DNA of 64,000 nt from assembly GCA_963792415.1 (NCBI GenBank), contig CAWBVY010000006.1, positions 256,001 to 320,000 on the forward strand. Direction: 5' to 3'. This stretch comes from Candidatus Deferrimicrobiaceae bacterium. Lineage in GTDB: Bacteria; Desulfobacterota; Deferrimicrobia; Deferrimicrobiales; Deferrimicrobiaceae. The translations under genes were made by a program, and so were the position numbers. How positions within the stretch are numbered: position 1 is the stretch's first letter; each line of letters opens with the position of its first letter. Shown piece after piece: positions 1 to 64,000 of the stretch. The notes below the pieces were generated by a model. The model worked only from the letters and a program-made list of their open reading frames with translations. It did not search any database and had not been told where the DNA came from.

Positions 1-423
1 ATGGTCAGGTTTCACATGAAGACTCTTGGTGCATCCTTCCGAAATATTATCGGTTTTGCCTATGGACATATGGATCGGTTGGCGGATGCGCAGGAATTTA
101 TCCGCTTCTGTGACTCCCACGGCGTAAAGGCGATCCTTCACGGCCACAAGCACATCCCCATCGCGGGAAGAATCCCCGACCATCTGCTGGAAAACCGGCC
201 GATCCATGTTTTCGGATGTGGGAGCTCCGTGGGGAAAAACACGTACATGTACAAAAAACTGTTCAATGTGGACTATGAAATCTCATTGAACGAGATCGTT
301 CTCGACTTCCGGACGCACCTCCTGTCGGGGAGACTGATGGCGGAAACCCAGTACGAGAAGGGACTGGCGACGATGAAAACCCACCACGGATTTCTTTCCC
401 GGTCCGCCATCGGGCCTCCGTGA
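1..423 (+). CDS. C-terminal part of a metallophosphoesterase-family protein (5' truncated by the window edge)
   Basis: ILHGHKH motif (GHxH) followed by FGCGS; the frame is open at position 1. Confidence 0.55.
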   Translation: MVRFHMKTLGASFRNIIGFAYGHMDRLADAQEFIRFCDSHGVKAILHGHKHIPIAGRIPDHLLENRPIHVFGCGSSVGKNTYMYKKLFNVDYEISLNEIVLDFRTHLLSGRLMAETQYEKGLATMKTHHGFLSRSAIGPP

Positions 424-436
424 CCACCGGCCTTCC

Positions 437-985
437 CTACGGCAGGCTGAGAATGAGGGCCGTCTCGATCGTCGCCGCGACAACGAGGAGGGGGAATACG
501 ACGGCGAAATACCGCCGGAAGGCGTGCTCCATGTGGGTTTTGAGGGGGGTGCCTTCCTTCCCTCGCATTCTCCGGACGACCATCACGCCGAGCCACAGGC
601 CGTAGGAGGCCGCGATAAGAAGGGCCGGTATCTCGAACACCCCGTACGGCAAAACCTTAAGCGCCGCCTTCGAGTAACCGGACACCTCGGACGCCTGGCG
701 GTAAAGCACGCCCAGGCCGAACGCGTTGGAGCCGACGGCGAATGCCGGGATGATTCCGACGATCACGCCGAAGAGGACCACGAACAACGTCGCCATCACA
801 TTCTGCACGAGGATACTGAAGAAAAGCATCCCGCCGGAAAGTTCCCGATAGTCCCCCGCCATTGCCTGGAACATCTCGGTAATCTGCCGCCGGACGGGCG
901 AGGGGACAAAGGTACCTGCCAGGAAGGAGGCGGCGAAGATCAGGGTAAGAACCAGGATGTACGGTTTTATGGTCCGGTCGAACAT
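437..985 (-). CDS. SpoIIM/DUF95-family integral membrane protein
   Basis: Multi-TM protein with ILxQN, LPYGVFEIPA and AATIET motifs; the start could be 1000. Confidence 0.8.
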   Translation of the reverse strand: MFDRTIKPYILVLTLIFAASFLAGTFVPSPVRRQITEMFQAMAGDYRELSGGMLFFSILVQNVMATLFVVLFGVIVGIIPAFAVGSNAFGLGVLYRQASEVSGYSKAALKVLPYGVFEIPALLIAASYGLWLGVMVVRRMRGKEGTPLKTHMEHAFRRYFAVVFPLLVVAATIETALILSLP

Positions 986-1062
986 CCCCGCGAAATTCAA
1001 TTCGGCATCCTCACTCCCGATCTATGCGGTCCAGCGTTCCTGCCGAAACGCGGGAACGACCA

Positions 1063-2136
1063 TCACAAGGGCTTCGCCCGCTCGTATTGGGAAGGCCAGG
1101 GGAGGTCCACACCGAGGCTGCGGGCGGCATGGAGAGGCCAGTACGGATCCCGCAGGAATTCCCTCCCGATCATGATGGCATCCGCCAGGCCTGTCGAAAC
1201 GATCCGGTCGGCCTGCGCGGGTTCGGTGATCCAGCCGACGGCACCCGTCGCGATCCCCGCTTCCCGACGGATGGCCGCGGCGAAGGGCGTCTGAAATCCG
1301 GGACCCGCCGGAATCTTCGCGTCGGGAACGGCTCCGCCGCTGGAACAGTCGACCATGTCGATGCCGACCGTCTTCATCTCCCGCGCCAGCGCAATGGTCT
1401 GTGGAAGATCCCACCCTTCCTCGACCCAGTCCGTGGCGGAGACGCGAACGAACACCGGCAGCCGTTCCGGCCACTCCTCGCGGACGGCGCGGGCCACGGA
1501 GACGGGGAAGCGGAGACGATTTTCCAGGCTTCCGCCCCAGGCATCCGTCCTCCGGTTGGTCAACGGGGAGAGGAATTCGTGCAGGAGGTACCCGTGCGCC
1601 ATGTGAACCTCGACAACCTCGAACCCCGCCTCCCGTCCGTGGCGGGCGGCGGAGGAAAACGCGGCGCGGACGCGTTCCATATCCGCCTCCGTCATTTCCC
1701 GGGGGACGGCGTATCCTTCCGCGAATGGGATCGGGCTGGGAGCGATCGGTTGCCATCCCCCGCTCCCGGCGTCCAGCGGCTTTCCCCCGCGCCAGGGGAC
1801 ATCGGTCGAGGCTTTCCTGCCGGCGTGCGCGATCTGGAGTCCGGCCACGGCCCCGTGCTGCCGGAGGAAGCCGGCGACTCTGCGGAACGCCGCAGCCTGT
1901 TCCCGGGACCAGATCCCCGTATCGAAGGGGGTGATCCGTCCTTCCGGGGAAACCGCCGTGGCTTCGGTCATCACCAGGGCGGCGCCTCCGATCGCCCGAC
2001 TCCCCAGGTGCACCAGGTGCCAATCGGCCGGAATTCCATCGACGGCGGAATACTGGCACATCGGGGAGACGAAGATCCGGTTCCTGAATGTCGACTCCCT
2101 CAGGCGAAGGGGGGAAAACAGGCGCGCCCCGCTCAT
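1063..2136 (-). CDS. NADH:flavin oxidoreductase (old yellow enzyme, YqjM/NamA-like)
   Basis: SPMCQYSA, QIAHAGRKAS, HMAHGYLLHEFLSP, C-terminal WPSQYER. Confidence 0.93.
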   Translation of the reverse strand: MSGARLFSPLRLRESTFRNRIFVSPMCQYSAVDGIPADWHLVHLGSRAIGGAALVMTEATAVSPEGRITPFDTGIWSREQAAAFRRVAGFLRQHGAVAGLQIAHAGRKASTDVPWRGGKPLDAGSGGWQPIAPSPIPFAEGYAVPREMTEADMERVRAAFSSAARHGREAGFEVVEVHMAHGYLLHEFLSPLTNRRTDAWGGSLENRLRFPVSVARAVREEWPERLPVFVRVSATDWVEEGWDLPQTIALAREMKTVGIDMVDCSSGGAVPDAKIPAGPGFQTPFAAAIRREAGIATGAVGWITEPAQADRIVSTGLADAIMIGREFLRDPYWPLHAARSLGVDLPWPSQYERAKPL

Positions 2137-2224
2137 GTCGACATCCTCCTCCCCCCGTCAACCTGGCGTCGCATTCCTGCCCTCCCATGACACTCTCTCC
2201 GAATACGGTTCCCCGCGGGACCCG

Positions 2225-2986
2225 TCATGGATAATCTTGACGCGTAGGACGGACGACGACGTCGCAGATGTGCACGTGAGGCGGCCGGGTGACGATGTAG
2301 TGTATGGCGTCCGCCACGTCGTCGCCCCGCAACAACGGGCCGAATTTTTCCTGAAAGCCGCGTACCATCTCGTCGTTGTACCCCGCACCCGCCTGAAACC
2401 CGCTGAGCACGACGCCGGGCTCCACCAGCGAAACGCGAACGCCTTTCGGTCCCACCTCCCGGCGCAACCCTTCCGCCAGCGCATGCACGGCGAATTTCGT
2501 GGCGCCATATACCGCGCTGAAGGGAGATATGTGCCGCCCCACCACCGACCCGACGATGACGATATCCGCCGCCGCCTGCGGGTAGGCGCTCTGCTGCCCG
2601 TCCACCATCCTCTGCGCGGCTTTCTGCAGCAACGCGAGGGTGCCGGTCACGTTGATTTTCACCGTCTCCTCGAATTGCGCCAGGTCGGCGTCCTTGACCG
2701 ATCCCCCCAGACCCCTCCCCGCGTTGGCGACGACAATGTCGGCCCGTTTGCCGAAACGCTCGATTGCCGCGGCAAAGAGCCGCTCAAGGACGGTGGCATC
2801 GGAAGCGTCCCCCGCGACACCGCGGAACGCGGCGCCGATCTCCTTTTCCATCGCGGCAAGCACCGCGGCGCCGCGCCCGTTTCCAACCACGCCGAAGCCG
2901 GAAGCCGCGAATTTCCTGGCGGTGGCCTCGCCGATTCCGGACGTGGCGCCGGTCACGATCGCGATGCGCGAATATTTCCCGGACAT
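2225..2986 (-). CDS. SDR family oxidoreductase (YdfG-like)
   Basis: TGATSGIG, ANAG, YGATK, RPPHV...VRP. Confidence 0.9.
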   Translation of the reverse strand: MSGKYSRIAIVTGATSGIGEATARKFAASGFGVVGNGRGAAVLAAMEKEIGAAFRGVAGDASDATVLERLFAAAIERFGKRADIVVANAGRGLGGSVKDADLAQFEETVKINVTGTLALLQKAAQRMVDGQQSAYPQAAADIVIVGSVVGRHISPFSAVYGATKFAVHALAEGLRREVGPKGVRVSLVEPGVVLSGFQAGAGYNDEMVRGFQEKFGPLLRGDDVADAIHYIVTRPPHVHICDVVVRPTRQDYP

Positions 2987-3098
2987 GGTATTCCCCCTGT
3001 TGCGGTCTGCGCGGTTTCCCTCCGCCTTCCTGCATGATAATGGAGATGGAAGCCAGGTGTGTCGGAAAAGCGAACATTTGCCGGAAGGGAGGGATCCC

Positions 3099-3845
3099 GT
3101 GAACCCCAAGGTGCTCTCCGTTAACCGCTTGCGACGGCTCTACGGCGACACGGTCGCGGTGGACGACATCTCCTTCGATGTCGGGCAAGGGGAAATCGTC
3201 GGTCTCCTGGGGCCGAACGGGGCCGGGAAGACGACCACCATCAACATGATCCTGGGGGTCCTCGAGCCGACCTCGGGGACGATCCGCATCGAAGGCGCCG
3301 ACATCGCCGCAAGCCGTGTCCGGGCGCTTGAGCGCACCAACTTCGCGGCCGTCTACGCCCCGCTTCCCGGCAACCTGACCGTGCACCAGAACCTGCGCGT
3401 CTTCGGACTGATGTACGGGGTGAAGGAACTTCCGGAGCGGATCGAGGCGTTGCTGGAACAGTTCGACCTCAAGAGACTCCGGCACGCCAAGTGCGGCGTC
3501 CTCTCGTCCGGTGAGCAAACCCGCGTGAGCCTCGCCAAGGCGATGATCAACCGACCGCGCCTTCTGCTCCTGGACGAGCCGACCGCGTCGCTCGACCCCG
3601 CCGTGGCAAGCGATATCCGCGCCCAGGTTCACGAGTTCGTCTCACGGGACCAGGTGGGGGTGCTCTGGACCTCGCACAACATGCACGAGGTCGCGGACGT
3701 CTGCGACCGCGTGCTCTTTCTCTCCCGCGGGAGGATTCTCCTCGAGGGGGACCCGGGAACCTTGCCGCGCGCGCACGGCAAGGAGACGCTCGAGGAGCTC
3801 TTCATCGCCGTGGCCCGCGAGCCGCTCGCGCTGAAGCGGACCTGA
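3099..3845 (+). CDS. ABC transporter ATP-binding protein
   Basis: GPNGAGKTT, LSSGE, LLLDEPT; GTG start after GGGAGG. Confidence 0.92.
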   Translation: MNPKVLSVNRLRRLYGDTVAVDDISFDVGQGEIVGLLGPNGAGKTTTINMILGVLEPTSGTIRIEGADIAASRVRALERTNFAAVYAPLPGNLTVHQNLRVFGLMYGVKELPERIEALLEQFDLKRLRHAKCGVLSSGEQTRVSLAKAMINRPRLLLLDEPTASLDPAVASDIRAQVHEFVSRDQVGVLWTSHNMHEVADVCDRVLFLSRGRILLEGDPGTLPRAHGKETLEELFIAVAREPLALKRT

Positions 3846-3847
3846 GC

Positions 3848-4654
3848 ATGGCGTCCTTTCGCCGCACCGCCGCGATCGTGCTTCGGCAGTTCTATCTCAT
3901 GCGCGGAAGTCCGGTGCGCGTGCTTCCGATCTTCGCGTGGGTCGCCGTCGACATCGTGCTGTGGGGATTCATCACCCGGTATCTCAACGCGATCGCCTCG
4001 CCCGGTTTCGATTTCGTCCCGGTGCTCCTGGGCGCCATCCTTCTTTGGGACTTCTTCACCCGGGTCATGCACGGCGTGAGCATCGCGTTCCTGGAGGATG
4101 TCTGGTCGCACAACTTCCTCAACCTTTTCGCGTCGCCGCTCTCGATCCGGGAGTACGTCGGCGGCCTCGTGCTCACCAGCATCGCGACGAGCGCGTTGGG
4201 GCTCCTCACAATGGTCGTCCTGGCGACCACGGTCTTCGGGCTGTCCTTCTTCGTCTACGGGCTCCTGCTCGTCCCGTTCCTTCTCGTGCTCTTCCTGTTC
4301 GGGATCGCCCTCGGCATCTTCGCGAGCGCGCTCGTGCTCCGCTTCGGGCCCGCGTCCGAGTGGATCGTCTGGCCCATCCCCGCCTTCCTCTCCCCCTTCG
4401 CCGCGGTCTTCTACCCGGTATCGACGCTCCCGCCGTGGATGCAACAGGTCTCCCGCCTGCTGCCCCCTTCGTACGTGTTCGAGGGGATGCGAGCGATCGT
4501 CTCGGGCGGCGCGTATCGGGGAACCACGCTGTTGTTGAGCGGCTGCCTCGCGGGTCTATACATCCTGCTTGCTTCTTGGTGCTTCACCCGCATCCATCGC
4601 CACGCGGTTCGCACCGGGCTGCTCGCCCGCTACAGCGCCGAAAGCACAGGCTAG
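3848..4654 (+). CDS. ABC-2 type transporter permease
   Basis: About 6 TM segments, FYPVSTLPPW motif, directly after the ATPase gene. Confidence 0.9.
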   Translation: MASFRRTAAIVLRQFYLMRGSPVRVLPIFAWVAVDIVLWGFITRYLNAIASPGFDFVPVLLGAILLWDFFTRVMHGVSIAFLEDVWSHNFLNLFASPLSIREYVGGLVLTSIATSALGLLTMVVLATTVFGLSFFVYGLLLVPFLLVLFLFGIALGIFASALVLRFGPASEWIVWPIPAFLSPFAAVFYPVSTLPPWMQQVSRLLPPSYVFEGMRAIVSGGAYRGTTLLLSGCLAGLYILLASWCFTRIHRHAVRTGLLARYSAESTG

Positions 4655-6480
4655 TCCGGTTCGAGCCAGGCCCGTCCCGCCTGATCCAGGCACTCCCTGG
4701 CGTGCATGTACCCGATCTCCACGGCCCGGTCGAACGCGCCCCAGTCGAGGAAACCGATCTTCCGCACCTTTGGGCGGAAGCGGATGTCCGCGTCCGCGAG
4801 CGCCTTCGCGTGCTTCTCGTGGTTCCCGAGAAGCGTCGCCTGGAAGACGATGCTCGGAAGATCGGGGACCCGGAACCGTTTCCCGCGCGTGACATACCGG
4901 TCCTTGAAGAGTTCCCAGTTCGAAGGGAAGACCTGATAGCCCAGTCGATACTGCTTGTCCAGGTCCATGTCGCAGGCGATCACCACGCCGGCGCCGAATT
5001 CCCTGGCGGCGGACACGGGAAGGTTGTCGAGGGTTCCCCCGTCGATGTGCAGGTGGTCGCCGTAGACGACCGGCGGGAAGACCCCCGGCAGCGACGCGCT
5101 CGCGCGCAGAGCCTTCCACAGCGGACCGCGGTCGTGAACCGCCACGGTTCCAGTCGTGAGATTGCTCGAAGCGCAGTAGAACGGGATCCAGAGATCCTCG
5201 ATGTCGCCCCCGCCGAAGTGACCCTTGAGACGGGAGTCCATCCGTTCCCCGCTGAAAAACGACACCAGCGGGAGGAGGCTGAATCCCCCCATCGGATTTC
5301 CGTGCGAGAAAGCCTGGAAGCATTTCCGGCGGTAGGTCTCGAAGTCCCAGTCCGCAGCGATCCCGGCGGCGAGGATGGCCCCCATGCTCGTCCCCCCGAC
5401 CATGTCGATGGGGATCGAGGCCTCCTTGAGCGCTTTCAGGACGCCGATGTGCGCAAACCCCTTGGCGCCGCCCCCCGAAAAGACGATCGCGACCCCCTTG
5501 CCTGCCAGAAGCCTCGCCAGGCGTTCCATGTCCGTCCCACGATCCCAGCGAAGATGGTGGTGCCGGACCGACCCCCTGGGATCGAGCCATCGACTGGTGC
5601 CGGAGGGCCCGTCGCCTTCCTTCGCATGGACCATAACGAGATCGCGGGACGCGCTCGCGAACGGTCCGTCGTCCACCAGGAGGGCTGCCTCGACTCCCCT
5701 GGGGGCGGGATCTTCCTGCGCCGCCGCGACGACGAGCACGCGATCCGCCTGCCTGAGACAGCGCCGGGTCCACGGAGTATCCGTCGCCTCCGCCTCGTAC
5801 AGCAGGAAACGGTGTCTTCCCTCCTGTTCGTCGAGCCATGAAGCCAGGTACCGGTCCGCCTCCGTGCCGGAAGCAGACGGGGGGATTCCGGCAAGCGGCT
5901 CCAACCGCTCCCGGCTGAGGTGGAGGATCGATCCGTGCGTACCGAGAGACGCCGAGAAACGCCGGAGAAACTCCTCCCGGGGTACGCCCTCCCCGGCGAA
6001 GACCACGGCAACGCTCCGGATCCGGGAGTTGCGACCCAGGCCGCGCTCAAACCGGGTCAATCGGCGGACGACCAGCCTGGAAAGGTTCTGGAGGAGTTCG
6101 GGCTGGGACCGGATCAATCTCTCGAACGTCGCCTTCGACAGGCGGATCAGGACGGAGTCCCGGATCGCCGCGATGCCGGCGCTGCGCGGCTCCCCCGTGA
6201 TCAGGGCCATCTCGCCGACGCTCTCGCCGCGGGAGATCTCCCCCAGCACCCGCTCGTCCCCGCCGTCGGCACGACCGACGGCCCGCAGGCGTCCGCCCAT
6301 CACCAGGTACATGGAGTCGCCCGGGTCCCCTTGGGAGAACAGCCGCTCCCCTCCCTTCAGGTGGACCACCTCGAGGTTTTCCTCGATTTCCCGGTACGAC
6401 TCGGGGGATAGCGTCCCGAAGAGCGAGACGAGCGTGCGGTCGAGCACCTCCCTGCGAACCGGATCCCGCCGTTGTCCCAT
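4651..6480 (-). CDS. cNMP-binding domain plus patatin-like phospholipase (NTE family)
   Basis: GEMAL...PRSA cNMP motif; GGGAKG, GTSMG and DGG patatin motifs. Confidence 0.92.
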   Translation of the reverse strand: MGQRRDPVRREVLDRTLVSLFGTLSPESYREIEENLEVVHLKGGERLFSQGDPGDSMYLVMGGRLRAVGRADGGDERVLGEISRGESVGEMALITGEPRSAGIAAIRDSVLIRLSKATFERLIRSQPELLQNLSRLVVRRLTRFERGLGRNSRIRSVAVVFAGEGVPREEFLRRFSASLGTHGSILHLSRERLEPLAGIPPSASGTEADRYLASWLDEQEGRHRFLLYEAEATDTPWTRRCLRQADRVLVVAAAQEDPAPRGVEAALLVDDGPFASASRDLVMVHAKEGDGPSGTSRWLDPRGSVRHHHLRWDRGTDMERLARLLAGKGVAIVFSGGGAKGFAHIGVLKALKEASIPIDMVGGTSMGAILAAGIAADWDFETYRRKCFQAFSHGNPMGGFSLLPLVSFFSGERMDSRLKGHFGGGDIEDLWIPFYCASSNLTTGTVAVHDRGPLWKALRASASLPGVFPPVVYGDHLHIDGGTLDNLPVSAAREFGAGVVIACDMDLDKQYRLGYQVFPSNWELFKDRYVTRGKRFRVPDLPSIVFQATLLGNHEKHAKALADADIRFRPKVRKIGFLDWGAFDRAVEIGYMHARECLDQAGRAWLEPD

Positions 6481-6572
6481 TTCTTCCCGCCTGTTTCCGT
6501 CGTTTCCGTACCTACTCTCGATGCGCCGGGCGGGAGAACGGATTCCCCACGGATGGCGTTTTCAGGACAACA

Positions 6573-6992
6573 TCACTCTCCGATGATCTTGACCAGCACC
6601 CGCTTGCGCCTCCCGCCGTCGAACTCGCCGTAGAAGATCTTCTCCCACGGGCCGAAGTCGAGATCGCCCCCTGTCACCGCGACCACCACCTCGCGCCCCA
6701 TCACCTGGCGCTTGAGGTGCGCATCCCCATTGTCCTCTCCCGTCCGGTTGTGGAGGTACTGCGATATCGGCTCGTGAGGCGCGATCCGCTCCAGCCAGCG
6801 TTCATAGTCATTGTGGAGACCGGTTTCGTCGTCGTTGATGAAGACGGACGCCGTGATATGCATCGCGTTGCACAGCAGAAGTCCATCTTGGATTCCGCTC
6901 TCTCGAAGGCATGCCTCGACTTGCGGCGTGATGTTGACGAATGCCCGTCTTCCGGGAACGTTGAACCAAAGCTCCTTCCGGTAGCTCTTCAT
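6573..6992 (-). CDS. yjbQ: YjbQ/UPF0047 family protein
   Basis: [24 protein letters not shown] motifs. Confidence 0.9.
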
Positions 6993-7178
6993 TCGCCTAC
7001 CTCCCTCGTTTCCTTCAGGTTGCGATTCCACTCGACCGGAACCCGTCCCTGTCCGACATGCCGGTTCCTATTTCGACGGCGTTCGCATCCGATTCCACCC
7101 AACCCTTTGCCGTCCTATATTTCATCGTACAGCGCATTATGGTAAAAAAAACATATGCACTCTCCCGACGCATGCAAC

Positions 7179-8402
7179 ATGACGCGAACCGATGTGCGCC
7201 TTTTCCTTGCGATCGTCGCCGCCATGCTCGGACTGGCGGCGATGTCAACGGGCGCGGCCGCCGCGGACCGCTACGACGTATCCTATATCTGGTCGCAGGG
7301 TCTCTCCGGGGTCGAGGATTACCGCGACCGGGTGGCCGGAGTGCTGGGGCCGGGAGTGACCAAGAACCTAAAGATCGTTGCCAAGGACGACCTGTTCGGA
7401 CTGGTCTACGCGCGCCATGGTGACCGGACCGGGGCGGAACGGGTAGCGAACGTCCATACCCGACTGTTGCAATCGAGGGGACTGGAAGCTGCCAGCCCCG
7501 TGCGCTCGCAGGATTGGACGGTACTCGACAACAGTGACGCCCGCCTGGAGTCTTTCGCTTCGGTCATCGTTCCGCAGGGTTCCCGCAACGGGATGAAGGA
7601 TACCGAACGCAGTCGCGAGGACCTCGACCTCGAGGCTGCCGTCGAAGACTACATCGGTCGCTTGCGCCGGGAAGGCAAGATCAAGGACGACGAACGCACG
7701 GCCTGGTCGGTGTTCGATTTCACCTCCGGCGAAAAGTTGGTCAGCATCAATGAGGACGAGCAGTTCGAAGCGGCCAGCATGGTGAAGCTCTTCATTGCCG
7801 CCGCATTCTTTTGCAAGGTCGAGAAAGGCGAGTTGATTTACGGTAGCAAAAGTCGCCGACACATGGAGCTGGCGATCCAGCATTCGAACAACGCCTCCAG
7901 CAATTGGATGCTCCGAAAGATCGGCGGGCCGAAGGCGGCGGAACGCATATTGAAACGGGATTACCCCGGCATCTTCCAGGATACGCGCATCGTCGAGTAC
8001 ATCCCCCGCGGCGGGCGAACATATCGCAACGAGGCATCCCCCCACGACTACAGCCGTTTCCTGTATGCGATCTGGAAGGAGGACATCTTCGGGGCCCGCG
8101 AGATCAAACGCATAATGGCGCTGCCGGGCCCCGACAGGATCCACACTGGAGTAGCGAGCATCCCGAAAAGCGCCCGGGTTTACAACAAGACCGGCAGCAC
8201 CGCCCGCGTCTGCGGAGATGTGGGAATCCTCATTGCCAAGGGGCCGGACGGCAAGCGATACCCATATACCATGATCGGCATCATAGAGAAAGAACAGCGC
8301 GCCCGCGACTACACGACCTGGATCCGCTCCCGCGGCGCGGTGATCCGCAACGTGTCAGGAATCATTTACAAAGGCATTGTGAAGCGCCACGATATTTACT
8401 GA
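7179..8402 (+). CDS. Secreted serine hydrolase with a class A beta-lactamase-like fold and an N-terminal extension
   Basis: Signal peptide; SxxK (ASMVK), SNN and KTG motifs. Confidence 0.8.
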   Translation: MTRTDVRLFLAIVAAMLGLAAMSTGAAAADRYDVSYIWSQGLSGVEDYRDRVAGVLGPGVTKNLKIVAKDDLFGLVYARHGDRTGAERVANVHTRLLQSRGLEAASPVRSQDWTVLDNSDARLESFASVIVPQGSRNGMKDTERSREDLDLEAAVEDYIGRLRREGKIKDDERTAWSVFDFTSGEKLVSINEDEQFEAASMVKLFIAAAFFCKVEKGELIYGSKSRRHMELAIQHSNNASSNWMLRKIGGPKAAERILKRDYPGIFQDTRIVEYIPRGGRTYRNEASPHDYSRFLYAIWKEDIFGAREIKRIMALPGPDRIHTGVASIPKSARVYNKTGSTARVCGDVGILIAKGPDGKRYPYTMIGIIEKEQRARDYTTWIRSRGAVIRNVSGIIYKGIVKRHDIY

Positions 8403-8640
8403 GGTTTCGACAGTAGCGGCCGCCGGTCGATGGCGAAGCTGTCGATACTGGCTATCGGGGATGCCGCTTGTCGGGACCAGGTCGGTCATATCGTCTCCTG
8501 AAAAATGGTTGGACTTCTCGCAGGAAAGTGCCCAGGCAAACCCGAACATTTTACGGTCCATGGGGAAAAAACTTCAGGAAAAGGGAAAATTTCTACCCAG
8601 TAAGTACTCTTAATAATAAATGCTTATGCAGAGTTTACGC

Positions 8641-8668
8641 TTGACATGGGATCAGGGTTGCATATTCT
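8641..8668 (+). promoter_or_regulatory. Overlapping sigma70-like (TTGACA-N16-TATTCT) and sigma54-like (TGG-N10-GCA) promoter
   Basis: ttgacatgggatcagggttgcatattct, about 30 nt upstream of the 8696 ATG. Confidence 0.45.
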
Positions 8669-8695
8669 TACTGTAAATATAAAACAGGTGAGAAT

Positions 8696-8917
8696 ATGAA
8701 GACCTATACCGTCTATCGTGTTGACTACCTCACCAATAAGACAGAGCCCATCGGAACAGTAGTGGATCGTCGAAGGAGAGACAGGAATAATAACGCCGCA
8801 GATATGTTGCGATTGGCCCAGAAATTATTCGTAATGTCCTCGATCGATTCTCACATTTACATCAGCCCCTCCGATACCGATCATTTTGGCGCGTATAGGG
8901 CATCCTCGAACCGGTGA
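8696..8917 (+). CDS. Small hypothetical protein (RRRxDRxNN family, paralog of 23980-24174)
   Basis: RBS-like AGGTGAG; similar to two other small ORFs in the window. Confidence 0.7.
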   Translation: MKTYTVYRVDYLTNKTEPIGTVVDRRRRDRNNNAADMLRLAQKLFVMSSIDSHIYISPSDTDHFGAYRASSNR

Positions 8918-9161
8918 GGGGGATTGCTACACGCTGCCTGATCTCTGATTGTCGTATGTCCCAGGTGGGAAGGAGTATTTTCAATCCTTACTGAAGGACT
9001 GCTCCGCCCCACTCTCTTCTGTCTGAAAGAACGAAAATCCCGTCATCAATGTCATTACGCTGAAATGGAGCAGACATCGCCGGATATCCTCTTTAGCTTA
9101 GGCAAAATCCGGGTCGAAAGCCTGCGCGAGGGTGACCGTCGCCCGGCAGCGAAGCCGGTGG

Positions 9162-9815
9162 TCAGACCGCGAACCGCTGCACCGCGATGAAATGGCACGC
9201 GGTGCCCGCCATAACGAAAAGGTGCCAGACGAAGTGGCAGTAACGGACCCGCTTGGCCGCATAGAACCCCACGCCCACCGTATATGCGATGCCGCCCGCC
9301 AATAGCCAGGACAGACCCTCCGACGGCATGCGGAGCCACAACGGCTTTACCGCGACAACGATGAGCCAGCCCATGGCGAGATACAGGGACGTCGAGAGTT
9401 TCGGATACCGTACCCCTCCGACCGCCGTAAGCACGATGCCGACAAGAGCCAGACCCCACACGAGCCCGAACAGCGTCCAGCCCCACGCGCCGCGGAGCAC
9501 ACCGAGGGTGAACGGCGTATACGTGCCGGCGATCATGAGGAAGATCGCCGCGTGGTCGAGAATCTGAAATACCCGCTTGGCACGATTCCTCGGCAACGCG
9601 TGGTAGAGCGTGGATGTGAGGTACAGAAGGACCATGGCCGCCGCGAAGACGCTCGCGCCTGCGATTCGCGCGGCGTCCCCATGCCGGACGGCGGAATGAA
9701 GAAGGACAGGGGTGGCCGCTACCGCCGCCAGCAAGCCGACACCATGGCTGACGCTGTTGGCGATTTCCTCCCCGGGCGACGGCGTATGTTCAGGTGATGC
9801 GGGTGCTTTGGTCAT
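9162..9815 (-). CDS. Hemolysin III / PAQR (TrhA-like) membrane protein
   Basis: EEIANSVSHG, STLYH, DHAAIFLMIAGTYTP, HFVWHLFV. Confidence 0.93.
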   Translation of the reverse strand: MTKAPASPEHTPSPGEEIANSVSHGVGLLAAVAATPVLLHSAVRHGDAARIAGASVFAAAMVLLYLTSTLYHALPRNRAKRVFQILDHAAIFLMIAGTYTPFTLGVLRGAWGWTLFGLVWGLALVGIVLTAVGGVRYPKLSTSLYLAMGWLIVVAVKPLWLRMPSEGLSWLLAGGIAYTVGVGFYAAKRVRYCHFVWHLFVMAGTACHFIAVQRFAV

Positions 9816-9888
9816 TACTTCCCATCATAATGGAGATGGACCCGGATGGGATCGGGAACCGAACATTCTCCGGAGTGGAGGTGGAACG

Positions 9889-10563
9889 ATGTGCGGTCGG
9901 TTCACCCTGTTCGAAGCGGACAAGGTCCTGTCCAAGGAGTTCGGCGTCTCCGTCATCCCCCCGATCTCCCCGCGCTACAATATCGCCCCGTCGCAAGCCG
10001 TGGCGACATTGCGCGCAGCGCCGGCGGGCACCGGTCGCGAACTCGCCCTCCTGCGTTGGGGTCTCATCCCCTCATGGTCGAAAGACCCTTCGATCGGCAA
10101 CCGCCTGATCAACGCCCGCGCGGAAACCGCCCGGGAAAAACCGTCCTTCCGCAACGCGTTCCGCCGGCACCGTTGCCTGATCCCATCGAGCGGTTTCTAC
10201 GAGTGGCTGCGGCGGGAGCGCGGGAAACAGCCGTACTTTGTCCGGATGCGTGACGAGCACCCGTTCGCCTTCGCCGGATTGTGGGACCGGTGGGAAAGCC
10301 CGGACAAGGGTGTCATCGAAACGTGCACGATCCTGACGACAGCCGCGAACGCCGTCCTGGCCCCAATCCACGACCGGATGCCGGTGATCCTTCCCCCGAC
10401 GGAGTACGCGCGGTGGCTCGATCCGGCACTCCGGAACACGGATTCCCTGGGCCACCTTCTCGTTCCGTTCCCGCCGGAAGACATGGTGGCGTTTCCCGTG
10501 AGTACCCGGGTGAATGCCCCCTCCGTCGACGACGAGAAGTGCATCGCCCCTCTCGGGTCGTGA
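9889..10563 (+). CDS. SOS response-associated peptidase (SRAP/YedK, abasic-site protein)
   Basis: N-terminal MCGRF, RYNIAP, INARAET, GFYEW, HDRMP. Confidence 0.95.
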   Translation: MCGRFTLFEADKVLSKEFGVSVIPPISPRYNIAPSQAVATLRAAPAGTGRELALLRWGLIPSWSKDPSIGNRLINARAETAREKPSFRNAFRRHRCLIPSSGFYEWLRRERGKQPYFVRMRDEHPFAFAGLWDRWESPDKGVIETCTILTTAANAVLAPIHDRMPVILPPTEYARWLDPALRNTDSLGHLLVPFPPEDMVAFPVSTRVNAPSVDDEKCIAPLGS

Positions 10564-10707
10564 CCCGACCTTCAGGAGGCATCCGTCCAACGTGCCCCTC
10601 GGGTTTTCATTCCGGCACGATTCCGGCAACCTCTCCGATCAAGGCCAGGGTCACCCGCGGAACGGACGCGGTTCCCTCCGATACGAAACAGGAATCCATA
10701 GGCGGAC

Positions 10708-11307
10708 ATGAAAATTCCTTTCCTTGCAAAGCCAATACATTACAGATGGTTGGCCGTTTTGACGGTTTTCTCGCTCCTCATCCTGCCCGCGTGCCTCGGC
10801 GGAGCGGACGGGGACGGAAATGTAACCAGCGAGGACGGTTCCGTAATCCCTCCCCCAATCGGGAACGATCCCGACCCGGGTGTCGCCGACATCCTGGACG
10901 CGTTTCTCGCCGCCGTCAACGAGGCCCGGTCCGTCGGCCAGGCATGCGGGGGCACTCCCCACGGCCCGGCTCCGCCGGTCTCATGGTCGGAAAACCTCGC
11001 GATGGCCGCCTACCTTCACTCCGAGGACATGGTGCTGAACAACTTCTTCGGCCACACGGGGTCCGACGGAAGCTCGGTGGGCCAGCGGATTTCGCGGCAA
11101 GGGTATCCGTGGAGAACGTACGGGGAGAATATCGCCGTCGGGTATCCGACGGTCTCGTCCGTCCTCCAGGGATGGCTCGGAAGCGAGGGGCACTGCGAGA
11201 ACTTGATGAACCCGGCGTTCACGGAGATCGGCGCGGGGTATGCCATCGGCCCGTTCGGAGGGAACCCGGCCGGCCGCTACTGGACCTTCGACCTGGCCGA
11301 CAGGTAA
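10708..11307 (+). CDS. CAP/SCP domain lipoprotein
   Basis: Lipobox LPAC; HSEDM, FGH, GENIA, WLGSEGHCENLM. Confidence 0.88.
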   Translation: MKIPFLAKPIHYRWLAVLTVFSLLILPACLGGADGDGNVTSEDGSVIPPPIGNDPDPGVADILDAFLAAVNEARSVGQACGGTPHGPAPPVSWSENLAMAAYLHSEDMVLNNFFGHTGSDGSSVGQRISRQGYPWRTYGENIAVGYPTVSSVLQGWLGSEGHCENLMNPAFTEIGAGYAIGPFGGNPAGRYWTFDLADR

Positions 11308-11349
11308 GATTCCCTTGGGGGCATCAGGGCGTTCCCGTCCACGCCTTCC

Positions 11350-12009
11350 TCACAACGAAAAGGTGACCCCCGCCATCAGCAGGATCTGACCGAGCACGTC
11401 CCCCTGGACATTCACGACACAGGCGGCGCCGCCGGACGACACGCAGAAGATCTCCGTCGTGTCCGGCAGGATCGTCAGGAACCCCCTCCCCTCGAAGCGA
11501 AGGCCGACGTGATCGGTGATCGGTACCTTGACCCCCCCGCCCAGGGAGAGGGAGAAGTACGTTTTCGAGTTCAGCCCGCTCCCGTGCGGCACGAAATGCG
11601 TCGCGCCGAGCCCCCCGGAAAGGAAGGGACGGACCTTATCCCCGCGAAACATGTAGGTCCCCCCAAGATGGAGGTAATGGATGTCCAGGTCGAAGAGGGT
11701 TTCCCCGCCGAACGTCCCCCCGCCGGTGACCTTCGTCTGCTGGAACCCGTAGAAAAGTTCGTACCGGGTTTCCGGGGTGTCCGGCAAGCCGAGGACGAGC
11801 CCGAGGCTCCCCCCCTCCCCGACGTCCAAGGTGGCGCCGGTACTGTTGTCCGTAAAATTGCCGCCGATGGTGTAGCCGGCATACGGCGTGATCTCCAGCC
11901 CCCACTCCGCTCCCGACTCCCCGGGGAACAGGACCGATGACAGGAGGAGCGCCGCCGCAAACAGAAAAGCGCGGAACGGGAGGATGGCGGGTGCGGGAAC
12001 CGGCTTCAT
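11350..12009 (-). CDS. Outer-membrane beta-barrel protein (8-strand type)
   Basis: Signal peptide, EITPYAGY, alternating beta pattern, C-terminal AGVTFSL. Confidence 0.75.
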   Translation of the reverse strand: MKPVPAPAILPFRAFLFAAALLLSSVLFPGESGAEWGLEITPYAGYTIGGNFTDNSTGATLDVGEGGSLGLVLGLPDTPETRYELFYGFQQTKVTGGGTFGGETLFDLDIHYLHLGGTYMFRGDKVRPFLSGGLGATHFVPHGSGLNSKTYFSLSLGGGVKVPITDHVGLRFEGRGFLTILPDTTEIFCVSSGGAACVVNVQGDVLGQILLMAGVTFSL

Positions 12010-12234
12010 GGTCTCCTCCGGGCATCTCCCTCCTCGCGCGGATGGCCGCATGGAGAGCATGGTCAGGAAAACGCGGGAGTGCCGTCCCATTTAACTGCAG
12101 GGGGGGATTCCCGTCAACGCCGACCGGGGGGAATGCCGCGAGCGGATGGCAGGCATCATTTGGAATCTTCACGAAAATGCTCCTATCATGAGTGCTGGTA
12201 ATCGTCGCGCGGTTTCCGGGAGGAGGATCGACCG

Positions 12235-13650
12235 ATGGCCCTGCCGACCCCGAAGAATGCGTGCCGGGAAATCCCCGGGCTTCCCGGGTTGCTGTGGGAC
12301 CTCCTGCGCGTCGGGCGGGGTCGTCCGGAGGATACGGTCTCCCGGACGCAGGACCGCCTTCGCCGTTTGATCGAATACGCAAGGAGCCGGTCCCCCTACT
12401 ACGGGGAACGATACGCCGGGCTTCCCCCGGGCGCGTGTGACCTGCCGGCACTCCCACCGGTGACCAAGTCCGACCTGATGGCGAATTTCGACGGGTGGGC
12501 GACCGACCCGGCGGTCACGCGGGAAGCGGCCGAGGCGTTCGTCGGCGACCCAAGCCGGATCGGGCATCTTTTCCTGGACCGGTACGTCGCCTTCTCCACT
12601 TCCGGCACGACCGGGACCCCCGCCATACTCCTGCACGACCGCGGGGCGATGTCCGTCTACCAGGGCCTGCTGCTGGCGCGTCGTCTCCCGACGCTGGTCG
12701 CCGCCGGGGCCCTCGGCCCCTTCTTGAGGAACCGGGGACGGACGGCAACGATCATCGCAACCGGGGGGCACTTCGCCAGTTCGGTCGTGGAAGCCCTCGT
12801 CCGATCCCGCCACCCGACGCTGGCCGGCCGCAACCGGACGTTCTCCCTGATGACTCCCCTCCCGGCGCTCGTACGCGCGTTGAACGAATTCCGTCCGGCG
12901 GTCGTTGGAAGCTACCCCAGCGCGCTGGCCGTCCTCGCCGGGGAGCAGGCAGCCGGGCGGCTGCGGATCGCCCCCGCCCTCCTGCTCTCGGGGGCCGAAC
13001 GCCTCTCCACGCCTCTGGGGGAGAGAATTTCCGAATCGTTCCGATGTCCCGTTCGGGACACGTACGCCGCCTCGGAATTCATGGGGATCGCCTTCGACTG
13101 CCGGTACGGACGCCTGCATGTGAACGCCGACTGGGTGATCCTGGAACCGGTGGATGCCGCCGGCGAGCCGGTTGCGCCGGGCGATGCCTCCCACACGACG
13201 CTGCTGACGAACCTGGCCAACCGCATCCAGCCGCTCCTCCGTTACGACCTCGGCGACAGCGTCACCGTCTTCCCCGCGCCATGTCCCTGCGGCAGCCCGC
13301 TCCCCGCCATCCGGCCCGAAGGCCGGCGCGACGAGACTTTGTGGGTCGAGCTCGCGGAAGGCGTGACCCGGCCGCTGATCCCGCTTGTGCTCGCCACGGC
13401 CGTGGAGGAGGCAGCGGGCGTACTGAGGTACCAGGTACTCCAGTCGGGTCCGCGGCGCCTGCGGCTCCGCCTCGAGGAGGCCCCGGGGCACGATCGAGCG
13501 CGGGTCTGCGACGACGTCCTCCGTCGCCTCCGGGCGTACCTGTCTTCCCAGGGCCTCGCGTCGGTGGAGGTGGATCTGTCGGGGGAGCGGCCGCTCAGTG
13601 ACGCGAAGGGTGGAAAGATGCGCCAGTTCTTCGTCGAACCGGGCGGCTGA
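12235..13650 (+). CDS. Phenylacetate-CoA ligase / CapK family adenylate-forming protein
   Basis: STSGTTGTP, YAASE, LLRYDLGD, GRRD. Confidence 0.88.
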   Translation: MALPTPKNACREIPGLPGLLWDLLRVGRGRPEDTVSRTQDRLRRLIEYARSRSPYYGERYAGLPPGACDLPALPPVTKSDLMANFDGWATDPAVTREAAEAFVGDPSRIGHLFLDRYVAFSTSGTTGTPAILLHDRGAMSVYQGLLLARRLPTLVAAGALGPFLRNRGRTATIIATGGHFASSVVEALVRSRHPTLAGRNRTFSLMTPLPALVRALNEFRPAVVGSYPSALAVLAGEQAAGRLRIAPALLLSGAERLSTPLGERISESFRCPVRDTYAASEFMGIAFDCRYGRLHVNADWVILEPVDAAGEPVAPGDASHTTLLTNLANRIQPLLRYDLGDSVTVFPAPCPCGSPLPAIRPEGRRDETLWVELAEGVTRPLIPLVLATAVEEAAGVLRYQVLQSGPRRLRLRLEEAPGHDRARVCDDVLRRLRAYLSSQGLASVEVDLSGERPLSDAKGGKMRQFFVEPGG

Positions 13651-13760
13651 CGGTCGCTGCCGATCCGCCCCGCGTTTTCGCCCAACCGTATGAGGGGAGA
13701 CAACCTGCAGGGGCTGACCTCCGGCGTGGGAGTCCGGCCGTCGTTAGACTGCGGACGAAC

Positions 13761-14606
13761 CTACCAGAGGTTCGAGACGGCGGAAACCGACGTGCGGTCC
13801 AGGAGAACGATGGCCTCCCTGGAGCAGGCGGCCCGGCAGATGCCGCAGCCGTAGCAGTGCCGTGCATCCACGACGGACTTCTTCTCCGCGCCGCTGTAAG
13901 AGATCGCCCCGAATTGGCACACTTTCATGCATTGCCGGCAGCCGTTGCAATTCTCCGGCGCGACCTTCGCCACGTACTCGGCCCGGAACATCACGGGGAA
14001 CTCGTGCGTCACGGTGGCCTTCATCGCTATGCAGTCCGAGCGATCACAGTTGCAGATGCCGCCGATGAAGGGGGTGTGGAAGGTCCATATCGTGTGGCAC
14101 AGCCCCTCGCGCTCATGTTCGCGCAGCGCCTCGAGAGCCTCTTCCTTCGACAAGGTCTCGAACCCGGACGTGTCGGGCCCCTTGAGGTAACTCCGTTCGA
14201 CGTTCCCGAGAACCCTGGAGAACTCCCCTCCCCCCGGGGAGATGCTCAGGCCGTAGCAGTACCGTCTTTCCTTGCCCAACGTAACCTTCCGGCAAATGCA
14301 GGGAAGGCGGACGACGGTGTTCACGAAACCGAGGATGCGCTCCAGATCCTCGATGGGCACCACCTGGCCGTAGTGAATCCGTTTCTGGCGATTCGAAAGG
14401 GCCCAGGTGATGGCCTCCCGTATCAGGGCGGGCGCCCGATCCAACTTCTCGAGCTTCTCCAGGTCCGCCCGCAGCCGCTCGGGCTCGAAAAGGAACCTCT
14501 CGATGTACTTTCTCCGCCGGACATCGCTCAACAGATCCTCGGAGTAATTCCCGGCCCGGAGATACCACTTTTTCCCTTCGCCGTGCTTGTGGCAGAATTC
14601 ACACAT
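13761..14606 (-). CDS. 4Fe-4S dicluster protein with a Cys-rich N-terminal region
   Basis: MCEFCHKH, PCICR, ICNC, and C-terminal CNGCRQC...C and CYGCGIC...C ferredoxin motifs. Confidence 0.85.
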   Translation of the reverse strand: MCEFCHKHGEGKKWYLRAGNYSEDLLSDVRRRKYIERFLFEPERLRADLEKLEKLDRAPALIREAITWALSNRQKRIHYGQVVPIEDLERILGFVNTVVRLPCICRKVTLGKERRYCYGLSISPGGGEFSRVLGNVERSYLKGPDTSGFETLSKEEALEALREHEREGLCHTIWTFHTPFIGGICNCDRSDCIAMKATVTHEFPVMFRAEYVAKVAPENCNGCRQCMKVCQFGAISYSGAEKKSVVDARHCYGCGICRAACSREAIVLLDRTSVSAVSNLW

Positions 14607-14694
14607 CGGCTTCTCCCCCCGGAGAATATCGCACAGACGATCCCGTTTCGATACCGTGGGAACATCACGGCCCACAAACCCAACCGCAATTTCC

Positions 14695-15618
14695 TCAGAA
14701 CTTCCGCGTGACGAACAGCCCCGCCAGAGGCGCCGGGTCGAAGGAAGCCGAGCCGAGCCGGTCCCCTTGCCCGTTTTCGATGTCGAGCTTTCCCCCCAGG
14801 AGGACCCCCGCGTACAAGTCCGCCCTCCAACCGTTTCGCCACGTCCGTGAGAGGCGGGCGAAGAGGGGGATTCCCCTCATCTCGCCGATACCGCCGGGGA
14901 CGGCGCCGTCCTCGTCCAGCCGGAACCGGTACGAACGGTAGGCACCCCCGGCGGCCGCCTCCCAGTCCCCGTCGAGGGAGTACGCCAGCTCCAGCCCCGC
15001 GGGTCCCGCCGGTCCGACGCGGAGAGGGTTGGACAACCTCCACCGGTCATTGATCCGCCAGCGGACGGAAAGGAACGGGAAGACGCGCCACCGTTCGATC
15101 TGCCGGAACGCCCCCGCCCCAAAACCGAGGGACAGATCGGGGCCGAGGGTCTTTGTGGCCGAGAGGACCGCGCCGTACACCAGCGCATCGCCCGGGTCCG
15201 CCCCCTCCTCCCCCGCATAGCCGACGGAAGGGGCGACGAGAATCCGCCAGTCGGGGAAGACGGTGTGGAAGATCGATGGGGTGAACCCGATCCGGTGGAT
15301 CGTACCCCAGGGGGCGGGAACCCCCAGGCCGGACGCCCCGGAGAAGGTGTACTCCTCGCGATCGTAAGCAAGGCCCAGCCCGAGCACGGTCGTCGAACCG
15401 GTCGCCCTCGTTACGTCGGCGGTGAAAAAAGCGCGGGAGATCCTGAACTCGCCTCCCCCCGGGATCCCCGTCCCGAACTGCTGGAGGTATCCGGCGGCAA
15501 CGGACGCGGACCCCGTCGGCGCACCTCCCGGAGGGCCGCCCCGTGTCCCGGCGGAGGCGATCGATCCGGTCAGGAGCCACAGCGCCCCGACGATCCTCAG
15601 GATCCTATCCATTGGCAC
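14695..15618 (-). CDS. Outer-membrane beta-barrel protein (DUF6268-like)
   Basis: Signal peptide, amphipathic beta strands, C-terminal Phe (VTRKF). Confidence 0.7.
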   Translation of the reverse strand: MPMDRILRIVGALWLLTGSIASAGTRGGPPGGAPTGSASVAAGYLQQFGTGIPGGGEFRISRAFFTADVTRATGSTTVLGLGLAYDREEYTFSGASGLGVPAPWGTIHRIGFTPSIFHTVFPDWRILVAPSVGYAGEEGADPGDALVYGAVLSATKTLGPDLSLGFGAGAFRQIERWRVFPFLSVRWRINDRWRLSNPLRVGPAGPAGLELAYSLDGDWEAAAGGAYRSYRFRLDEDGAVPGGIGEMRGIPLFARLSRTWRNGWRADLYAGVLLGGKLDIENGQGDRLGSASFDPAPLAGLFVTRKF

Positions 15619-17101
15619 CCACCGCCGCCACGGCCCGCATCTTCGCCAGCAGACGAACGAGCCCCAAGGTGTCCTGTTTGCAGTATTCCAGCAACGCCCT
15701 GCGCAACCTGGACAGCTCCGCAGGGTCCGCGATGGATTCCATGGTGAGGTACGCCTCCGACGCCATCGCCCCGTCGGTGATCTCCAGGTCCTTGTACGTC
15801 ATCTCCGGCACGAGGACCGGCAAGACCGATTTCAGGGAATACGACCCGTTCATCTGCCAGTCGTAGATGTCCCGCCGCTTGAACGGCTCCATCAGGTCGA
15901 TCATCCCCGTGGTGACCGCGTTCAGGCGTTTGCGGAGCTTCGGGACCGATTCCCCCAGTTCCCTCAGCACCCGTTTCTCGAAGGCCATGTTATAGGCGAT
16001 CACGCACACCCCTTCGGGGATCTCATCGATCAGCTTCTCCGCGATCTCCTTCCGGGGGTCCACGCCGGGCCGCGCCAGGTATTCGAAGTGCCTTGCCTCC
16101 TCCCCTTCCGCGTCGATGCGGTGCAGGGAGTACTGGAACGGGACCTGCTGGTACGGCCGGGTTCCGTCGAACAGCGGGATGCCCGAGGCGAAGGTCTCGA
16201 AGTCGAGGAAGCAGACCGGGTACCGGACCTTCTTGAGGAACTCCCGGATCTTCGCGGGATCCGCGTGCGACTTCCTTTCCAGGAAATATTCGGCCTGCAT
16301 TCTCTGCATCAGGTTCAGCGAATCGAGCGGGACATCCTGCAGCTTGACGACCCCCTGGCGGTACAGCTCCCACTGGTCGATCCCGCGCCCCCGCAGGGAG
16401 AAGACGGAATGCTCGGGAACGTGCTGCCAGCAGTGCTCCATGAAGTCGCAGGGGTACGGGTCCCCGCAGTGGGGACCGATGTCGATCTTCGGCACCTTCC
16501 CTTTAAGCATCGCCCGCATTTCGGCGAGTTCCTCCGGGATGGACGCCTGCTTCTCCTTCACGATCCTGGAGATGTCCTGGAGGACGAACAGCTCCTCCGG
16601 GACGATGTCCCCGTCCCTTACGTAACCGTTGTTGATGTGCACCAGATACGACTTGTTGATGGGGAGCCCGCACCCGGAGAGGACGTAATACTGCACCGCG
16701 ACGTCGTCCCAGTGATGCTCCTTCACGGAGGTGGAGCTTTTCACTTCGTACAGGTCCCAGCAGCCGCGGTTCCGGACGATGATGTCCGCCTTCACGAAGA
16801 CGTCGTCGAAGGAGAAGGTCGCCTCGTAGATGGCCTTCGTACCGCGGTCGATCTCCTCGCGGGTCTTCGCCAGCTGCCCTTCCTTGGTCAGCCCGTCGAA
16901 GGGGACGACCACTCCCCCGGGGAACAGCATGTGAGCCAGATCGCCGACCTCGTGCCCGCTTTTCCAGAGCGCCTGGAGCTCCGGTGACGGTTCGCCCCGG
17001 AGTTCCGGCCGGTATTTGTGGAGATACAGGGATTTGTGGCACTGGAGCCCACGAGTGTAGAGCGACTTGCTCAGGTAGGCGGTCTTTTCAAACCTGGACA
17101 T
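15605..17101 (-). CDS. DUF2779-type protein: PD-(D/E)xK nuclease plus RNase H-like/DEDD exonuclease domain
   Basis: LSKS...QCHK, ADII...YEVKS, QYYVL, C-x5-C-x5-C cluster, FLDFET, YCKQDT. Confidence 0.8.
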   Translation of the reverse strand: MSRFEKTAYLSKSLYTRGLQCHKSLYLHKYRPELRGEPSPELQALWKSGHEVGDLAHMLFPGGVVVPFDGLTKEGQLAKTREEIDRGTKAIYEATFSFDDVFVKADIIVRNRGCWDLYEVKSSTSVKEHHWDDVAVQYYVLSGCGLPINKSYLVHINNGYVRDGDIVPEELFVLQDISRIVKEKQASIPEELAEMRAMLKGKVPKIDIGPHCGDPYPCDFMEHCWQHVPEHSVFSLRGRGIDQWELYRQGVVKLQDVPLDSLNLMQRMQAEYFLERKSHADPAKIREFLKKVRYPVCFLDFETFASGIPLFDGTRPYQQVPFQYSLHRIDAEGEEARHFEYLARPGVDPRKEIAEKLIDEIPEGVCVIAYNMAFEKRVLRELGESVPKLRKRLNAVTTGMIDLMEPFKRRDIYDWQMNGSYSLKSVLPVLVPEMTYKDLEITDGAMASEAYLTMESIADPAELSRLRRALLEYCKQDTLGLVRLLAKMRAVAAVGANG

Positions 17102-17278
17102 CTATCCTCCATCGGCCAGGATGGGTGTGCGGATCTGCGCGGTCCTATTGTATTTCCGAACCGGGAGGGAGTGGGCCGAATTCACGAGCACCCATCCTCT
17201 CCGGCCCGAAACTTTGCCCCTCCGGCGGGCTTCGAACGGGTGGATAATCCGTATCGTGAGGGAGGAGGTCCGCCGATC

Positions 17279-17914
17279 ATGCCCGGGGAAAGAAAACCTG
17301 CGCTGCCGGTGACGGTGTTCACCGACTACATCTGACCGTTCTGCTACGTGGGCGAGAGGCGTCTCGCCCGTCTCAGCGAGGAATTCGACGTGCGCGTGGA
17401 GCGCCGGTTCCTGGAGATCCACCCGGAGACCCCGCCGGAAGGGATGCCCGTTTCCGGATTGGGCTATCCCCCCGATCGGTGGGCCCGAATGATGGAGAAC
17501 CTCGAGCGGATGGGGGTGGCGGAGGGGATCGTTTTCTCCGAACGGACCTTCACGACGAACTCCCACAAGGCCCTCCTCCTCGCGGAGGCGGCAAAGGAAG
17601 AGGGCTCGGTGGTGTTCGAGGCGCTCAACGAGGGGCTGTTCCGCGCCTACTTCACCGAGGGGAAAAACATCGGGGACCCGCTGGTGCTCCGGGACGTGGC
17701 CAAGGCGGCGGGCGTCCCCGCCGCACGATTGGAGCAGGCGTGGTCCGACGCGGCCTTCGAGGAACGGCTGGACCGCGACCGGGAGGCCGCCGCCCGGATC
17801 GGCATTACGGGGATCCCCGTCTTCATCGTCGACGGCCGCTGGATCCTCGAGGGCGCCGTACCCGTGGAGATGCTGCGCGAGGCGGCGAAAAAGATCTCCG
17901 CCGGGAAATCATGA
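17279..17914 (+). CDS. DsbA/FrnE-like thioredoxin-fold oxidoreductase, selenoprotein (UPFC)
   Basis: RBS GGAGGAGG and ATG at 17279; in-frame TGA at 17333-17335 gives TDYI-U-PFCY at the CxxC position; GIPVF cis-Pro loop; downstream hairpin. Confidence 0.88.
17348..17371 (+). promoter_or_regulatory. Putative bacterial SECIS element
   Basis: GGGCGAGA-GGCG-TCTCGCCC perfect 8-bp stem; G-led loop begins 22 nt after the UGA. Confidence 0.75.
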
Positions 17915-17956
17915 CCGGCATATGCCAGTACCGCGAATCGCGGGAAGGAGCGAACG

Positions 17957-18949
17957 ATGGCGAGGATCGTCCGATTTCACGAGACCGGCGGGCCCGAGGT
18001 GCTACGGATCGAAGAGGTGGCGCCTTCGCCGCCCGGGGAAGGCGAGGTCCGGATCGCCGTCAAGGCCATCGGGCTGAACCGCGCGGAATCCATGTTTCGG
18101 CAAGGGATGTATATCGAACCCCCGAACCTCCCTTCCCGCCTCGGGTACGAGGCGGCAGGTACCATCGAGGCCGTCGGGGCGGGGGTCACCCGCTTCAAGG
18201 TCGGGGACCGCGTCAGCACGCTTCCCGCCTTTTCCATGGGGAAGTACGGCGTCTACGGGGATTCCGTCGTCGTCCCGTCCGACGCCGTTTCGTCGCTCCC
18301 GGGAAATCTCTCGTTCGAGGAAGGGGCCTCCATCTGGATGGCGTACCTGACCGCCTACGGCGCCCTCGTCGAGCACGGCGGCCTGCGTAAGGGACAACAC
18401 GTGCTGATCACCGCGGCCAGCAGCAGCGTCGGCTACTCCACCATCCAGATCGTCCGAGCCGCCGCGGGCGTCTCCATCGCCGCCACGCGGAAACCGGAAA
18501 AAGCGGAGATGCTGCGGCGGGGCGGGGCCGATCACGTGATCGTCACCGAAAAGGAGAACCTCGCGGCGCGAGTGATGGAGATCACGGAAGGGCGCGGGGC
18601 CGACCTGATCTTCGACGCGGTCGCCGGGCCTTCCATCGAGGCCCTGGCCGCCGCCGCCGCGCGGGAGGCCACCATCTTCTTGTACGGCCTCCTGAGCACG
18701 GAGCCCACCCCGTTCCCGCTGATCGCGGCGCTGCAGAAAGGCTTGAACCTGCGAGGATACACCGTGTTCGAGATCCTGTCGGTGCCGGAACGCATGGAGC
18801 GGGCAAGGAAATACATTTACGACGGGCTGAAGTCGGGGGCGCTCTGGCCGGTCATCGACCGGATCTTCCGCCCGCTCGAAAGCATCGTCGAGGCCCACCG
18901 CTACCTGGAATCCAACCAGCAGAACGGGAAAATCGTCGTCACGGTGTGA
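17957..18949 (+). CDS. MDR-family quinone oxidoreductase-like protein (zinc-binding ADH superfamily)
   Basis: GGPEVL, LGYEAAG, TAASSSVG, GKIVV. Confidence 0.9.
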   Translation: MARIVRFHETGGPEVLRIEEVAPSPPGEGEVRIAVKAIGLNRAESMFRQGMYIEPPNLPSRLGYEAAGTIEAVGAGVTRFKVGDRVSTLPAFSMGKYGVYGDSVVVPSDAVSSLPGNLSFEEGASIWMAYLTAYGALVEHGGLRKGQHVLITAASSSVGYSTIQIVRAAAGVSIAATRKPEKAEMLRRGGADHVIVTEKENLAARVMEITEGRGADLIFDAVAGPSIEALAAAAAREATIFLYGLLSTEPTPFPLIAALQKGLNLRGYTVFEILSVPERMERARKYIYDGLKSGALWPVIDRIFRPLESIVEAHRYLESNQQNGKIVVTV

Positions 18950-19109
18950 GGACGCGAAAATAAACGGTGTCATGGCGGGTCGAACCGATGGGAATCCGAC
19001 GCAACGAGATCATCGTCCGGATCCGTTGCTCCGGGCAAGGCGGCGGATCGGCTGATTCAAGGTGAGCTTCCGGAATTCCGTGATCCCGGTGAACGAACGG
19101 AGGCAACCG

Positions 19110-20009
19110 ATGTTCGACGTTGTCGGGATCGGACTCAACGCGATCGATTACCTCGTGGCCCTGCCGAGGTTTCCCGTATCGGGCGAGAAGCTGCGGATGT
19201 CCGCCTTCGCGCGGGAGGGCGGCGGCCAGGCGGCGACCGCCCTCGTGGCGCTGTCCCGTTGGGGCTGTCGCTGCAAATATGTCGGGAACGTGGGAGACGA
19301 CGAGCACGGGAGGCTTTCGTCCCTGCTCCTTTCGCGGGAGGGGGTCGACCTCGCCCACGTCCGGACGGTTCCCGATGCCTCTTCCCAGTTCGCGGTGATT
19401 CTCGTGGAGGAGGAAACGGGCGAGCGGACCATCCTGTGGGACCGGGATCCGCGGATCCGGATATCGCCGGAAGACCTGCCGCTTGACGACATCCGGCAGG
19501 CGCGGGCGCTCCTTCTCGACGGCCACGACGTTCCCCCGGCGATCGCCGCGGCGAGGGCCGCCCGGGCCGCGGGCGTTCCCGTCGTGCTCGACGCGGAAAA
19601 GGTGCAGGAGGGGACGGAGGAACTGCTGTCCCTGTGCGATCACATCGTGGCCGCGGGACACTTTCCGGGGTTGCTCATCCCCGGGGTCCCGGCGGAGGAC
19701 GGCGCCCGGGAGATCCTGCAACGGTACGCGCCCAGGACGTCCACGGTGACGCTCGGTCCCCGCGGGGCCTTCGGGTGCGACGGCCGGGAGGAGATCTTCT
19801 CTCCCTCCATCCGCATAGAGGCTCTCGACACCACGGGCGCCGGGGACATCTTCCACGCCGGCTTCCTGTACGCCCTCCTCGGAGGGCTTCCCTTCCGGGA
19901 GATCCTCGCTTTCGCCAACGCCGCGGCCGGCCTCTCCTGCCGGGGAATGGGGGGACGGGCCGCGATCCCGACGCTCGAGGCGATCCGGACAGCCGGGATT
20001 GCTCAATAG
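19110..20009 (+). CDS. PfkB family carbohydrate kinase
   Basis: GGGQAA, VGDD, TLGPRG, DTTGAGDIF. Confidence 0.92.
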   Translation: MFDVVGIGLNAIDYLVALPRFPVSGEKLRMSAFAREGGGQAATALVALSRWGCRCKYVGNVGDDEHGRLSSLLLSREGVDLAHVRTVPDASSQFAVILVEEETGERTILWDRDPRIRISPEDLPLDDIRQARALLLDGHDVPPAIAAARAARAAGVPVVLDAEKVQEGTEELLSLCDHIVAAGHFPGLLIPGVPAEDGAREILQRYAPRTSTVTLGPRGAFGCDGREEIFSPSIRIEALDTTGAGDIFHAGFLYALLGGLPFREILAFANAAAGLSCRGMGGRAAIPTLEAIRTAGIAQ

Positions 20010-20200
20010 CCATCCGCCGGAGGTGAAGATTCCGGCGCCAATCCTGCCGGCGACATCGATCGCCAGTGCCGCCGTCAATACAGGTTGTCCTGAAATTGAG
20101 GCGGGTATAATGACCCTGTACGACCGCATTCAACGCTTGACGCCGTTTCGTGAAATTCACCCGCAGGAACGGCGGGGTCCTCGAACCGGGAAAGGGGAAG

Positions 20201-21334
20201 ATGCCGAAGCACCTGGTATTCGTGGGCGGCGGCCACGCCCACCTCACGGCACTGATACGCCTGCGGGACACCGTGCGGTCCGGTCACCGCGTCACGTTGA
20301 TCGGCCCTTCCCCCTATCACTACTATTCGGGAATGGGCCCCGGCCTCCTCTCCGGAATCTACCGGCCCGCCGAGGCCCGCTTCCACGTGAAAAAGATGGC
20401 GCAGGACCGGGGGGCGACGTTCCTCGAGGACCGCGTGGTCCTGGTGGACCCCGTCCGGCGCACCCTGGTTCTCGGTTCGGGAGCCGAGGTCCGGTACGAT
20501 GCCGTCTCCTTCAACACGGGGAGCGGGGTCCCTTTGGATCTCCTCCATCCCTCCGGCGACAACATTTTTCCCGTCAAGCCGATCGAGAACCTCCTTGCCG
20601 CGCGAAGGAAGATACTGGAAGCAGCCGCCGGAAAGAGAATCCGCGCCGTCGTGGTGGGCGGAGGGCCCGCGGGCGTCGAAATCTCCGCAAACCTGGGGCA
20701 TCTCGGGAGGGAAACGGGCCGGATCGGGGGGATCACTCTCGTATCCCGGTCGCCCGTGCTGGGCGATTTCCCCGAGAAGGCGCGTGCACAGGTGCGAGGG
20801 GCCCTCGCCCGGTGGGGGGTCGTATCGATCGAGGGGGTTGCCGCGGAATCGGTCGCCAGCGGGATGGTGCGGTTGGAAAACGGCATGCGCCTCGAGGGGG
20901 ACATGGTGTTCGTCGCGGTCGGGATCCGTCCGTCCCCGCTCTTTCGGAATTCGGGCCTTCCCACGGGTGAGGACGGGGGGATGCTGGTCAACGATTGCCT
21001 GCAGTGCGTGGACCACCCGGAACTGTTCGGGGGCGGGGATTGCATCTCCCTGGCGGGGTCCCCGCTGGCGCGGGTCGGCGTCTATGCCGTGCGTCAGAAC
21101 CTCCCCCTCCACCGGAACCTGTCGGCGTTTCTCGAAGGGAGGCCCCTTCAACGATTCGATCCCGGGGGCGACTATCTCCTGATATTGAACCTGGGGGATC
21201 GCACGGGTCTTTTCCGGCGGAAAGGGATCGTCTGGAGCGGGCGGCTCGCCTTCCAGCTGAAGAACTACCTCGACACGAGATTCATGCGAAAATTCCAGGT
21301 GTCCGGAGAACTCCGCGAATCGCCCGGAGAGTGA
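20201..21334 (+). CDS. FAD-dependent pyridine nucleotide-disulfide oxidoreductase (NDH-2-like; resembles the domain fused N-terminally to SelD)
   Basis: HLVFVGGGHAH, YYSGMGPG, VKPIE, VVGGGPAGVE, GGGDC, GVYAVRQ, KNYLDTRFM. Confidence 0.85.
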   Translation: MPKHLVFVGGGHAHLTALIRLRDTVRSGHRVTLIGPSPYHYYSGMGPGLLSGIYRPAEARFHVKKMAQDRGATFLEDRVVLVDPVRRTLVLGSGAEVRYDAVSFNTGSGVPLDLLHPSGDNIFPVKPIENLLAARRKILEAAAGKRIRAVVVGGGPAGVEISANLGHLGRETGRIGGITLVSRSPVLGDFPEKARAQVRGALARWGVVSIEGVAAESVASGMVRLENGMRLEGDMVFVAVGIRPSPLFRNSGLPTGEDGGMLVNDCLQCVDHPELFGGGDCISLAGSPLARVGVYAVRQNLPLHRNLSAFLEGRPLQRFDPGGDYLLILNLGDRTGLFRRKGIVWSGRLAFQLKNYLDTRFMRKFQVSGELRESPGE

Positions 21335-21361
21335 TCGAAACCGAAGGAAGGAGGGCTTGTC

Positions 21362-22183
21362 ATGGGATTCCTCGACTATTTCAAACCCGTTCCCACCTGG
21401 ACCGCCGAGGAGGTCCGCGCCTTCCTTCGGGAAAGGAGCGCCGAATCCTACAATCTGATCGACGTGCGACAGCCGGAGGAGTACGAGGGCGGGCATCTTC
21501 CGGGGGCCCGGCTCCTCCCGATGGCGGAGCTGAAGGATCGCCTCGGCGACCTCGACCGGTCCAAGCCGACCATCACCTATTGAAGGAGAGGGGTCCGCAG
21601 CCGTGCCGCTGCGGCAACGCTTTCGGAGGCCGGCTTCTCGCAGGTTCACAGCATGGAGGGGGGAATCGATGCCTGGAACGGCCTCGCGGCCGTGGGGGCG
21701 TATGAAGCAGGACTTGCGTACTTCTCCCGGGCGTCGCAGCCCGAAGAACTGATTTCGCTATCCTTCGCCCTCGAGGAGGGGAACCGCGTCTTCTACGAGC
21801 GCATTTCCATGGAACTGAAAGAGAAGGAAGCGGCCTCGATCTTCCGGTCGATGGGACAGGCGGAGGAACGGCACAAGGAGACCCTTCGGGAGCTTCACGC
21901 CCGGGTCACCGGGAAAGGCGCGAACCCCGCGCAACCGGAAGGGATGGAGGCTGGAGCATTTCTGGAGGGAGGGGCTCCGCTTCAAGAGACGCTCGATTGG
22001 GCCAAAGGCAAGACGCTGGAGGAGATCCTCGAACTCGCCATCGCGATGGAGTCGAACGCCCTGGACCGTTACATCAAGATGGGGAGGGCGGTCACGGACG
22101 AACGGTCAAGGGAGGTCTTCCTGGCGCTCTCCCGGGAAGAACAGAAGCACCTGGAGCGGATGACCTCCCTGCTGGACCGGTAG
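21362..22183 (+). CDS. Rhodanese-like domain with Sec at the catalytic position, fused to a ferritin/rubrerythrin-like diiron domain (selenoprotein)
   Basis: IDVRQPEEY, GHLPGA, TITY-TGA(21581-21583)-RRGVRS, MEGGIDAW; then E...ExxH twice; both track ORFs share one frame. Confidence 0.85.
21595..21614 (+). promoter_or_regulatory. Putative bacterial SECIS element
   Basis: CCGCAGC-CGTGCC-GCTGCGG 7-bp stem; loop begins 18 nt after the UGA with G at loop position 2. Confidence 0.7.
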
Positions 22184-22241
22184 CGGGGCAAGGGGGAATC
22201 GTGCGAACTTCCCCCGGTTTCGCGGACAAAGTCGTCCGGAC

Positions 22242-22937
22242 TCAGCTTTCCTTCGCGAAATGCTCCTCCAGCGTGGAGCAGATCCGGTCCGGCTTCCGGT
22301 AGAACAACGAGAAACGAAGATCCACGGCCTGGGGAAACTGCGCATACAACAGGTGCGCCACCTCGTCGGGCCGCTTGATCGGCTCCCATCGGGCATTCGT
22401 CTTCGGACGAACGAACCGCCCGCTCAGCAGGAGCCGGAAGAACATCATGTCGCACAACATTCCCTCCAGCCATGGAGTCCAATTTTCGTACCCGGCGATC
22501 CACGTCGACTGCGCGCCACCGAGCAGCACCTCGGCCGTCCTCCTGTTGACGAAATCGCAGGCACCGAAGTAGAGCCCGTCGTAACTCGTGAGGGGCGCCA
22601 GTATGTTCTTGAGACGCCGGCGGCTGATGTCCTGCACCGCACTGATGACCCCCCGCTTTCCGTGGCAGGCGAAATAGGCGATCTTCCTGCGCTGGTCCAC
22701 CCCCTGGTCGTGCCGGTAGAGCGCGTCCTTCAATCCCTCCGCGTTCTGGAAGACGACATAACTGAACAACGCATCGTGTCCGGGCGTATCCTGGTGCACC
22801 CCGTTGCGCCGCAGGTACGTTTCGTTCGTGTCCCGCTTCAACTGCCCGAAAAAGGGCTTGACGGTTTCGTCGTGGAGATGGTCCCACTGCGCCTCGAATA
22901 CCTTGATGATGTACCGGACCCCGTTTCTCTCCCGCAT
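22242..22937 (-). CDS. Hypothetical protein with possible caspase/CHAT-like fold (DUF6642-like)
   Basis: RBS GGAG; IAYFACHG and LYFGAC His/Cys motifs, WIAGY. Confidence 0.6.
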   Translation of the reverse strand: MRERNGVRYIIKVFEAQWDHLHDETVKPFFGQLKRDTNETYLRRNGVHQDTPGHDALFSYVVFQNAEGLKDALYRHDQGVDQRRKIAYFACHGKRGVISAVQDISRRRLKNILAPLTSYDGLYFGACDFVNRRTAEVLLGGAQSTWIAGYENWTPWLEGMLCDMMFFRLLLSGRFVRPKTNARWEPIKRPDEVAHLLYAQFPQAVDLRFSLFYRKPDRICSTLEEHFAKES

Positions 22938-23243
22938 GGCGAATCTCCAGGATCGACTGTCTGCAGATCCGTTTCCAGGAACGGAGGCGCCAAAATGTTC
23001 CCTGTCCCCGGAACCAATCGCGTTATCCCTTTGGATCGTTTCCCGTCGGGCAATCATTATACCCCACTGGCGGCGTACATATACATGTAGTTGATTATAA
23101 AGAGAAATATTGAATAAACCGAACGGGGGACGGAAGGGACCCTTCTCCGGCCCATCTGTATCCAGGCTAACTTTTTGTTATCGTTCATTTAATTGGATAA
23201 CGGGCATTTCATTGGGGGTGGGCTGTGGATTTATCTTCAATTA

Positions 23244-23256
23244 TATCAACATTTTA
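23244..23256 (+). promoter_or_regulatory. IHF consensus site in an AT-rich intergenic region
   Basis: TATCAAcattTTA matches WATCAAN4TTR. Confidence 0.4.
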
Positions 23257-23472
23257 CAAATAGCGCTCCGCTCCTCGACCTTCCCCGTGGGGACGTTTTC
23301 GGCGCATGTATGATAATCGGCGGGCGGTTCTCCGCCCTGCTGCAATCCGCCCGACTGCCGGAACTCAGGCGAATGCTTTTTCTCGCGGGCATGAGTCTAC
23401 GGTTTGCTCGTCGGTGTCCTATCGAAGTCCCGGTTGAGAACCTCACGTCCCCTTCTCACGGTCCATCCCCTT

Positions 23473-23868
23473 CTACCCCTTGTCCCAAGGGTTCAGCCGC
23501 AGCCGCCCTCCCGGAAGCCGCCCCTCGTGTGCGACCCAGACCCACCCGATCCCGTAAGAGACCGAGAAGGGTCCGAGGAGCGCAAGGAGCCACTTCCCGT
23601 TTCGCACGCCGAGGATGATCAGCGCGAGTCCGGCGCAAATGCAGATCGCGGCGATCAGGGTGGCCAGGAAGCGACTGGTAAAGGAGAGGTTCGGGAGGTG
23701 GCTCTCGATCGGCCGGGCCTTCACCCGTTCGCTCCGGGCGGGACGGGCCCGCTCCGCTTGGAACAGTCGACCCGGCAGTTTCATGCGGCCGGAGGTTTTC
23801 GGTTTGATGACGATGAAACGGAGGTCGTCTTTCTTTTTCCTCGACCTGTCTCCGCGTTTCGGGGCCAT
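23473..23868 (-). CDS. Hypothetical membrane protein (2 TM, basic N-terminus)
   Basis: Two hydrophobic segments; start uncertain. Confidence 0.55.
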   Translation of the reverse strand: MAPKRGDRSRKKKDDLRFIVIKPKTSGRMKLPGRLFQAERARPARSERVKARPIESHLPNLSFTSRFLATLIAAICICAGLALIILGVRNGKWLLALLGPFSVSYGIGWVWVAHEGRLPGGRLRLNPWDKG

Positions 23869-23979
23869 GGGTTGATCAAAACCATCTCATAAGATTTCCC
23901 GCGAGTCAAATTCGAGGTGGCAAAGGAAGGCTTTTACGTCCGGAGCAGCCCCAGCGTCTCCCCCGCGCACTCCGATGGA

Positions 23980-24174
23980 TTAGAACTCGACGAGGAAACC
24001 TCCGAACTGGACCTGGATCTTCTCGTCCGGCGACAACTTGAACCGATGCACCGCGAGTTTCAACAATCCCGCGATGTTGTTTCCGCGGTCCGTTCTCCTC
24101 CGCTCCACGAGCGTCCCCACCTTCACCTTCCTCTCAAGGGCCTTGTCGACACTGAATACGGTGAAGGTCGTCAT
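23980..24174 (-). CDS. Small hypothetical protein (ERRRTDRGNN), paralog of 8696-8917
   Basis: RBS GAGGGGG; TVF...VGTLVERRRTDRGNNIAGLLKLA aligns with TVY...IGTVVDRRRRDRNNNAADMLRLA. Confidence 0.75.
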   Translation of the reverse strand: MTTFTVFSVDKALERKVKVGTLVERRRTDRGNNIAGLLKLAVHRFKLSPDEKIQVQFGGFLVEF

Positions 24175-24175
24175 C

Positions 24176-24394
24176 TCATCCCCCCTCATCCGGAGTGGTA
24201 TCTCTTCCCAGCGAAACGCACCGGGGACCGAGAAGGATCCTGTCCCCAGGTTCCTGTTCGAAAAGTACCATCGCCTGTTTCAAGATGTGCGGAGTGATCC
24301 GGGTACTCCACTGTTGGCACGATTCCAACAGGGAGCCGATCCGCGAGAACGACCCGTTGGATCGGCAAAGCCGATATACGGGATAGAAGTTCAT
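24176..24394 (-). CDS. Small hypothetical protein, divergent paralog of the same family
   Basis: YPVYR...RIGSLLE...ILKQAMVLF pattern; overlaps the RBS region of the next gene. Confidence 0.5.
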   Translation of the reverse strand: MNFYPVYRLCRSNGSFSRIGSLLESCQQWSTRITPHILKQAMVLFEQEPGDRILLGPRCVSLGRDTTPDEGG

Positions 24395-24406
24395 GCCTGC
24401 TAGTAA

Positions 24407-24423
24407 TGCAACGGAAATGCCAA
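24407..24423 (-). promoter_or_regulatory. sigma54 (-24/-12) promoter
   Basis: Minus strand TTGGCATTTCCGTTGCA (GG-N10-GC); IHF-like TATCATaaacTTG at 24450-24462. Confidence 0.7.
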
Positions 24424-24721
24424 GGAAGCGCAGAAGAATACTTGATTAATATCATAAACTTGTGGCTTGTGTTCCCAGGCGTTGGCGGTACGGGTGGCGA
24501 ATATTTTTCCTTAATTGCGATCCGTCCCCGCATCCATGAAGGAAAAGATTTTCCACCAAAGAATACGTGGCCACGGCCGGAGAGCAGGACAGACAACGAT
24601 CCGCGTTTCGGACAGAAACCGATTCCGCAGGCTGGCGGGGAGGATTCCCCTGGGAGGAAACAGGGAATGCGCGATACAATGAAAAGCAAGCGACCACAAC
24701 AACGTCCGGGGTCAGGAAATC

Positions 24722-25615
24722 ATGTTTACGATCAAAGGCCCGGTTCTTGCCGCGATGGATCTTGATGAAGGATCCGATGAACTTCTTCGTCAGGCGGACG
24801 CCCTTGCGCGTTCCTACAAGGTCAAACTTTCCGTCTGCCATGTCCTCCCCGAAATCTTTGCCGTGCGGCCCTTGTTTCCTCAACTGCATCTTGACGACGC
24901 CCTGAATCGCTCCGGGCTCGAGGCTTCGGTTCGCGATGCTCTTCTGGAGCGCATTCGTGCGGTGACAACTCGAAAGTTATCCCAAACAGAGATCGAGATC
25001 GAACAGGGCACGGTGCATGCGGGGATCCTCCGTGCTGCCGAACGCATCGGAGCGGGAGCCGTGGTCGTCGGGGGAAAAGTCGATCCAAAAGGGCTGCACA
25101 TTCTTGGCAACGCTGCGGAGCATGTCGTTCGGTATGCGGATTGTCCCGTCCTTGTGGCGCGGCCCTCGCCCGCGGGAAAGGTACTGGTGGCGACCGACTT
25201 TTCCGATCCCGCACTTCCCGCCGTTGAAGCGGGCGCCGCCGAGGCACGGCGCCGGAAGGCCGACCTGACGATCCTTCATGCCATCGATCTGCTCCCGGTG
25301 ATCCGTCCTTACTACGGAGAGTCCTTTGACATGCCTCCGATGGAACTCAGCGACCGGATGAGAATGATCTGGCAGACAAGGCTTGATGAGTGCGTGCGTC
25401 GCTTCAAGGCCAAGGGCGGTGGCCTGCTTCGCGATGGACCGGCGGCGCCGGCGATTTTGAGCGCGGCGTCGGAACTGCCGGCGCAACTGCTCGTCGTAAG
25501 CACTCACGGCAGGACGGGGTTCCGCCGCGTTGCCCTGGGCAACGTGGCGGAAGCCGTTGTGCGCGCCGCGCCATGCTCCGTTCTAACCATTCGATTATTC
25601 CAGGAACGCGCATGA
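24722..25615 (+). CDS. Tandem universal stress protein (two Usp domains)
   Basis: VLVATDFS, GNAAEHVVRYADCPVLV, THGRTG...GNVAEAVVRAAPCSVL. Confidence 0.92.
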   Translation: MFTIKGPVLAAMDLDEGSDELLRQADALARSYKVKLSVCHVLPEIFAVRPLFPQLHLDDALNRSGLEASVRDALLERIRAVTTRKLSQTEIEIEQGTVHAGILRAAERIGAGAVVVGGKVDPKGLHILGNAAEHVVRYADCPVLVARPSPAGKVLVATDFSDPALPAVEAGAAEARRRKADLTILHAIDLLPVIRPYYGESFDMPPMELSDRMRMIWQTRLDECVRRFKAKGGGLLRDGPAAPAILSAASELPAQLLVVSTHGRTGFRRVALGNVAEAVVRAAPCSVLTIRLFQERA

Positions 25616-25679
25616 TCCGATCGAATGGAAACGCACCTTCCAGTCTGTGGGAGGGAAGGAGAGGTGAATTATTGCCGCG

Positions 25680-26360
25680 TCACTTCTTCGGGTGCGTTTT
25701 CTCCCATTCCCTCACCATGCGCTGGGCCTCCTTGAGCTTCTCGGGAGTCAATTTTTTTGCTACCTGGGTCTTTGCATCGGAGGCTTGCCTGTATTCCGCA
25801 CCGGAGGCCCTCGATGCCGCCAGACTGAACCAGAAATACGATTGCACGAAGTCTTGCGGGACCCACTCCCCCAAATAGTATGCGAGCCCGAGAATACGAA
25901 GGGCATCGACATCTCCTTGTTCCGCCGCCTTCCGATACCACTTTTCGGCCTCTGCGTAGTTTTGCGGAGCGCCCTGACCGTTGAGGTACATGAATCCGAG
26001 GTTGTATTGCGCAGATGCGGCCCCCTGCTCCGCGGCCTTCCGGTACCACTTGACGGCCTCGGTCAGGTTCTGCGGGACACCCCAACCGTTCTGAAGCAGG
26101 ATTCCAAGGTTGTACTGTGCCCTCGCGTCCCCCTGCTCTGCCGCTTTCCGGTACCATTTGGCCGCCACCGCGTAGTCCTGCTTGACGCCAGAACCGTTTT
26201 CATACATGGAGCCGATGTTGAACTGGGCTTTCGCGTCCCCTGCTTCCGCTTTTTTCCGGAGGGTTTTCATGTCGGCAGACAGTGGGGAGGTTTCCAGAAG
26301 GGTCAACATCAGGACCGCCAGGATAATCCCACGGAAGGGATTTCTTTTGACTCCAGACAT
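25680..26360 (-). CDS. Secreted Sel1-like repeat protein
   Basis: Signal peptide; repeats of AQYNLG...GxGVxQ...WYRKAAEQG. Confidence 0.92.
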   Translation of the reverse strand: MSGVKRNPFRGIILAVLMLTLLETSPLSADMKTLRKKAEAGDAKAQFNIGSMYENGSGVKQDYAVAAKWYRKAAEQGDARAQYNLGILLQNGWGVPQNLTEAVKWYRKAAEQGAASAQYNLGFMYLNGQGAPQNYAEAEKWYRKAAEQGDVDALRILGLAYYLGEWVPQDFVQSYFWFSLAASRASGAEYRQASDAKTQVAKKLTPEKLKEAQRMVREWEKTHPKK

Positions 26361-26547
26361 CGCCCCCTCCGAGTAGCGCTTCCTTTCTTTTACCCCATGG
26401 ACAGAGATCGGGAAAGAGAAAACCCCGGGGCGAGGGTGCTACCGGCAGGGGGAGACCCGCGGACCGGAGCCGCATTGTAATAATGCCGGTTGTGCGGGGT
26501 TTATGCCCGAATCCGTTTTCATTCCATTCCGCGTCACCGTGTTTATC

Positions 26548-27024
26548 TCACTTTTTCTCGTCCCGCCTCTCCTGAGCTTTCAAGACGTGGCACATCTCGG
26601 TGCAGCCCGTCAGGTTCTTCACACCACTGCCCACGTCATTTTTATGGCATTTGAAGCAGGCCTGGTGGTAGGCGTCCTTGAGTCCCCGACGGGCGATGCT
26701 CCCCGGTCGTTCGGACGCCGGGTGACACTCCCCGCAGGACTTCAGCTTGCCGACGTTCAGGTTCTTTTTGAAAACGGAAGGGTCGATCGGATGGCATTCC
26801 GCACAGGCGTTAACCTGAATCGAGCCGTGCTGATGGTGGCAGTCTGCGCATCCGCCCGCCGTGGAAACATGCTCCGAATGGTTGAACCGCACCGGTTCGT
26901 AGATCCTGGACAGGCTCCCCAGAACGAGGTCCTTCGGAACCTTCCCCACAGCGGCCGTTTCGCTTGAGGCCGAGACGCCGATACAGAGGGCAATGGCAAC
27001 CAGTAGGATCGTCGCTTTCTTCAC
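26548..27024 (-). CDS. Periplasmic cytochrome c3-like multiheme protein (5 heme motifs)
   Basis: GTG start after AAGGAG; signal peptide; PVRFNHSEH; CADCHH, CAECH, CGECH, CFKCH, CTEMCH. Confidence 0.88.
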   Translation of the reverse strand: MKKATILLVAIALCIGVSASSETAAVGKVPKDLVLGSLSRIYEPVRFNHSEHVSTAGGCADCHHQHGSIQVNACAECHPIDPSVFKKNLNVGKLKSCGECHPASERPGSIARRGLKDAYHQACFKCHKNDVGSGVKNLTGCTEMCHVLKAQERRDEKK

Positions 27025-27044
27025 GGTTCCGGTCTCCTTCCGCG

Positions 27045-27737
27045 TTATTCTCCGTCCGTCAGCAGGTGCGTCTTCGCCAGTTCGACCCATTCGGCGCCGC
27101 CCAGTACCCGCGCGATCCCCTCCACCGGGAGACCGCCGTCCTGGAGGACCGGGCCGATGGTTTCGCCGTGGAGCGGATGGAGCTTGTCGAGCGCGTTTTC
27201 CATCCAGGCCCTGGCCAGCTTCCCCGAGAGAAGGTTCCGGGTGTTCGACGCGACCTTGGACGATTTCACCTTCAACAGCCACCCCTTGCCGTACGGATCC
27301 TGGCGCAGGATCTCGGGGGACCGGAGAACCTCGTCGTTCACCTCGACCACCTCGCCGGCGACCGGCGACAGCATCGGGATCCGGTCGGAATCGACCACGA
27401 GGCTCCACCCCTTCTCCCCCTGCGCCAGCCGGGACCCCACGGCGGGCAGCTCGACGGCGTCCACCTTCCCGACGAGCTTCCGGGCGAAGTCGTCCAGCCC
27501 GACGACGCCGATGGAGCCCGGCTCCGGCCGGAGCCAGCCGTGCCCCTGGTGGTAGAAGAGCCCCTCGGGGATCCGGAACCGGGTCACGCTCTCCGGGGCG
27601 ATCCTCGCGCCCGCCGGCGCCTCGCGCGGCTGGTACATGTAGCGGCAGAAGAGCACGAAGACCGCGAGGAACGAGATGACGATCAGGTACTCGATCCCCT
27701 TCGTGGCGTAGATGTCTATGAAGCTGATGCCTTCCAT
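27045..27737 (-). CDS. Membrane-anchored glycine cleavage H-like protein lacking the lipoyl-Lys
   Basis: N-terminal TM; HQGHGW, VGLDDFA, SPVAGEVVEVN, DPYGKGWL; the ESVK loop is replaced by VDSD. Confidence 0.85.
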   Translation of the reverse strand: MEGISFIDIYATKGIEYLIVISFLAVFVLFCRYMYQPREAPAGARIAPESVTRFRIPEGLFYHQGHGWLRPEPGSIGVVGLDDFARKLVGKVDAVELPAVGSRLAQGEKGWSLVVDSDRIPMLSPVAGEVVEVNDEVLRSPEILRQDPYGKGWLLKVKSSKVASNTRNLLSGKLARAWMENALDKLHPLHGETIGPVLQDGGLPVEGIARVLGGAEWVELAKTHLLTDGE

Positions 27738-27810
27738 GTTCCCACCTCCGCGTCTTCCCGATATATTTCCTCTACGACCTCATGCGAGATGCCGACCACG
27801 GACATCCGCG

Positions 27811-28485
27811 TCAGCGGAAATACTTCCGGATCGCGATCTGGAGAATCTCTCCGTCCATGCTCTCCATGATTCCCTCGACGTGAATCCCTCCATCCTGCAG
27901 GGTGGCCCCCACTTCCACGGGCACCGCCCGGTGCAGGGAGAGGAACTCGGTGAAGCTCTTCGCCTCCCTTTCCAGCCACGCCGCGGCCTCCGCGCCGATC
28001 CGGAGCTTCTTCAGGTCCCGGGAGAGGTTGGACGGCCGGAGCAGGAACGCCCACCCCTTCCCGTACGGCTCCTTCCGCGCCTCCGCCGGGTCGGCGTTGA
28101 TCCCCTCGTTCACCGCGCAGACGACGCCGTCGACGGGGGAGACGAACTCGATCCGTTTCCCCGACTGGAGGGCGGCGAACGCCGGCTCCCCCTGGCGCAG
28201 CGTCGCCCCGTCCGGGGGAAGCTCGAACCGGTCGACCTTCCCCAGGATCCCCTGCGCGAAGCCGTCCAGCCCCACCTGCACCGCGCCCGAGGCATCGAGC
28301 CTCGCCCAGGTGTGGCCGCTGTGGACGAACAGGCCGCCGGGCAGTTCCTGCGCCGTCAGGGAAGGGAGCAGCGCGGCCGGCTCACGGACGGCAAGGGCTT
28401 CCGCCGCCGCCTTCTCCCTCCGCTTGAGGGCCAGGTCCACCGCGATACATCCGAGAACCGTGAGTACGACGAGAAGGACTACCAT
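27811..28485 (-). CDS. Membrane-anchored glycine cleavage H-like protein
   Basis: N-terminal TM; HSGHTW, VGLDGFA, SPVDG, EPYGKGW, LQDGG. Confidence 0.85.
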   Translation of the reverse strand: MVVLLVVLTVLGCIAVDLALKRREKAAAEALAVREPAALLPSLTAQELPGGLFVHSGHTWARLDASGAVQVGLDGFAQGILGKVDRFELPPDGATLRQGEPAFAALQSGKRIEFVSPVDGVVCAVNEGINADPAEARKEPYGKGWAFLLRPSNLSRDLKKLRIGAEAAAWLEREAKSFTEFLSLHRAVPVEVGATLQDGGIHVEGIMESMDGEILQIAIRKYFR

Positions 28486-28501
28486 GGCCCACCTCCTGCT
28501 C

Positions 28502-29212
28502 TTACCCCAGAAATTGGCTGACGATCTTTCCCCATTGCGCGTCGTTCAACCGGCCGCTGATGTCCGTGAGCGCCTCCCCGCCGTCCGTCGCCGTCATCCC
28601 CAGGTCGGAAGAGAAGACCCGCTGCAGCCGTTCGACCTCGCTCTCGTACCACTTCCGGGCGACCGTCTCGTGGTACAGCCCCTTCACCGCGTCCCCTTTG
28701 AGCTGCAGGGAGAAGATCCACCCTTCGCCGTACGGATCGTCGTTGAGCAGGGAGGGATCCGCGGCCACCTTCGGGTTCACCGCCTTGACGACCCCGTTGG
28801 CGGGCGAAACCAGGTGGGCGGTCCGAGGACCGGAGTGGAGGAGGAAGCAGACGTGGTTCTCCTTCACCGCCACGCCGACCGCGGGCACCGACGCACGGTC
28901 GACCCTGCCGACCAGCCGGGCGGAAAAGTCGTCGATCCCCACCCGGGCCTCGCCCTCTTCCCCGTCGTGCGGGGCGACCCACAGGTGCTTGGGGTGGTAG
29001 TAGTACCCCGACTTCAGGTGAAATCCCCGGACATTCTCCATCCCCTTGCCGGCGCCGGCCACCTCGTTGTACAGGGAGCATTCCTCGAAGTGGCAGGTGG
29101 TGCAGAGGCTCTCCGAGGTGTACAGCCGGTCCACCGGGATCATCTTCGACGGGAACGCCTTGCAGAACGTCACGGTTTTCGTCTCCAGAAAAGGGCATCT
29201 CGTCTCTTTCAT
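28502..29212 (-). CDS. Glycine cleavage H-like protein with a Cys-rich N-terminal domain, no lipoyl-Lys
   Basis: CPFL...FC...LCTTCHFEEC; HPKHLW, GIDDFS, SPANG, DPYGEGW, TDGG. Confidence 0.85.
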   Translation of the reverse strand: MKETRCPFLETKTVTFCKAFPSKMIPVDRLYTSESLCTTCHFEECSLYNEVAGAGKGMENVRGFHLKSGYYYHPKHLWVAPHDGEEGEARVGIDDFSARLVGRVDRASVPAVGVAVKENHVCFLLHSGPRTAHLVSPANGVVKAVNPKVAADPSLLNDDPYGEGWIFSLQLKGDAVKGLYHETVARKWYESEVERLQRVFSSDLGMTATDGGEALTDISGRLNDAQWGKIVSQFLG

Positions 29213-29270
29213 CTGCGCACCCCTTTTCCTTTCGGTGGTCCGGTTCACCCGCTCGACTCCCGGGAACGTT

Positions 29271-29351
29271 TCATGCGTGGTCCGCCCGCGGTTTCACCAC
29301 CGCGACGACCGCCAGAACGATGTACGCGATTCCGATCACCAGGTACCCCAT
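29271..29351 (-). CDS. Unannotated 26-aa membrane micropeptide MGYLVIGIAYIVLAVVAVVKPRADHA
   Basis: Strong RBS AAGGAGGTGGGAACG-ATG; single TM; first ORF after the sigma54 promoter. Confidence 0.6.
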   Translation of the reverse strand: MGYLVIGIAYIVLAVVAVVKPRADHA

Positions 29352-29398
29352 CGTTCCCACCTCCTTCCGCGGGGACGACCTCCCGCGCCTATGTAGAG

Positions 29399-29414
29399 AG
29401 CATCAGCCATGCCA
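29399..29414 (-). promoter_or_regulatory. sigma54 (-24/-12) promoter for the gcvH-like/cytochrome operon
   Basis: Minus strand TGGCATGGCTGATGCT (GG-N10-GC). Confidence 0.6.
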
Positions 29415-29754
29415 TCCTCGGCCCGAACCCCGCAGAGATCAGTAACCTTCTGTTCGTTAAGGGAAACCAGAACCAAGGACCAACCATTTCCGGGAAGGAT
29501 GAAAAACCGGATTCTGTGTGTATTCTCTACGCTTCCAGGAGGGATTACCTAAGTATTCAATTTCTTTCACATTAAAATGTTGTGAATTTCAACAGTACGT
29601 TGAGATTTTCATCACTCCATTTGATCGCCCTTCTGCCCGGTTGACTCCCTGGTACCCCGGCACCCGCCTCTGCTATGGATTTCCACGCTCCAGTCGGGAA
29701 CCCATACGGTCCCTGTTTGAATTTTCCGCACATCCCCCTTGCAGGGTATTTATA

Positions 29755-29771
29755 TTGTATACAGTATACAA
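29755..29771. promoter_or_regulatory. Perfect palindromic operator TTGTATAC-A-GTATACAA
   Basis: 17-bp inverted repeat in the promoter region of the 4Fe-4S/NrfD operon; near copy at 34226. Confidence 0.7.
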
Positions 29772-29848
29772 AGAACTATAATTCCACTGACGGACAGGAT
29801 TTCCGCCGACAGGGTCGTGTTACGCCGACACCACGGGAGGAAAGAGAG

Positions 29849-30766
29849 ATGACCATCAGCAGACGGAACTTCCTGAAGGCCGCGGGTGCGGCCGGCGGCG
29901 CCCTTCTCGGGGGGGGCGCCGCGTCGGCCCGCGCCGCGCAGGTCCCGCAGACCTCGGCGGGGGGCGTCGAGTTCGACGGGATGCTCATCGACACGACGAA
30001 GTGCATCGGCTGCCGCGCCTGCGAGGAGGCGTGCAACGAGGCGAACCATCTCCCCAAGCCGAAGGTCTCCTTCTCCACCGAGAGCGTGTTCGAGGAGACG
30101 CGGGACACGACCACCGGCGCCTTCACGGTCGTGAACCGGTTCCCAAACGAGAAGAAGCCGCAGGAGCCGATCTTCGTCCGGAAGGAGTGCATGCACTGCA
30201 ACCAGCCGGCGTGCGCCTCCGCGTGCCTGTGCCGGGCGATGGAGAAGACCAGGGAAGCCGCGGTCATCTACCACAAGGACCGGTGCATGGGGTGCCGCTA
30301 CTGCATGATCGCCTGCCCCTTCGACATCCCGAAGTTCGAGTACGACAGCCCCACGCCTTACGTGTGGAAGTGCATCTTCTGCAACGAGCGGCAGATGCGG
30401 GGGGAGCCGCCCGCCTGCTCCGAGGTGTGCCCCACCGGCGCGACCCTCTTCGGGAAGAAGCGCGACCTGCTGGAGATCGCCCGGAGCCGGATCTACACGG
30501 AGCCGGACAAGTACGTCCACAGGATCTACGGGGAGCACGAGGTCGGCGGGACCGGATGGCTCTTCCTGACGGGCGCTCCGCCGGAGAAGCTGGGCCTGCG
30601 GACCAACCTGGGGACGACCCCCTACCCCGAGCTCACCTCCGGGTTCCTGTACGGGGTGCCCCTGGTGTTCGTGCTCTGGCCGTCGCTCCTCATCGGGCTG
30701 AACTACCTCATCAAGGATACCAAGGTCGACGAAACGAAGGAGGCCTCCCATGGCGAACAGGACTGA
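29849..30766 (+). CDS. Tat-exported 4Fe-4S dicluster subunit (HybA/HmcB/NrfC-like)
   Basis: SRRNFLK Tat motif; CIGCRAC, CMHC...CASAC, CMGCRYC...CPF, KCIFC...C...CPTGA; C-terminal TM. Confidence 0.92.
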   Translation: MTISRRNFLKAAGAAGGALLGGGAASARAAQVPQTSAGGVEFDGMLIDTTKCIGCRACEEACNEANHLPKPKVSFSTESVFEETRDTTTGAFTVVNRFPNEKKPQEPIFVRKECMHCNQPACASACLCRAMEKTREAAVIYHKDRCMGCRYCMIACPFDIPKFEYDSPTPYVWKCIFCNERQMRGEPPACSEVCPTGATLFGKKRDLLEIARSRIYTEPDKYVHRIYGEHEVGGTGWLFLTGAPPEKLGLRTNLGTTPYPELTSGFLYGVPLVFVLWPSLLIGLNYLIKDTKVDETKEASHGEQD

Positions 30767-32045
30767 CGCGGCGCCCGCGAGCGCCGAAGGCACCGTGACC
30801 TTCCGGGAGGTGGCTCGGGAAACGATCCGGTTCGTCCTGAGCGAATTCAAACCGAAAGGGAAGATGCTGACGCCGTTCAACGTCATCACCGGGGCGATCA
30901 TCCTCTCCGGCCTCGTGATGATCGCCATCCGGTTCGCCTACGGCCTGGGCGCCGTCTCCAACCTCTCCCAGAACTACCCGTGGGGGATCTGGATCGGCTT
31001 CGACGTGGTCACCGGCGTGGCCTTCGCCGGAGGCGCCTACGTCCTGACCTTCGTCGTCCACATCCTGAAGGTGAAGAAGTACGAGCCGATCGTCCGCGTG
31101 ACCGTCCTCAACGGATTCCTCGCCTACGTCTTCTACGCCGGCGCGCTCCTGCTCGACCTGGGGCGCCCCTGGAACGTCATCAACCCCATCATCGGGAACT
31201 CCTTCGGGTTGAGCTCCGTCCTCTTCCTGGTCGCCTGGCACTTCCTCCTCTACATGATCTGCGAGTTCCTGGAGTTCTCCCCGGTCGTCGCGCAGTGGCT
31301 GAACTGGCCGAGGGCGCGCAGGATCCTGGAAGGGCTCACCACCGGCGCCGTCATCTTCGGGATCACCCTCTCGACGCTCCACCAGTCGGGCCTGGGGGCG
31401 CTCTTCCTCCTGGCCCCCTCGAAGATCCACCCGTTGTGGTACTCGGGGAACATCCCGGTGATGTTCTTCGTCTCCAGCGTCTTCGCGGGCCTTTCCATGG
31501 TCATGATCGAGAGCTTCTTCACGCAGAAGGCCTTCAAGGACCGGATCGGGCACGAGCTCCACGCGGCCCACGACAGCATCCTCCTCGGGCTGGGGAAGGG
31601 AGCCGTCGGCGCCCTCTTCGCCTACATCTTCCTCAAGCTCGTCGACTTCGTGCACTACAAGCAGTGGGTCTACCTCGACACCCCGATGGGGTACTGGTAC
31701 CTGTTCGAGATCGTCGGGTTCGTCCTCCTGCCGACCGCCCTCTTCCTCCAGGCGATCCGGCAGCGCAACCCGAAGCTCGTCCAGTTCACCGCGTTCCTCA
31801 CGGCGATCGGGGTGATCCTGAACCGGCTCAACGTCTCCGTCATCGCGTTCAAGTGGTACGAGGCCGTCCGGTACTACCCCTCCTTCATGGAGATCTGGGT
31901 GACGCTGGCGATCATCAGCATGGAGCTCTGGGTCTTCCGGTGGGTGATCAACCGGATGCCCGTGTTCGGAGAGGCGCATGAGGTGGTGGAGGAAAAAACC
32001 GCGGAAGACCTGGAAACGGTCACATGGAAGGCACCCCTTTCATAG
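30750..32045 (+). CDS. NrfD/PsrC-family membrane quinol-interacting subunit (HybB/HmcC-like)
   Basis: YPWGIWIGFD, DLGRPW, LSTLHQSGLG, LNRLNV; about 10 TM. Confidence 0.92.
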   Translation: MANRTDAAPASAEGTVTFREVARETIRFVLSEFKPKGKMLTPFNVITGAIILSGLVMIAIRFAYGLGAVSNLSQNYPWGIWIGFDVVTGVAFAGGAYVLTFVVHILKVKKYEPIVRVTVLNGFLAYVFYAGALLLDLGRPWNVINPIIGNSFGLSSVLFLVAWHFLLYMICEFLEFSPVVAQWLNWPRARRILEGLTTGAVIFGITLSTLHQSGLGALFLLAPSKIHPLWYSGNIPVMFFVSSVFAGLSMVMIESFFTQKAFKDRIGHELHAAHDSILLGLGKGAVGALFAYIFLKLVDFVHYKQWVYLDTPMGYWYLFEIVGFVLLPTALFLQAIRQRNPKLVQFTAFLTAIGVILNRLNVSVIAFKWYEAVRYYPSFMEIWVTLAIISMELWVFRWVINRMPVFGEAHEVVEEKTAEDLETVTWKAPLS

Positions 32046-32221
32046 GCATCCACGCGGGGGAGAAGGACATGGTGCGGCAGTTCGGTGTGGACACCGGCTT
32101 TGGCTGGGTATCGGAACCTCGTTCCTCGAAGAAAACTTGGAGGGACAACCCTCGAGGTGCGCATACGAAACCTCCAGGTTCCGAAAGAAGACGCCCACCG
32201 GGTTGTTGTGCCTCTGCGTGA
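32024..32221 (+). pseudogene. Degenerate remnant of a GcvH-like gene (paralog of the 27045-27737 start)
   Basis: MEGTPFIGIHA vs MEGISFIDIYA; GFGWVSEP vs GHGWLRPEP; TM and body lost. Confidence 0.6.
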
Positions 32222-32351
32222 ATCTTTTTATTCGCCGGTTCGAAGCTGCCACTGACCTGCTCCCCTGCCTGTCGCACCCTCGCCCTGAATTTTCTCTTCC
32301 TCGATCTCCGACAATGGGGTAAATAAAGGAATCACTACTCAGAGGCAGACG

Positions 32352-32805
32352 ATGTCCGGGGTCCAACGAAATACCTTCCTTGCGGTTCTCCTGGCGACCA
32401 CGATATCGACCCTGTTGGCCTGCTCCACTCTTTCAGCGGACGTCAAGGTCCTCCGCAATCAGGCAAACGCGGGAGACGTGGAAGCCCAATGCCAGCTCGG
32501 GGTCATGTATGCCAACGGCGAGGGTGTCCCACAGGATTATCAGGTGGTATCGGAAGGCCGCAGAGCAAGGATACGCGGCTGCCCAGTACAACCTCGGCTT
32601 GATGTATTCAAACGGTTCGGGCGTCCCGAAGGATTTCGTGCAATCGTATTTCTGGCTCAGCCTGGCTTCCTCAAGAACGTCAGGTGATGCAAACAAACGT
32701 GCCTCCGAGGCAAGAGACCTGGCCGGAAACAAGTTGCCCCCCGATAAGCTCCTGGAAGCCCAGCGCATGATAACGGCATGGGAGAAATTGCACCTGCCGA
32801 CGTGA
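32352..32805 (+). pseudogene. Frameshifted Sel1-repeat gene, paralog of 25680-26360
   Basis: Frame switch near 32540 (GVPQDY | RWYRKAAEQG); both halves match the intact paralog (VQSYFWLSLA, EAQRM). Confidence 0.8.
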
Positions 32806-32941
32806 TGCTTCAACGGACCTGCCCCCGGTATCGACAGCAGCAGTCCGACGCGGGAGACCCCGCCAAAACAGGTGACGGAAGGCTTCCGGCAATCCAGGTC
32901 CGCAAGGGGAGACCCCTCCGGACCGTGCTATCTTGGGGCGA

Positions 32942-34108
32942 ATGAAGAACGTATCTACGAACCCGCGTTTCTCCCGCCGCGCCGAGGCGGTGACCCCGTT
33001 CCTCGCGATGGAGGTTTTCGAGCGGGCCAAGGCGCTGGAGGCCGAGGGGAGGGACATCGTTTATCTGTGCGTGGGGGAGCCCGATTTCCCATCGCCCGCA
33101 GTGGCATGCGAGGCCGCGATCCGGGGGATACGCGAAGGGGGGACCACCTACACCCATTCGCTCGGCCTTCCGGAACTGCGCGAGGCGATCGCGGAGCATT
33201 ACGCCCGGAGATACGGCGTCGCGGTCGACCCCGGGCGGATCATCGTCTCCTCCGGCACCAGCCCGCTCATGTTCCTTCTCTTTTCCGCACTGCTCGACAA
33301 AGGCGACGAGATCCTCCTTGCCGACCCTTGCTACTCCTGCTACCCCAACTTCATCCGCTTCCCGGGGGGGAATCCCTGCTTTCTCCGGACCCGGGAGGAG
33401 GACGGATTCCAGCCGCGCCCCGAGGAAGTCCGCCGTAGGATCACGCCGCGAACGCGCGGGATTCTCGTCAATTCGCCATCGAACCCGGCCGGCTCCCTCC
33501 TTCCCTCCGCCTGGCTCGAAGAGCTGGCTTCCCTGCCGATCCCTCTGATCTCGGACGAGGTGTACCATGGCCTGACTTACGAGGGGGAGGAACGCAGCGC
33601 CCTCGAGTTCGATCCGGAGGCCTTTGTCTTCGGGGGGTTCTCCAAGACCTTCGCCATGACGGGATGGCGGCTGGGGTACCTGATCGTCCCCTCATCCGGC
33701 GTGCGGGTTCTGCAGAGCCTGCACCAGAATTTCATGATCAGCGCGAACCACTTCGTCCAGCAGGCCGGAATCGCCGTCCTGAGGGAAGGACGGCGGGACG
33801 TGGAAATCATGCGGGACGCCTACGACCGGCGGCGCCTTCACATCGTCGAACGGCTTCGCGCGCTGGGCCTTGGCGTTCGCAGGATGCCCCAGGGCGCATT
33901 CTACGTGCTGGCCGACGCGCGTTCCATCCATCCCGATTCGCTGAAGCTCGCGATGGAGATCCTCGAGGCCACCGGAGTGGCCGTCACCCCCGGAATCGAC
34001 TTCGGCGAGGGTGCGCAGGGATATCTCCGCTTCTCCTACGCGAACTCGGTCGAAAACATCGATAAGGCGATGGACCGGCTCCGGGAGTACCTTTCGGCGA
34101 GGAAATAG
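32942..34108 (+). CDS. PLP-dependent aminotransferase class I/II (aspartate aminotransferase-like)
   Basis: GEPDF, NSPSNPAG, SDEVY, FSKTFAMTGWRLGY, YLRFSYA. Confidence 0.93.
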   Translation: MKNVSTNPRFSRRAEAVTPFLAMEVFERAKALEAEGRDIVYLCVGEPDFPSPAVACEAAIRGIREGGTTYTHSLGLPELREAIAEHYARRYGVAVDPGRIIVSSGTSPLMFLLFSALLDKGDEILLADPCYSCYPNFIRFPGGNPCFLRTREEDGFQPRPEEVRRRITPRTRGILVNSPSNPAGSLLPSAWLEELASLPIPLISDEVYHGLTYEGEERSALEFDPEAFVFGGFSKTFAMTGWRLGYLIVPSSGVRVLQSLHQNFMISANHFVQQAGIAVLREGRRDVEIMRDAYDRRRLHIVERLRALGLGVRRMPQGAFYVLADARSIHPDSLKLAMEILEATGVAVTPGIDFGEGAQGYLRFSYANSVENIDKAMDRLREYLSARK

Positions 34109-34205
34109 GAACCGCGAAATCCCCTTGTCCGGGAAGGGTCGTACCGAAGGATGCAGCGGGCGTCGTCGGAGCCGACAGGCTTCATGTCCTCGTGCTCCCC
34201 CCCCC

Positions 34206-34242
34206 TTGCATTTCGCCGCCGTTTATTGTATACAGTATGCAG
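34206..34242 (+). promoter_or_regulatory. sigma70-like promoter overlapped by the TTGTATACAGTATGCA operator
   Basis: TTGCAT-N17-TATACA; operator nearly identical to 29755-29771. Confidence 0.55.
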
Positions 34243-34282
34243 ATCAGTCTGCCTGCAGACGAATCCAATAAAGAGGTGACGC

Positions 34283-34381
34283 ATGAACTCCAAGATGACG
34301 CCTATGGTTTGGTTACTGCTTCTGACGGTAATCATCGGGTTCGGAGGGATCCTTTCCCTGGCGGTCAAGGCGATCCGCTAG
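34283..34381 (+). CDS. Unannotated 32-aa membrane micropeptide MNSKMTPMVWLLLLTVIIGFGGILSLAVKAIR
   Basis: RBS AAGAGGTG, own promoter/operator, single TM. Confidence 0.6.
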   Translation: MNSKMTPMVWLLLLTVIIGFGGILSLAVKAIR

Positions 34382-34500
34382 CCGGTCGGGATATTTCCTG
34401 TCCGCCGGGCATTGAAACCCGTCATCCGGTCACAAGACGGTCACAAGCTCCTGCCGGAAAATCGATCCTTTATCCGTTAAGAGGATTTGGCGGAATCGAC

Positions 34501-34527
34501 GCTCGGGGTGCGCACCCGCACCCGAGC
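34501..34527. other. GC-rich intergenic hairpin
   Basis: GCTCGGGGTGCG-CACC-CGCACCCGAGC with one bulge; no U-tract. Confidence 0.4.
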
Positions 34528-34746
34528 CTCTCGCGCCGCGCCGGTCCACCATCCGTCGCCATTCGGCCGTGTTGAGCCTCACCCCACCCCTGGTCCAACC
34601 CCAAGAATAAAGAATCCCCTCCTTCGCTTCGCGGTCCGGGAGTGTCGCCATGACGACGACCCGGGACATGCCGCAGGGAACCCCGCGCAGTGAAACGGAA
34701 TCTGAAATGGAAGCGCTCAATCTTTCGAGGGGCCGGAGGAAGGAAA

Positions 34747-35352
34747 ATGAGAGCGTTTCTGGAGCAACCGATGAGAAGATCCGACTTCCTCAGGTTCGGT
34801 TTCGCCGTCGCGGGAGCGTTGTTCCTTTCTCCGTGCCCCTGGTGGGAGAGGACCCCGGCCGCGGAAGCCGCAGAGGAGGCAGGGGCGCACCGGGGCGGAA
34901 AGGAGGAAACCATCAAGGTGTATTCCGTGGAGAAGAAGGAGTTCGTCACGGTCGGGAGAGTGGTGAAGACCGATGCGGAGTGGAAGAAGGTGCTGGAGTT
35001 CGAGCAGTACGTGGTGACACGGGAGAAAGGAACCGAGGAGCCATTTTCGGGGCAGTACGTCGATACCCGCGAAAAGGGGGTCTACCGGTGCGCCTGTTGC
35101 GGGAACGATCTCTTCCTCTCGGACACGAAATACGATTCCCGGACCGGGTGGCCCAGTTTCTACGCGCCCGTCGCCGAGGAGAACATTCGTCGGGAACCCG
35201 ACAGCGCCTCCCCCGCGATTCGCCCGGAGGTCCTATGCCGCCGGTGCGATGCACACCTCGGCCACCTGTTCCCGGACGGCCCGGGGCCGACCGGATTGCG
35301 ATACTGCATCAATTCGGCTTCCCTGGTTTTCATCAGGATGGAATGGAAGTGA
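34747..35352 (+). CDS. msrB: Peptide methionine-R-sulfoxide reductase with a Tat-like export signal
   Basis: KGTE, CACC, GWPSF, CRRCDAHLGHLF, RYCINS; N-terminal MRRSDFL plus hydrophobic stretch; start could be 34771. Confidence 0.92.
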   Translation: MRAFLEQPMRRSDFLRFGFAVAGALFLSPCPWWERTPAAEAAEEAGAHRGGKEETIKVYSVEKKEFVTVGRVVKTDAEWKKVLEFEQYVVTREKGTEEPFSGQYVDTREKGVYRCACCGNDLFLSDTKYDSRTGWPSFYAPVAEENIRREPDSASPAIRPEVLCRRCDAHLGHLFPDGPGPTGLRYCINSASLVFIRMEWK

Positions 35353-35467
35353 CAGGAGCGCATCGAGGAAGTCCATGGAGAAACGGGAGCAAATCGGTGT
35401 AACATTACTCTACGGGATCGACGCGCAGGCACCGCTTCCAAGACCCGGAAAGGGGGAAACCTTCGCC

Positions 35468-35962
35468 ATGATCAAGGTGAAATCCTTTACCACCCAGCTC
35501 AAGATCTTCCAAACGCGTAACGAACTGGACGAACTGGACAAGGAGGTCAGCGGCTTCATCGCATCCCGGGGGATCAGGAAAGTGATCTCCATCAGCGATT
35601 CTTCCACGACAGGGAATTCGGGGGAAACGATCGGCCTGATCCGGGTGTTGGCTTACGAGGAGCCCGTGGCCGGATCCAGGGAACATTACCAGGAGCAGAT
35701 CGAATCCACGCTCAACGAATGGGGTGAAGAGATCGAAAAAATCCGGAAGAAGGCCGACAAACTGGGCGCGGAAGCCAGGGGCAAATACCGGGACCAGATC
35801 GCAGACCTGCGCGCCAGGCAGGAAACCGCAAGGGAAAAACTGGAGGACCTGAAGAGGGCCGGGGGGGAGGCGTGGGAGGATCTTCGGGGCGGTGCGGAAA
35901 CGGCCCTCGACGAACTGAAAAAGGGCGTGGAGGGAGCCGTCTCCAAACTTAAAAAAAGCTGA
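35468..35962 (+). CDS. Hypothetical two-domain protein with a C-terminal sll1863-like coiled-coil
   Basis: RBS GGGGG; MIKVKSF...GETIGLIRVLAYEE domain followed by YQEQIESTLNEWGEEIEK...EAWEDLRGG. Confidence 0.7.
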   Translation: MIKVKSFTTQLKIFQTRNELDELDKEVSGFIASRGIRKVISISDSSTTGNSGETIGLIRVLAYEEPVAGSREHYQEQIESTLNEWGEEIEKIRKKADKLGAEARGKYRDQIADLRARQETAREKLEDLKRAGGEAWEDLRGGAETALDELKKGVEGAVSKLKKS

Positions 35963-35987
35963 TCCGGTACGACCGTTTTCAAAATAA

Positions 35988-35997
35988 CCCGAAGGTC
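35988..35997 (-). repeat. Intergenic GACCTTCGGG motif copy (minus strand)
   Basis: Exact core; flank GGGTTAT shared with the 49142 copy. Confidence 0.55.
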
Positions 35998-36204
35998 TTG
36001 AGCTACCCCGAGGTATAAGGTAAGACCGAAAATCCTGTTTTGTCCCGAAGGATTTATCGTAAGACGCAAGCCGTCGCCATACTTATTGCAAGACATCCCT
36101 TAATGACTCTATGTATACGATATGGATTAATTTTCTGGCATGCAGGAGATCCCCCGACTTCACGAAAGCGGCGTTGGAGAGGGATCGACTCCCCGCATGT
36201 CGGA

Positions 36205-38937
36205 TTACGCTCTCTTCTTCCCCTTGCGGGTACGTGGTCTTTTCGGGATCCTTTTCCCGGGACCCTTCGCCGCCTTCTCGGACAATAACTCCAAGGCGCT
36301 TTCGAGCGTGATCGATTCGAGCGGGACACCTTTCGGCACCGTGGCATTGATCCCACCGTCGGTTACGTAGGGTCCATAGCGGCCGTCGAATAATCGGATG
36401 GCTGCCCCGGCCGGATTCACCCCGAGTTCCTTGAGCGGAGCCGCCTTCGCAGCGCCGAACGAACGCTTCCGGCCACGCTTCGGTTGGCGGAGCAACTCGA
36501 CGGCTTCATCGATCGTAATCGTGAACACCTGCTCATCGGATTCCAGCGACCGGAAATCGTCCCCATGCTTCACGTAAGGGCCAAAGCGACCGAAATTCGA
36601 TTCGACCGGTGCGCCGTTGTCCGGATGGAGACCGATCTCCCGCGGCAGCGACAATAATTTCAACGCGGTCTCCAGCGTGATGCCGTCGATCGATTCCCCT
36701 TCCGGCAGAGAGGCCCTCCGAGGCTTTGCGGGCTTCGTCCCCTTCGGAAGTTTCGGACCCTTCTTCTCCTTCTTCTCCTTCTTCTCCTTCTTCCCCTTCT
36801 CCGGCGTCTCGCCGAGTTGAACGTAGGGCCCGAACCTTCCGTCCATGACGTACACCGTCATCCCCGTCTTCGGATCGACGCCGAGTATTCTCGGGCCGGC
36901 GCTCTTTGCCGTCAGCAGCGCGAGCGCCTCGTCCAACCCGAAGTCGGCCGGGGCGATCCCGACCGCCAGCGACGCGGTGTTCCCCTCCCCGCCGACTCCC
37001 CGCTGGACGTAGGGTCCATACCGGCCGACCTTTATGACAATGGGTTCCCCCGTACCCGGATCCTCGCCGAGCGGATACGACGGATAATCGCCCCTGCGCT
37101 CCCTTCCCCTCTCGACCATGTTTTTCAGCCCGGGCCAATCCGGTCCGTCCGGTCCATTCCCGAAATAAAACTCCCGGAGGAACCCAAGACGCTCCAGGTC
37201 ACCGTTGGAAATGAGGTCGAGTTTCTCCTCGATGCGCCCGGTGAAGTCCATCTCGACCAGCGTGCGGAAATGTTCCTTCAGGAACACCGTGACGACGAGA
37301 GCCGTAAACGTCGGGATCAGCGCCTTCCCCTGCCGCCATACGTATCCTCGTTCCAGGATGGTCTTGATGATCGACGCGTAGGTGGACGGACGCCCGATGC
37401 CATCATCCTCCAGTCGCTTGACGAGCGACGCGTCGGTGTACCGCGCCGGTGGGGTCGTCTCGTGCGATTTCGGCAAAAGGTCCAGCAGTGACAACGCCGT
37501 GCCGCCGCCCGGCAGGGATACGCGGTCTCCCTTTTTGCATGCCGGAAGCACCGACTCCCGGTCCCCCAGGTCGGCCGCCGGATCGTCGCTCCCTTCCACA
37601 TAGGCGCGGAGGAATCCCGGGAACCGGATGACCTTCCCGGAAGCGGTAAAGACACACGGGGCGCCGCCCGCTCCGGCCGCCGTGATTTCGACGGCCGTGC
37701 GCAGCAGCTTCGCGTCGGCCATCTGGGACGCCACCGTACGTTTCCAGATCAGTTCGTACACCCTGGCTTCGTCCGCATGAAAGCGGCTTCCGGCCTTGTC
37801 GGGAGTCAAAGAGAAGTCCGTCGGCCGAATCGCCTCGTGCGCTTCCTGCGCGTTCTTGACCTTCGTCTGGTACCGGCGCGCGCCGCCGTAATACGCGTCC
37901 CCATACATCCCCCGGATCGTGCGACCCGATTCCTGCAGCGCCTTGTCCGACAACGTCGTCGAGTCGGTCCGGTGATAGGAGATCACGCCGTTATCGAACA
38001 GTTTCTGCGCCGCCGACATCGTCCGGTCGGCGGAGAGCCCGAGTTTCCGGTTGGCTTCCTGCTGCAGCGTCGAGGTGGTGAACGGCGCGGCCGGGTGTTG
38101 CGTCACGGGCTTTTCCTCCACCCCCGTGACCTCCCAGGGGATCGAGCCTCGCAACGTCTCCGCCAGCGCCGCGGAACTCGCACCGTCGAGCACCGTCACG
38201 GCCCCGTTCCCGGGCTTCCCCGTGGCGGCATCGAAATCCTTCCCGACGGCGACGCGCTTCCCATCCACTCGAACGAGCGTCGCCGTGAACTCCCGGCCTT
38301 CCCCGCTCAACGTCGCCTCAAGGTTCCAGAAGCCGGCTTTCCGGAAGGCTTTGCGCTCCTCCTCCCGCTCGACGACCAATCGCACGGCGACGCTCTGCAC
38401 GCGACCCGCACTCAGTTTTGGCGCGATCCACTTCCAAAGAACCGGCGACACCTGGTAGCCGAAGAGACGATCCAGGATCCGTCGGCTCTCCTGCGCATCC
38501 ACCAGGTTGCGATCGAGCCCGCGGGAATGTTCGATCGCGCCGAGAACCGCTTCTTCCGTGATCTCATGGAAGACGATGCGGTGAACGGGCACCTTCGGCT
38601 TCAACAGTTCGAGGAGATGCCAGCTGATGGACTCACCCTCCCGGTCCGGATCGGTGGCAAGGAGAACCTCCGACGCGTCCTTCAGGGCTGCCTTCATGTC
38701 ACGGATGGTACCCCTGCGGTCCGACGAGATGACGTAATACGACCGGAAATCGTTATCGACGTCCACCGCCATCGAGCCCCATTCCTTGTCCTTGATCGCT
38801 GCCGGCACCTCACTGGCGTTATTCGGAAGGTCGCGGACGTGGCCGACGCTTGCCATGACGCGATACCGGTTTCCCAGGAAGCCGGAAAGGGTACGGGCCT
38901 TCGTGGGGGACTCGACGATGAGTAATGGTATGGGCAT
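36205..38937 (-). CDS. topA: DNA topoisomerase I (type IA) with C-terminal Topo_C-type repeats
   Basis: IVESPTKA, ATDPDREGE, SAGRVQS, catalytic ISYHRTDS, QEAHEAIRP, GIGRPSTY; four GR(Y/F)GPYV repeats. Confidence 0.96.
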   Translation of the reverse strand: MPIPLLIVESPTKARTLSGFLGNRYRVMASVGHVRDLPNNASEVPAAIKDKEWGSMAVDVDNDFRSYYVISSDRRGTIRDMKAALKDASEVLLATDPDREGESISWHLLELLKPKVPVHRIVFHEITEEAVLGAIEHSRGLDRNLVDAQESRRILDRLFGYQVSPVLWKWIAPKLSAGRVQSVAVRLVVEREEERKAFRKAGFWNLEATLSGEGREFTATLVRVDGKRVAVGKDFDAATGKPGNGAVTVLDGASSAALAETLRGSIPWEVTGVEEKPVTQHPAAPFTTSTLQQEANRKLGLSADRTMSAAQKLFDNGVISYHRTDSTTLSDKALQESGRTIRGMYGDAYYGGARRYQTKVKNAQEAHEAIRPTDFSLTPDKAGSRFHADEARVYELIWKRTVASQMADAKLLRTAVEITAAGAGGAPCVFTASGKVIRFPGFLRAYVEGSDDPAADLGDRESVLPACKKGDRVSLPGGGTALSLLDLLPKSHETTPPARYTDASLVKRLEDDGIGRPSTYASIIKTILERGYVWRQGKALIPTFTALVVTVFLKEHFRTLVEMDFTGRIEEKLDLISNGDLERLGFLREFYFGNGPDGPDWPGLKNMVERGRERRGDYPSYPLGEDPGTGEPIVIKVGRYGPYVQRGVGGEGNTASLAVGIAPADFGLDEALALLTAKSAGPRILGVDPKTGMTVYVMDGRFGPYVQLGETPEKGKKEKKEKKEKKGPKLPKGTKPAKPRRASLPEGESIDGITLETALKLLSLPREIGLHPDNGAPVESNFGRFGPYVKHGDDFRSLESDEQVFTITIDEAVELLRQPKRGRKRSFGAAKAAPLKELGVNPAGAAIRLFDGRYGPYVTDGGINATVPKGVPLESITLESALELLSEKAAKGPGKRIPKRPRTRKGKKRA

Positions 38938-39310
38938 ATTTCCTCGGTTTATCGAAGTTTGCTCGCCCGATCGCGAGCCCAGTCCATCATACCGCCTACC
39001 TTGTCTACCATATCCTGGCAATGAAATCGAAATTATCATGGGGAGAACGAAGGCTGGAAGACCGCTTTATCAGGTGACCGGTATTACTGAAAACGTAGAT
39101 TGGGATCGAGGGGGCCAGGACGCGATGAGATTCCAACGTCTCCTGTTGCCGCTGATTCCCTTCATGTTCTTCCTCCCCGGTGGCGGGCCTGTGCGAGGGG
39201 ATTGCAGTCCGTACGTCCTCCTGCGGCGAAAATCCCCTCGTCCGATCGGGACCCCAAAGGGGGGGGGCAGGTCGGACACAGTAGGGTCACAACTTTTCCA
39301 GTAATATAAA

Positions 39311-39343
39311 ACACCCACCGGGCATCAAAAACCCGGCGGGTGT
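39311..39343 (-). terminator. Probable intrinsic terminator of 39384-39815
   Basis: Minus strand ACACCCGCCGGG-loop-CCCGGTGGGTGT followed by TTTAT. Confidence 0.6.
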
Positions 39344-39383
39344 CCCCTCTGCGATCCGGTACGGAAAGCGGAAATCTGACTTG

Positions 39384-39815
39384 TTAATCGTTCCGGCTTT
39401 TCTTTTCGTCGATAGATTTTAACAATATCAATTGGTCATCAAGTGCTGCAAGTGCACGATCCAACGCTTGTTGAGTATTTTTACACCAAGTAATCTTATG
39501 TTCTATTGTTCTAACAATAACTTCGTCAAGCTTGGACATTTTCGACAATACATCCTCGGATTGATCCTTCAATAACGGCTGCAATGTGGAATAATATTGG
39601 CCATAACTTTTTGACAAAGAGGACTGTACCTGGCGCCCCGTATCATCCAGGTAATCATAAGAACGATCTCCTTCCGGGGTAAGACAAATAACTTCTTCAC
39701 CATCATGATATGGCCTGTGGGGGGGTTCAATCCTTGAGTGGTTTAGCATGAAATCCGTAAAAGTATCCTTTATCTCTTTCGCCATGAGGTCAAGGGTATT
39801 CAATTTGGTTCCCAT
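39384..39815 (-). CDS. Hypothetical protein (AT-rich gene)
   Basis: 143-aa ORF in low-GC DNA with RBS GGAGGGG. Confidence 0.7.
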   Translation of the reverse strand: MGTKLNTLDLMAKEIKDTFTDFMLNHSRIEPPHRPYHDGEEVICLTPEGDRSYDYLDDTGRQVQSSLSKSYGQYYSTLQPLLKDQSEDVLSKMSKLDEVIVRTIEHKITWCKNTQQALDRALAALDDQLILLKSIDEKKSRND

Positions 39816-40238
39816 CGTGTGCCCCTCCGGAGCTTGGAATTTCCATGCGGAACGCCGCTGAGGTGGTCAAAGACTGCCAATATACTGTAAAGGAAATCCC
39901 GCGTCAACCGCGACCGACAGAAACCCTCGTTCCACTCCGAAAAAGGGTAGATGTTTGAAAGAGGTTTGCGTCCGTGCGCCCTCTGTTTACCGTCCTGCCT
40001 TCCGGGAGTTTCGACAATCCGGCAGCCGCTCATCAGGGACTGGCGCCATCATGCCCACGTCGATCCCCCCCTGGTCGCATTCCTGGACTTTTCCCCACGG
40101 CCCTTCTCCCCCCTCATCGGGAAAAATTATGCACATAAAGGGAAACTTTATTCCCTGAACAAGGAAGGGATCACGAATGGTACGACGTATATGCCAATAA
40201 TATTAAATAGTTAATATATTTCTCTCCTTGTCCTCTTT

Positions 40239-40254
40239 GGGTATCCAATTTGCA
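40239..40254 (+). promoter_or_regulatory. sigma54-like promoter upstream of the multiheme cytochrome
   Basis: GGGTATCCAATTTGCA (GG-N10-GC); IHF-like TATTAAatagTTA at 40201-40213. Confidence 0.5.
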
Positions 40255-40438
40255 GTTTCTTTGGAGCCGGCGAAGGCCACTTCTCTTTAAGAAGAGATTT
40301 TCCGGGGTTCGCCGTACCGGGGGGATTCCACAGTCACCCACAGGATCGACGGGCGCCTGGACCCGGGTTCCTGCTACCGGGACCAAGGGAAGATCGACGT
40401 GAAGTGCAGGCAATGCCCCGGGCAGGACGGGAGGAGAC

Positions 40439-42265
40439 ATGATGTTCCCCACGCATTCTTTCCGGGACCTCCGGCATTCCACGCTGTCGATGATCCTCCT
40501 GGTCGCCTTCGTAGGGATTACCGGATGCGCGAACGACAATTCCTCCGGCGGCACGAGCAGCCCGCCGGATTGGGTGGTGCTTCCTTCCGGCGGCCAGCAC
40601 GCGAAATCCGCCACGCGCGACTACATCGCCAACAGCGAAAGCATCCCCTGCACGGAATGCCACGGTGCGGACCTCTCCGGCGGGACCTCACAGGTTTCCT
40701 GCTTCGGAAATCCCGCGGGTTGCCATCACGGTCCGGTATCCGGCTGGATCGCCACCTCTCCCGCGACTCAGAACCACGGCGTCTCCGCGAAACAGGCCCC
40801 CGGAAGCTCCGGCTTCGTCTCCTGCCAGATCTGCCACGGGAGATTCTTCTCCGGCGGCGAATCGACGGAGTCGTGCTTCCCCTGCCACGGGGTGAACGCG
40901 CCGCATCCGGCGCGGCCCTGGCACGGTCCCACGTACACCCACACAACTACCAACACGGAAAACGCGCAGGTCTGCGCGCAGTGCCACTTCCCGGGGTCCC
41001 CGAACAACCCGGCGAACCATCCGGCCATGCCCGCCGCGGCGGGAACGCCGCCCGGGTGCTTCAATAGCACGCTGTGCCACGGCGACACGGGTGCACCCCA
41101 CGCCGTTGGAACCACCTGGCGCGATCCCAACCCGCAGTTCCACGGGTTGACCGCGAAGCAGGATCTATCGTTCTGCCAGGGGTGCCACGGTACGCCCGGG
41201 ACGACCCTGTTCAACGGAGGGACCGCGCCAACCTCCTGCCAGTCCTCCACCTGTCACGCGCGCGCCAGGGCGCACCCGATCCCCTGGTACCAGACGTCCC
41301 AGCCGTACCCCTCCTACGTAGCTTCCCACCGGGATTCCGGGAACCGAAGCGTGGCGTGCGCCATCTGCCACAAGGTGGACGGACCCGGCACAGGGCCGGA
41401 CCCCACCGCACCGAGCTGCTTCTCCGTCTCTTTCGGCGGGATCCTCTGCCACTCCGGCGGTGCCGGCGGAGTGAATCACTCCGTACCGTTCCCGGGAGCG
41501 ACCCACACCTCGGCGGACCCGACGAGCTTCGATGCGGACTGCTCCGGGTGCCACGCGATCACGGGCGTCTCGCCGAGTTCCGTAGCGCCCCTCTGCACGG
41601 TGTGCCACCAAACCGGCTCGCCGCTGACATCGCTCAACTGCACCTCCTGCCATGGGGATCCGCCGTCCGGCGCGACCTATCCGAACGTGGCCGGCAAACA
41701 CGCCGTCCACGGTGCGCTCCCCGGGGCGGGGGTGTGCAACCCCTGTCACAACGGCCTGGACACCGGCACCCTGGAGCATTACAACCGTGCCAACGCGCGT
41801 CCGGGGAAGGATGCTTTGCGGGTGCCCCCGGGCGATATCGTCTTCCTGGCGGCGTACAACGCCAAAGCGGGCCCCGCCGCATTCGACAACGCGACCCTCA
41901 CCTGCGCCAACGTGAGCTGCCACGGCGGGCAGGCGACGCCCGACTGGCGGACGGCAACGGCCAACGCGATCGATGTCCCCAACGCGTGCCTGAACTGCCA
42001 CGTCTCCGGCACGACCCAGTACAACAGCTACTTCTCCGGAGAGCACGACAGGCACATCACCGAATTCGGGCTCAGCGCGACGACGTGCAAACTGTGCCAC
42101 GACGCGTCGAAGGTGAACGTGTCCGGCCACTTCCAGAACCTGGCCACGCCCGCTTTCGAGCAACCGGCCCGGGCGACGATCCTCCCCGCCGTCAAGTACA
42201 ACGGCAACACCTGCGATCCCAATTCGGGAGGACTCACGGGATGTCACAAGAAAGAGAGCTGGTGA
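40439..42265 (+). CDS. Multiheme c-type cytochrome lipoprotein (CxxCH and CxxxxCH type)
   Basis: Lipobox ITGC; 12 CxxCH plus 6 longer CxnCH motifs; TCANVSCHGG Geobacter-type motif. Confidence 0.92.
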   Translation: MMFPTHSFRDLRHSTLSMILLVAFVGITGCANDNSSGGTSSPPDWVVLPSGGQHAKSATRDYIANSESIPCTECHGADLSGGTSQVSCFGNPAGCHHGPVSGWIATSPATQNHGVSAKQAPGSSGFVSCQICHGRFFSGGESTESCFPCHGVNAPHPARPWHGPTYTHTTTNTENAQVCAQCHFPGSPNNPANHPAMPAAAGTPPGCFNSTLCHGDTGAPHAVGTTWRDPNPQFHGLTAKQDLSFCQGCHGTPGTTLFNGGTAPTSCQSSTCHARARAHPIPWYQTSQPYPSYVASHRDSGNRSVACAICHKVDGPGTGPDPTAPSCFSVSFGGILCHSGGAGGVNHSVPFPGATHTSADPTSFDADCSGCHAITGVSPSSVAPLCTVCHQTGSPLTSLNCTSCHGDPPSGATYPNVAGKHAVHGALPGAGVCNPCHNGLDTGTLEHYNRANARPGKDALRVPPGDIVFLAAYNAKAGPAAFDNATLTCANVSCHGGQATPDWRTATANAIDVPNACLNCHVSGTTQYNSYFSGEHDRHITEFGLSATTCKLCHDASKVNVSGHFQNLATPAFEQPARATILPAVKYNGNTCDPNSGGLTGCHKKESW

Positions 42266-42297
42266 CGACCACATGACGTTTCAAATGGGGGATTAAC

Positions 42298-42651
42298 ATG
42301 CGCGGACCCCGTCTCCGGTCTACGATCCGATCCGTCGTCGCGATCCTTTGCGCCGCCTGCTTCCTCACCGTGAGCCTTGGATCCGTTTCCCGCGCGATCG
42401 CGGCCGACCCTTGGGAAACGTGGCCGAAAAAGACGACCGTCCCCGGCGTGGCGCCGAATCCGGAAACGGACGCGAACAGTGCGGCCAAGTCAGCGGAAGC
42501 GACGGAGAAGGAACCGGCGAAGGGAAGCTCCTCCGGAAGGAACTGGTGGATCGCCGCCGGGGCCGCCGTGGTCATCGGGATCGGGATCGCGATCGCCTCC
42601 GGCGGAGGCGGAGGCGGAGACAGCGGGTCGACGAACCCGGGCCACCAATGA
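42298..42651 (+). CDS. Small exported protein with a C-terminal TM and Gly-rich tail
   Basis: Signal peptide; WWIAAGAAVVIGIGIAIASGGGGGG. Confidence 0.75.
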   Translation: MRGPRLRSTIRSVVAILCAACFLTVSLGSVSRAIAADPWETWPKKTTVPGVAPNPETDANSAAKSAEATEKEPAKGSSSGRNWWIAAGAAVVIGIGIAIASGGGGGGDSGSTNPGHQ

Positions 42652-42741
42652 GCGGAGGCAGCTCGCCCATCCGTTGAACCGCAGATCGTTTCCGCTTTCG
42701 TGAGGTAGAGGAATCCCATCCGATGCCCGATGGCCTCCCGA

Positions 42742-43560
42742 TCACCTCGAATGCGACGTAAGCACCACCTTCCTGGCGATTTTATCGACAACTCCCGGAG
42801 CCAGCAGCCTGATCCACGGCACGAGTCTCCCGCGCGTTGAAAGCGTGACCTCGCTCCGCCGGGCCGCCGCAGCCTCGACGATGCGCCGCGCGCACTCCTG
42901 CGCAGTCATTGTTCCTTTGCCGTACCTTCTCGCGTCCTGGCCCCGAGGGCGTCCGCCGCCATCGCGCACGTTCGCGGAGAAGCGGGTGGTGACGAAATCG
43001 GGATAGATGGTAGTCACCGAAACGCCGGAGTCCTCCAGTTCCATGCGAATCGCATCGAAGAACCCTGCCATCGCATACTTGCTGGCAATGTAGCTGCTGT
43101 AGTACGGAAAGGGGACCTTCGCCGCAACGCTGCTGACCGCGACGATCCTGCCTCTGGCCTGCGTAAGGTGCGGCAGGGCGTAATAGGTGCAGTAGACACT
43201 CCCCAGGAAATTGGTGTTCAGGACCTCGACGAAAAGAGCGAGCGAGGGAAGGTTGGCGAACCGGGCTCCGACGGCAAAGCCCGCGTTGTTGACGAGGGCG
43301 TCGATGCGACCATACGTCGTCAAAGCAGAGGCAACCAGAGCCTTGCATTGCCCCTCGTCGCTGACGTCCATCGGAACGGATACGGCCTTCGCCCCGAGTC
43401 GCCTGCACTCGGCAGCGACCGTTTCAAGGCGTTCGGCACTCCGTGCGGCCAGCGCGAGGAAGGCCCCCTCTCTGGCGAGATGGCAGGCCAACGCTTCCCC
43501 GATCCCGCTGGATGCCCCGGTGATGATCACAACCTGATCCCTGAAGCCCTCCGTACCCAA
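42742..43560 (-). CDS. SDR family oxidoreductase
   Basis: TGASSGIG, NNAG, YIASK; TTG start. Confidence 0.9.
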   Translation of the reverse strand: MGTEGFRDQVVIITGASSGIGEALACHLAREGAFLALAARSAERLETVAAECRRLGAKAVSVPMDVSDEGQCKALVASALTTYGRIDALVNNAGFAVGARFANLPSLALFVEVLNTNFLGSVYCTYYALPHLTQARGRIVAVSSVAAKVPFPYYSSYIASKYAMAGFFDAIRMELEDSGVSVTTIYPDFVTTRFSANVRDGGGRPRGQDARRYGKGTMTAQECARRIVEAAAARRSEVTLSTRGRLVPWIRLLAPGVVDKIARKVVLTSHSR

Positions 43561-43787
43561 TGGCAGGCTCCTCTGCGGCCGAATTCACTCTTCCCTCCGT
43601 CGCGACACTATAAATCTGCGGAAACACCTGAGCAACCCAATCCCGGCCCCCGATCGTATTCCATTGGGAAATCCTCGAGCATGATGGGTTTGCGGGGGAA
43701 GGCATGAATGGGGCAGTGCAAGTGGATGCATTGGCGTTTGCCGGGAAGGTTTCCCCTGGGCCTGGAGGATGCTCCCGGCAGGGACGG

Positions 43788-43880
43788 TTATTTCGATAAC
43801 AGCCCCGCGTTTTGACAAGAATGGACCACCAACAGAACCGCCGCAAGCGTTACGATAATTACCATCAAACCGAATCTCAT
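43788..43880 (-). CDS. Possible 30-aa peptide or small lipoprotein MRFGLMVIIVTLAAVLLVVHSCQNAGLLSK
   Basis: RBS AAGGGGGAGGG, hydrophobic core ending near Cys; follows the DUF2182 gene. Confidence 0.45.
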   Translation of the reverse strand: MRFGLMVIIVTLAAVLLVVHSCQNAGLLSK

Positions 43881-43915
43881 CCCTCCCCCCTTCCTGGATG
43901 TTTCTGTCCGGATCG

Positions 43916-44698
43916 TCAAAGGAATGTTCTCGTAACCATCCATAAGCCAACTACGATAATGGACATGCCGATGGCGCGACTTACCCAGTGCCCGGCGGGA
44001 ACGATTTTTTCGACCAGGACGTACACCGCGATCGTCGCCACCCAGAGAAGATTCATCACCCCCGCCACGAACAATAGCGTCATCAGAAGCCAGCAGCAGC
44101 CCACGCAATAGATGCCGTGATGAACTCCCATGAAGAAAGCACCCCTGTTGCCTTCCCGCCATTCGGTCAAGAAAAACCCGATCGGAGAGCGGCAATGCGT
44201 CAGACATGCACGTTTAAGGGGTGTGTACTGGAAAACCCCGGCCCCGATCAGCAGCACCCCCCCCAGAAGAGGGTTGTTGCTCACCATCATGGGGGAAAGA
44301 AGGGCGGCGCGATGAAGTCCCCACTGCGCGAACGTAGCGACGGCACTGAAAATCGTCCAGACCACGAGATAACCGGCAAGAAATACCCCTGTCGCCACGA
44401 TGGGGTTTTGTCGTTCGTGACGCCCGCGGGTTAATCTGGAAAACGTGAGGATCATGGGCGTAGCGGAGGGCGTCATCATCGCCACCATCATCACCGCCCA
44501 CATGAGGAACATCAGGACGAAATCCCCTATTCCCCATCCCTCCATCCGGGGCATGCTCATCCCCATCCCCATCGATCTTCCCATGACCCGGTCGAGGTAA
44601 AACATATACGCCCAGGCGATCGCGACGATGCCCGCAATGCCAAGGATGACGAAGGCCCGGTCCCGCTTCAGTACCGCTTCGGCGTTTCCCGATGCCAC
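43916..44698 (-). CDS. DUF2182 predicted metal-binding integral membrane protein
   Basis: MWAVMMVAMMTPS, QYTPLKRACLTHCRSP, CVGCCWLLM, EK. Confidence 0.9.
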   Translation of the reverse strand: MASGNAEAVLKRDRAFVILGIAGIVAIAWAYMFYLDRVMGRSMGMGMSMPRMEGWGIGDFVLMFLMWAVMMVAMMTPSATPMILTFSRLTRGRHERQNPIVATGVFLAGYLVVWTIFSAVATFAQWGLHRAALLSPMMVSNNPLLGGVLLIGAGVFQYTPLKRACLTHCRSPIGFFLTEWREGNRGAFFMGVHHGIYCVGCCWLLMTLLFVAGVMNLLWVATIAVYVLVEKIVPAGHWVSRAIGMSIIVVGLWMVTRTFL

Positions 44699-44701
44699 CC
44701 C

Positions 44702-45307
44702 TTAACTCCCCTGGTAGGAAAAGGGCGAAAAATACCCGTTTTTCCCCGAGATCTCCCAATGAAGACCATGGTCCTGATACTTCAGCCTTCCAGACTTTGC
44801 CACCACCGCTTTGTAGCCTGGCGCGATGCAAAGGGGATGACCATCGATGGTGACGTCGGCTCCGCCTTGACCTTCGATTGCCTCGATATCCGCTTCCGCC
44901 ACATCGGAAATCTTCAGGCTGCGTCGTTTCCCATCCGCCGTGAATTCGATCGGGACCTGCTTTATTCCCAGCACGTCGCCGACGTGGGAAACCAGCATCC
45001 CGGGATGTCCCCCCGCCTGACCGGTGAAGATCTGAGTCAATGCATCTTTCTGTTTCTCGGACGCTTTCTGATCGAAATACAGGGCTGCTCGCCATTTCAC
45101 TTCGGCCATATGCCCGGGAGAGTGCAATGCGAGGGCGACATTCAGGTTTCCCAGGTCGACACTCCCATAGGTCCCCTTGTCGATATGCCAGCCGACAAGG
45201 GCTGTGCATTCGCCATCGGTAGGGGCGCTCAAGAAAACACAGGGACAACCCACATCGCAGTTGCATGCCTCACAATAGGTCCCGTTCAAATTCCACTTTT
45301 CCGCCAT
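44702..45307 (-). CDS. DUF1326 Cys-rich protein
   Basis: EACNCDVGCPC, WHIDKG, IFTGQAGG. Confidence 0.88.
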   Translation of the reverse strand: MAEKWNLNGTYCEACNCDVGCPCVFLSAPTDGECTALVGWHIDKGTYGSVDLGNLNVALALHSPGHMAEVKWRAALYFDQKASEKQKDALTQIFTGQAGGHPGMLVSHVGDVLGIKQVPIEFTADGKRRSLKISDVAEADIEAIEGQGGADVTIDGHPLCIAPGYKAVVAKSGRLKYQDHGLHWEISGKNGYFSPFSYQGS

Positions 45308-45639
45308 GACCCGGCTCCTTTCCATATGGGGTTCCATCGGTGATGCGGTGTTGAAAACCAAATCCCTACTATTTTGACTGGGTTTTATGAGGATGGTTTC
45401 CTCGAATGAGAAATCCCCGTGATCCGCTCCCGTAAGACCTCTCCAGTCCAACGGCACAAGGTATTCCGGTATTGCCCCATTACGGAAAATGCGTCCGGAA
45501 TCGGAGCAAAGTAGGGAGCCGGAAAGCAGCGGGGAACGCGGAAATCGTGACCCGGCCTCATATTTGACACTCCACGATATTCCCTGTATTTTTTCCCTGT
45601 TATCGTAGGCTTCATAACATTCCAGCGGGAGGTGTTCCG

Positions 45640-45870
45640 GTGAGTGGATCGCGGGTGGCAGCGGCAATCGTCATGTTGGCTCTGGTCGCATCCCTGGCAG
45701 GGTGTTGCGGAGGGAGCAAGACCGTGGAAAACACTCCCGTACAGGTTCAGACCAAAACGGCGGGAGAACAGTTGACGGACCTGCAGAAGGCGTACGAGAG
45801 CGGGGCCATCGACGAGAAGCAGTACAACAAGATGAAGAAGGACATCATCGATAAGTCCGGCGGGAAATAA
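45640..45870 (+). CDS. SHOCT-domain lipoprotein
   Basis: Lipobox LAGC; GEQLTDLQKAYESGAIDEKQYNKMKKDII. Confidence 0.85.
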   Translation: MSGSRVAAAIVMLALVASLAGCCGGSKTVENTPVQVQTKTAGEQLTDLQKAYESGAIDEKQYNKMKKDIIDKSGGK

Positions 45871-45874
45871 CCGC

Positions 45875-46303
45875 TTGATGCGACGGGGGCCTCGAGGAGG
45901 GGCATATGTTGCCGGTGTCGCGCTCGCCGGCTGCATGCTCCTCCTCCCTCGTCCGGCCCTCTGCGCGAATGCCGCGATGAAAGGGCCGCCCGCCGTTCCC
46001 CCGCACGTCTTCGTCGGCGACCGGGCGCCCGAGACGTCTTCCGTACGGCTGGCCTTCCTCGGGACGATCGAGCTGTTCCAGAAAAGGATATCCCCCATCG
46101 AGGGACCACGGTGCGGTTTCTCCCCTTCCTGCTCCGCCTTCGGCCACCAGGCGATCCGGGAGCAGGGCCCGGTCCTCGGGGTGATGATGACCGCGGACCG
46201 ACTGATGCGGGACACCATTTTGACCGTGCCCGGTCCGGGCTATACCGTTCTCCCGAACGGTTATTATCTCGATCCCGTGTCGAGGAATCTCCTTCACGAA
46301 TGA
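45875..46303 (+). CDS. YidD-like (membrane protein insertion efficiency factor/haemolytic domain) protein with a signal-like N-terminus
   Basis: ISPIEGPRCGFSPSCSAF...AIRE.G...ADRLMR...DPV. Confidence 0.8.
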   Translation: MMRRGPRGGAYVAGVALAGCMLLLPRPALCANAAMKGPPAVPPHVFVGDRAPETSSVRLAFLGTIELFQKRISPIEGPRCGFSPSCSAFGHQAIREQGPVLGVMMTADRLMRDTILTVPGPGYTVLPNGYYLDPVSRNLLHE

Positions 46304-47193
46304 CGACGCGTCCCGGGGTTCTCCTCCTGCTGCTGGCCGCCTTTCTCGCCGCCCTCACGTCACCGTCGTGGGCGTCCGAAAAAGAGGTCGTCGTGACGGA
46401 AACGGTACAGCTGGGACTCGCCGACGCCTTCCTGGCCGAAGGCGAATATTACCGGGCGATCACGGAATACAAGAAATTCCTCTTCCTCTTCCCCGATTCC
46501 GGAAAAGCCGATTACGCGCTGTTCGGGATCGGAACGGCGTATTACCGGGGGGAGGAGTACGAACCGGCAGCGCGCACCTTCACGGCAGTGCAGGAAAAGC
46601 ACGGGAGGGGGGCGCACGCCGCGCCATCCGCGTATTTCGAAGGGGTCAGCCTGTGGAAGCTCGGGAGGTTTGACCGGGCGGATGCGGCGTTCGACCGGGT
46701 CGCTGCGCTGGACCCGGCATCGGAATACGCCCCCCTTTCCCGCATCGGGAAATCGCTCCTGTCGTATGATGCGAGGAACGTTCCCGGCTGCCGCGAGGAG
46801 CTTGCGAGATTTCTCGAAAGCTACCCGCAGGATGCCCGGGCGGGAAACGTCCGGCAAACCATCGCGCTGCTCGACAGGAACGGGGAGTTGCCCCGGAAGT
46901 CGCCTGCCGTCGCCGGTGTGATGTCCGCCGTCGTGCCTGGGAGTGGGTACATGTACGCGGGCCGCTACGGGGACGGCATCGTGGCCCTGATCGTCAACGG
47001 GGTGTTCATCGCGGGAGCGGTCGCGGCCATCCACCAGGAGAATTACGCCGTCGCTGCGATCGTGGGGGGGATAGGACTGCCGTTCTACATAGGGAACATC
47101 TACGGCTCCGCCAACGCCGCGACGAAGTGAAACATCGCCGTCCGGAAAGGGTTTCGGGAGGAGATCGCCGTCTCGCTCGACTATCGCTTCTGA
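46300..47193 (+). CDS. TPR/BamD-like exported protein with a C-terminal membrane domain; in-frame TGA at 47128-47130
   Basis: ATG overlaps the yidD-like stop; EYYRAITEYKKFLFLFP TPR; KSPAVAGVMSAVVPGSG; frame continues 20 codons to ...SLDYRF. Confidence 0.75.
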
Positions 47194-47295
47194 TCGCGCC
47201 AAGGGCGCCGGTCTTCCCCTGGTTCCGTAGACACCGGATCGATTGACAGGAGCATCGGCGGGCTTTGCGGTAAACACTTCTCCCGGGGGGTCCGA

Positions 47296-47763
47296 ATGCG
47301 ATATCTCATGATTCTGCTCGCATTCTTCATCGGCATGTTCCTGCCACTGCAGGCGGGCATCAACAACGCCCTGAAGACCGATATCGCCGACAGCACCCTG
47401 CTGGCGGCGTTTGTGTCCTTTGCGGTGGGAACACTTACCCTTCTCCTCTTTTCCGTGGCGACGGGGCAGCCGTTCGAGGCGCTTTCCTCCCTTCCGCATC
47501 TAACCTGGTGGAAGCTGGTCGGAGGGACCTTCGGTGCCTTATTCGTCTTCAGCACCATTTACCTTGCCCCCCGGATCGGGTTCGCCGCGATGGCCTCCCT
47601 CATCATCACCGGCCAGATCGTCGCCTCGCTCCTGATGGACCGGGCAGGCTTCCTTGGGGTCCCGGTGCGTGATATCTCCGTGGTGAAATTGTCGGGAGCG
47701 GTGCTGCTCATCGCCGGGATGATTCTCGTGAACTTCGGCGACCGCTTGTTCCCTCGAATTTGA
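47296..47763 (+). CDS. DMT family transporter (YdcZ-like)
   Basis: PLQAGIN, SFAVG, WWKLVGG, GQIVASLLMD. Confidence 0.9.
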   Translation: MRYLMILLAFFIGMFLPLQAGINNALKTDIADSTLLAAFVSFAVGTLTLLLFSVATGQPFEALSSLPHLTWWKLVGGTFGALFVFSTIYLAPRIGFAAMASLIITGQIVASLLMDRAGFLGVPVRDISVVKLSGAVLLIAGMILVNFGDRLFPRI

Positions 47764-47799
47764 GAAATCGTTCGCCCGGGAAGGCTCAGGAGGAAGGAC

Positions 47800-48300
47800 A
47801 TGTTCGGAACAGGTTCTCAAGAGGTACCAGTAACTTCAATAATCCTTGTTTTTTTCGCTATTTCGATTTGGGTTATTGTGGATATAGTAAAAAGTAATTT
47901 CGGCGGTAACGATAAGATCAAATGGATTCTTCTGGTAACATTTTTCCCAATAATTGGCATTATTCTTTATTATTACGTAGGGGTAAAGCAAAAAATCACG
48001 CCAAAAACCCATTATCCTTGCCCTAAATGCAGGGAATTCATACCACGAGAGGCGAATAACTGCAAGCACTGTGGATGTAAGTTAGCTCCAGATTTAATAA
48101 TAAACAAATCTAATTCGGAGATTGAAGAAATACAAAAGAATATTTACGATAGCATTGAAAATATATCAAAGGAATATATTATTTCATGTCCTTATTGCAA
48201 TCAATCCATCCGGTCTGATTCAAAAGAATGTCCGTTTTGCGCAATGTTTATTCCAGAGGACATCCGAAGAAATATAACAACTCCTACCCGCCAGACATGA
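47800..48300 (+). CDS. AT-rich membrane protein with PLDc_N-like hairpin and zinc ribbons
   Basis: KIKWILL...PIIGIILYY; CPKC/CKHC and CPYC/CPFC. Confidence 0.8.
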   Translation: MFGTGSQEVPVTSIILVFFAISIWVIVDIVKSNFGGNDKIKWILLVTFFPIIGIILYYYVGVKQKITPKTHYPCPKCREFIPREANNCKHCGCKLAPDLIINKSNSEIEEIQKNIYDSIENISKEYIISCPYCNQSIRSDSKECPFCAMFIPEDIRRNITTPTRQT

Positions 48301-48345
48301 ATGCCGACATCTTGATTCGTACCCGCTTTCGCCGCCCCCGATGCC

Positions 48346-48500
48346 TTACTTCCCTTTCTCCACCGGCGCGAGAGTGACCGTCGCCTTGGCCACCAGCTTC
48401 TCCTTCCCGTCCCGGACCGCGTAGACTTCCGACTCCGCGACGATGAGATTCCGCCCGGGTCGGGCCGACTCGCCGTTCGTCAATGTCGCACGGACGATCC
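48346..48500 (-). pseudogene. 3' fragment of a PaaI/hotdog thioesterase gene
   Basis: RPGRNLIVAESEVYAV...LVAKATVTLA with no N-terminal half. Confidence 0.6.
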
Positions 48501-48523
48501 CATTCCGATAAGATAGGAGCATT

Positions 48524-49117
48524 GTGGCCCGCAACCCGACGCGCGAAGAAGCATGGACGATCCTCACGGATCACGTAAAAGGCCCAGGCCTCATCTCGCA
48601 CGCCCTGGCGGTCGAGGCCGTCATGCGACATTTCGCCCGGAAGAGAAACGCGGACGAGGAGCTGTGGGGCGTCATCGGATTGATCCACGACGTGGACTAC
48701 GAGGAACACCCCGATGAACACCTCCGGCACGCAACGGAGATCCTGCGGCGCCACGGGTGGCCCGAGGAGTGCGTACGCGCGGTCGCGTCCCACGGATGGG
48801 GATTGTTCACGGACGTCCCGCCGGTCACCGACCTGGAGAAGACTCTTTTCGCGATCGACGAACTGACCGGGCTGGTCGCGGCGGCAGCGCTCGTCCGGCC
48901 GTCGCGAAGCGTCCTGGACCTGCCCGTCAAGAGCGTCCTGAAGAAGTGGAAGGACAAGGGATTTGCCGCGGGTGTGGACCGGAAGGTGATCGAAAAAGGC
49001 GCCGCCCTGATGGAAGTACCGCTCGATCAACTGGTCGCGGACACCATCGAGGGGATGAAGACCGTCGCGGAAACGATCGGACTGAAGGGAAACCCGAACG
49101 GGACCCCAACTGCTTGA
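48524..49117 (+). CDS. HD/HDIG-domain metal-dependent hydrolase
   Basis: HALAVEA, GLIHDVDYE, SHG, DELTG, KDKGFAAGV. Confidence 0.9.
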   Translation: MARNPTREEAWTILTDHVKGPGLISHALAVEAVMRHFARKRNADEELWGVIGLIHDVDYEEHPDEHLRHATEILRRHGWPEECVRAVASHGWGLFTDVPPVTDLEKTLFAIDELTGLVAAAALVRPSRSVLDLPVKSVLKKWKDKGFAAGVDRKVIEKGAALMEVPLDQLVADTIEGMKTVAETIGLKGNPNGTPTA

Positions 49118-49141
49118 GACGCCTGCCCGATCGCGGCTTGG

Positions 49142-49151
49142 GCCCTTCGGG
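49142..49151 (+). repeat. GACCTTCGGG-family motif copy (GCCCTTCGGG)
   Basis: Intergenic; one mismatch; shares GGGTTAT flank with the 35988 copy. Confidence 0.5.
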
Positions 49152-49237
49152 TTATCAGAGGCGTAAAATTGCCCGTGACCTGTAAAAGATCCCCCGGAAA
49201 GACCCGATAACAGGCGTATTCGGGAATTCCCACGGCG

Positions 49238-49870
49238 TCATTTCTTTTTCATCAATGCGTAAATGGCCTTATGAGTAATTTTCTTCCCCTGGACATCAAT
49301 CGTTTTCAGATCGTCGATTACGAATAATCTCCCGAACAGCAACTCCATCTCTTTTTCCGACGATAAGTACAGGACGGTACCAAGCGGTGTTTTTCTGTAT
49401 TTCCCGGAGCCACCGAATTGAGGGCTGTCTTCGCTGAAACACACCGACAAATATCGTCCGTTGGAATTCAATAGTCGATCAACGTTATTAAGATATTTTT
49501 CCCTGTCCTCAGGGAAAATATGATGTAAAAGTTCCCAGTCGTACACAAGATCGAACGTGGAGTGACACTCCGACAAGTCCCCTGTTACATCCGCCACCAG
49601 AAACTTGCAGTCAACTCCAGCCGTCAATGCCGAGGTTCTCGCAATACGAATGGCATTTTCGGAGATATCCAGGCCTGCGCAATCGTAGCCCATTTTAGAA
49701 AAATATATTACGTAGTTTCCCGCTCCACAGCCCATTTCGATTGCCTTGCAGGTCTTGTTGATATTTGCCGTTACCGCCGCTACCAATATTTCCGGCGGGG
49801 TCGCCATGTTCCACGGAATCGTATCGAGCGGAATGTCCCGATATATCCTCTCCATTTGTTCCTTGATCAT
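49238..49870 (-). CDS. Class I SAM-dependent methyltransferase (TPMT/TehB-like), AT-rich
   Basis: IPW, EMGCGAG, LDIS, ADV, YDWELLHH. Confidence 0.88.
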   Translation of the reverse strand: MIKEQMERIYRDIPLDTIPWNMATPPEILVAAVTANINKTCKAIEMGCGAGNYVIYFSKMGYDCAGLDISENAIRIARTSALTAGVDCKFLVADVTGDLSECHSTFDLVYDWELLHHIFPEDREKYLNNVDRLLNSNGRYLSVCFSEDSPQFGGSGKYRKTPLGTVLYLSSEKEMELLFGRLFVIDDLKTIDVQGKKITHKAIYALMKKK

Positions 49871-49922
49871 GATCTTCTCCAAAAACATGTCCTCCGCGGA
49901 ATCATTGTCGGAGACTATCCAT

Positions 49923-50143
49923 TCATTTCGTAGCTTCCTCCGTTATCCCCTGTCCGATGCGCCGCCGGACCGCCTCCCGGGATTTCGTGATGAGAAAACG
50001 CTCGTCCATAGGGTATTCCACAATGGAGCCGCAGCCGTCGCAGAAAGGGCAATACACGGCATTCAGCAGGTGATCGGCAACTCGGCACCGCCGAAATATT
50101 TCTTCCACCGGTTCAGGGAATCTTCTTTCCGTCTCGTCTCCAT
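49923..50143 (-). pseudogene. Internally deleted DUF169-like gene remnant
   Basis: N-terminal WKKYFGGAELPIT joined out of frame to PFCDGCGSIVEYP and FLITKS...VRRRI, matching C-terminal motifs of 53742-54563. Confidence 0.55.
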
Positions 50144-50185
50144 TTTTTGTCCGCCCCGGTCAACGCCTCGAAGCGAACAAGGTCC

Positions 50186-50428
50186 TTACGCCACAATACG
50201 CAGGGCGACATACGGAACCAGGTTGAACAGGATGATTCCAATCTTGAATATCGCTATCCCGATGTAATTCAGCGCATCGAATTGCTCGACCGACAGGCGA
50301 AACCATCTTCCGGTGATCCGATACAACATATCGTGTGCACGCGTGAAGAACAGAAACCAGATCAGGAGCATTCCGTAATTGATCAAACCACACCACAGAA
50401 GGAACTCTTCCACCAGCGTGATATTCAT
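50186..50428 (-). CDS. DUF6868-like small membrane protein
   Basis: FLLWCGLINYGMLLIWF...FKIGIILFNLVPYVAL. Confidence 0.85.
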   Translation of the reverse strand: MNITLVEEFLLWCGLINYGMLLIWFLFFTRAHDMLYRITGRWFRLSVEQFDALNYIGIAIFKIGIILFNLVPYVALRIVA

Positions 50429-50558
50429 CTTTTCCCCTCGTGTTTGCCAAGTTGCCAAACCAGGAACGGGATATCCCTTCGCACCCTTAGGGTACAGCGG
50501 AATCACTCAATGTCCGCATGGAAACTCACGGGCGTCGAGGCTTGAGCACCAGGATGCT

Positions 50559-50798
50559 TCACCCCCCAGCAATGGGTGGCGGAGATTCCATCATCTGGAT
50601 CTCCCACTCGTCCCGGGAACGGTCATACCGGAGGATGTAGCGGGCGCCGTCGGAGCCGTCGAGCTTTACGTACTCGTGGTCCTCCCCCCGCCACCGGTCC
50701 AGGACGCGCACCACCTCGACACGGCGCTCCCCGAGCAGGAAGGCGCGGGGCGTCTCCTCCGCCTTGTACCCTTCGTAGCAGACCACGCGGATCTTCAT
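50559..50798 (-). CDS. Small conserved hypothetical protein
   Basis: VVCYEGYKAEETPRAF...VLDRW...YILRYD...W pattern. Confidence 0.75.
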   Translation of the reverse strand: MKIRVVCYEGYKAEETPRAFLLGERRVEVVRVLDRWRGEDHEYVKLDGSDGARYILRYDRSRDEWEIQMMESPPPIAGG

Positions 50799-50860
50799 CC
50801 CCTGCCCAAAAAAACGAAACCGGGACTCCGGTCACAAGATCGTCGCAGATCCATCCAATA

Positions 50861-50909
50861 GATCGTATACTCTTTCAAACAAGATCCCTCGAAGAAACCG
50901 ACCTTCGGG
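50861..50909 (+). repeat. Long copy of the intergenic GATC...GATC...GACCTTCGGG element
   Basis: 41/49 identical, ungapped, to 63485-63533 (manual count). Confidence 0.8.
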
Positions 50910-51011
50910 GTGTGGGAACTATTTTATAGAATTACGTAAATGCAGGGATTCAAGCAATGGGGCGGGGTGACCCGCCCTTTGAGATACGACCAAGCCAATT
51001 TCACAAACCGA

Positions 51012-51308
51012 CTAGAGGATATAGGCGATGAGGGGTGAACTGGAATATAAGGAAGGACTTTCCGGTGTCATTCCCTCGAAACCGTCACGATATCCTCGGG
51101 TGTACGAATCGATGTAAGGGTCTCCGCTGCCGAGAACGGAGTAGTCGATAAGCATGTGGTGGTCATCGGTCCTTTCATCCGAAACACCGCGAACGTGAAC
51201 CTGTATCCCTCGGTGGTATCCACGGAAATACTCAGCCCGCTGCGGTTTCGAAGCCTCGACCATCCGGTCGATGATACTGAGCAGCGCCGGGCATTCTTTC
51301 CTTTCCAA
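51012..51308 (-). CDS. Hypothetical protein
   Basis: TTG start with RBS GGGGG; repeated Y.RGY..G motif. Confidence 0.6.
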   Translation of the reverse strand: MERKECPALLSIIDRMVEASKPQRAEYFRGYHRGIQVHVRGVSDERTDDHHMLIDYSVLGSGDPYIDSYTRGYRDGFEGMTPESPSLYSSSPLIAYIL

Positions 51309-51320
51309 CGTTATCCCCCC

Positions 51321-52013
51321 TTACCGGCTTAGGTCTCTTTTCCCTTGGTAATTTTGAGTCGACGATAGGCAGTCGATTATTCCCTTCGAAAGTCTTTCAC
51401 TCATCCAGGCGGGCAACCCTTCCAGAAATGCATGAAAATCCTTAATGCCGATAATATGTACGCCTCTAACCTTCTTTTTCACCTGCACATCCGCGTCCGT
51501 GAACACGATCACCGGTTTAGGTCTCAGAGTACAGACCCCTTTTTCCGTGAGAAGATCCCGGATCGAATATGCCTCTGCCCAGGCCTGCTTGATAAGGTCC
51601 TTCTCGAACGGTTCCCCGTCGCGCTTCAACAGATCCCCTTCACAGCTGACGACTCCCCGGTGGCTTTTCGTCTCGACGGTGAGGATCCCTTTCGTGGAGA
51701 TGACGATATGGTCGATGTTCCCCTTCTTGGATACGCAGTCATGAACAACAAAATATCCCGCCGGGAGTTCCCCCAGCGGATTGCCAGCCTCCTCTTCCGC
51801 AACAGCTCCACGGCGTGCATCGAGGGCCCGGTCGGAGTACGCCTCCGCCTTGCCGCCCATCGCGCTTACCCGGTAGAGGATGCCGACGAAGACGACGAGG
51901 GAGACCGGTATTCCCACTGTTGCGATCGCCTTGCTGCTCTTGCCGAAAAGGTATATCCCCACGAACACGATGATCAGGGCGATGAGCGCAGCCAACCACC
52001 GGGTGACTTCCAT
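51321..52013 (-). CDS. NERD (nuclease-related domain) membrane protein
   Basis: 2 TM; RGAVAEE, HD, NIDHIVI...GILTVETK. Confidence 0.85.
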   Translation of the reverse strand: MEVTRWLAALIALIIVFVGIYLFGKSSKAIATVGIPVSLVVFVGILYRVSAMGGKAEAYSDRALDARRGAVAEEEAGNPLGELPAGYFVVHDCVSKKGNIDHIVISTKGILTVETKSHRGVVSCEGDLLKRDGEPFEKDLIKQAWAEAYSIRDLLTEKGVCTLRPKPVIVFTDADVQVKKKVRGVHIIGIKDFHAFLEGLPAWMSERLSKGIIDCLSSTQNYQGKRDLSR

Positions 52014-52222
52014 CTTTCGGACCCCTGCCCCGGCCTTGTTGTACACCGTCGCTCTCGTCGATCCGGATCCCGCCATCCCCCTCCCTTTCACCGAGTACGG
52101 AATACCCTCCCAAGCGGGGAAACGCCGGAGGGCACGTTCCGGGAGCACAAAACCGTGCGGCCAGATCCCCCTCTCCAGATCTCTTTTCGGAAGAAGCGGT
52201 TACGATCTTTAAGGGAAAATAA

Positions 52223-52232
52223 GTCCTTCGGG
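52223..52232 (+). repeat. GACCTTCGGG-family motif copy (GTCCTTCGGG)
   Basis: Intergenic, upstream of DUF445; GATC 19 nt upstream; GTGG flank. Confidence 0.65.
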
Positions 52233-52315
52233 GTGGGTGTGTACTAAGATACGGATGGACCGATCACGAGGGGCTGTTCAATACCTATATGTTTTCACTG
52301 GGGAAACGAGGAGAT

Positions 52316-53641
52316 ATGCAAACAGCGACGGCAAGTGATTCCCAAAGGGATTCGATATTCCGAGAGCAACTCGGACCTATTTCACTGGGTGTTGCATTAG
52401 CGGGATTTGGGATTACCGAGTTGGCATTGACGATGAAATGGATCGGAGGGCCACCGTGGAGAGTCGTTGCCGGCGCATTTGAAGCGGCAACCGTTGGCGG
52501 CATGGCGGACTGGTTCGCAATCAGAGCCCTCTTTCGGGAAATGAAAATCCCGATCGTAAAAATACCCATCCCTCACACCAATATCATCATCAAGAATCGG
52601 AAAAAAATTTCAGACGGCATAGTCGATCTGGTAGAGAACCGACTTCTCACGCCGTCAGCCATCAAGGAACGCCTGCAGGATTTCTCGCCCTCAAGGCACC
52701 TCCTGGATCGGGATCAACAAGGTGAGTGGATGGAGTTGATTCTTCCAGTTCTGAGGAATTTTCTTGGCGAGACCGTCGAGGCACTGTCGGGCGCGAAAGC
52801 GGTTACCTACATGCAAGGGATTCTTCGGGACGGCGTACGTACCATAGATTTTTCCCATCCTTTGGGGCGGTGGATGAAATCTTCGATGCAGGAAAAAAAG
52901 CACGAACCTCTGTTGGGATATTTTCTTGAATCCGTGGACAATGTCCTTCAGAGCAAGCAGGCGCAGGAGATCCTGCTAGGTTTTCTCAACCGCATGGTAA
53001 AGGAGTTAAGCGAGAAGAGTTGGCTCCATTCCATTGGATTGCGCTTATCTCTCAAAGTAATAAACGAGTCGGATTTGGCGGCACTTCTTCTACAGCGGGC
53101 GCTTGAAAACATTAATGAGGCACGGCACGACTCCAATCACCCAATCCGTCGCAGGATCGATGCGATTCTCTATGATGTCGCCTGCAGACTCGAGTCCGGC
53201 GACCCGAAAGCTGCGGCGATCATTCAGACTCTGACAAGCCAATTGGCGGAACGGGCAGAAACATCCACATGGATACGCAACCTGTTGCAGCATATCCACC
53301 ATGCGTTGGATCACGGACTATCGGAATCAAAATCAACCCTTGTGCGAGAAATACTCCGATTTTTTGATGAACAACTTGAAAAACTTCGGAATAATCAGGA
53401 TGACCGATCAGGTTTCGACGCCTGGGTGCGCGAGAAACTGATTGACCTTTCGATAAACAACAAAAACGAAGTTGGGTTACTCGTAAGAAAATCTTTAGAC
53501 AAGATGGACCCGGATACCCTGGTGAACCTGATTGAGAAAAAAGTCGGAAGAGATCTCCAATACATCCGTCTCAATGGAGCCGTGGTCGGTGGAATGGTTG
53601 GCGCGTTTCTGGCTATTCTGAAAATTGTCATTCACGGATAG
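52316..53641 (+). CDS. DUF445 family membrane-anchored protein (AT-richer gene)
   Basis: EAATVGGMADWFAIRALFR, PHTNII, VGRDLQYIRLNGAVVGG. Confidence 0.92.
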   Translation: MQTATASDSQRDSIFREQLGPISLGVALAGFGITELALTMKWIGGPPWRVVAGAFEAATVGGMADWFAIRALFREMKIPIVKIPIPHTNIIIKNRKKISDGIVDLVENRLLTPSAIKERLQDFSPSRHLLDRDQQGEWMELILPVLRNFLGETVEALSGAKAVTYMQGILRDGVRTIDFSHPLGRWMKSSMQEKKHEPLLGYFLESVDNVLQSKQAQEILLGFLNRMVKELSEKSWLHSIGLRLSLKVINESDLAALLLQRALENINEARHDSNHPIRRRIDAILYDVACRLESGDPKAAAIIQTLTSQLAERAETSTWIRNLLQHIHHALDHGLSESKSTLVREILRFFDEQLEKLRNNQDDRSGFDAWVREKLIDLSINNKNEVGLLVRKSLDKMDPDTLVNLIEKKVGRDLQYIRLNGAVVGGMVGAFLAILKIVIHG

Positions 53642-53708
53642 AGGCAGCATTCCCCCCGGTCCGCAATTAAATAGGATCTCCATTACAGGAAAAAGACTTC
53701 CTGGAAAC

Positions 53709-53718
53709 GACCTTCGGG
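53709..53718 (+). repeat. GACCTTCGGG motif copy
   Basis: Exact core with GTGG flank, just downstream of DUF445. Confidence 0.7.
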
Positions 53719-53741
53719 GTGGTTCCCCGATCATTTCCGGG

Positions 53742-54563
53742 TCATGTTTCGAGGAGAGAATTCCATTGTGCCCTCGTCAGAAAACTCCCCTCCACGTTCT
53801 CTTCCATCTCGCGAAACATGGCGAACGGAACGGTAAACGTGAGCATCTCCCTCCCGAGAGCTTTCCTCGTGTAGAACCGTGCGGAAATGTCGATATTTCC
53901 CACCACTGCTCTCGGGGCCTCCGACGTCGCCTCCCGGTACGGCAGGATGCCGACCGCCTGGCATCCTGCGACAAAGGGGATCGAAACGTTCTCGAATCCG
54001 GGGCGCCCGTAATTCGCCAGAACGACCAGCCCGGCAAGCTGGTCGGCATTCACCAGGAACGTTACCGTCACCGGCGCCTCCGCATCCGTAAACGTGTCAC
54101 CGAGCGGCTTGAAGAGAACGTATCGCTTCGGGATCTCCATCACGGGCATCCGGTCCACCATATCCTGCACAAGCCCGGGAGTCTTCTTGTATCCCTCCCC
54201 GTGGGCATAATGATCCAGAAATTCCTTCCTGGAGGCGAACGGCTCCATTTTCCGGATCTCTTCCCGGCCCTTTTCCCAGCCTTCGTTTCCCGAAGACAGA
54301 AAGTGGTAGAAGCAATCGATCCCTCCCGGGAAGTCGGGATACCGGTTCCCGAATCCCATCCCGACCGCCCCCCCGACACAACCGCAGGTATCGCGGTCAA
54401 GGACGGCGATCTTCCCTTTCGCCGCAGCGACGACCAGAAACATGACGCATCCCCAGCTGCCCTTGTCAAACTGCACGACGTTTTCCGGTTTATCGTCCGA
54501 CCAGTGGAGAGCCACGGGCCTGTGCTTCAGACGGATTGCCTCCGCGATCCTGCATCCAGGCAT
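53742..54563 (-). CDS. DUF169 family protein
   Basis: WGCVM, CGCVGG, NADQL, PFVAGC, FTVP, SFL. Confidence 0.85.
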   Translation of the reverse strand: MPGCRIAEAIRLKHRPVALHWSDDKPENVVQFDKGSWGCVMFLVVAAAKGKIAVLDRDTCGCVGGAVGMGFGNRYPDFPGGIDCFYHFLSSGNEGWEKGREEIRKMEPFASRKEFLDHYAHGEGYKKTPGLVQDMVDRMPVMEIPKRYVLFKPLGDTFTDAEAPVTVTFLVNADQLAGLVVLANYGRPGFENVSIPFVAGCQAVGILPYREATSEAPRAVVGNIDISARFYTRKALGREMLTFTVPFAMFREMEENVEGSFLTRAQWNSLLET

Positions 54564-54640
54564 CGGTTCCCCCCCGGAAATATTTGATCTGCCGCGAATG
54601 GATCCGTACCCATTCTACCGATTTCCCTTATCATGAAGCC

Positions 54641-56092
54641 ATGCGAGTCGCACTCGTCAACCCGAACCGGATCAAGCCCCCCATTTCCCCCCTCGGGCTT
54701 GAATACGTGGGCGAAGGGCTCCTTGCCGCCGGACACGAGGTGAACATCCTCGACCTGTGCTGGGAAGAGCAGCCGGAAAAGGCGATCCCGGCGTTCTTCA
54801 AAAACCGGGAATACGGCCTGGTCGGAATATCGATCCGAAACACGGATGACTGCTCTTTCGCCACGCGGGAATCGTTCCTTCCCGGCTTCTCAGGCATCGT
54901 GGAGACCATCCGGAAACATTCCGGCGCCCCGATCGTCGCGGGAGGCGTCGGATTCTCCGTGATGCCGGAAGCCGTCATGGCCATCACGGGAGTCGATGCG
55001 GGAGTCGTTGGAGACGGGGAATTCACCCTGACAGGGATCGCAGACAGATGCCAGAGACAGGCATCCTGGGAGGACCTTCCAAACCTCGTCTTGCACCGGA
55101 ACGGGCTTTTCCGCCGCAACCCCGTTTCCACCGTTCCTCTCTCCCGGATCCCCCCGATGAGCCGAACCCTGGTCGACAATCGCCGATATTACCTCGAAGG
55201 GGGGCAGGCGGGAATCGAGACGAAGCGGGGCTGCCCGATGGGGTGCGTTTACTGCGCGGATCCGTTGGCCAAAGGGAGCTCGACTCGATTGCGTCCTCCC
55301 AAGGACGTGGTGGCGGAGCTGGGGCGCCTGCTGGGCCAGGGGATCGAGCACGTGCATACCTGCGACAGCGAGTTCAACGTTCCGGAAGACCATGCCCTCG
55401 AAATCTGCGGTGAAATCATCCGCAGGGGACTTGGTGACCGGCTCCACTGGTACGCGTACTGCAAGCCGGGACCCTTCTCGCGGGAGCTTGCGGGGCAGAT
55501 GCGCCGTTCCGGTTGCCGGGGAATCAACTTCGGGGCGGATAGCGGGGACGAAGGGATGCTGCGCCGTCTCGGGCGCGATTTCGGCCCCGGGGAGATCCTT
55601 TCCGCCGCCCGCTCGTGCCGGGAAAACGGGATCCCCGTCATGTTCGACCTCCTGCTCGGCGCCCCGGGGGAAACCAGGGAGAGCATCGCCCGGACGGTAG
55701 AGCGGATGATGGAGTCCGGTGCCGACCGCATCGGGGTCACGGTGGGGGTCAGGGTGTATCCCGGCACCCGGCTGGCGAAGGAGGTCCAACGGGAAGATCT
55801 CCGGAAAGGGCTCGTCGGGGGAAGCGACCTCCGGCATCCGGTATTTTTCCTGGAACCGGGGATCGCGCCGACCGTCTTCGATCAGCTCGATGCGCTCGTC
55901 GGCAACGACCCACGGTTCCTGTTCTTCGATCCCGATCGCCCGGATCGGAATTACAACTACAATGCCAACCAGGTCCTCATTCGCGCGATCCGCGAAGGAC
56001 ATCGGGGTGCGTATTGGGACATTCTCCGAAGGGTCCACGACAGACAATCTGCTCCCCCGGTAAACGCCGTTGAATCCCGCTCCACAGGATAA
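54641..56092 (+). CDS. B12-binding domain radical SAM protein
   Basis: PLGLEY, GISIRNTDD, ETKRGCPMGCVYC, DSEFN, GAPGET. Confidence 0.92.
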   Translation: MRVALVNPNRIKPPISPLGLEYVGEGLLAAGHEVNILDLCWEEQPEKAIPAFFKNREYGLVGISIRNTDDCSFATRESFLPGFSGIVETIRKHSGAPIVAGGVGFSVMPEAVMAITGVDAGVVGDGEFTLTGIADRCQRQASWEDLPNLVLHRNGLFRRNPVSTVPLSRIPPMSRTLVDNRRYYLEGGQAGIETKRGCPMGCVYCADPLAKGSSTRLRPPKDVVAELGRLLGQGIEHVHTCDSEFNVPEDHALEICGEIIRRGLGDRLHWYAYCKPGPFSRELAGQMRRSGCRGINFGADSGDEGMLRRLGRDFGPGEILSAARSCRENGIPVMFDLLLGAPGETRESIARTVERMMESGADRIGVTVGVRVYPGTRLAKEVQREDLRKGLVGGSDLRHPVFFLEPGIAPTVFDQLDALVGNDPRFLFFDPDRPDRNYNYNANQVLIRAIREGHRGAYWDILRRVHDRQSAPPVNAVESRSTG

Positions 56093-56104
56093 GATTCGGA
56101 ATCC

Positions 56105-57436
56105 CTACCCCCCACCCGCATACCAGTCTTCCCGGGTCAGCGGCAGCCCGCTCTCCCCATCGAAGGTCTTGGAAAGGAGAACCTGGTACACGGTGTTCCG
56201 ACCCTCCCGAAATTTGTGAGCCGCACCGGCCAGGTACAGCCTCCATAGCCTGTAGGTCGTCTCGTCGGTAACGCTGCATGCCTCTTCGCGCCGGGCTTCC
56301 AGCCGCCTCAACCAGTGTCCGAGAGTGAGCGCATAGTGCTCCCGCAGACTCTCCACGTCGCGCACCTCGAAGCCGCTTGTCTCCGCCGCACGCAGCGTCG
56401 TGGCGAGAGGCAATAGTTCCCCATCCGGGAAGATGTAGGAATCGGAGAAAGAGGGCCCTGGGAGAGGGGGAAAGCCGGGATTACTGGCAATCCCGTGGTT
56501 CAGGAAGACGCCGGCCGGCCGAAGCAGGCGGAAGGCCCCCCGGAAATATTCCCGCAGCCGGGACTCGCCCACATGCTCGAACATCCCCACGCTGACCAGC
56601 TTGTCGTAGCTTTCCGGCGCGTCGATTTCCCGGTAGTCACGGACATCGACCCGGCAGCGGTCGGAGAGCCCGGCCAGGCGGATCCGTTCGTTCGCAAGAT
56701 CCGCCTGGGGTCTGCTCAACGTGATCCCGTGCGCCTGGACGCCGTAGTGCTTCGCCGCGTGGATGACCAGTCCTCCCCATCCACATCCGATGTCGAGCAC
56801 GCGATCATCGCGCTGCAGCCGGAGCTTCCGGCAAAGGTAATCCAGCTTCCGTTCCTGGGCCGAGTCCAGATTGTCGGCGGGATCCGTGAAATACCCGCAG
56901 GAGTACACCATCCGCTCGTCCAACCACAGGGAATAGAATGCATTGGACAGATCGTAGTGATAGGTGACGGCCTGCCGATCCCGCCCCATCGAGTGGAGGG
57001 GGCCGCGCAATCTTTCCGTCGGACGGGAGCCCCGGTGACGGCCAGAGGACGGCAGGGCGAGCAGAAGGCGGGCGAACCGGAGGCGCTCGGCCAAGCCGAG
57101 GCGCAGATGAACCAGGCGGTCCGCGAGGAAAAATGCGCTACCGATGTCCCCTTCGATGTCGAGATCGTTGTAGAGATACGCTTCGCCGAGGGCGAGTTCG
57201 CTCGGCGACCCGAACATTCTCCGGAATACGCCGGGATTTCGCAGGACCATTGTAAACCGCGAGGGTTCACTCGGCTCGGCGTCCCAGACGCTCCCGTCCC
57301 ACAACCGGAACGAGAAATCCCGGGGATGAAAGCCGTCGAGCACCTCCTGGAGGAAGGCAAGACATTTGGGGGCGATGCGATCGGAGGGGGCCGCGCCCGG
57401 TTTCCCGGGGGATGGGAGATCGACTCCGACTTGCAT
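56105..57436 (-). CDS. cfa: Cyclopropane-fatty-acyl-phospholipid synthase
   Basis: HYDLSN, MVYSCGY, LDIGCGWG, SVGMFEHVG, YIFPDG, HYALTL. Confidence 0.92.
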   Translation of the reverse strand: MQVGVDLPSPGKPGAAPSDRIAPKCLAFLQEVLDGFHPRDFSFRLWDGSVWDAEPSEPSRFTMVLRNPGVFRRMFGSPSELALGEAYLYNDLDIEGDIGSAFFLADRLVHLRLGLAERLRFARLLLALPSSGRHRGSRPTERLRGPLHSMGRDRQAVTYHYDLSNAFYSLWLDERMVYSCGYFTDPADNLDSAQERKLDYLCRKLRLQRDDRVLDIGCGWGGLVIHAAKHYGVQAHGITLSRPQADLANERIRLAGLSDRCRVDVRDYREIDAPESYDKLVSVGMFEHVGESRLREYFRGAFRLLRPAGVFLNHGIASNPGFPPLPGPSFSDSYIFPDGELLPLATTLRAAETSGFEVRDVESLREHYALTLGHWLRRLEARREEACSVTDETTYRLWRLYLAGAAHKFREGRNTVYQVLLSKTFDGESGLPLTREDWYAGGG

Positions 57437-57596
57437 GGTCCACCTCGCGCGTTGAGGAAGAAAACTCCGCACGCGCAATCGGAGAACTAGCCGTTACCCG
57501 AGGCCACCAAGGAATCGGAAAGCGTTTCCTCCGTTGAAAATATCCGAGCATTTCGTGGTACGTCAAGAGGCAATACAGGATTCATGATGGAGGGCG

Positions 57597-57606
57597 GACC
57601 TTCGGG
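57597..57606 (+). repeat. GACCTTCGGG motif copy
   Basis: Exact core in the cfa-cysteine synthase intergenic region. Confidence 0.6.
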
Positions 57607-57851
57607 TTGGCTGCACCAAGCGAAAACCTTGTGCTCCGAGATCGCTTCGAGTCCCACAGGACTCCCCGGGCAGGACGAATCCGGGCGCTGGACGGTCGCT
57701 GTTCGAATCCCTCCCGGAAAATCGTGTTGTGATGAGGATGGCCCCATCATCGGGGAATCGTCGGACGCAGCCGTTCTCTCCCTCCGACTGTAGACGAAAA
57801 CAGTGATTTTGTGCATCATTAGAAACACCGCAGCTCCCGGGAGGGCCGAAA

Positions 57852-58784
57852 ATGTCTGTCGCAATCATGAATTCCCATGACCTCCGATCCTCGATCGGCT
57901 TCACCCCCGTTATCGAGCTTCGCAAGCTGAACCCCAACCCGGCGGTTCGGCTTCTTGCCAAGCTGGAAGGAAACAACCCGGGCGGTTCCGTCAAGGACCG
58001 TCCCGCGATGTTCATGATCGAGGGAGCGGAGAAACGGGGGGATTTGACACCGGGGAAGACGATCCTGGAGCCGACCTCCGGAAACACGGGAATCGCCATC
58101 GCGATGCTGGGAGCGGCAAGGGGGTACCGGATCAAGCTGGTGATGCCCGCCTGCGTGAGCATGGAGCGCCGTGCGGTCCTGTCGGCCTTCGGCGCGGAAC
58201 TCGTCCTCTCCCCTTTCGATGAGGGCACCGATGGCGCGATCCGGCTTGCGCACCGCATCCTCGAGGATTCTCCGGACGAATATTACATGCCGAACCAGTA
58301 CGCCAACCCGGACAACGTCCGCGCCCATTACGAAACCACGGGCCCCGAGATCTATCAACAGACGGAGGGGGAGATCGACTACTTCGTGGCAGGGATGGGA
58401 ACGGGGGGAACGCTCATGGGTACGGGCGCGTACCTGCGCAGCAAAAAGAAGGAGATCCGGGTCTTCGGGGTGGAACCCAAACCGGGCCACAAGATCCAGG
58501 GGCTCAAAAGCATGAAGGAGGCCATCGTCCCGGCGATCTACCGGGAGGAGAACCTCGACGGGAAATTGATCGTCGACGACGACCCCGCGTTTGAAACCAC
58601 CCGGCGCCTTGCGGTCGAGGAAGGGCTTTTCGTCGGGATGTCGAGCGGCGCGGCTGTGGCGGGCGCCATGGAACTTGCGAAGTGTCTTTCGTCCGGAACC
58701 ATCGTTGCGCTGTTACCCGACCGGGGGGACCGATACCTGAGCACCTCCCTGTTCCGGTCCACGTGCGGAGCCTGCCCTCCCTGA
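57852..58784 (+). CDS. cysM: Cysteine synthase (O-acetylserine sulfhydrylase, CysM-like) with a C-terminal CxxCPP tail
   Basis: NPGGSVKDR (PLP Lys), TSGNTG, GMGTGGT, PDRGDRYLS. Confidence 0.85.
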   Translation: MSVAIMNSHDLRSSIGFTPVIELRKLNPNPAVRLLAKLEGNNPGGSVKDRPAMFMIEGAEKRGDLTPGKTILEPTSGNTGIAIAMLGAARGYRIKLVMPACVSMERRAVLSAFGAELVLSPFDEGTDGAIRLAHRILEDSPDEYYMPNQYANPDNVRAHYETTGPEIYQQTEGEIDYFVAGMGTGGTLMGTGAYLRSKKKEIRVFGVEPKPGHKIQGLKSMKEAIVPAIYREENLDGKLIVDDDPAFETTRRLAVEEGLFVGMSSGAAVAGAMELAKCLSSGTIVALLPDRGDRYLSTSLFRSTCGACPP

Positions 58785-58844
58785 CGGAGGGAGGAAGCAC
58801 ACGGTGCCGCCGGGCGGCGCCCGATACCCCGCCAGGCGCCAATA

Positions 58845-59249
58845 TTATCGAATGACAACTTCCTTATGCATCAGCTTGAGGATCACGATGATGAGAAGGA
58901 TCAGGATCGCGATCCCGATGAGGACCCCGATCCCGTCGTCCGCCCCCGCCGCTGCCCGGTCGGCCAGGGAGGCCAGCCGGTGCAGGTCCTGCGCGCTCAT
59001 CGGCTCGACCTTCGCCTTCGCCTCCTCGGGCGACACGCCGTAGTCGACCAGCTTCTGGAGGACGATCTTGTTCTCGAGGAACGACTGAACCTTCGCCAAG
59101 TCCTCCGAACGAGCTTCCGCCTCTGAGAGATTGGAGGCGATCAGTCCCGCCTCGGCGACCCCCCGCAGCGATCCCAGCACGCCTGTCCAGCCCGCCATTG
59201 CCACCGCCAGCACAACGAACCAGCCCGCTTTCCGCAATGACGTCATCAC
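58845..59249 (-). CDS. PA2779-family exported protein
   Basis: Signal peptide, QKLVDYGVSPEEAKAKV...AAG plus C-terminal TM. Confidence 0.85.
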   Translation of the reverse strand: MMTSLRKAGWFVVLAVAMAGWTGVLGSLRGVAEAGLIASNLSEAEARSEDLAKVQSFLENKIVLQKLVDYGVSPEEAKAKVEPMSAQDLHRLASLADRAAAGADDGIGVLIGIAILILLIIVILKLMHKEVVIR

Positions 59250-59342
59250 CGATTCCTCCGTACCCTGTCCCGGTCCGGGATCGCTCCCGGACCGGATAAC
59301 TTTTCGAACCTTTTCCCCGCGGCGGCGGGGATGTTTCCTCCC

Positions 59343-59837
59343 CTACTCGTAGCGATGCCCTTTCTTATTGCCGTGCATGTCCCCCTTGTGCTTCCCGCCG
59401 TGTTTCCCGTGGCTCTTCTTCCACTGGCCGTAGGGGATTCGATTCTCGTGGGCATAGACAGTGCGGTAGTTCGCGGGAACCCTGTAAACAGGCGCCGGGA
59501 CGTGCCTTTGACCCACGGCCACCCACTTCCCGTTGTAGGCGCTGGCCCGGTACCACCGATCCCCCCGGCGGTTCCACCAACGGTTGTCATAGAAAAAGAG
59601 GTCGACGCTTACACCGGGTGCGAAGTAGACGTTCGACCTGGGGATAATCACCATTTCCGGGGGTTGATCGACATACACCGGCTGCGGAGCGACGATCACG
59701 GGGGCTGGTGCGACGGCAACGCCGACCGGAATTCCGAGATTGACGTTGACGTTGGTTCCGGCATAAACGGGGACTGCACTCGCGGCAAATCCTGAAAGAG
59801 CGAGAACCGACAGAAGCACAAGAAATCTTGTTTTCAT
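59343..59837 (-). CDS. Exported Pro/aromatic-rich protein with a His/Lys-rich tail
   Basis: Signal peptide; NVNVNLG, PPEMVIIP, DLFFY...WYRA...W. Confidence 0.8.
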   Translation of the reverse strand: MKTRFLVLLSVLALSGFAASAVPVYAGTNVNVNLGIPVGVAVAPAPVIVAPQPVYVDQPPEMVIIPRSNVYFAPGVSVDLFFYDNRWWNRRGDRWYRASAYNGKWVAVGQRHVPAPVYRVPANYRTVYAHENRIPYGQWKKSHGKHGGKHKGDMHGNKKGHRYE

Positions 59838-60164
59838 CTCTTCCTCCGAATCTTCTTTCCGCCTTCGGAAATTTTCCTTCGTCGCCCGATGGACGAAGGG
59901 TGCGTCAGGCTTTTCATCGAGGGCTATCGGAATTCCCCACCTACGTGAATTTCAAAATTGTCATTGCGCTGATGATTTCGATATCCACACCTCCGGCAAA
60001 ACCCCGCAAAGGCCGGTTTTTAGGCAGTGCAGACTGCCCCGAACATCTGATCAAAGTGTTAATCACGAAGTATGCCAAGAAAGGAAAGTAACGATGAGGT
60101 GGAATCCAGATAAGTGACCGGATCCCCGATTTTACTCCAACCGGATGCGGGGATTATGGGATTC

Positions 60165-60174
60165 GACCTTCGGG
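60165..60174 (+). repeat. GACCTTCGGG motif copy
   Basis: Exact core, intergenic, just beyond the 3' end of the 60197 gene. Confidence 0.6.
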
Positions 60175-60196
60175 GGATGCAGGCCGTGCGGATTCC

Positions 60197-62626
60197 CTAC
60201 GAGCGGATTTCCCGGCCGACCCGCTGAAAAAGCAGACCCGCCATGAGGTAGAGGAGCGCGCCGATCACAACCGTCCCGCGGAAGCCGAGCCACAAGGCTC
60301 CGATCGACGCGAGCGACGCCCCGGCCACGGAAAAGAAGCCGTTCGCGGCCCAGGCGAAAGGGATCGCCGAACCGCCTGCCGCGGCAAGGCGCGAGATCGC
60401 CGCCGGGAACGGAATCCCCATCAGGAACGCCGCCGGCGCGAGCGTTGCGACGAACGCGGCCGTCCGCATCGGCCACCCGCGCGCAAGCAGAGGGTTCGCT
60501 GCGGCCGAGAGCATGACGAACCCGGCTACGACGCACACCGCGATGCCCGCGAAGACCCGCCTCATCGCCCGCTCCGATTCCCATCGTCCGGACATGGCGC
60601 TCCCGATCCCGGAGAAAAAGGAAAATCCCCCGATCGCCAGGCCGGCGGCGCGGATGGTATCTCCGAGGACGAGGATGCCGGCCTTTAGGAAGGTGAGCTC
60701 CACCAGCATGTAACCCAGCCCGAGCGCCGAGAAGTAGCCGGCCACGGAGATCGTAGCCGCCTTCCCGGTTCCGTCCCGTGCGAAGGCGGCCGGCAGAAGC
60801 AGAAGCATCGCCGCAAGGACGAGCGACACGCCCAGCGAGAGCACCAGGAACACGATGCCCCACTCTACGAAGGGTATCCACTGGCTCCCGAGGAGCCGCT
60901 TGAACTCCGGCAACGTCCGCAGGCGCAGGAAGCGATGGAAGTACGGCGAGTCGTCGGTGACGGGCGAGAGGTCGAACAGTCCGGTATCGCTTCCCCCGGG
61001 CGGCCCGCTAATGGCATCGGAAACCGCGTCGCGCAGCGCCCGTTCCTCCGCGCCGCTTCCGGCTTCGGAACCCGCAGCGGGCCAGACCATCGAATACCCG
61101 TGGTCGGAGCAGAACCGCCTCACCCGTTCTATCTCTGCCGGATGAAACGGGGTGCGCCGCGCAACCACGGAAAAAGTCCCCCAGCCGTGGATCGCGGCGA
61201 CCCGATCGGCGGCGGGCACAAGGCGGGCGGCCGAGAGCTCGGCCTGGATCGTGCGGAGGATCTTTACGTTCTCCCTCGGGGGGGACTTGAGCCACCCCGA
61301 AAACGCGAGGAGTCCGCCCTCCCCCAGGCGGGCGAGCGCCGCCCGGATTCCCTCGCGCGTGAGGAGGAACGTCTCGCCGGTCGCGTGGACCCCGAGCGAG
61401 GAAAAGGTCGCCGAGGAGATGTCCGCGACCTCGATAACGTCGAAGACCCGTTTGTCCCGGGCGAGGAAGTTGCGCGCCCCTTCTTCCCGGATCTCGACGG
61501 GAAGAGACCCCGGCCATCCCCCCGAGAACCCGGAGAGGTCCTCGCGGACCAGTCGCACGAGTTCCTGCGCGGGCTCCACGATCGTAATGGCTGATGCGGC
61601 GTTCGCCGCGGCCGTCAACACCCCTTCCGTCCCACCGAGGCCGAGCAGGAGGACCCGCGGATGTTCAAAAAGCCGGTACGGGAGAACGGAGGGAAAATAA
61701 TCGAGATACGCGGGGGACGTCCTGAAACCATCCTTCGGAACGATTCCGCGCTGCTCGCCATCCGCGAACAGCGTTGCCTGCGGCGGGATCTCTCCCGCGA
61801 AACGGATGCTCAGCCCCGGCGCGCTGTGGACCCCCGGGGCAAAGAGTGCCCGGTAATCTCCCGAAATTCCGAAACGGTATGCGATCTCCCGCGCCCCCGG
61901 CAGGTTCCGGACGGCAGCCAGATCCTTGTAGGGCGAGAGCTTGAGATCCGCGGGCGGGATGACCGTGAGGAAGAGGATGGCGCACAGCGCGGCCACGCGG
62001 CCCTTTCGCAATCCCCCGCCCTTGTCCGAAAGGACAAAGGCGCACGCCACCGCCCCGAGCGCGAGGGGAAGCCGCAGGAGCCCCCCGGTCGGCACGAGCA
62101 TGAGGAACGGGAGCGCGACGAGAGCGCCGGCCGCCGACCCCGCGAAGGACGCCGCGTAGACCGGGCCGGGCCGCAAGCCGAGGAACGCGAACGGGATCGC
62201 CATCGCGCAGCCCGAAAGGAAAAAGGGCACGGCGAGAAGGAAGAAGAAGCCCCCGAATCGCGGCCACGCCACGGGATCCCACAGGAGCAGGAACGGGTCG
62301 AACGAGACGAACTGCGAGGCGCGGAACGCGAGGTCGAACGCCGGCGCGGCGAGAAGGACCATCCACGCGAAGAACCGGCCTGGAGACCTTTCAACGCGCC
62401 GCCGTGCGATCTGGAGCGCGACCCCTGCGCCCCCGAAGCCGAGCATCGCCTGTGAGACGATCAGCGGGACGAAGTGCGGCCAGAACCGGAACGACAGAAG
62501 GCGAATGAGGACGATCTCGTTCGCCAGCGTGGCCGCCGAAAGGAAGAAGACGGCGAGAACGATTCTTCCCGCCTTCGCGTCCGCGAAAACCGGATCCCCG
62601 CGGTCCCTTGGCGCTGCCGTGGACAA
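60197..62626 (-). CDS. Multi-TM membrane protein with a spermidine synthase-like SAM-binding domain
   Basis: N- and C-terminal TM bundles; LLLGLGG, IVEP, EGARNFL, FDVI, PVTDDSPYF, AWAANG. Confidence 0.82.
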   Translation of the reverse strand: MSTAAPRDRGDPVFADAKAGRIVLAVFFLSAATLANEIVLIRLLSFRFWPHFVPLIVSQAMLGFGGAGVALQIARRRVERSPGRFFAWMVLLAAPAFDLAFRASQFVSFDPFLLLWDPVAWPRFGGFFFLLAVPFFLSGCAMAIPFAFLGLRPGPVYAASFAGSAAGALVALPFLMLVPTGGLLRLPLALGAVACAFVLSDKGGGLRKGRVAALCAILFLTVIPPADLKLSPYKDLAAVRNLPGAREIAYRFGISGDYRALFAPGVHSAPGLSIRFAGEIPPQATLFADGEQRGIVPKDGFRTSPAYLDYFPSVLPYRLFEHPRVLLLGLGGTEGVLTAAANAASAITIVEPAQELVRLVREDLSGFSGGWPGSLPVEIREEGARNFLARDKRVFDVIEVADISSATFSSLGVHATGETFLLTREGIRAALARLGEGGLLAFSGWLKSPPRENVKILRTIQAELSAARLVPAADRVAAIHGWGTFSVVARRTPFHPAEIERVRRFCSDHGYSMVWPAAGSEAGSGAEERALRDAVSDAISGPPGGSDTGLFDLSPVTDDSPYFHRFLRLRTLPEFKRLLGSQWIPFVEWGIVFLVLSLGVSLVLAAMLLLLPAAFARDGTGKAATISVAGYFSALGLGYMLVELTFLKAGILVLGDTIRAAGLAIGGFSFFSGIGSAMSGRWESERAMRRVFAGIAVCVVAGFVMLSAAANPLLARGWPMRTAAFVATLAPAAFLMGIPFPAAISRLAAAGGSAIPFAWAANGFFSVAGASLASIGALWLGFRGTVVIGALLYLMAGLLFQRVGREIRS

Positions 62627-62638
62627 GCGGGGGCCCCG

Positions 62639-63349
62639 TCAGTGTCCAAGGAGGCGGACGAAGGCGACGGGAAGAACATTTCTTTGGGTAATCTCGCCTC
62701 GGGCGTCCTTCTCGATGAAGACGAGGTTCTGGGTCATGAAGGGCCCGCCGACCGGCATGATCATCCGACCCCCGTTCCCGAGCTGGCGCAGAAGAGGCGG
62801 GGGGATGTGCCCCCCCGCGCAGGTCACGATGATGGCGTCGAACGGCCCCTTCTCCTCCCAGCCGTAATAACCGTCCCCCTGCCGGAGGACGACGTTGCGG
62901 AACCCGAGGTCCGAAAGCGTCCGCCGGCTGCGGGCGGCCAGGGATTCGAGGATCTCCACGGAGTAGACCTCCGCGGCGAGCTTCGCGGCGACCGCCGCCT
63001 GGTAGCCGGACCCGGTTCCCACCTCGAGAACACGGTCGGTCTCCTTGAGGCGCAGGATCTGCGTCATGAAGCCGACGACGTAGGGTTGCGAGATCGTCTG
63101 CCCTTCCCCGATGGGCAGGGGATACGGTTCATACGCCTTCGCCCGGAACGAAGGGGGAACAAACAGGTGCCGCGGGACGTCCCGCATCGCGGCCAGAACG
63201 CGCGGATCGGAAACCCCATCGCGCTCGATCTGGTCGCGCACCATCGCCGCCCGCTTCTGCAGGTACGGGTCGTCTGTCGCCAGCGCCGGATGGAGCGCCG
63301 CCGACAGGACGGCCGCGGCGATCGTGAGAAGAGAGAGGGCAATTTTCAT
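62639..63349 (-). CDS. pcm: Protein-L-isoaspartate O-methyltransferase with a signal-like N-terminus
   Basis: VPRHLFV, GQTISQP, LEVGTGSGYQAA, GDG..GW...PFDAI, FVRL. Confidence 0.93.
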   Translation of the reverse strand: MKIALSLLTIAAAVLSAALHPALATDDPYLQKRAAMVRDQIERDGVSDPRVLAAMRDVPRHLFVPPSFRAKAYEPYPLPIGEGQTISQPYVVGFMTQILRLKETDRVLEVGTGSGYQAAVAAKLAAEVYSVEILESLAARSRRTLSDLGFRNVVLRQGDGYYGWEEKGPFDAIIVTCAGGHIPPPLLRQLGNGGRMIMPVGGPFMTQNLVFIEKDARGEITQRNVLPVAFVRLLGH

Positions 63350-63484
63350 GGCTTCCGCATCTCCGAAGGCGTCAGGATCGACTCCCTCCGTACGTTGTGC
63401 GCAATACCCACTATAATGTCATTGTATACGCAAATCGGAATGTGCCGTTGCGTCGTGTCACCATCCCTATCCCGCCACCTCATG

Positions 63485-63533
63485 GATCGCATACTCTTTT
63501 CAATGGGATCCCTCGCAGCAACCGACCTTCGGG
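63485..63533 (+). repeat. Long copy of the intergenic GATC...GATC...GACCTTCGGG element
   Basis: 41/49 identical to 50861-50909. Confidence 0.8.
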
Positions 63534-63714
63534 TGGGTGAACCATGATTCGGGTGGACCGATAATCGAGGGGGGCAGGTCAACATTCCAGCTGAAAACCC
63601 GGTGAAAACTTTTCGGGGGCCCGGGAATGGTTTTCTGCGGAGAACCGTTGTATAATCCAGCATTATTGCAGTCGAATCCACCGCCATACCGACAGGATAA
63701 ATGGAGGAAATCGT

Positions 63715-64000
63715 ATGCACAAACATGAATTCAATTTTGAAGACTTTATCGAGAACGTCAAGGATATGGACTATAACGACATCATGAATTATGGAAACAT
63801 GATAGTTACCGAAAGTGAAAGTTTTTTAAAATCACATCATGATGCCGGAATGGAAGTAAACATGGAAATGAAACAATATTCTGAAAAAATAAAGGCTTTT
63901 CTATTATTCATAAGTCAAGGCATTAAACCCAGATTCATAAGCGCGCACGACTTCAAACTGTATCGTATTGTCGTTGAGTTTCTGGTTGCCAAGGAACAGA
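63715..64000 (+). CDS. AT-rich hypothetical protein, 3' truncated by the window edge (MHKHEFNFEDFIENVK...)
   Basis: RBS GGAGG; open frame to the window end; absent from the ORF track. Confidence 0.7.
   Translation, partial: MHKHEFNFEDFIENVKDMDYNDIMNYGNMIVTESESFLKSHHDAGMEVNMEMKQYSEKIKAFLLFISQGIKPRFISAHDFKLYRIVVEFLVAKEQ

Follow-up and report, generated by a model that had tools for sequence, protein, structure and literature searches.

What is the task of three proteins with the fold of the glycine cleavage H protein (GcvH) that are encoded, together with a multihaem cytochrome, beside a putative quinone-linked redox module? The locus lies in a 64,000-nucleotide stretch of a Candidatus Deferrimicrobiaceae bacterium genome (hereafter, the window), and its initial annotation, made from the letters alone, proposed that the H-protein fold has been repurposed for cytoplasmic adaptor or sensor subunits of a membrane electron-transfer complex. 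Relatives of these proteins are found alongside Hdr-like enzymes and alongside modules that, in metal reducers and related anaerobes, are believed to move electrons between the quinone pool and cytochromes of the periplasm. Once known, the function of the family would show how its host bacteria sense and tune their respiratory chains, and would add a new use for a carrier-protein fold that is among the oldest.

Layout of the locus and its second copy

Every gene in the initial annotation is present at its position: the cytochrome, the three GcvH-fold genes, the micropeptide, and the sigma-54-type motif on the minus strand, and the Tat-exported Fe-S protein and the NrfD/HmcC-type subunit on the plus strand. 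The features are as follows.

26548..27024, minus strand: c3/c7-type multihaem cytochrome c with a signal peptide or anchor (four CXXCH and one CX3CH; weak profile matches)
27045..27737, minus strand: GcvH-C, predicted N-out single TM anchor, Lys-less H-protein fold, and C-terminal DGG extension
27811..28485, minus strand: GcvH-B, N-terminal TM anchor, Lys-less H-protein fold, and DGG extension
28502..29212, minus strand: GcvH-A, soluble, four invariant N-terminal Cys, Lys-less H-protein fold, and DGG extension
29271..29351, minus strand: hydrophobic micropeptide MGYLVIGIAYIVLAVVAVVKPRADHA (26 aa), conserved in 12 of 15 loci and preceded by a strong ribosome site
29399..29414, minus strand: sigma-54-type promoter motif TGGCATGGCTGATGCT (TGGCAT-N5-ATGCT), same spacing in 11 of 15 loci
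29755..29782, plus strand: 17-bp palindrome TTGTATACAGTATACAA, then TATAAT, upstream of hmcB; 9 similar sites in the genome
29849..30766, plus strand: HmcB/HybA-like protein exported by Tat, with a C-terminal TM helix and four cluster motifs of four Cys each (HmcB model, 353 bits)
30750..32045, plus strand: HmcC/HybB-like NrfD-family membrane subunit (HmcC model, 390 bits; PF03916)
31953..32055, no strand assigned: duplicated hmcC-3'/gcvH-C-5' junction, an inverted copy of 27706-27808 and a rearrangement scar

The divergent arrangement described earlier is real, but the usual form is one colinear operon, in the order A-B-hmcB-hmcC-C. This genome has that canonical operon on contig C4, and the locus in the window is a second, derived copy in a rearranged order. 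At C4, hmcC and gcvH-C overlap by 22 nt, and the GcvH-C and GcvH-B encoded there are 95% and 100% identical to those of the window. The duplicated junction in the window holds a remnant start, MEGTPFIG, at 32024. In addition, the window hmcBC pair is severed from the sigma-54 promoter and stands behind a different, predicted sigma-70-like promoter with a palindromic operator.

Mis-assembly of two near-identical copies was considered and rejected, as public contigs bridge the junctions and other genomes share the A-B-C adjacency. The window-specific C|B junction is bridged by public DNA contigs from two studies (the first run may be the source sample), and the divergent intergenic region by one. 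Another MAG (L013) shows the A-B-C adjacency on a 1.6-kb contig, and so does a same-genus genome (L169). Contigs from RNA libraries cover most of the locus genes at 95-99% identity, which is no proof of transcription, and stretches that they leave uncovered are uninformative.

Three H-fold proteins without the lipoyl-lysine

All three proteins match the Pfam model GCV_H (E-values of 2e-21 for GcvH-C, 1e-18 for GcvH-B, and 7e-20 for GcvH-A), and Foldseek aligned an AF2 model of the H-fold (pLDDT 79) with solved GcvH structures (E 5e-12, TM 0.91, rmsd 1.5-1.7), which bears out the fold assigned to them. The lipoyl column was set by alignment with a Lys-bearing GcvH of the same genome, encoded separately on contig C4. 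This column holds S in GcvH-C, G in GcvH-B (with K one residue later), and P in GcvH-A; Lys is absent from it in all 34 aligned orthologues, and K occupies it in 2 of the 63 scored family representatives. The loss of the lipoyl-Lys in all three paralogues, as first read from the letters, thus holds under alignment. The window proteins also score below the cut-off of every curated GcvH model, including the equivalog TIGR00527 (79, 59, and 59 bits against 115.85). Judged by their sequences, GcvH-A, -B, and -C cannot act as lipoyl carriers. Assignment to 'not_gcvH' (TIGR03077) or 'GcvH_rel_desulf' (NF045810) was rejected, the scores lying far below the cut-offs.

The claimed lack of gcvT and lipoate ligase genes in the window extends further for the former, since GCV_T found no match anywhere in the genome (100% complete; all but 72 kb covered); the sole LplA/LipB-type gene is on contig C1. 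Public sources label family proteins 'glycine cleavage system H (lipoate-binding) protein'. Because the lipoyl site is absent and the genome has no T-protein, metabolic reconstructions that count these proteins as glycine cleavage are wrong.

GcvH-B and GcvH-C carry the N-terminal TM helices initially noted for two of the paralogues. In each of the 26 anchors checked, the helix is followed by a cluster of K/R residues, and the domains are therefore predicted to be cytoplasmic. The fusion protein P0185, in which a signal-peptide tetrahaem cytochrome is joined to a C-type anchor, agrees with the N-out topology. Outside the anchor, neither protein has a conserved Cys. As for the Cys-rich N-terminus ascribed to one paralogue, four invariant Cys are indeed present in GcvH-A, and metal binding stays a candidate role: the AF2 model gives the 4-Cys module no confident geometry, and the Cys-rich N-termini, scanned against Pfam at permissive settings, gave only chance-level zinc-finger matches. 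Soluble family forms carry tandem 4-Cys modules. The C-terminal (Q/T)DGG extension was confirmed in A, B, and C as a common W...LG...DGG...W pattern, whose invariant DGG lies in a flexible loop modelled with low confidence.

Family size and gene neighbourhoods

Profile searches indicate that GcvH-A, -B, and -C are members of a very large, unnamed, and mis-annotated family, which combines a Lys-less H-protein fold with a helix-loop(DGG)-helix extension of ~60 aa. A profile of the extension only recovered 993 clusters (50% identity; E<=1e-3), nearly all of them preceded by GCV_H. In a tree, 31 extension-bearing proteins stood apart from 17 ordinary GcvH (support 98/96), a separation that is partly circular because the alignment included the extension columns. 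Of 201 genomes sampled from the host phylum, 51 carry the family, as do 27 of 151 genomes with records titled Acidobacteriota. The Atlas holds only unnamed GCV_H clusters for it, and our literature search found no account of GcvH-like proteins with NrfD/HybA, membrane cytochromes, sigma-54, or Hdr that matches this family.

The postulated linkage to HmcB/HmcC-like genes is conserved in several phyla and so passes the check that the initial annotation had set for it: of 26 close loci, 23 have these genes next to a GcvH-C relative, Acidobacteriota and Gemmatimonadota being represented among them, and the order A-B-hmcB-hmcC-C recurs in 15 loci, the C4 copy included. We then have a census of 52 loci in 50 genomes of the phylum, which used home-made HMMs on stop-to-stop frames and covered a single region per genome, never longer than 19.5 kb (some ended by contig edges), with neighbours checked by Pfam on 12 loci. 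The most frequent neighbours of the family were a sigma-54 response regulator (39 loci), a histidine kinase (38), and an M54 metalloprotease (38), followed by the NrfD module (20) and Hdr-like flavoprotein/CCG genes (16). The Hdr-like loci show the operon order G-HdrC-HdrB-HdrA-like, and no CCG protein was found in the NrfD-type loci. Some loci (L130, L131, and L132) hold H-fold genes alone behind a sigma-54 motif. Dedication to NrfD complexes, as first proposed, is contradicted by these counts; what stands of the repurposing proposal is the fold, the Lys loss, the anchored domains predicted to be cytoplasmic, and the HmcBC linkage.

The redox module

The locus has an NrfD domain (PF03916) and a Tat-exported partner with four cluster motifs, the two features that define an NrfD/four-cluster Fe-S module. 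The best NCBIfam matches are HmcB and HmcC, both below their equivalog cut-offs (353 bits against 420, and 390 against 550, respectively). Neither the locus genes nor the surrounding genes covered (17-46 kb of the window) include a 16-haem HmcA, HmcE/F, or a hydrogenase.

The cytochrome gene has an AAGGAG ribosome site, and the N-terminus of its product is a hydrophobic signal or anchor. Four canonical haem motifs are present (CADCH, CAECH, CGECH, and CFKCH); since the fifth, CTEMCH, is of the CX3CH form, the 'pentahaem' description is plausible, with a putative fifth haem site. The protein gives weak matches to TmcA/HmcA/c7 profiles, and it is homologous to small tetrahaem cytochromes whose genes, in 6 of the 20 NrfD-type loci, come after hmcC or a C-type GcvH gene. 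The GC3 of the cytochrome gene is 0.75, against 0.93 in the neighbouring gene.

Collectively, the small multihaem cytochrome, the HmcB-like protein with its four Fe-S clusters, the HmcC/NrfD-like quinone subunit, and the 26-aa TM peptide would form a periplasm-facing quinone:cytochrome c electron-transfer module.

The candidate promoter and the signalling cassette

The long GcvH-A reading frame opens with a GTG at 29248; the sigma-54-type motif is placed at -166 relative to that codon, and the region upstream of GcvH-A aligns over its whole length with the canonical promoter regions. Among 40 strict sigma-54 motifs in 1.72 Mb, 29 were just upstream of family genes, and such a motif stands directly upstream of family genes in 28 loci. 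This conservation suggests that the locus is expressed from a sigma-54 promoter, with the enhancer-binding regulator encoded at the C4 copy, outside the window, and that a sigma-54 two-component switch may govern the family in many anaerobes. The C4 cassette comprises a histidine kinase, an NtrC-type regulator, and an M54 peptidase, whose gene is the only M54 gene of the genome; the kinase gene appears frameshifted in the source genome.

Kinases of NrfD-type loci carry periplasmic CXXCH and CX4CH motifs. All 7 kinases of a first set had both. Of 18 such kinases in the census, 14 had both, 3 had one, and 1 had none, whereas CXXCH occurred in 0 of 22 kinases of the other loci. Receiver-domain fusions to the family also exist (P0154 and P0251). 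A hand tally found M54 in 47 of 51 genomes with the family and in 27 of 150 without it; ten stand-alone M54 genes from the latter have no such neighbours, so the protease link is non-exclusive.

Proposed role and alternatives

From the fold, the Lys loss, the family, the topology signals, the gene linkage, and the promoter motif, we infer binding partners and a regulatory role as follows. The family genes would be expressed from a sigma-54 promoter that answers to an NtrC-type regulator and a histidine kinase sensing haem. N-out helices would fix GcvH-B and GcvH-C to the membrane, leaving their domains on the cytoplasmic side, and GcvH-A would be soluble with a 4-Cys site. The H-fold proteins would then link a redox module (here HmcBC; elsewhere Hdr-like enzymes) to the signalling cassette; they would do so through feedback on the regulator or else by docking to the complex from the cytoplasm. 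We give about an even chance to this reading, which makes them adaptors or regulators that carry no lipoate, lie in the cytoplasm, and are co-expressed with redox modules.

A further-reaching version is fairly unlikely on present evidence: the H-fold plus DGG domain may be a new signalling output or adaptor through which a haem- or PAS-sensing kinase pathway acts directly on respiratory and Hdr-type complexes, its docking governed by phosphorylation (receiver fusions) or proteolysis (M54). If this is true, electron flow at the quinone level would be throttled post-translationally in a wide range of anaerobes.

It is unlikely, though still to be reckoned with, that the proteins are plain structural subunits of an HmcBC-type complex without a signalling role, as the initial annotation saw them, in the cytoplasmic place that HmcE/F hold in Hmc. 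Their genes are interleaved and overlapping with hmcB and hmcC in one operon, a tight packing that this explanation fits equally well, as it does the TM anchors and the conserved micropeptide, which may resemble the small subunits of related complexes. However, 32 of the 52 loci have no nearby NrfD gene and 16 have Hdr-like genes instead, loci with only H-fold genes occur, as do receiver-domain fusions, and NrfD-type subunits are not known to hold a cofactor that would pass electrons to the cytoplasmic side.

Slightly less probable still are thiol- or metal-based redox carriers akin to DsrC/LbpA, that is, substrates of Hdr-like/CCG enzymes in which Cys modules replace lipoate. The adjoining Hdr-like genes in 16 loci, the four invariant Cys of GcvH-A, the tandem modules of the soluble forms, and the reported precedent of the lipoate-binding, GcvH-like LbpA that acts with sHdr (PMC6067878) would agree with such carriers, but GcvH-B and GcvH-C lack conserved Cys outside the anchor, the NrfD-type loci lack a CCG protein, and no Pfam model matches the Cys modules.

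We consider it very unlikely that the proteins are anti-activators or protease substrates in a feedback loop, which would bind the NtrC-type regulator and be removed by M54, perhaps at the DGG loop. Their position as first genes of a sigma-54 operon, the M54 gene adjoining the family in 38 of the 52 loci, and the invariant, flexible DGG loop are compatible with this role; the case is made by analogy alone (PspA binds PspF), and M54 also occurs alone.

Finally, lipoylation of at least the middle paralogue, GcvH-B, on its shifted Lys is extremely improbable: K or R holds that position in 10 of 10 aligned B orthologues, and K stands at -7 in 20 of the 63 family representatives, but the Gemmatimonadota orthologue has Arg there, the canonical column is Gly, the score is far under the GcvH cut-offs, and in lipoyl domains moving the Lys by one residue abolishes lipoylation.

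Comparison with known systems

The three proteins share with GcvH (PF01597, TIGR00527) the fold (TM 0.91 to 1onl, 3ab9, and others; 30-35% identity) and the motifs H-x-W, SP-x-G, and PY-x-GW, and differ in lacking the lipoyl-Lys, in an extra N-terminal anchor or Cys module, and in the DGG extension. LbpA of sHdr sulfur oxidation is likewise GcvH-like and encoded with Hdr-like genes, but it reportedly keeps and needs its lipoyl-Lys (PMC6067878), whereas the family has lost this residue and gained the DGG extension, and the only LplA/LipB-type gene here is not nearby.

Cbc4 (CbcSTU) of Geobacter sulfurreducens, a proposed quinone:cytochrome c oxidoreductase (bioRxiv 10.1101/2025.04.14.648717), and Nhc/Tmc-type complexes resemble the locus by composition, each combining a small multihaem cytochrome, an Fe-S protein, and an integral membrane subunit, and similar modules have been noted in Ca. 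Deferrimicrobium (PMC9386147); the accessible portions of these two sources make no mention of H-fold partners. HmcB/HmcC of Desulfovibrio Hmc and HybA/HybB of E. coli hydrogenase 2 likewise pair a Tat-exported four-cluster Fe-S protein, ending in a C-terminal helix, with an NrfD-family subunit. The subunits described here fall under the HmcB and HmcC equivalog cut-offs, and their cytochrome partner is small, with four to five haems.

Gene content of the window locus

The gene content listed in the initial annotation (a cytochrome, three GcvH-fold genes, a micropeptide, a sigma-54-type motif, an Fe-S protein, and NrfD/HmcC) was confirmed in full. The features are as follows.

29399-29414, minus strand: sigma-54-type motif TGGCATGGCTGATGCT, ahead of the minus-strand gene series
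29271-29351, minus strand: 26-aa hydrophobic peptide with a strong ribosome site
28502-29212, minus strand: GcvH-A (Pfam GCV_H)
27811-28485, minus strand: GcvH-B (Pfam GCV_H)
27045-27737, minus strand: GcvH-C (Pfam GCV_H)
26548-27024, minus strand: small cytochrome c, starting 20 nt past GcvH-C
29849-30766, plus strand: HmcB/HybA-like protein, predicted to be Tat-exported, with four 4-Cys cluster motifs
30750-32045, plus strand: HmcC/NrfD-like membrane protein, overlapping hmcB by 17 nt

Minus-strand transcription would thus run from the sigma-54-type motif through the micropeptide, GcvH-A, GcvH-B, and GcvH-C to the cytochrome. The cytochrome, initially described as pentaheme, does contain four CXXCH motifs and one CX3CH motif. 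Its relatives at other loci are tetrahaem proteins, compared with which it has acquired an extra CXXCH in a loop and carries CTEMCH instead of CTDCH as its final motif. Because of this motif set, the tetrahaem relatives, and the gained loop motif, the protein is predicted to carry four or five haems rather than a settled five.

H-fold proteins without a lipoyl lysine

An HMM comparison, proposed with the initial annotation, showed that all three H-fold proteins match Pfam GCV_H (E-values of 1e-18 to 2e-21) and miss the cut-off of the GcvH equivalog model (59-79 bits vs 115.85); they also fall well under the cut-offs of both curated "GcvH-like" models. The AlphaFold model of GcvH-C (pLDDT 79) compares with solved H-proteins at a TM score of 0.91 and an rmsd of 1.5-1.7 Å.

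The same genome encodes an ordinary short GcvH bearing the Lys (L001, on contig C4), which served as the reference for aligning the lipoyl column. This alignment upheld the previously noted loss of the lipoyl-Lys: the column holds P in GcvH-A, G in GcvH-B, and S in GcvH-C, and the Lys of the middle paralogue lies one residue past it (Arg in one orthologue). None of the 34 aligned orthologues has Lys at this column. No T-protein gene was detectable in the genome, and its one LplA/LipB-type gene is located away from the locus. Judged by sequence, GcvH-A, GcvH-B, and GcvH-C are predicted not to be lipoyl carriers. The genome also encodes a fourth kind of H-protein (L002; G000 C10:53453-53806), which is short, lacks the C-terminal extension described below, has Thr at the lipoyl column, and adjoins a folD-like gene.

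GcvH-B and GcvH-C each begin with one hydrophobic helix, matching the two N-terminal anchors noted initially. A K/R cluster lies downstream of the helix in 26 of 26 sequences checked, and an N-out, C-in orientation is therefore predicted for both proteins. A natural fusion (P0185), in which a signal peptide and four CXXCH motifs precede the conserved C-type anchor (ATKGVEYL...) and then the H-fold, agrees with this topology.

The window copy as a rearranged paralogue

On C4, a second set of these genes runs colinearly as a single operon (micropeptide, A, B, hmcB, hmcC, C) in which hmcC overlaps C by 22 nt, and this order was seen in 15 loci, C4 included. In the window, A, B, C, and the cytochrome make up one unit, with hmcBC in the opposite orientation; the divergent layout first described is real, but it belongs to a rearranged paralogue of what is usually a colinear operon. 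The break shows as an inverted duplication, 103 nt long, of the hmcC-end/C-start junction (27706-27808 and 31953-32055), and a remnant of the C start lies downstream of the window hmcC. A-B-C adjacency is shared by another MAG (L013) and a genome of the same genus (L169). Public DNA contigs from two studies bridge the C|B junction, the best holder possibly being the source sample, and one public DNA contig bridges the divergent intergenic region.

Identity between the window and C4 is 99.9% for A-B, 99.2% for hmcBC, and 94.6% for C. The window promoter region, its sigma-54 motif and upstream repeats included, aligns over its full length with the promoter regions of canonical loci and is far more diverged from them than are the coding parts; the cytochrome and C differ as well. 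From this pattern, we infer that the window copy is a long-standing paralogue in which gene conversion recently homogenized the A-B and hmcBC parts.

Two mutually inverted Sel1-repeat genes (25680-26360, minus strand; 32352-32805, plus strand) bracket the locus, with 191-nt arms that are 73% complementary; the right-hand one is disrupted by a frameshift. The second copy may have been inserted or inverted between these two genes.

For window 26500-32300, six estuary RNA libraries have contigs that contain 21-31% of the sampled words. In two of these libraries, contigs cover C, B, hmcB, and hmcC at 95-99% identity and connect hmcC to gcvH-C in the style of the canonical operon. They are compatible with expression in nature and do not prove it.

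The window hmcBC is now preceded by a TATAAT box and a perfect 17-bp palindrome, TTGTATACAGTATACAA (29755-29771). Allowing up to 3 mismatches, the palindrome has nine sites in the genome (this one, window 34226-34242, C4:109062, C1:179870, and five more), the chance expectation in the window being none. Besides the site ahead of hmcB, one site coincides with the start of the haem-motif kinase gene of the canonical signalling cassette or slightly precedes it, and another immediately precedes a gene for a GntR-family regulator (C1:179169-179834). The palindrome appears to be an operator in the regulon of an autoregulated GntR-type repressor.

A family defined by a C-terminal extension

As initially noted, all three H-fold proteins share a C-terminal DGG extension (~60 aa; A..W..E...LG....DGG......W....fL), modelled as two helices with the invariant DGG in a low-confidence loop between them. 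An extension-only profile, searched against 1.84 billion representatives, matched 993 clusters at E<=1e-3, with 100 remaining at 1e-10. Almost all full-length matches are 220-250 aa long and carry the extension C-terminally, and GCV_H precedes it in 20 of 20 matches scanned. The N-termini vary. Some members start with a TM anchor or a polytopic membrane part and others with a single or double 4-Cys module; a periplasmic cytochrome joined to an anchor also occurs, as does a response-regulator receiver domain (P0154, P0251).

A maximum-likelihood tree split 31 extension-bearing proteins from 17 ordinary H-proteins (support 98/96), a split that is partly built in because the extension columns were included in the alignment; in the same tree, anchored forms (98/94) and soluble Cys-rich forms (95/91) each group together. 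The source label on these proteins is "glycine cleavage system H protein"; no NCBIfam model claims them, and Pfam has no model for the extension.

With this profile, family members were detected in 51 of the 201 genomes sampled from the host phylum (40 of 142 genera) and in 27 of 151 from the phylum of locus L031 (Acidobacteriota by record titles). One family gene (L138; G141:C31, 10024-10803 within the locus) keeps the canonical lipoyl Lys (QEKH) together with the extension, and adjoins an MFS transporter and a kinase/regulator/M54 set.

Redox and signalling neighbours

HmcB and/or HmcC adjoin a close GcvH-C relative in 23 of 26 loci, with record titles including Gemmatimonadota, Acidobacteriota, and Sulfotelmatobacter; the linkage that the initial annotation had proposed to survey is thus kept, other phyla included. 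The remaining three loci are two short contigs and L034. By Pfam, the flanks encode a histidine kinase with a HAMP domain and an NtrC-type sigma-54 regulator, and in many cases also a peptidase of the M54 (archaemetzincin) type. We then took a census of 52 loci (one region from each of the 50 other positive genomes, two regions in two; <=19.5 kb each, 1.72 Mb in total), scanned with HMMs built for this analysis.

Table. Gene types in the 52 census loci
Sigma-54 regulator: 39
Kinase: 38
M54: 38
Fe-S + NrfD: 20
Hdr-like (HdrA-like flavoprotein or CCG protein): 16
NrfD or Hdr-like: 36

The strict sigma-54 pattern occurred 40 times in the census sequence, 29 of them just upstream of a same-strand H-fold or Fe-S gene (28 loci). 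Kinases of NrfD-type loci have periplasmic CXXCH and CX4CH motifs ~43 residues apart (all 7 kinases of the first set); among 18 such kinases in the census, 14 have both haem motifs, three have one, and one has none. Kinases of other loci are of PAS or GAF types, and none of 22 has CXXCH.

The census places the cassette in many genera of the phylum. In this genome, it lies at C4:~109.0-112.6 kb, with genes for a TRAP transporter and a malonyl-CoA decarboxylase-like protein between it and the C4 operon. Its kinase gene is in two reading frames near the HAMP start (G000 C4:~109790), reflecting either a frameshift mutation or a sequencing error.

A Pfam check of 12 loci confirmed Hdr-type operons, in which an H-fold gene is accompanied by genes for HdrC, HdrB, a giant HdrA/NfnB-like protein, and sometimes MTHFR, and found some loci with H-fold genes alone. 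Soluble members with two tandem 4-Cys modules (C-x13-16-C-x5-C-x2-C-x-FD) head HdrC, HdrB, and giant HdrA/NfnB-like flavoprotein operons, with a PAS kinase, sigma-54 regulator, and M54 alongside (L129, L134-L137, L147, L152-L156, L164, L170, L171). Four family genes stand in tandem at L121 (G009:C10:28158-30703), followed by genes for a DUF1641 protein and a pyridine-nucleotide disulphide oxidoreductase; kinase, regulator, NrfD, and Hdr genes were not found within its 19.5 kb region.

Possible function of the H-fold proteins

A sigma-54-type promoter motif heads an operon that mixes a quinone/Fe-S/cytochrome module with lipoate-free H-fold proteins predicted to face the cytoplasm, and the steadiest neighbours of the family are a haem-motif kinase, a sigma-54 regulator, and a protease. 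We propose, at about even chances, that the H-fold proteins are protein-binding parts that would couple the state of the redox module to the signalling cassette, either by docking on the cytoplasmic face of the module or by acting on the regulator. The initial annotation, which saw cytoplasmic adaptor or sensor subunits of a membrane complex, is confirmed as an observation and supported in part as an interpretation; its tie to an NrfD-type complex did not hold across the family, NrfD being present in only 20 of 52 loci and Hdr-like genes in 16.

That these proteins are plain structural subunits, as their adjacency to HmcB/HmcC would allow, seems fairly unlikely; 32 of the 52 census loci have no NrfD gene nearby. 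It is quite unlikely that they act as thiol- or metal-based carriers for Hdr-like enzymes. GcvH-A is soluble, and its Cys-rich N-terminus, noted at the outset, has four invariant Cys (C6, C17, C37, C45), for which its structure model gave no usable geometry. A role as PspA-like anti-activators cleared by M54 is improbable. M54 occurs in 47 of 51 family-bearing genomes vs 27 of 150 without the family (hand tally), stands alone in 10 of those 27, and has its only gene of this genome in the cassette. Residual lipoylation is highly improbable, with Lys at the column in 2 of 63 scored family representatives and Gly in 28.

Comparison with known systems

NrfD-type subunits bind quinone and are not known to carry a cofactor able to pass electrons to the cytoplasmic side; the Fe-S protein (Tat signal) and cytochrome (signal peptide) of the module presumably face the periplasm. 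Our literature search, which covered mainly openly accessible papers, found no account of Lys-less, extension-bearing H-proteins tied to NrfD, Hdr, or sigma-54 systems. Comparable modules have been proposed to be quinone:cytochrome c oxidoreductases (PMC9386147; bioRxiv 10.1101/2025.04.14.648717). The window redox module is unremarkable within the NrfD/four-cluster group. HmcBC and HybAB are closest to it, although it falls under their equivalog cut-offs, and Cbc4, Nhc, and Tmc resemble it in composition. The lipoyl-Lys is the defining feature of both GcvH and LbpA, and the window H-fold proteins differ from both in lacking it.
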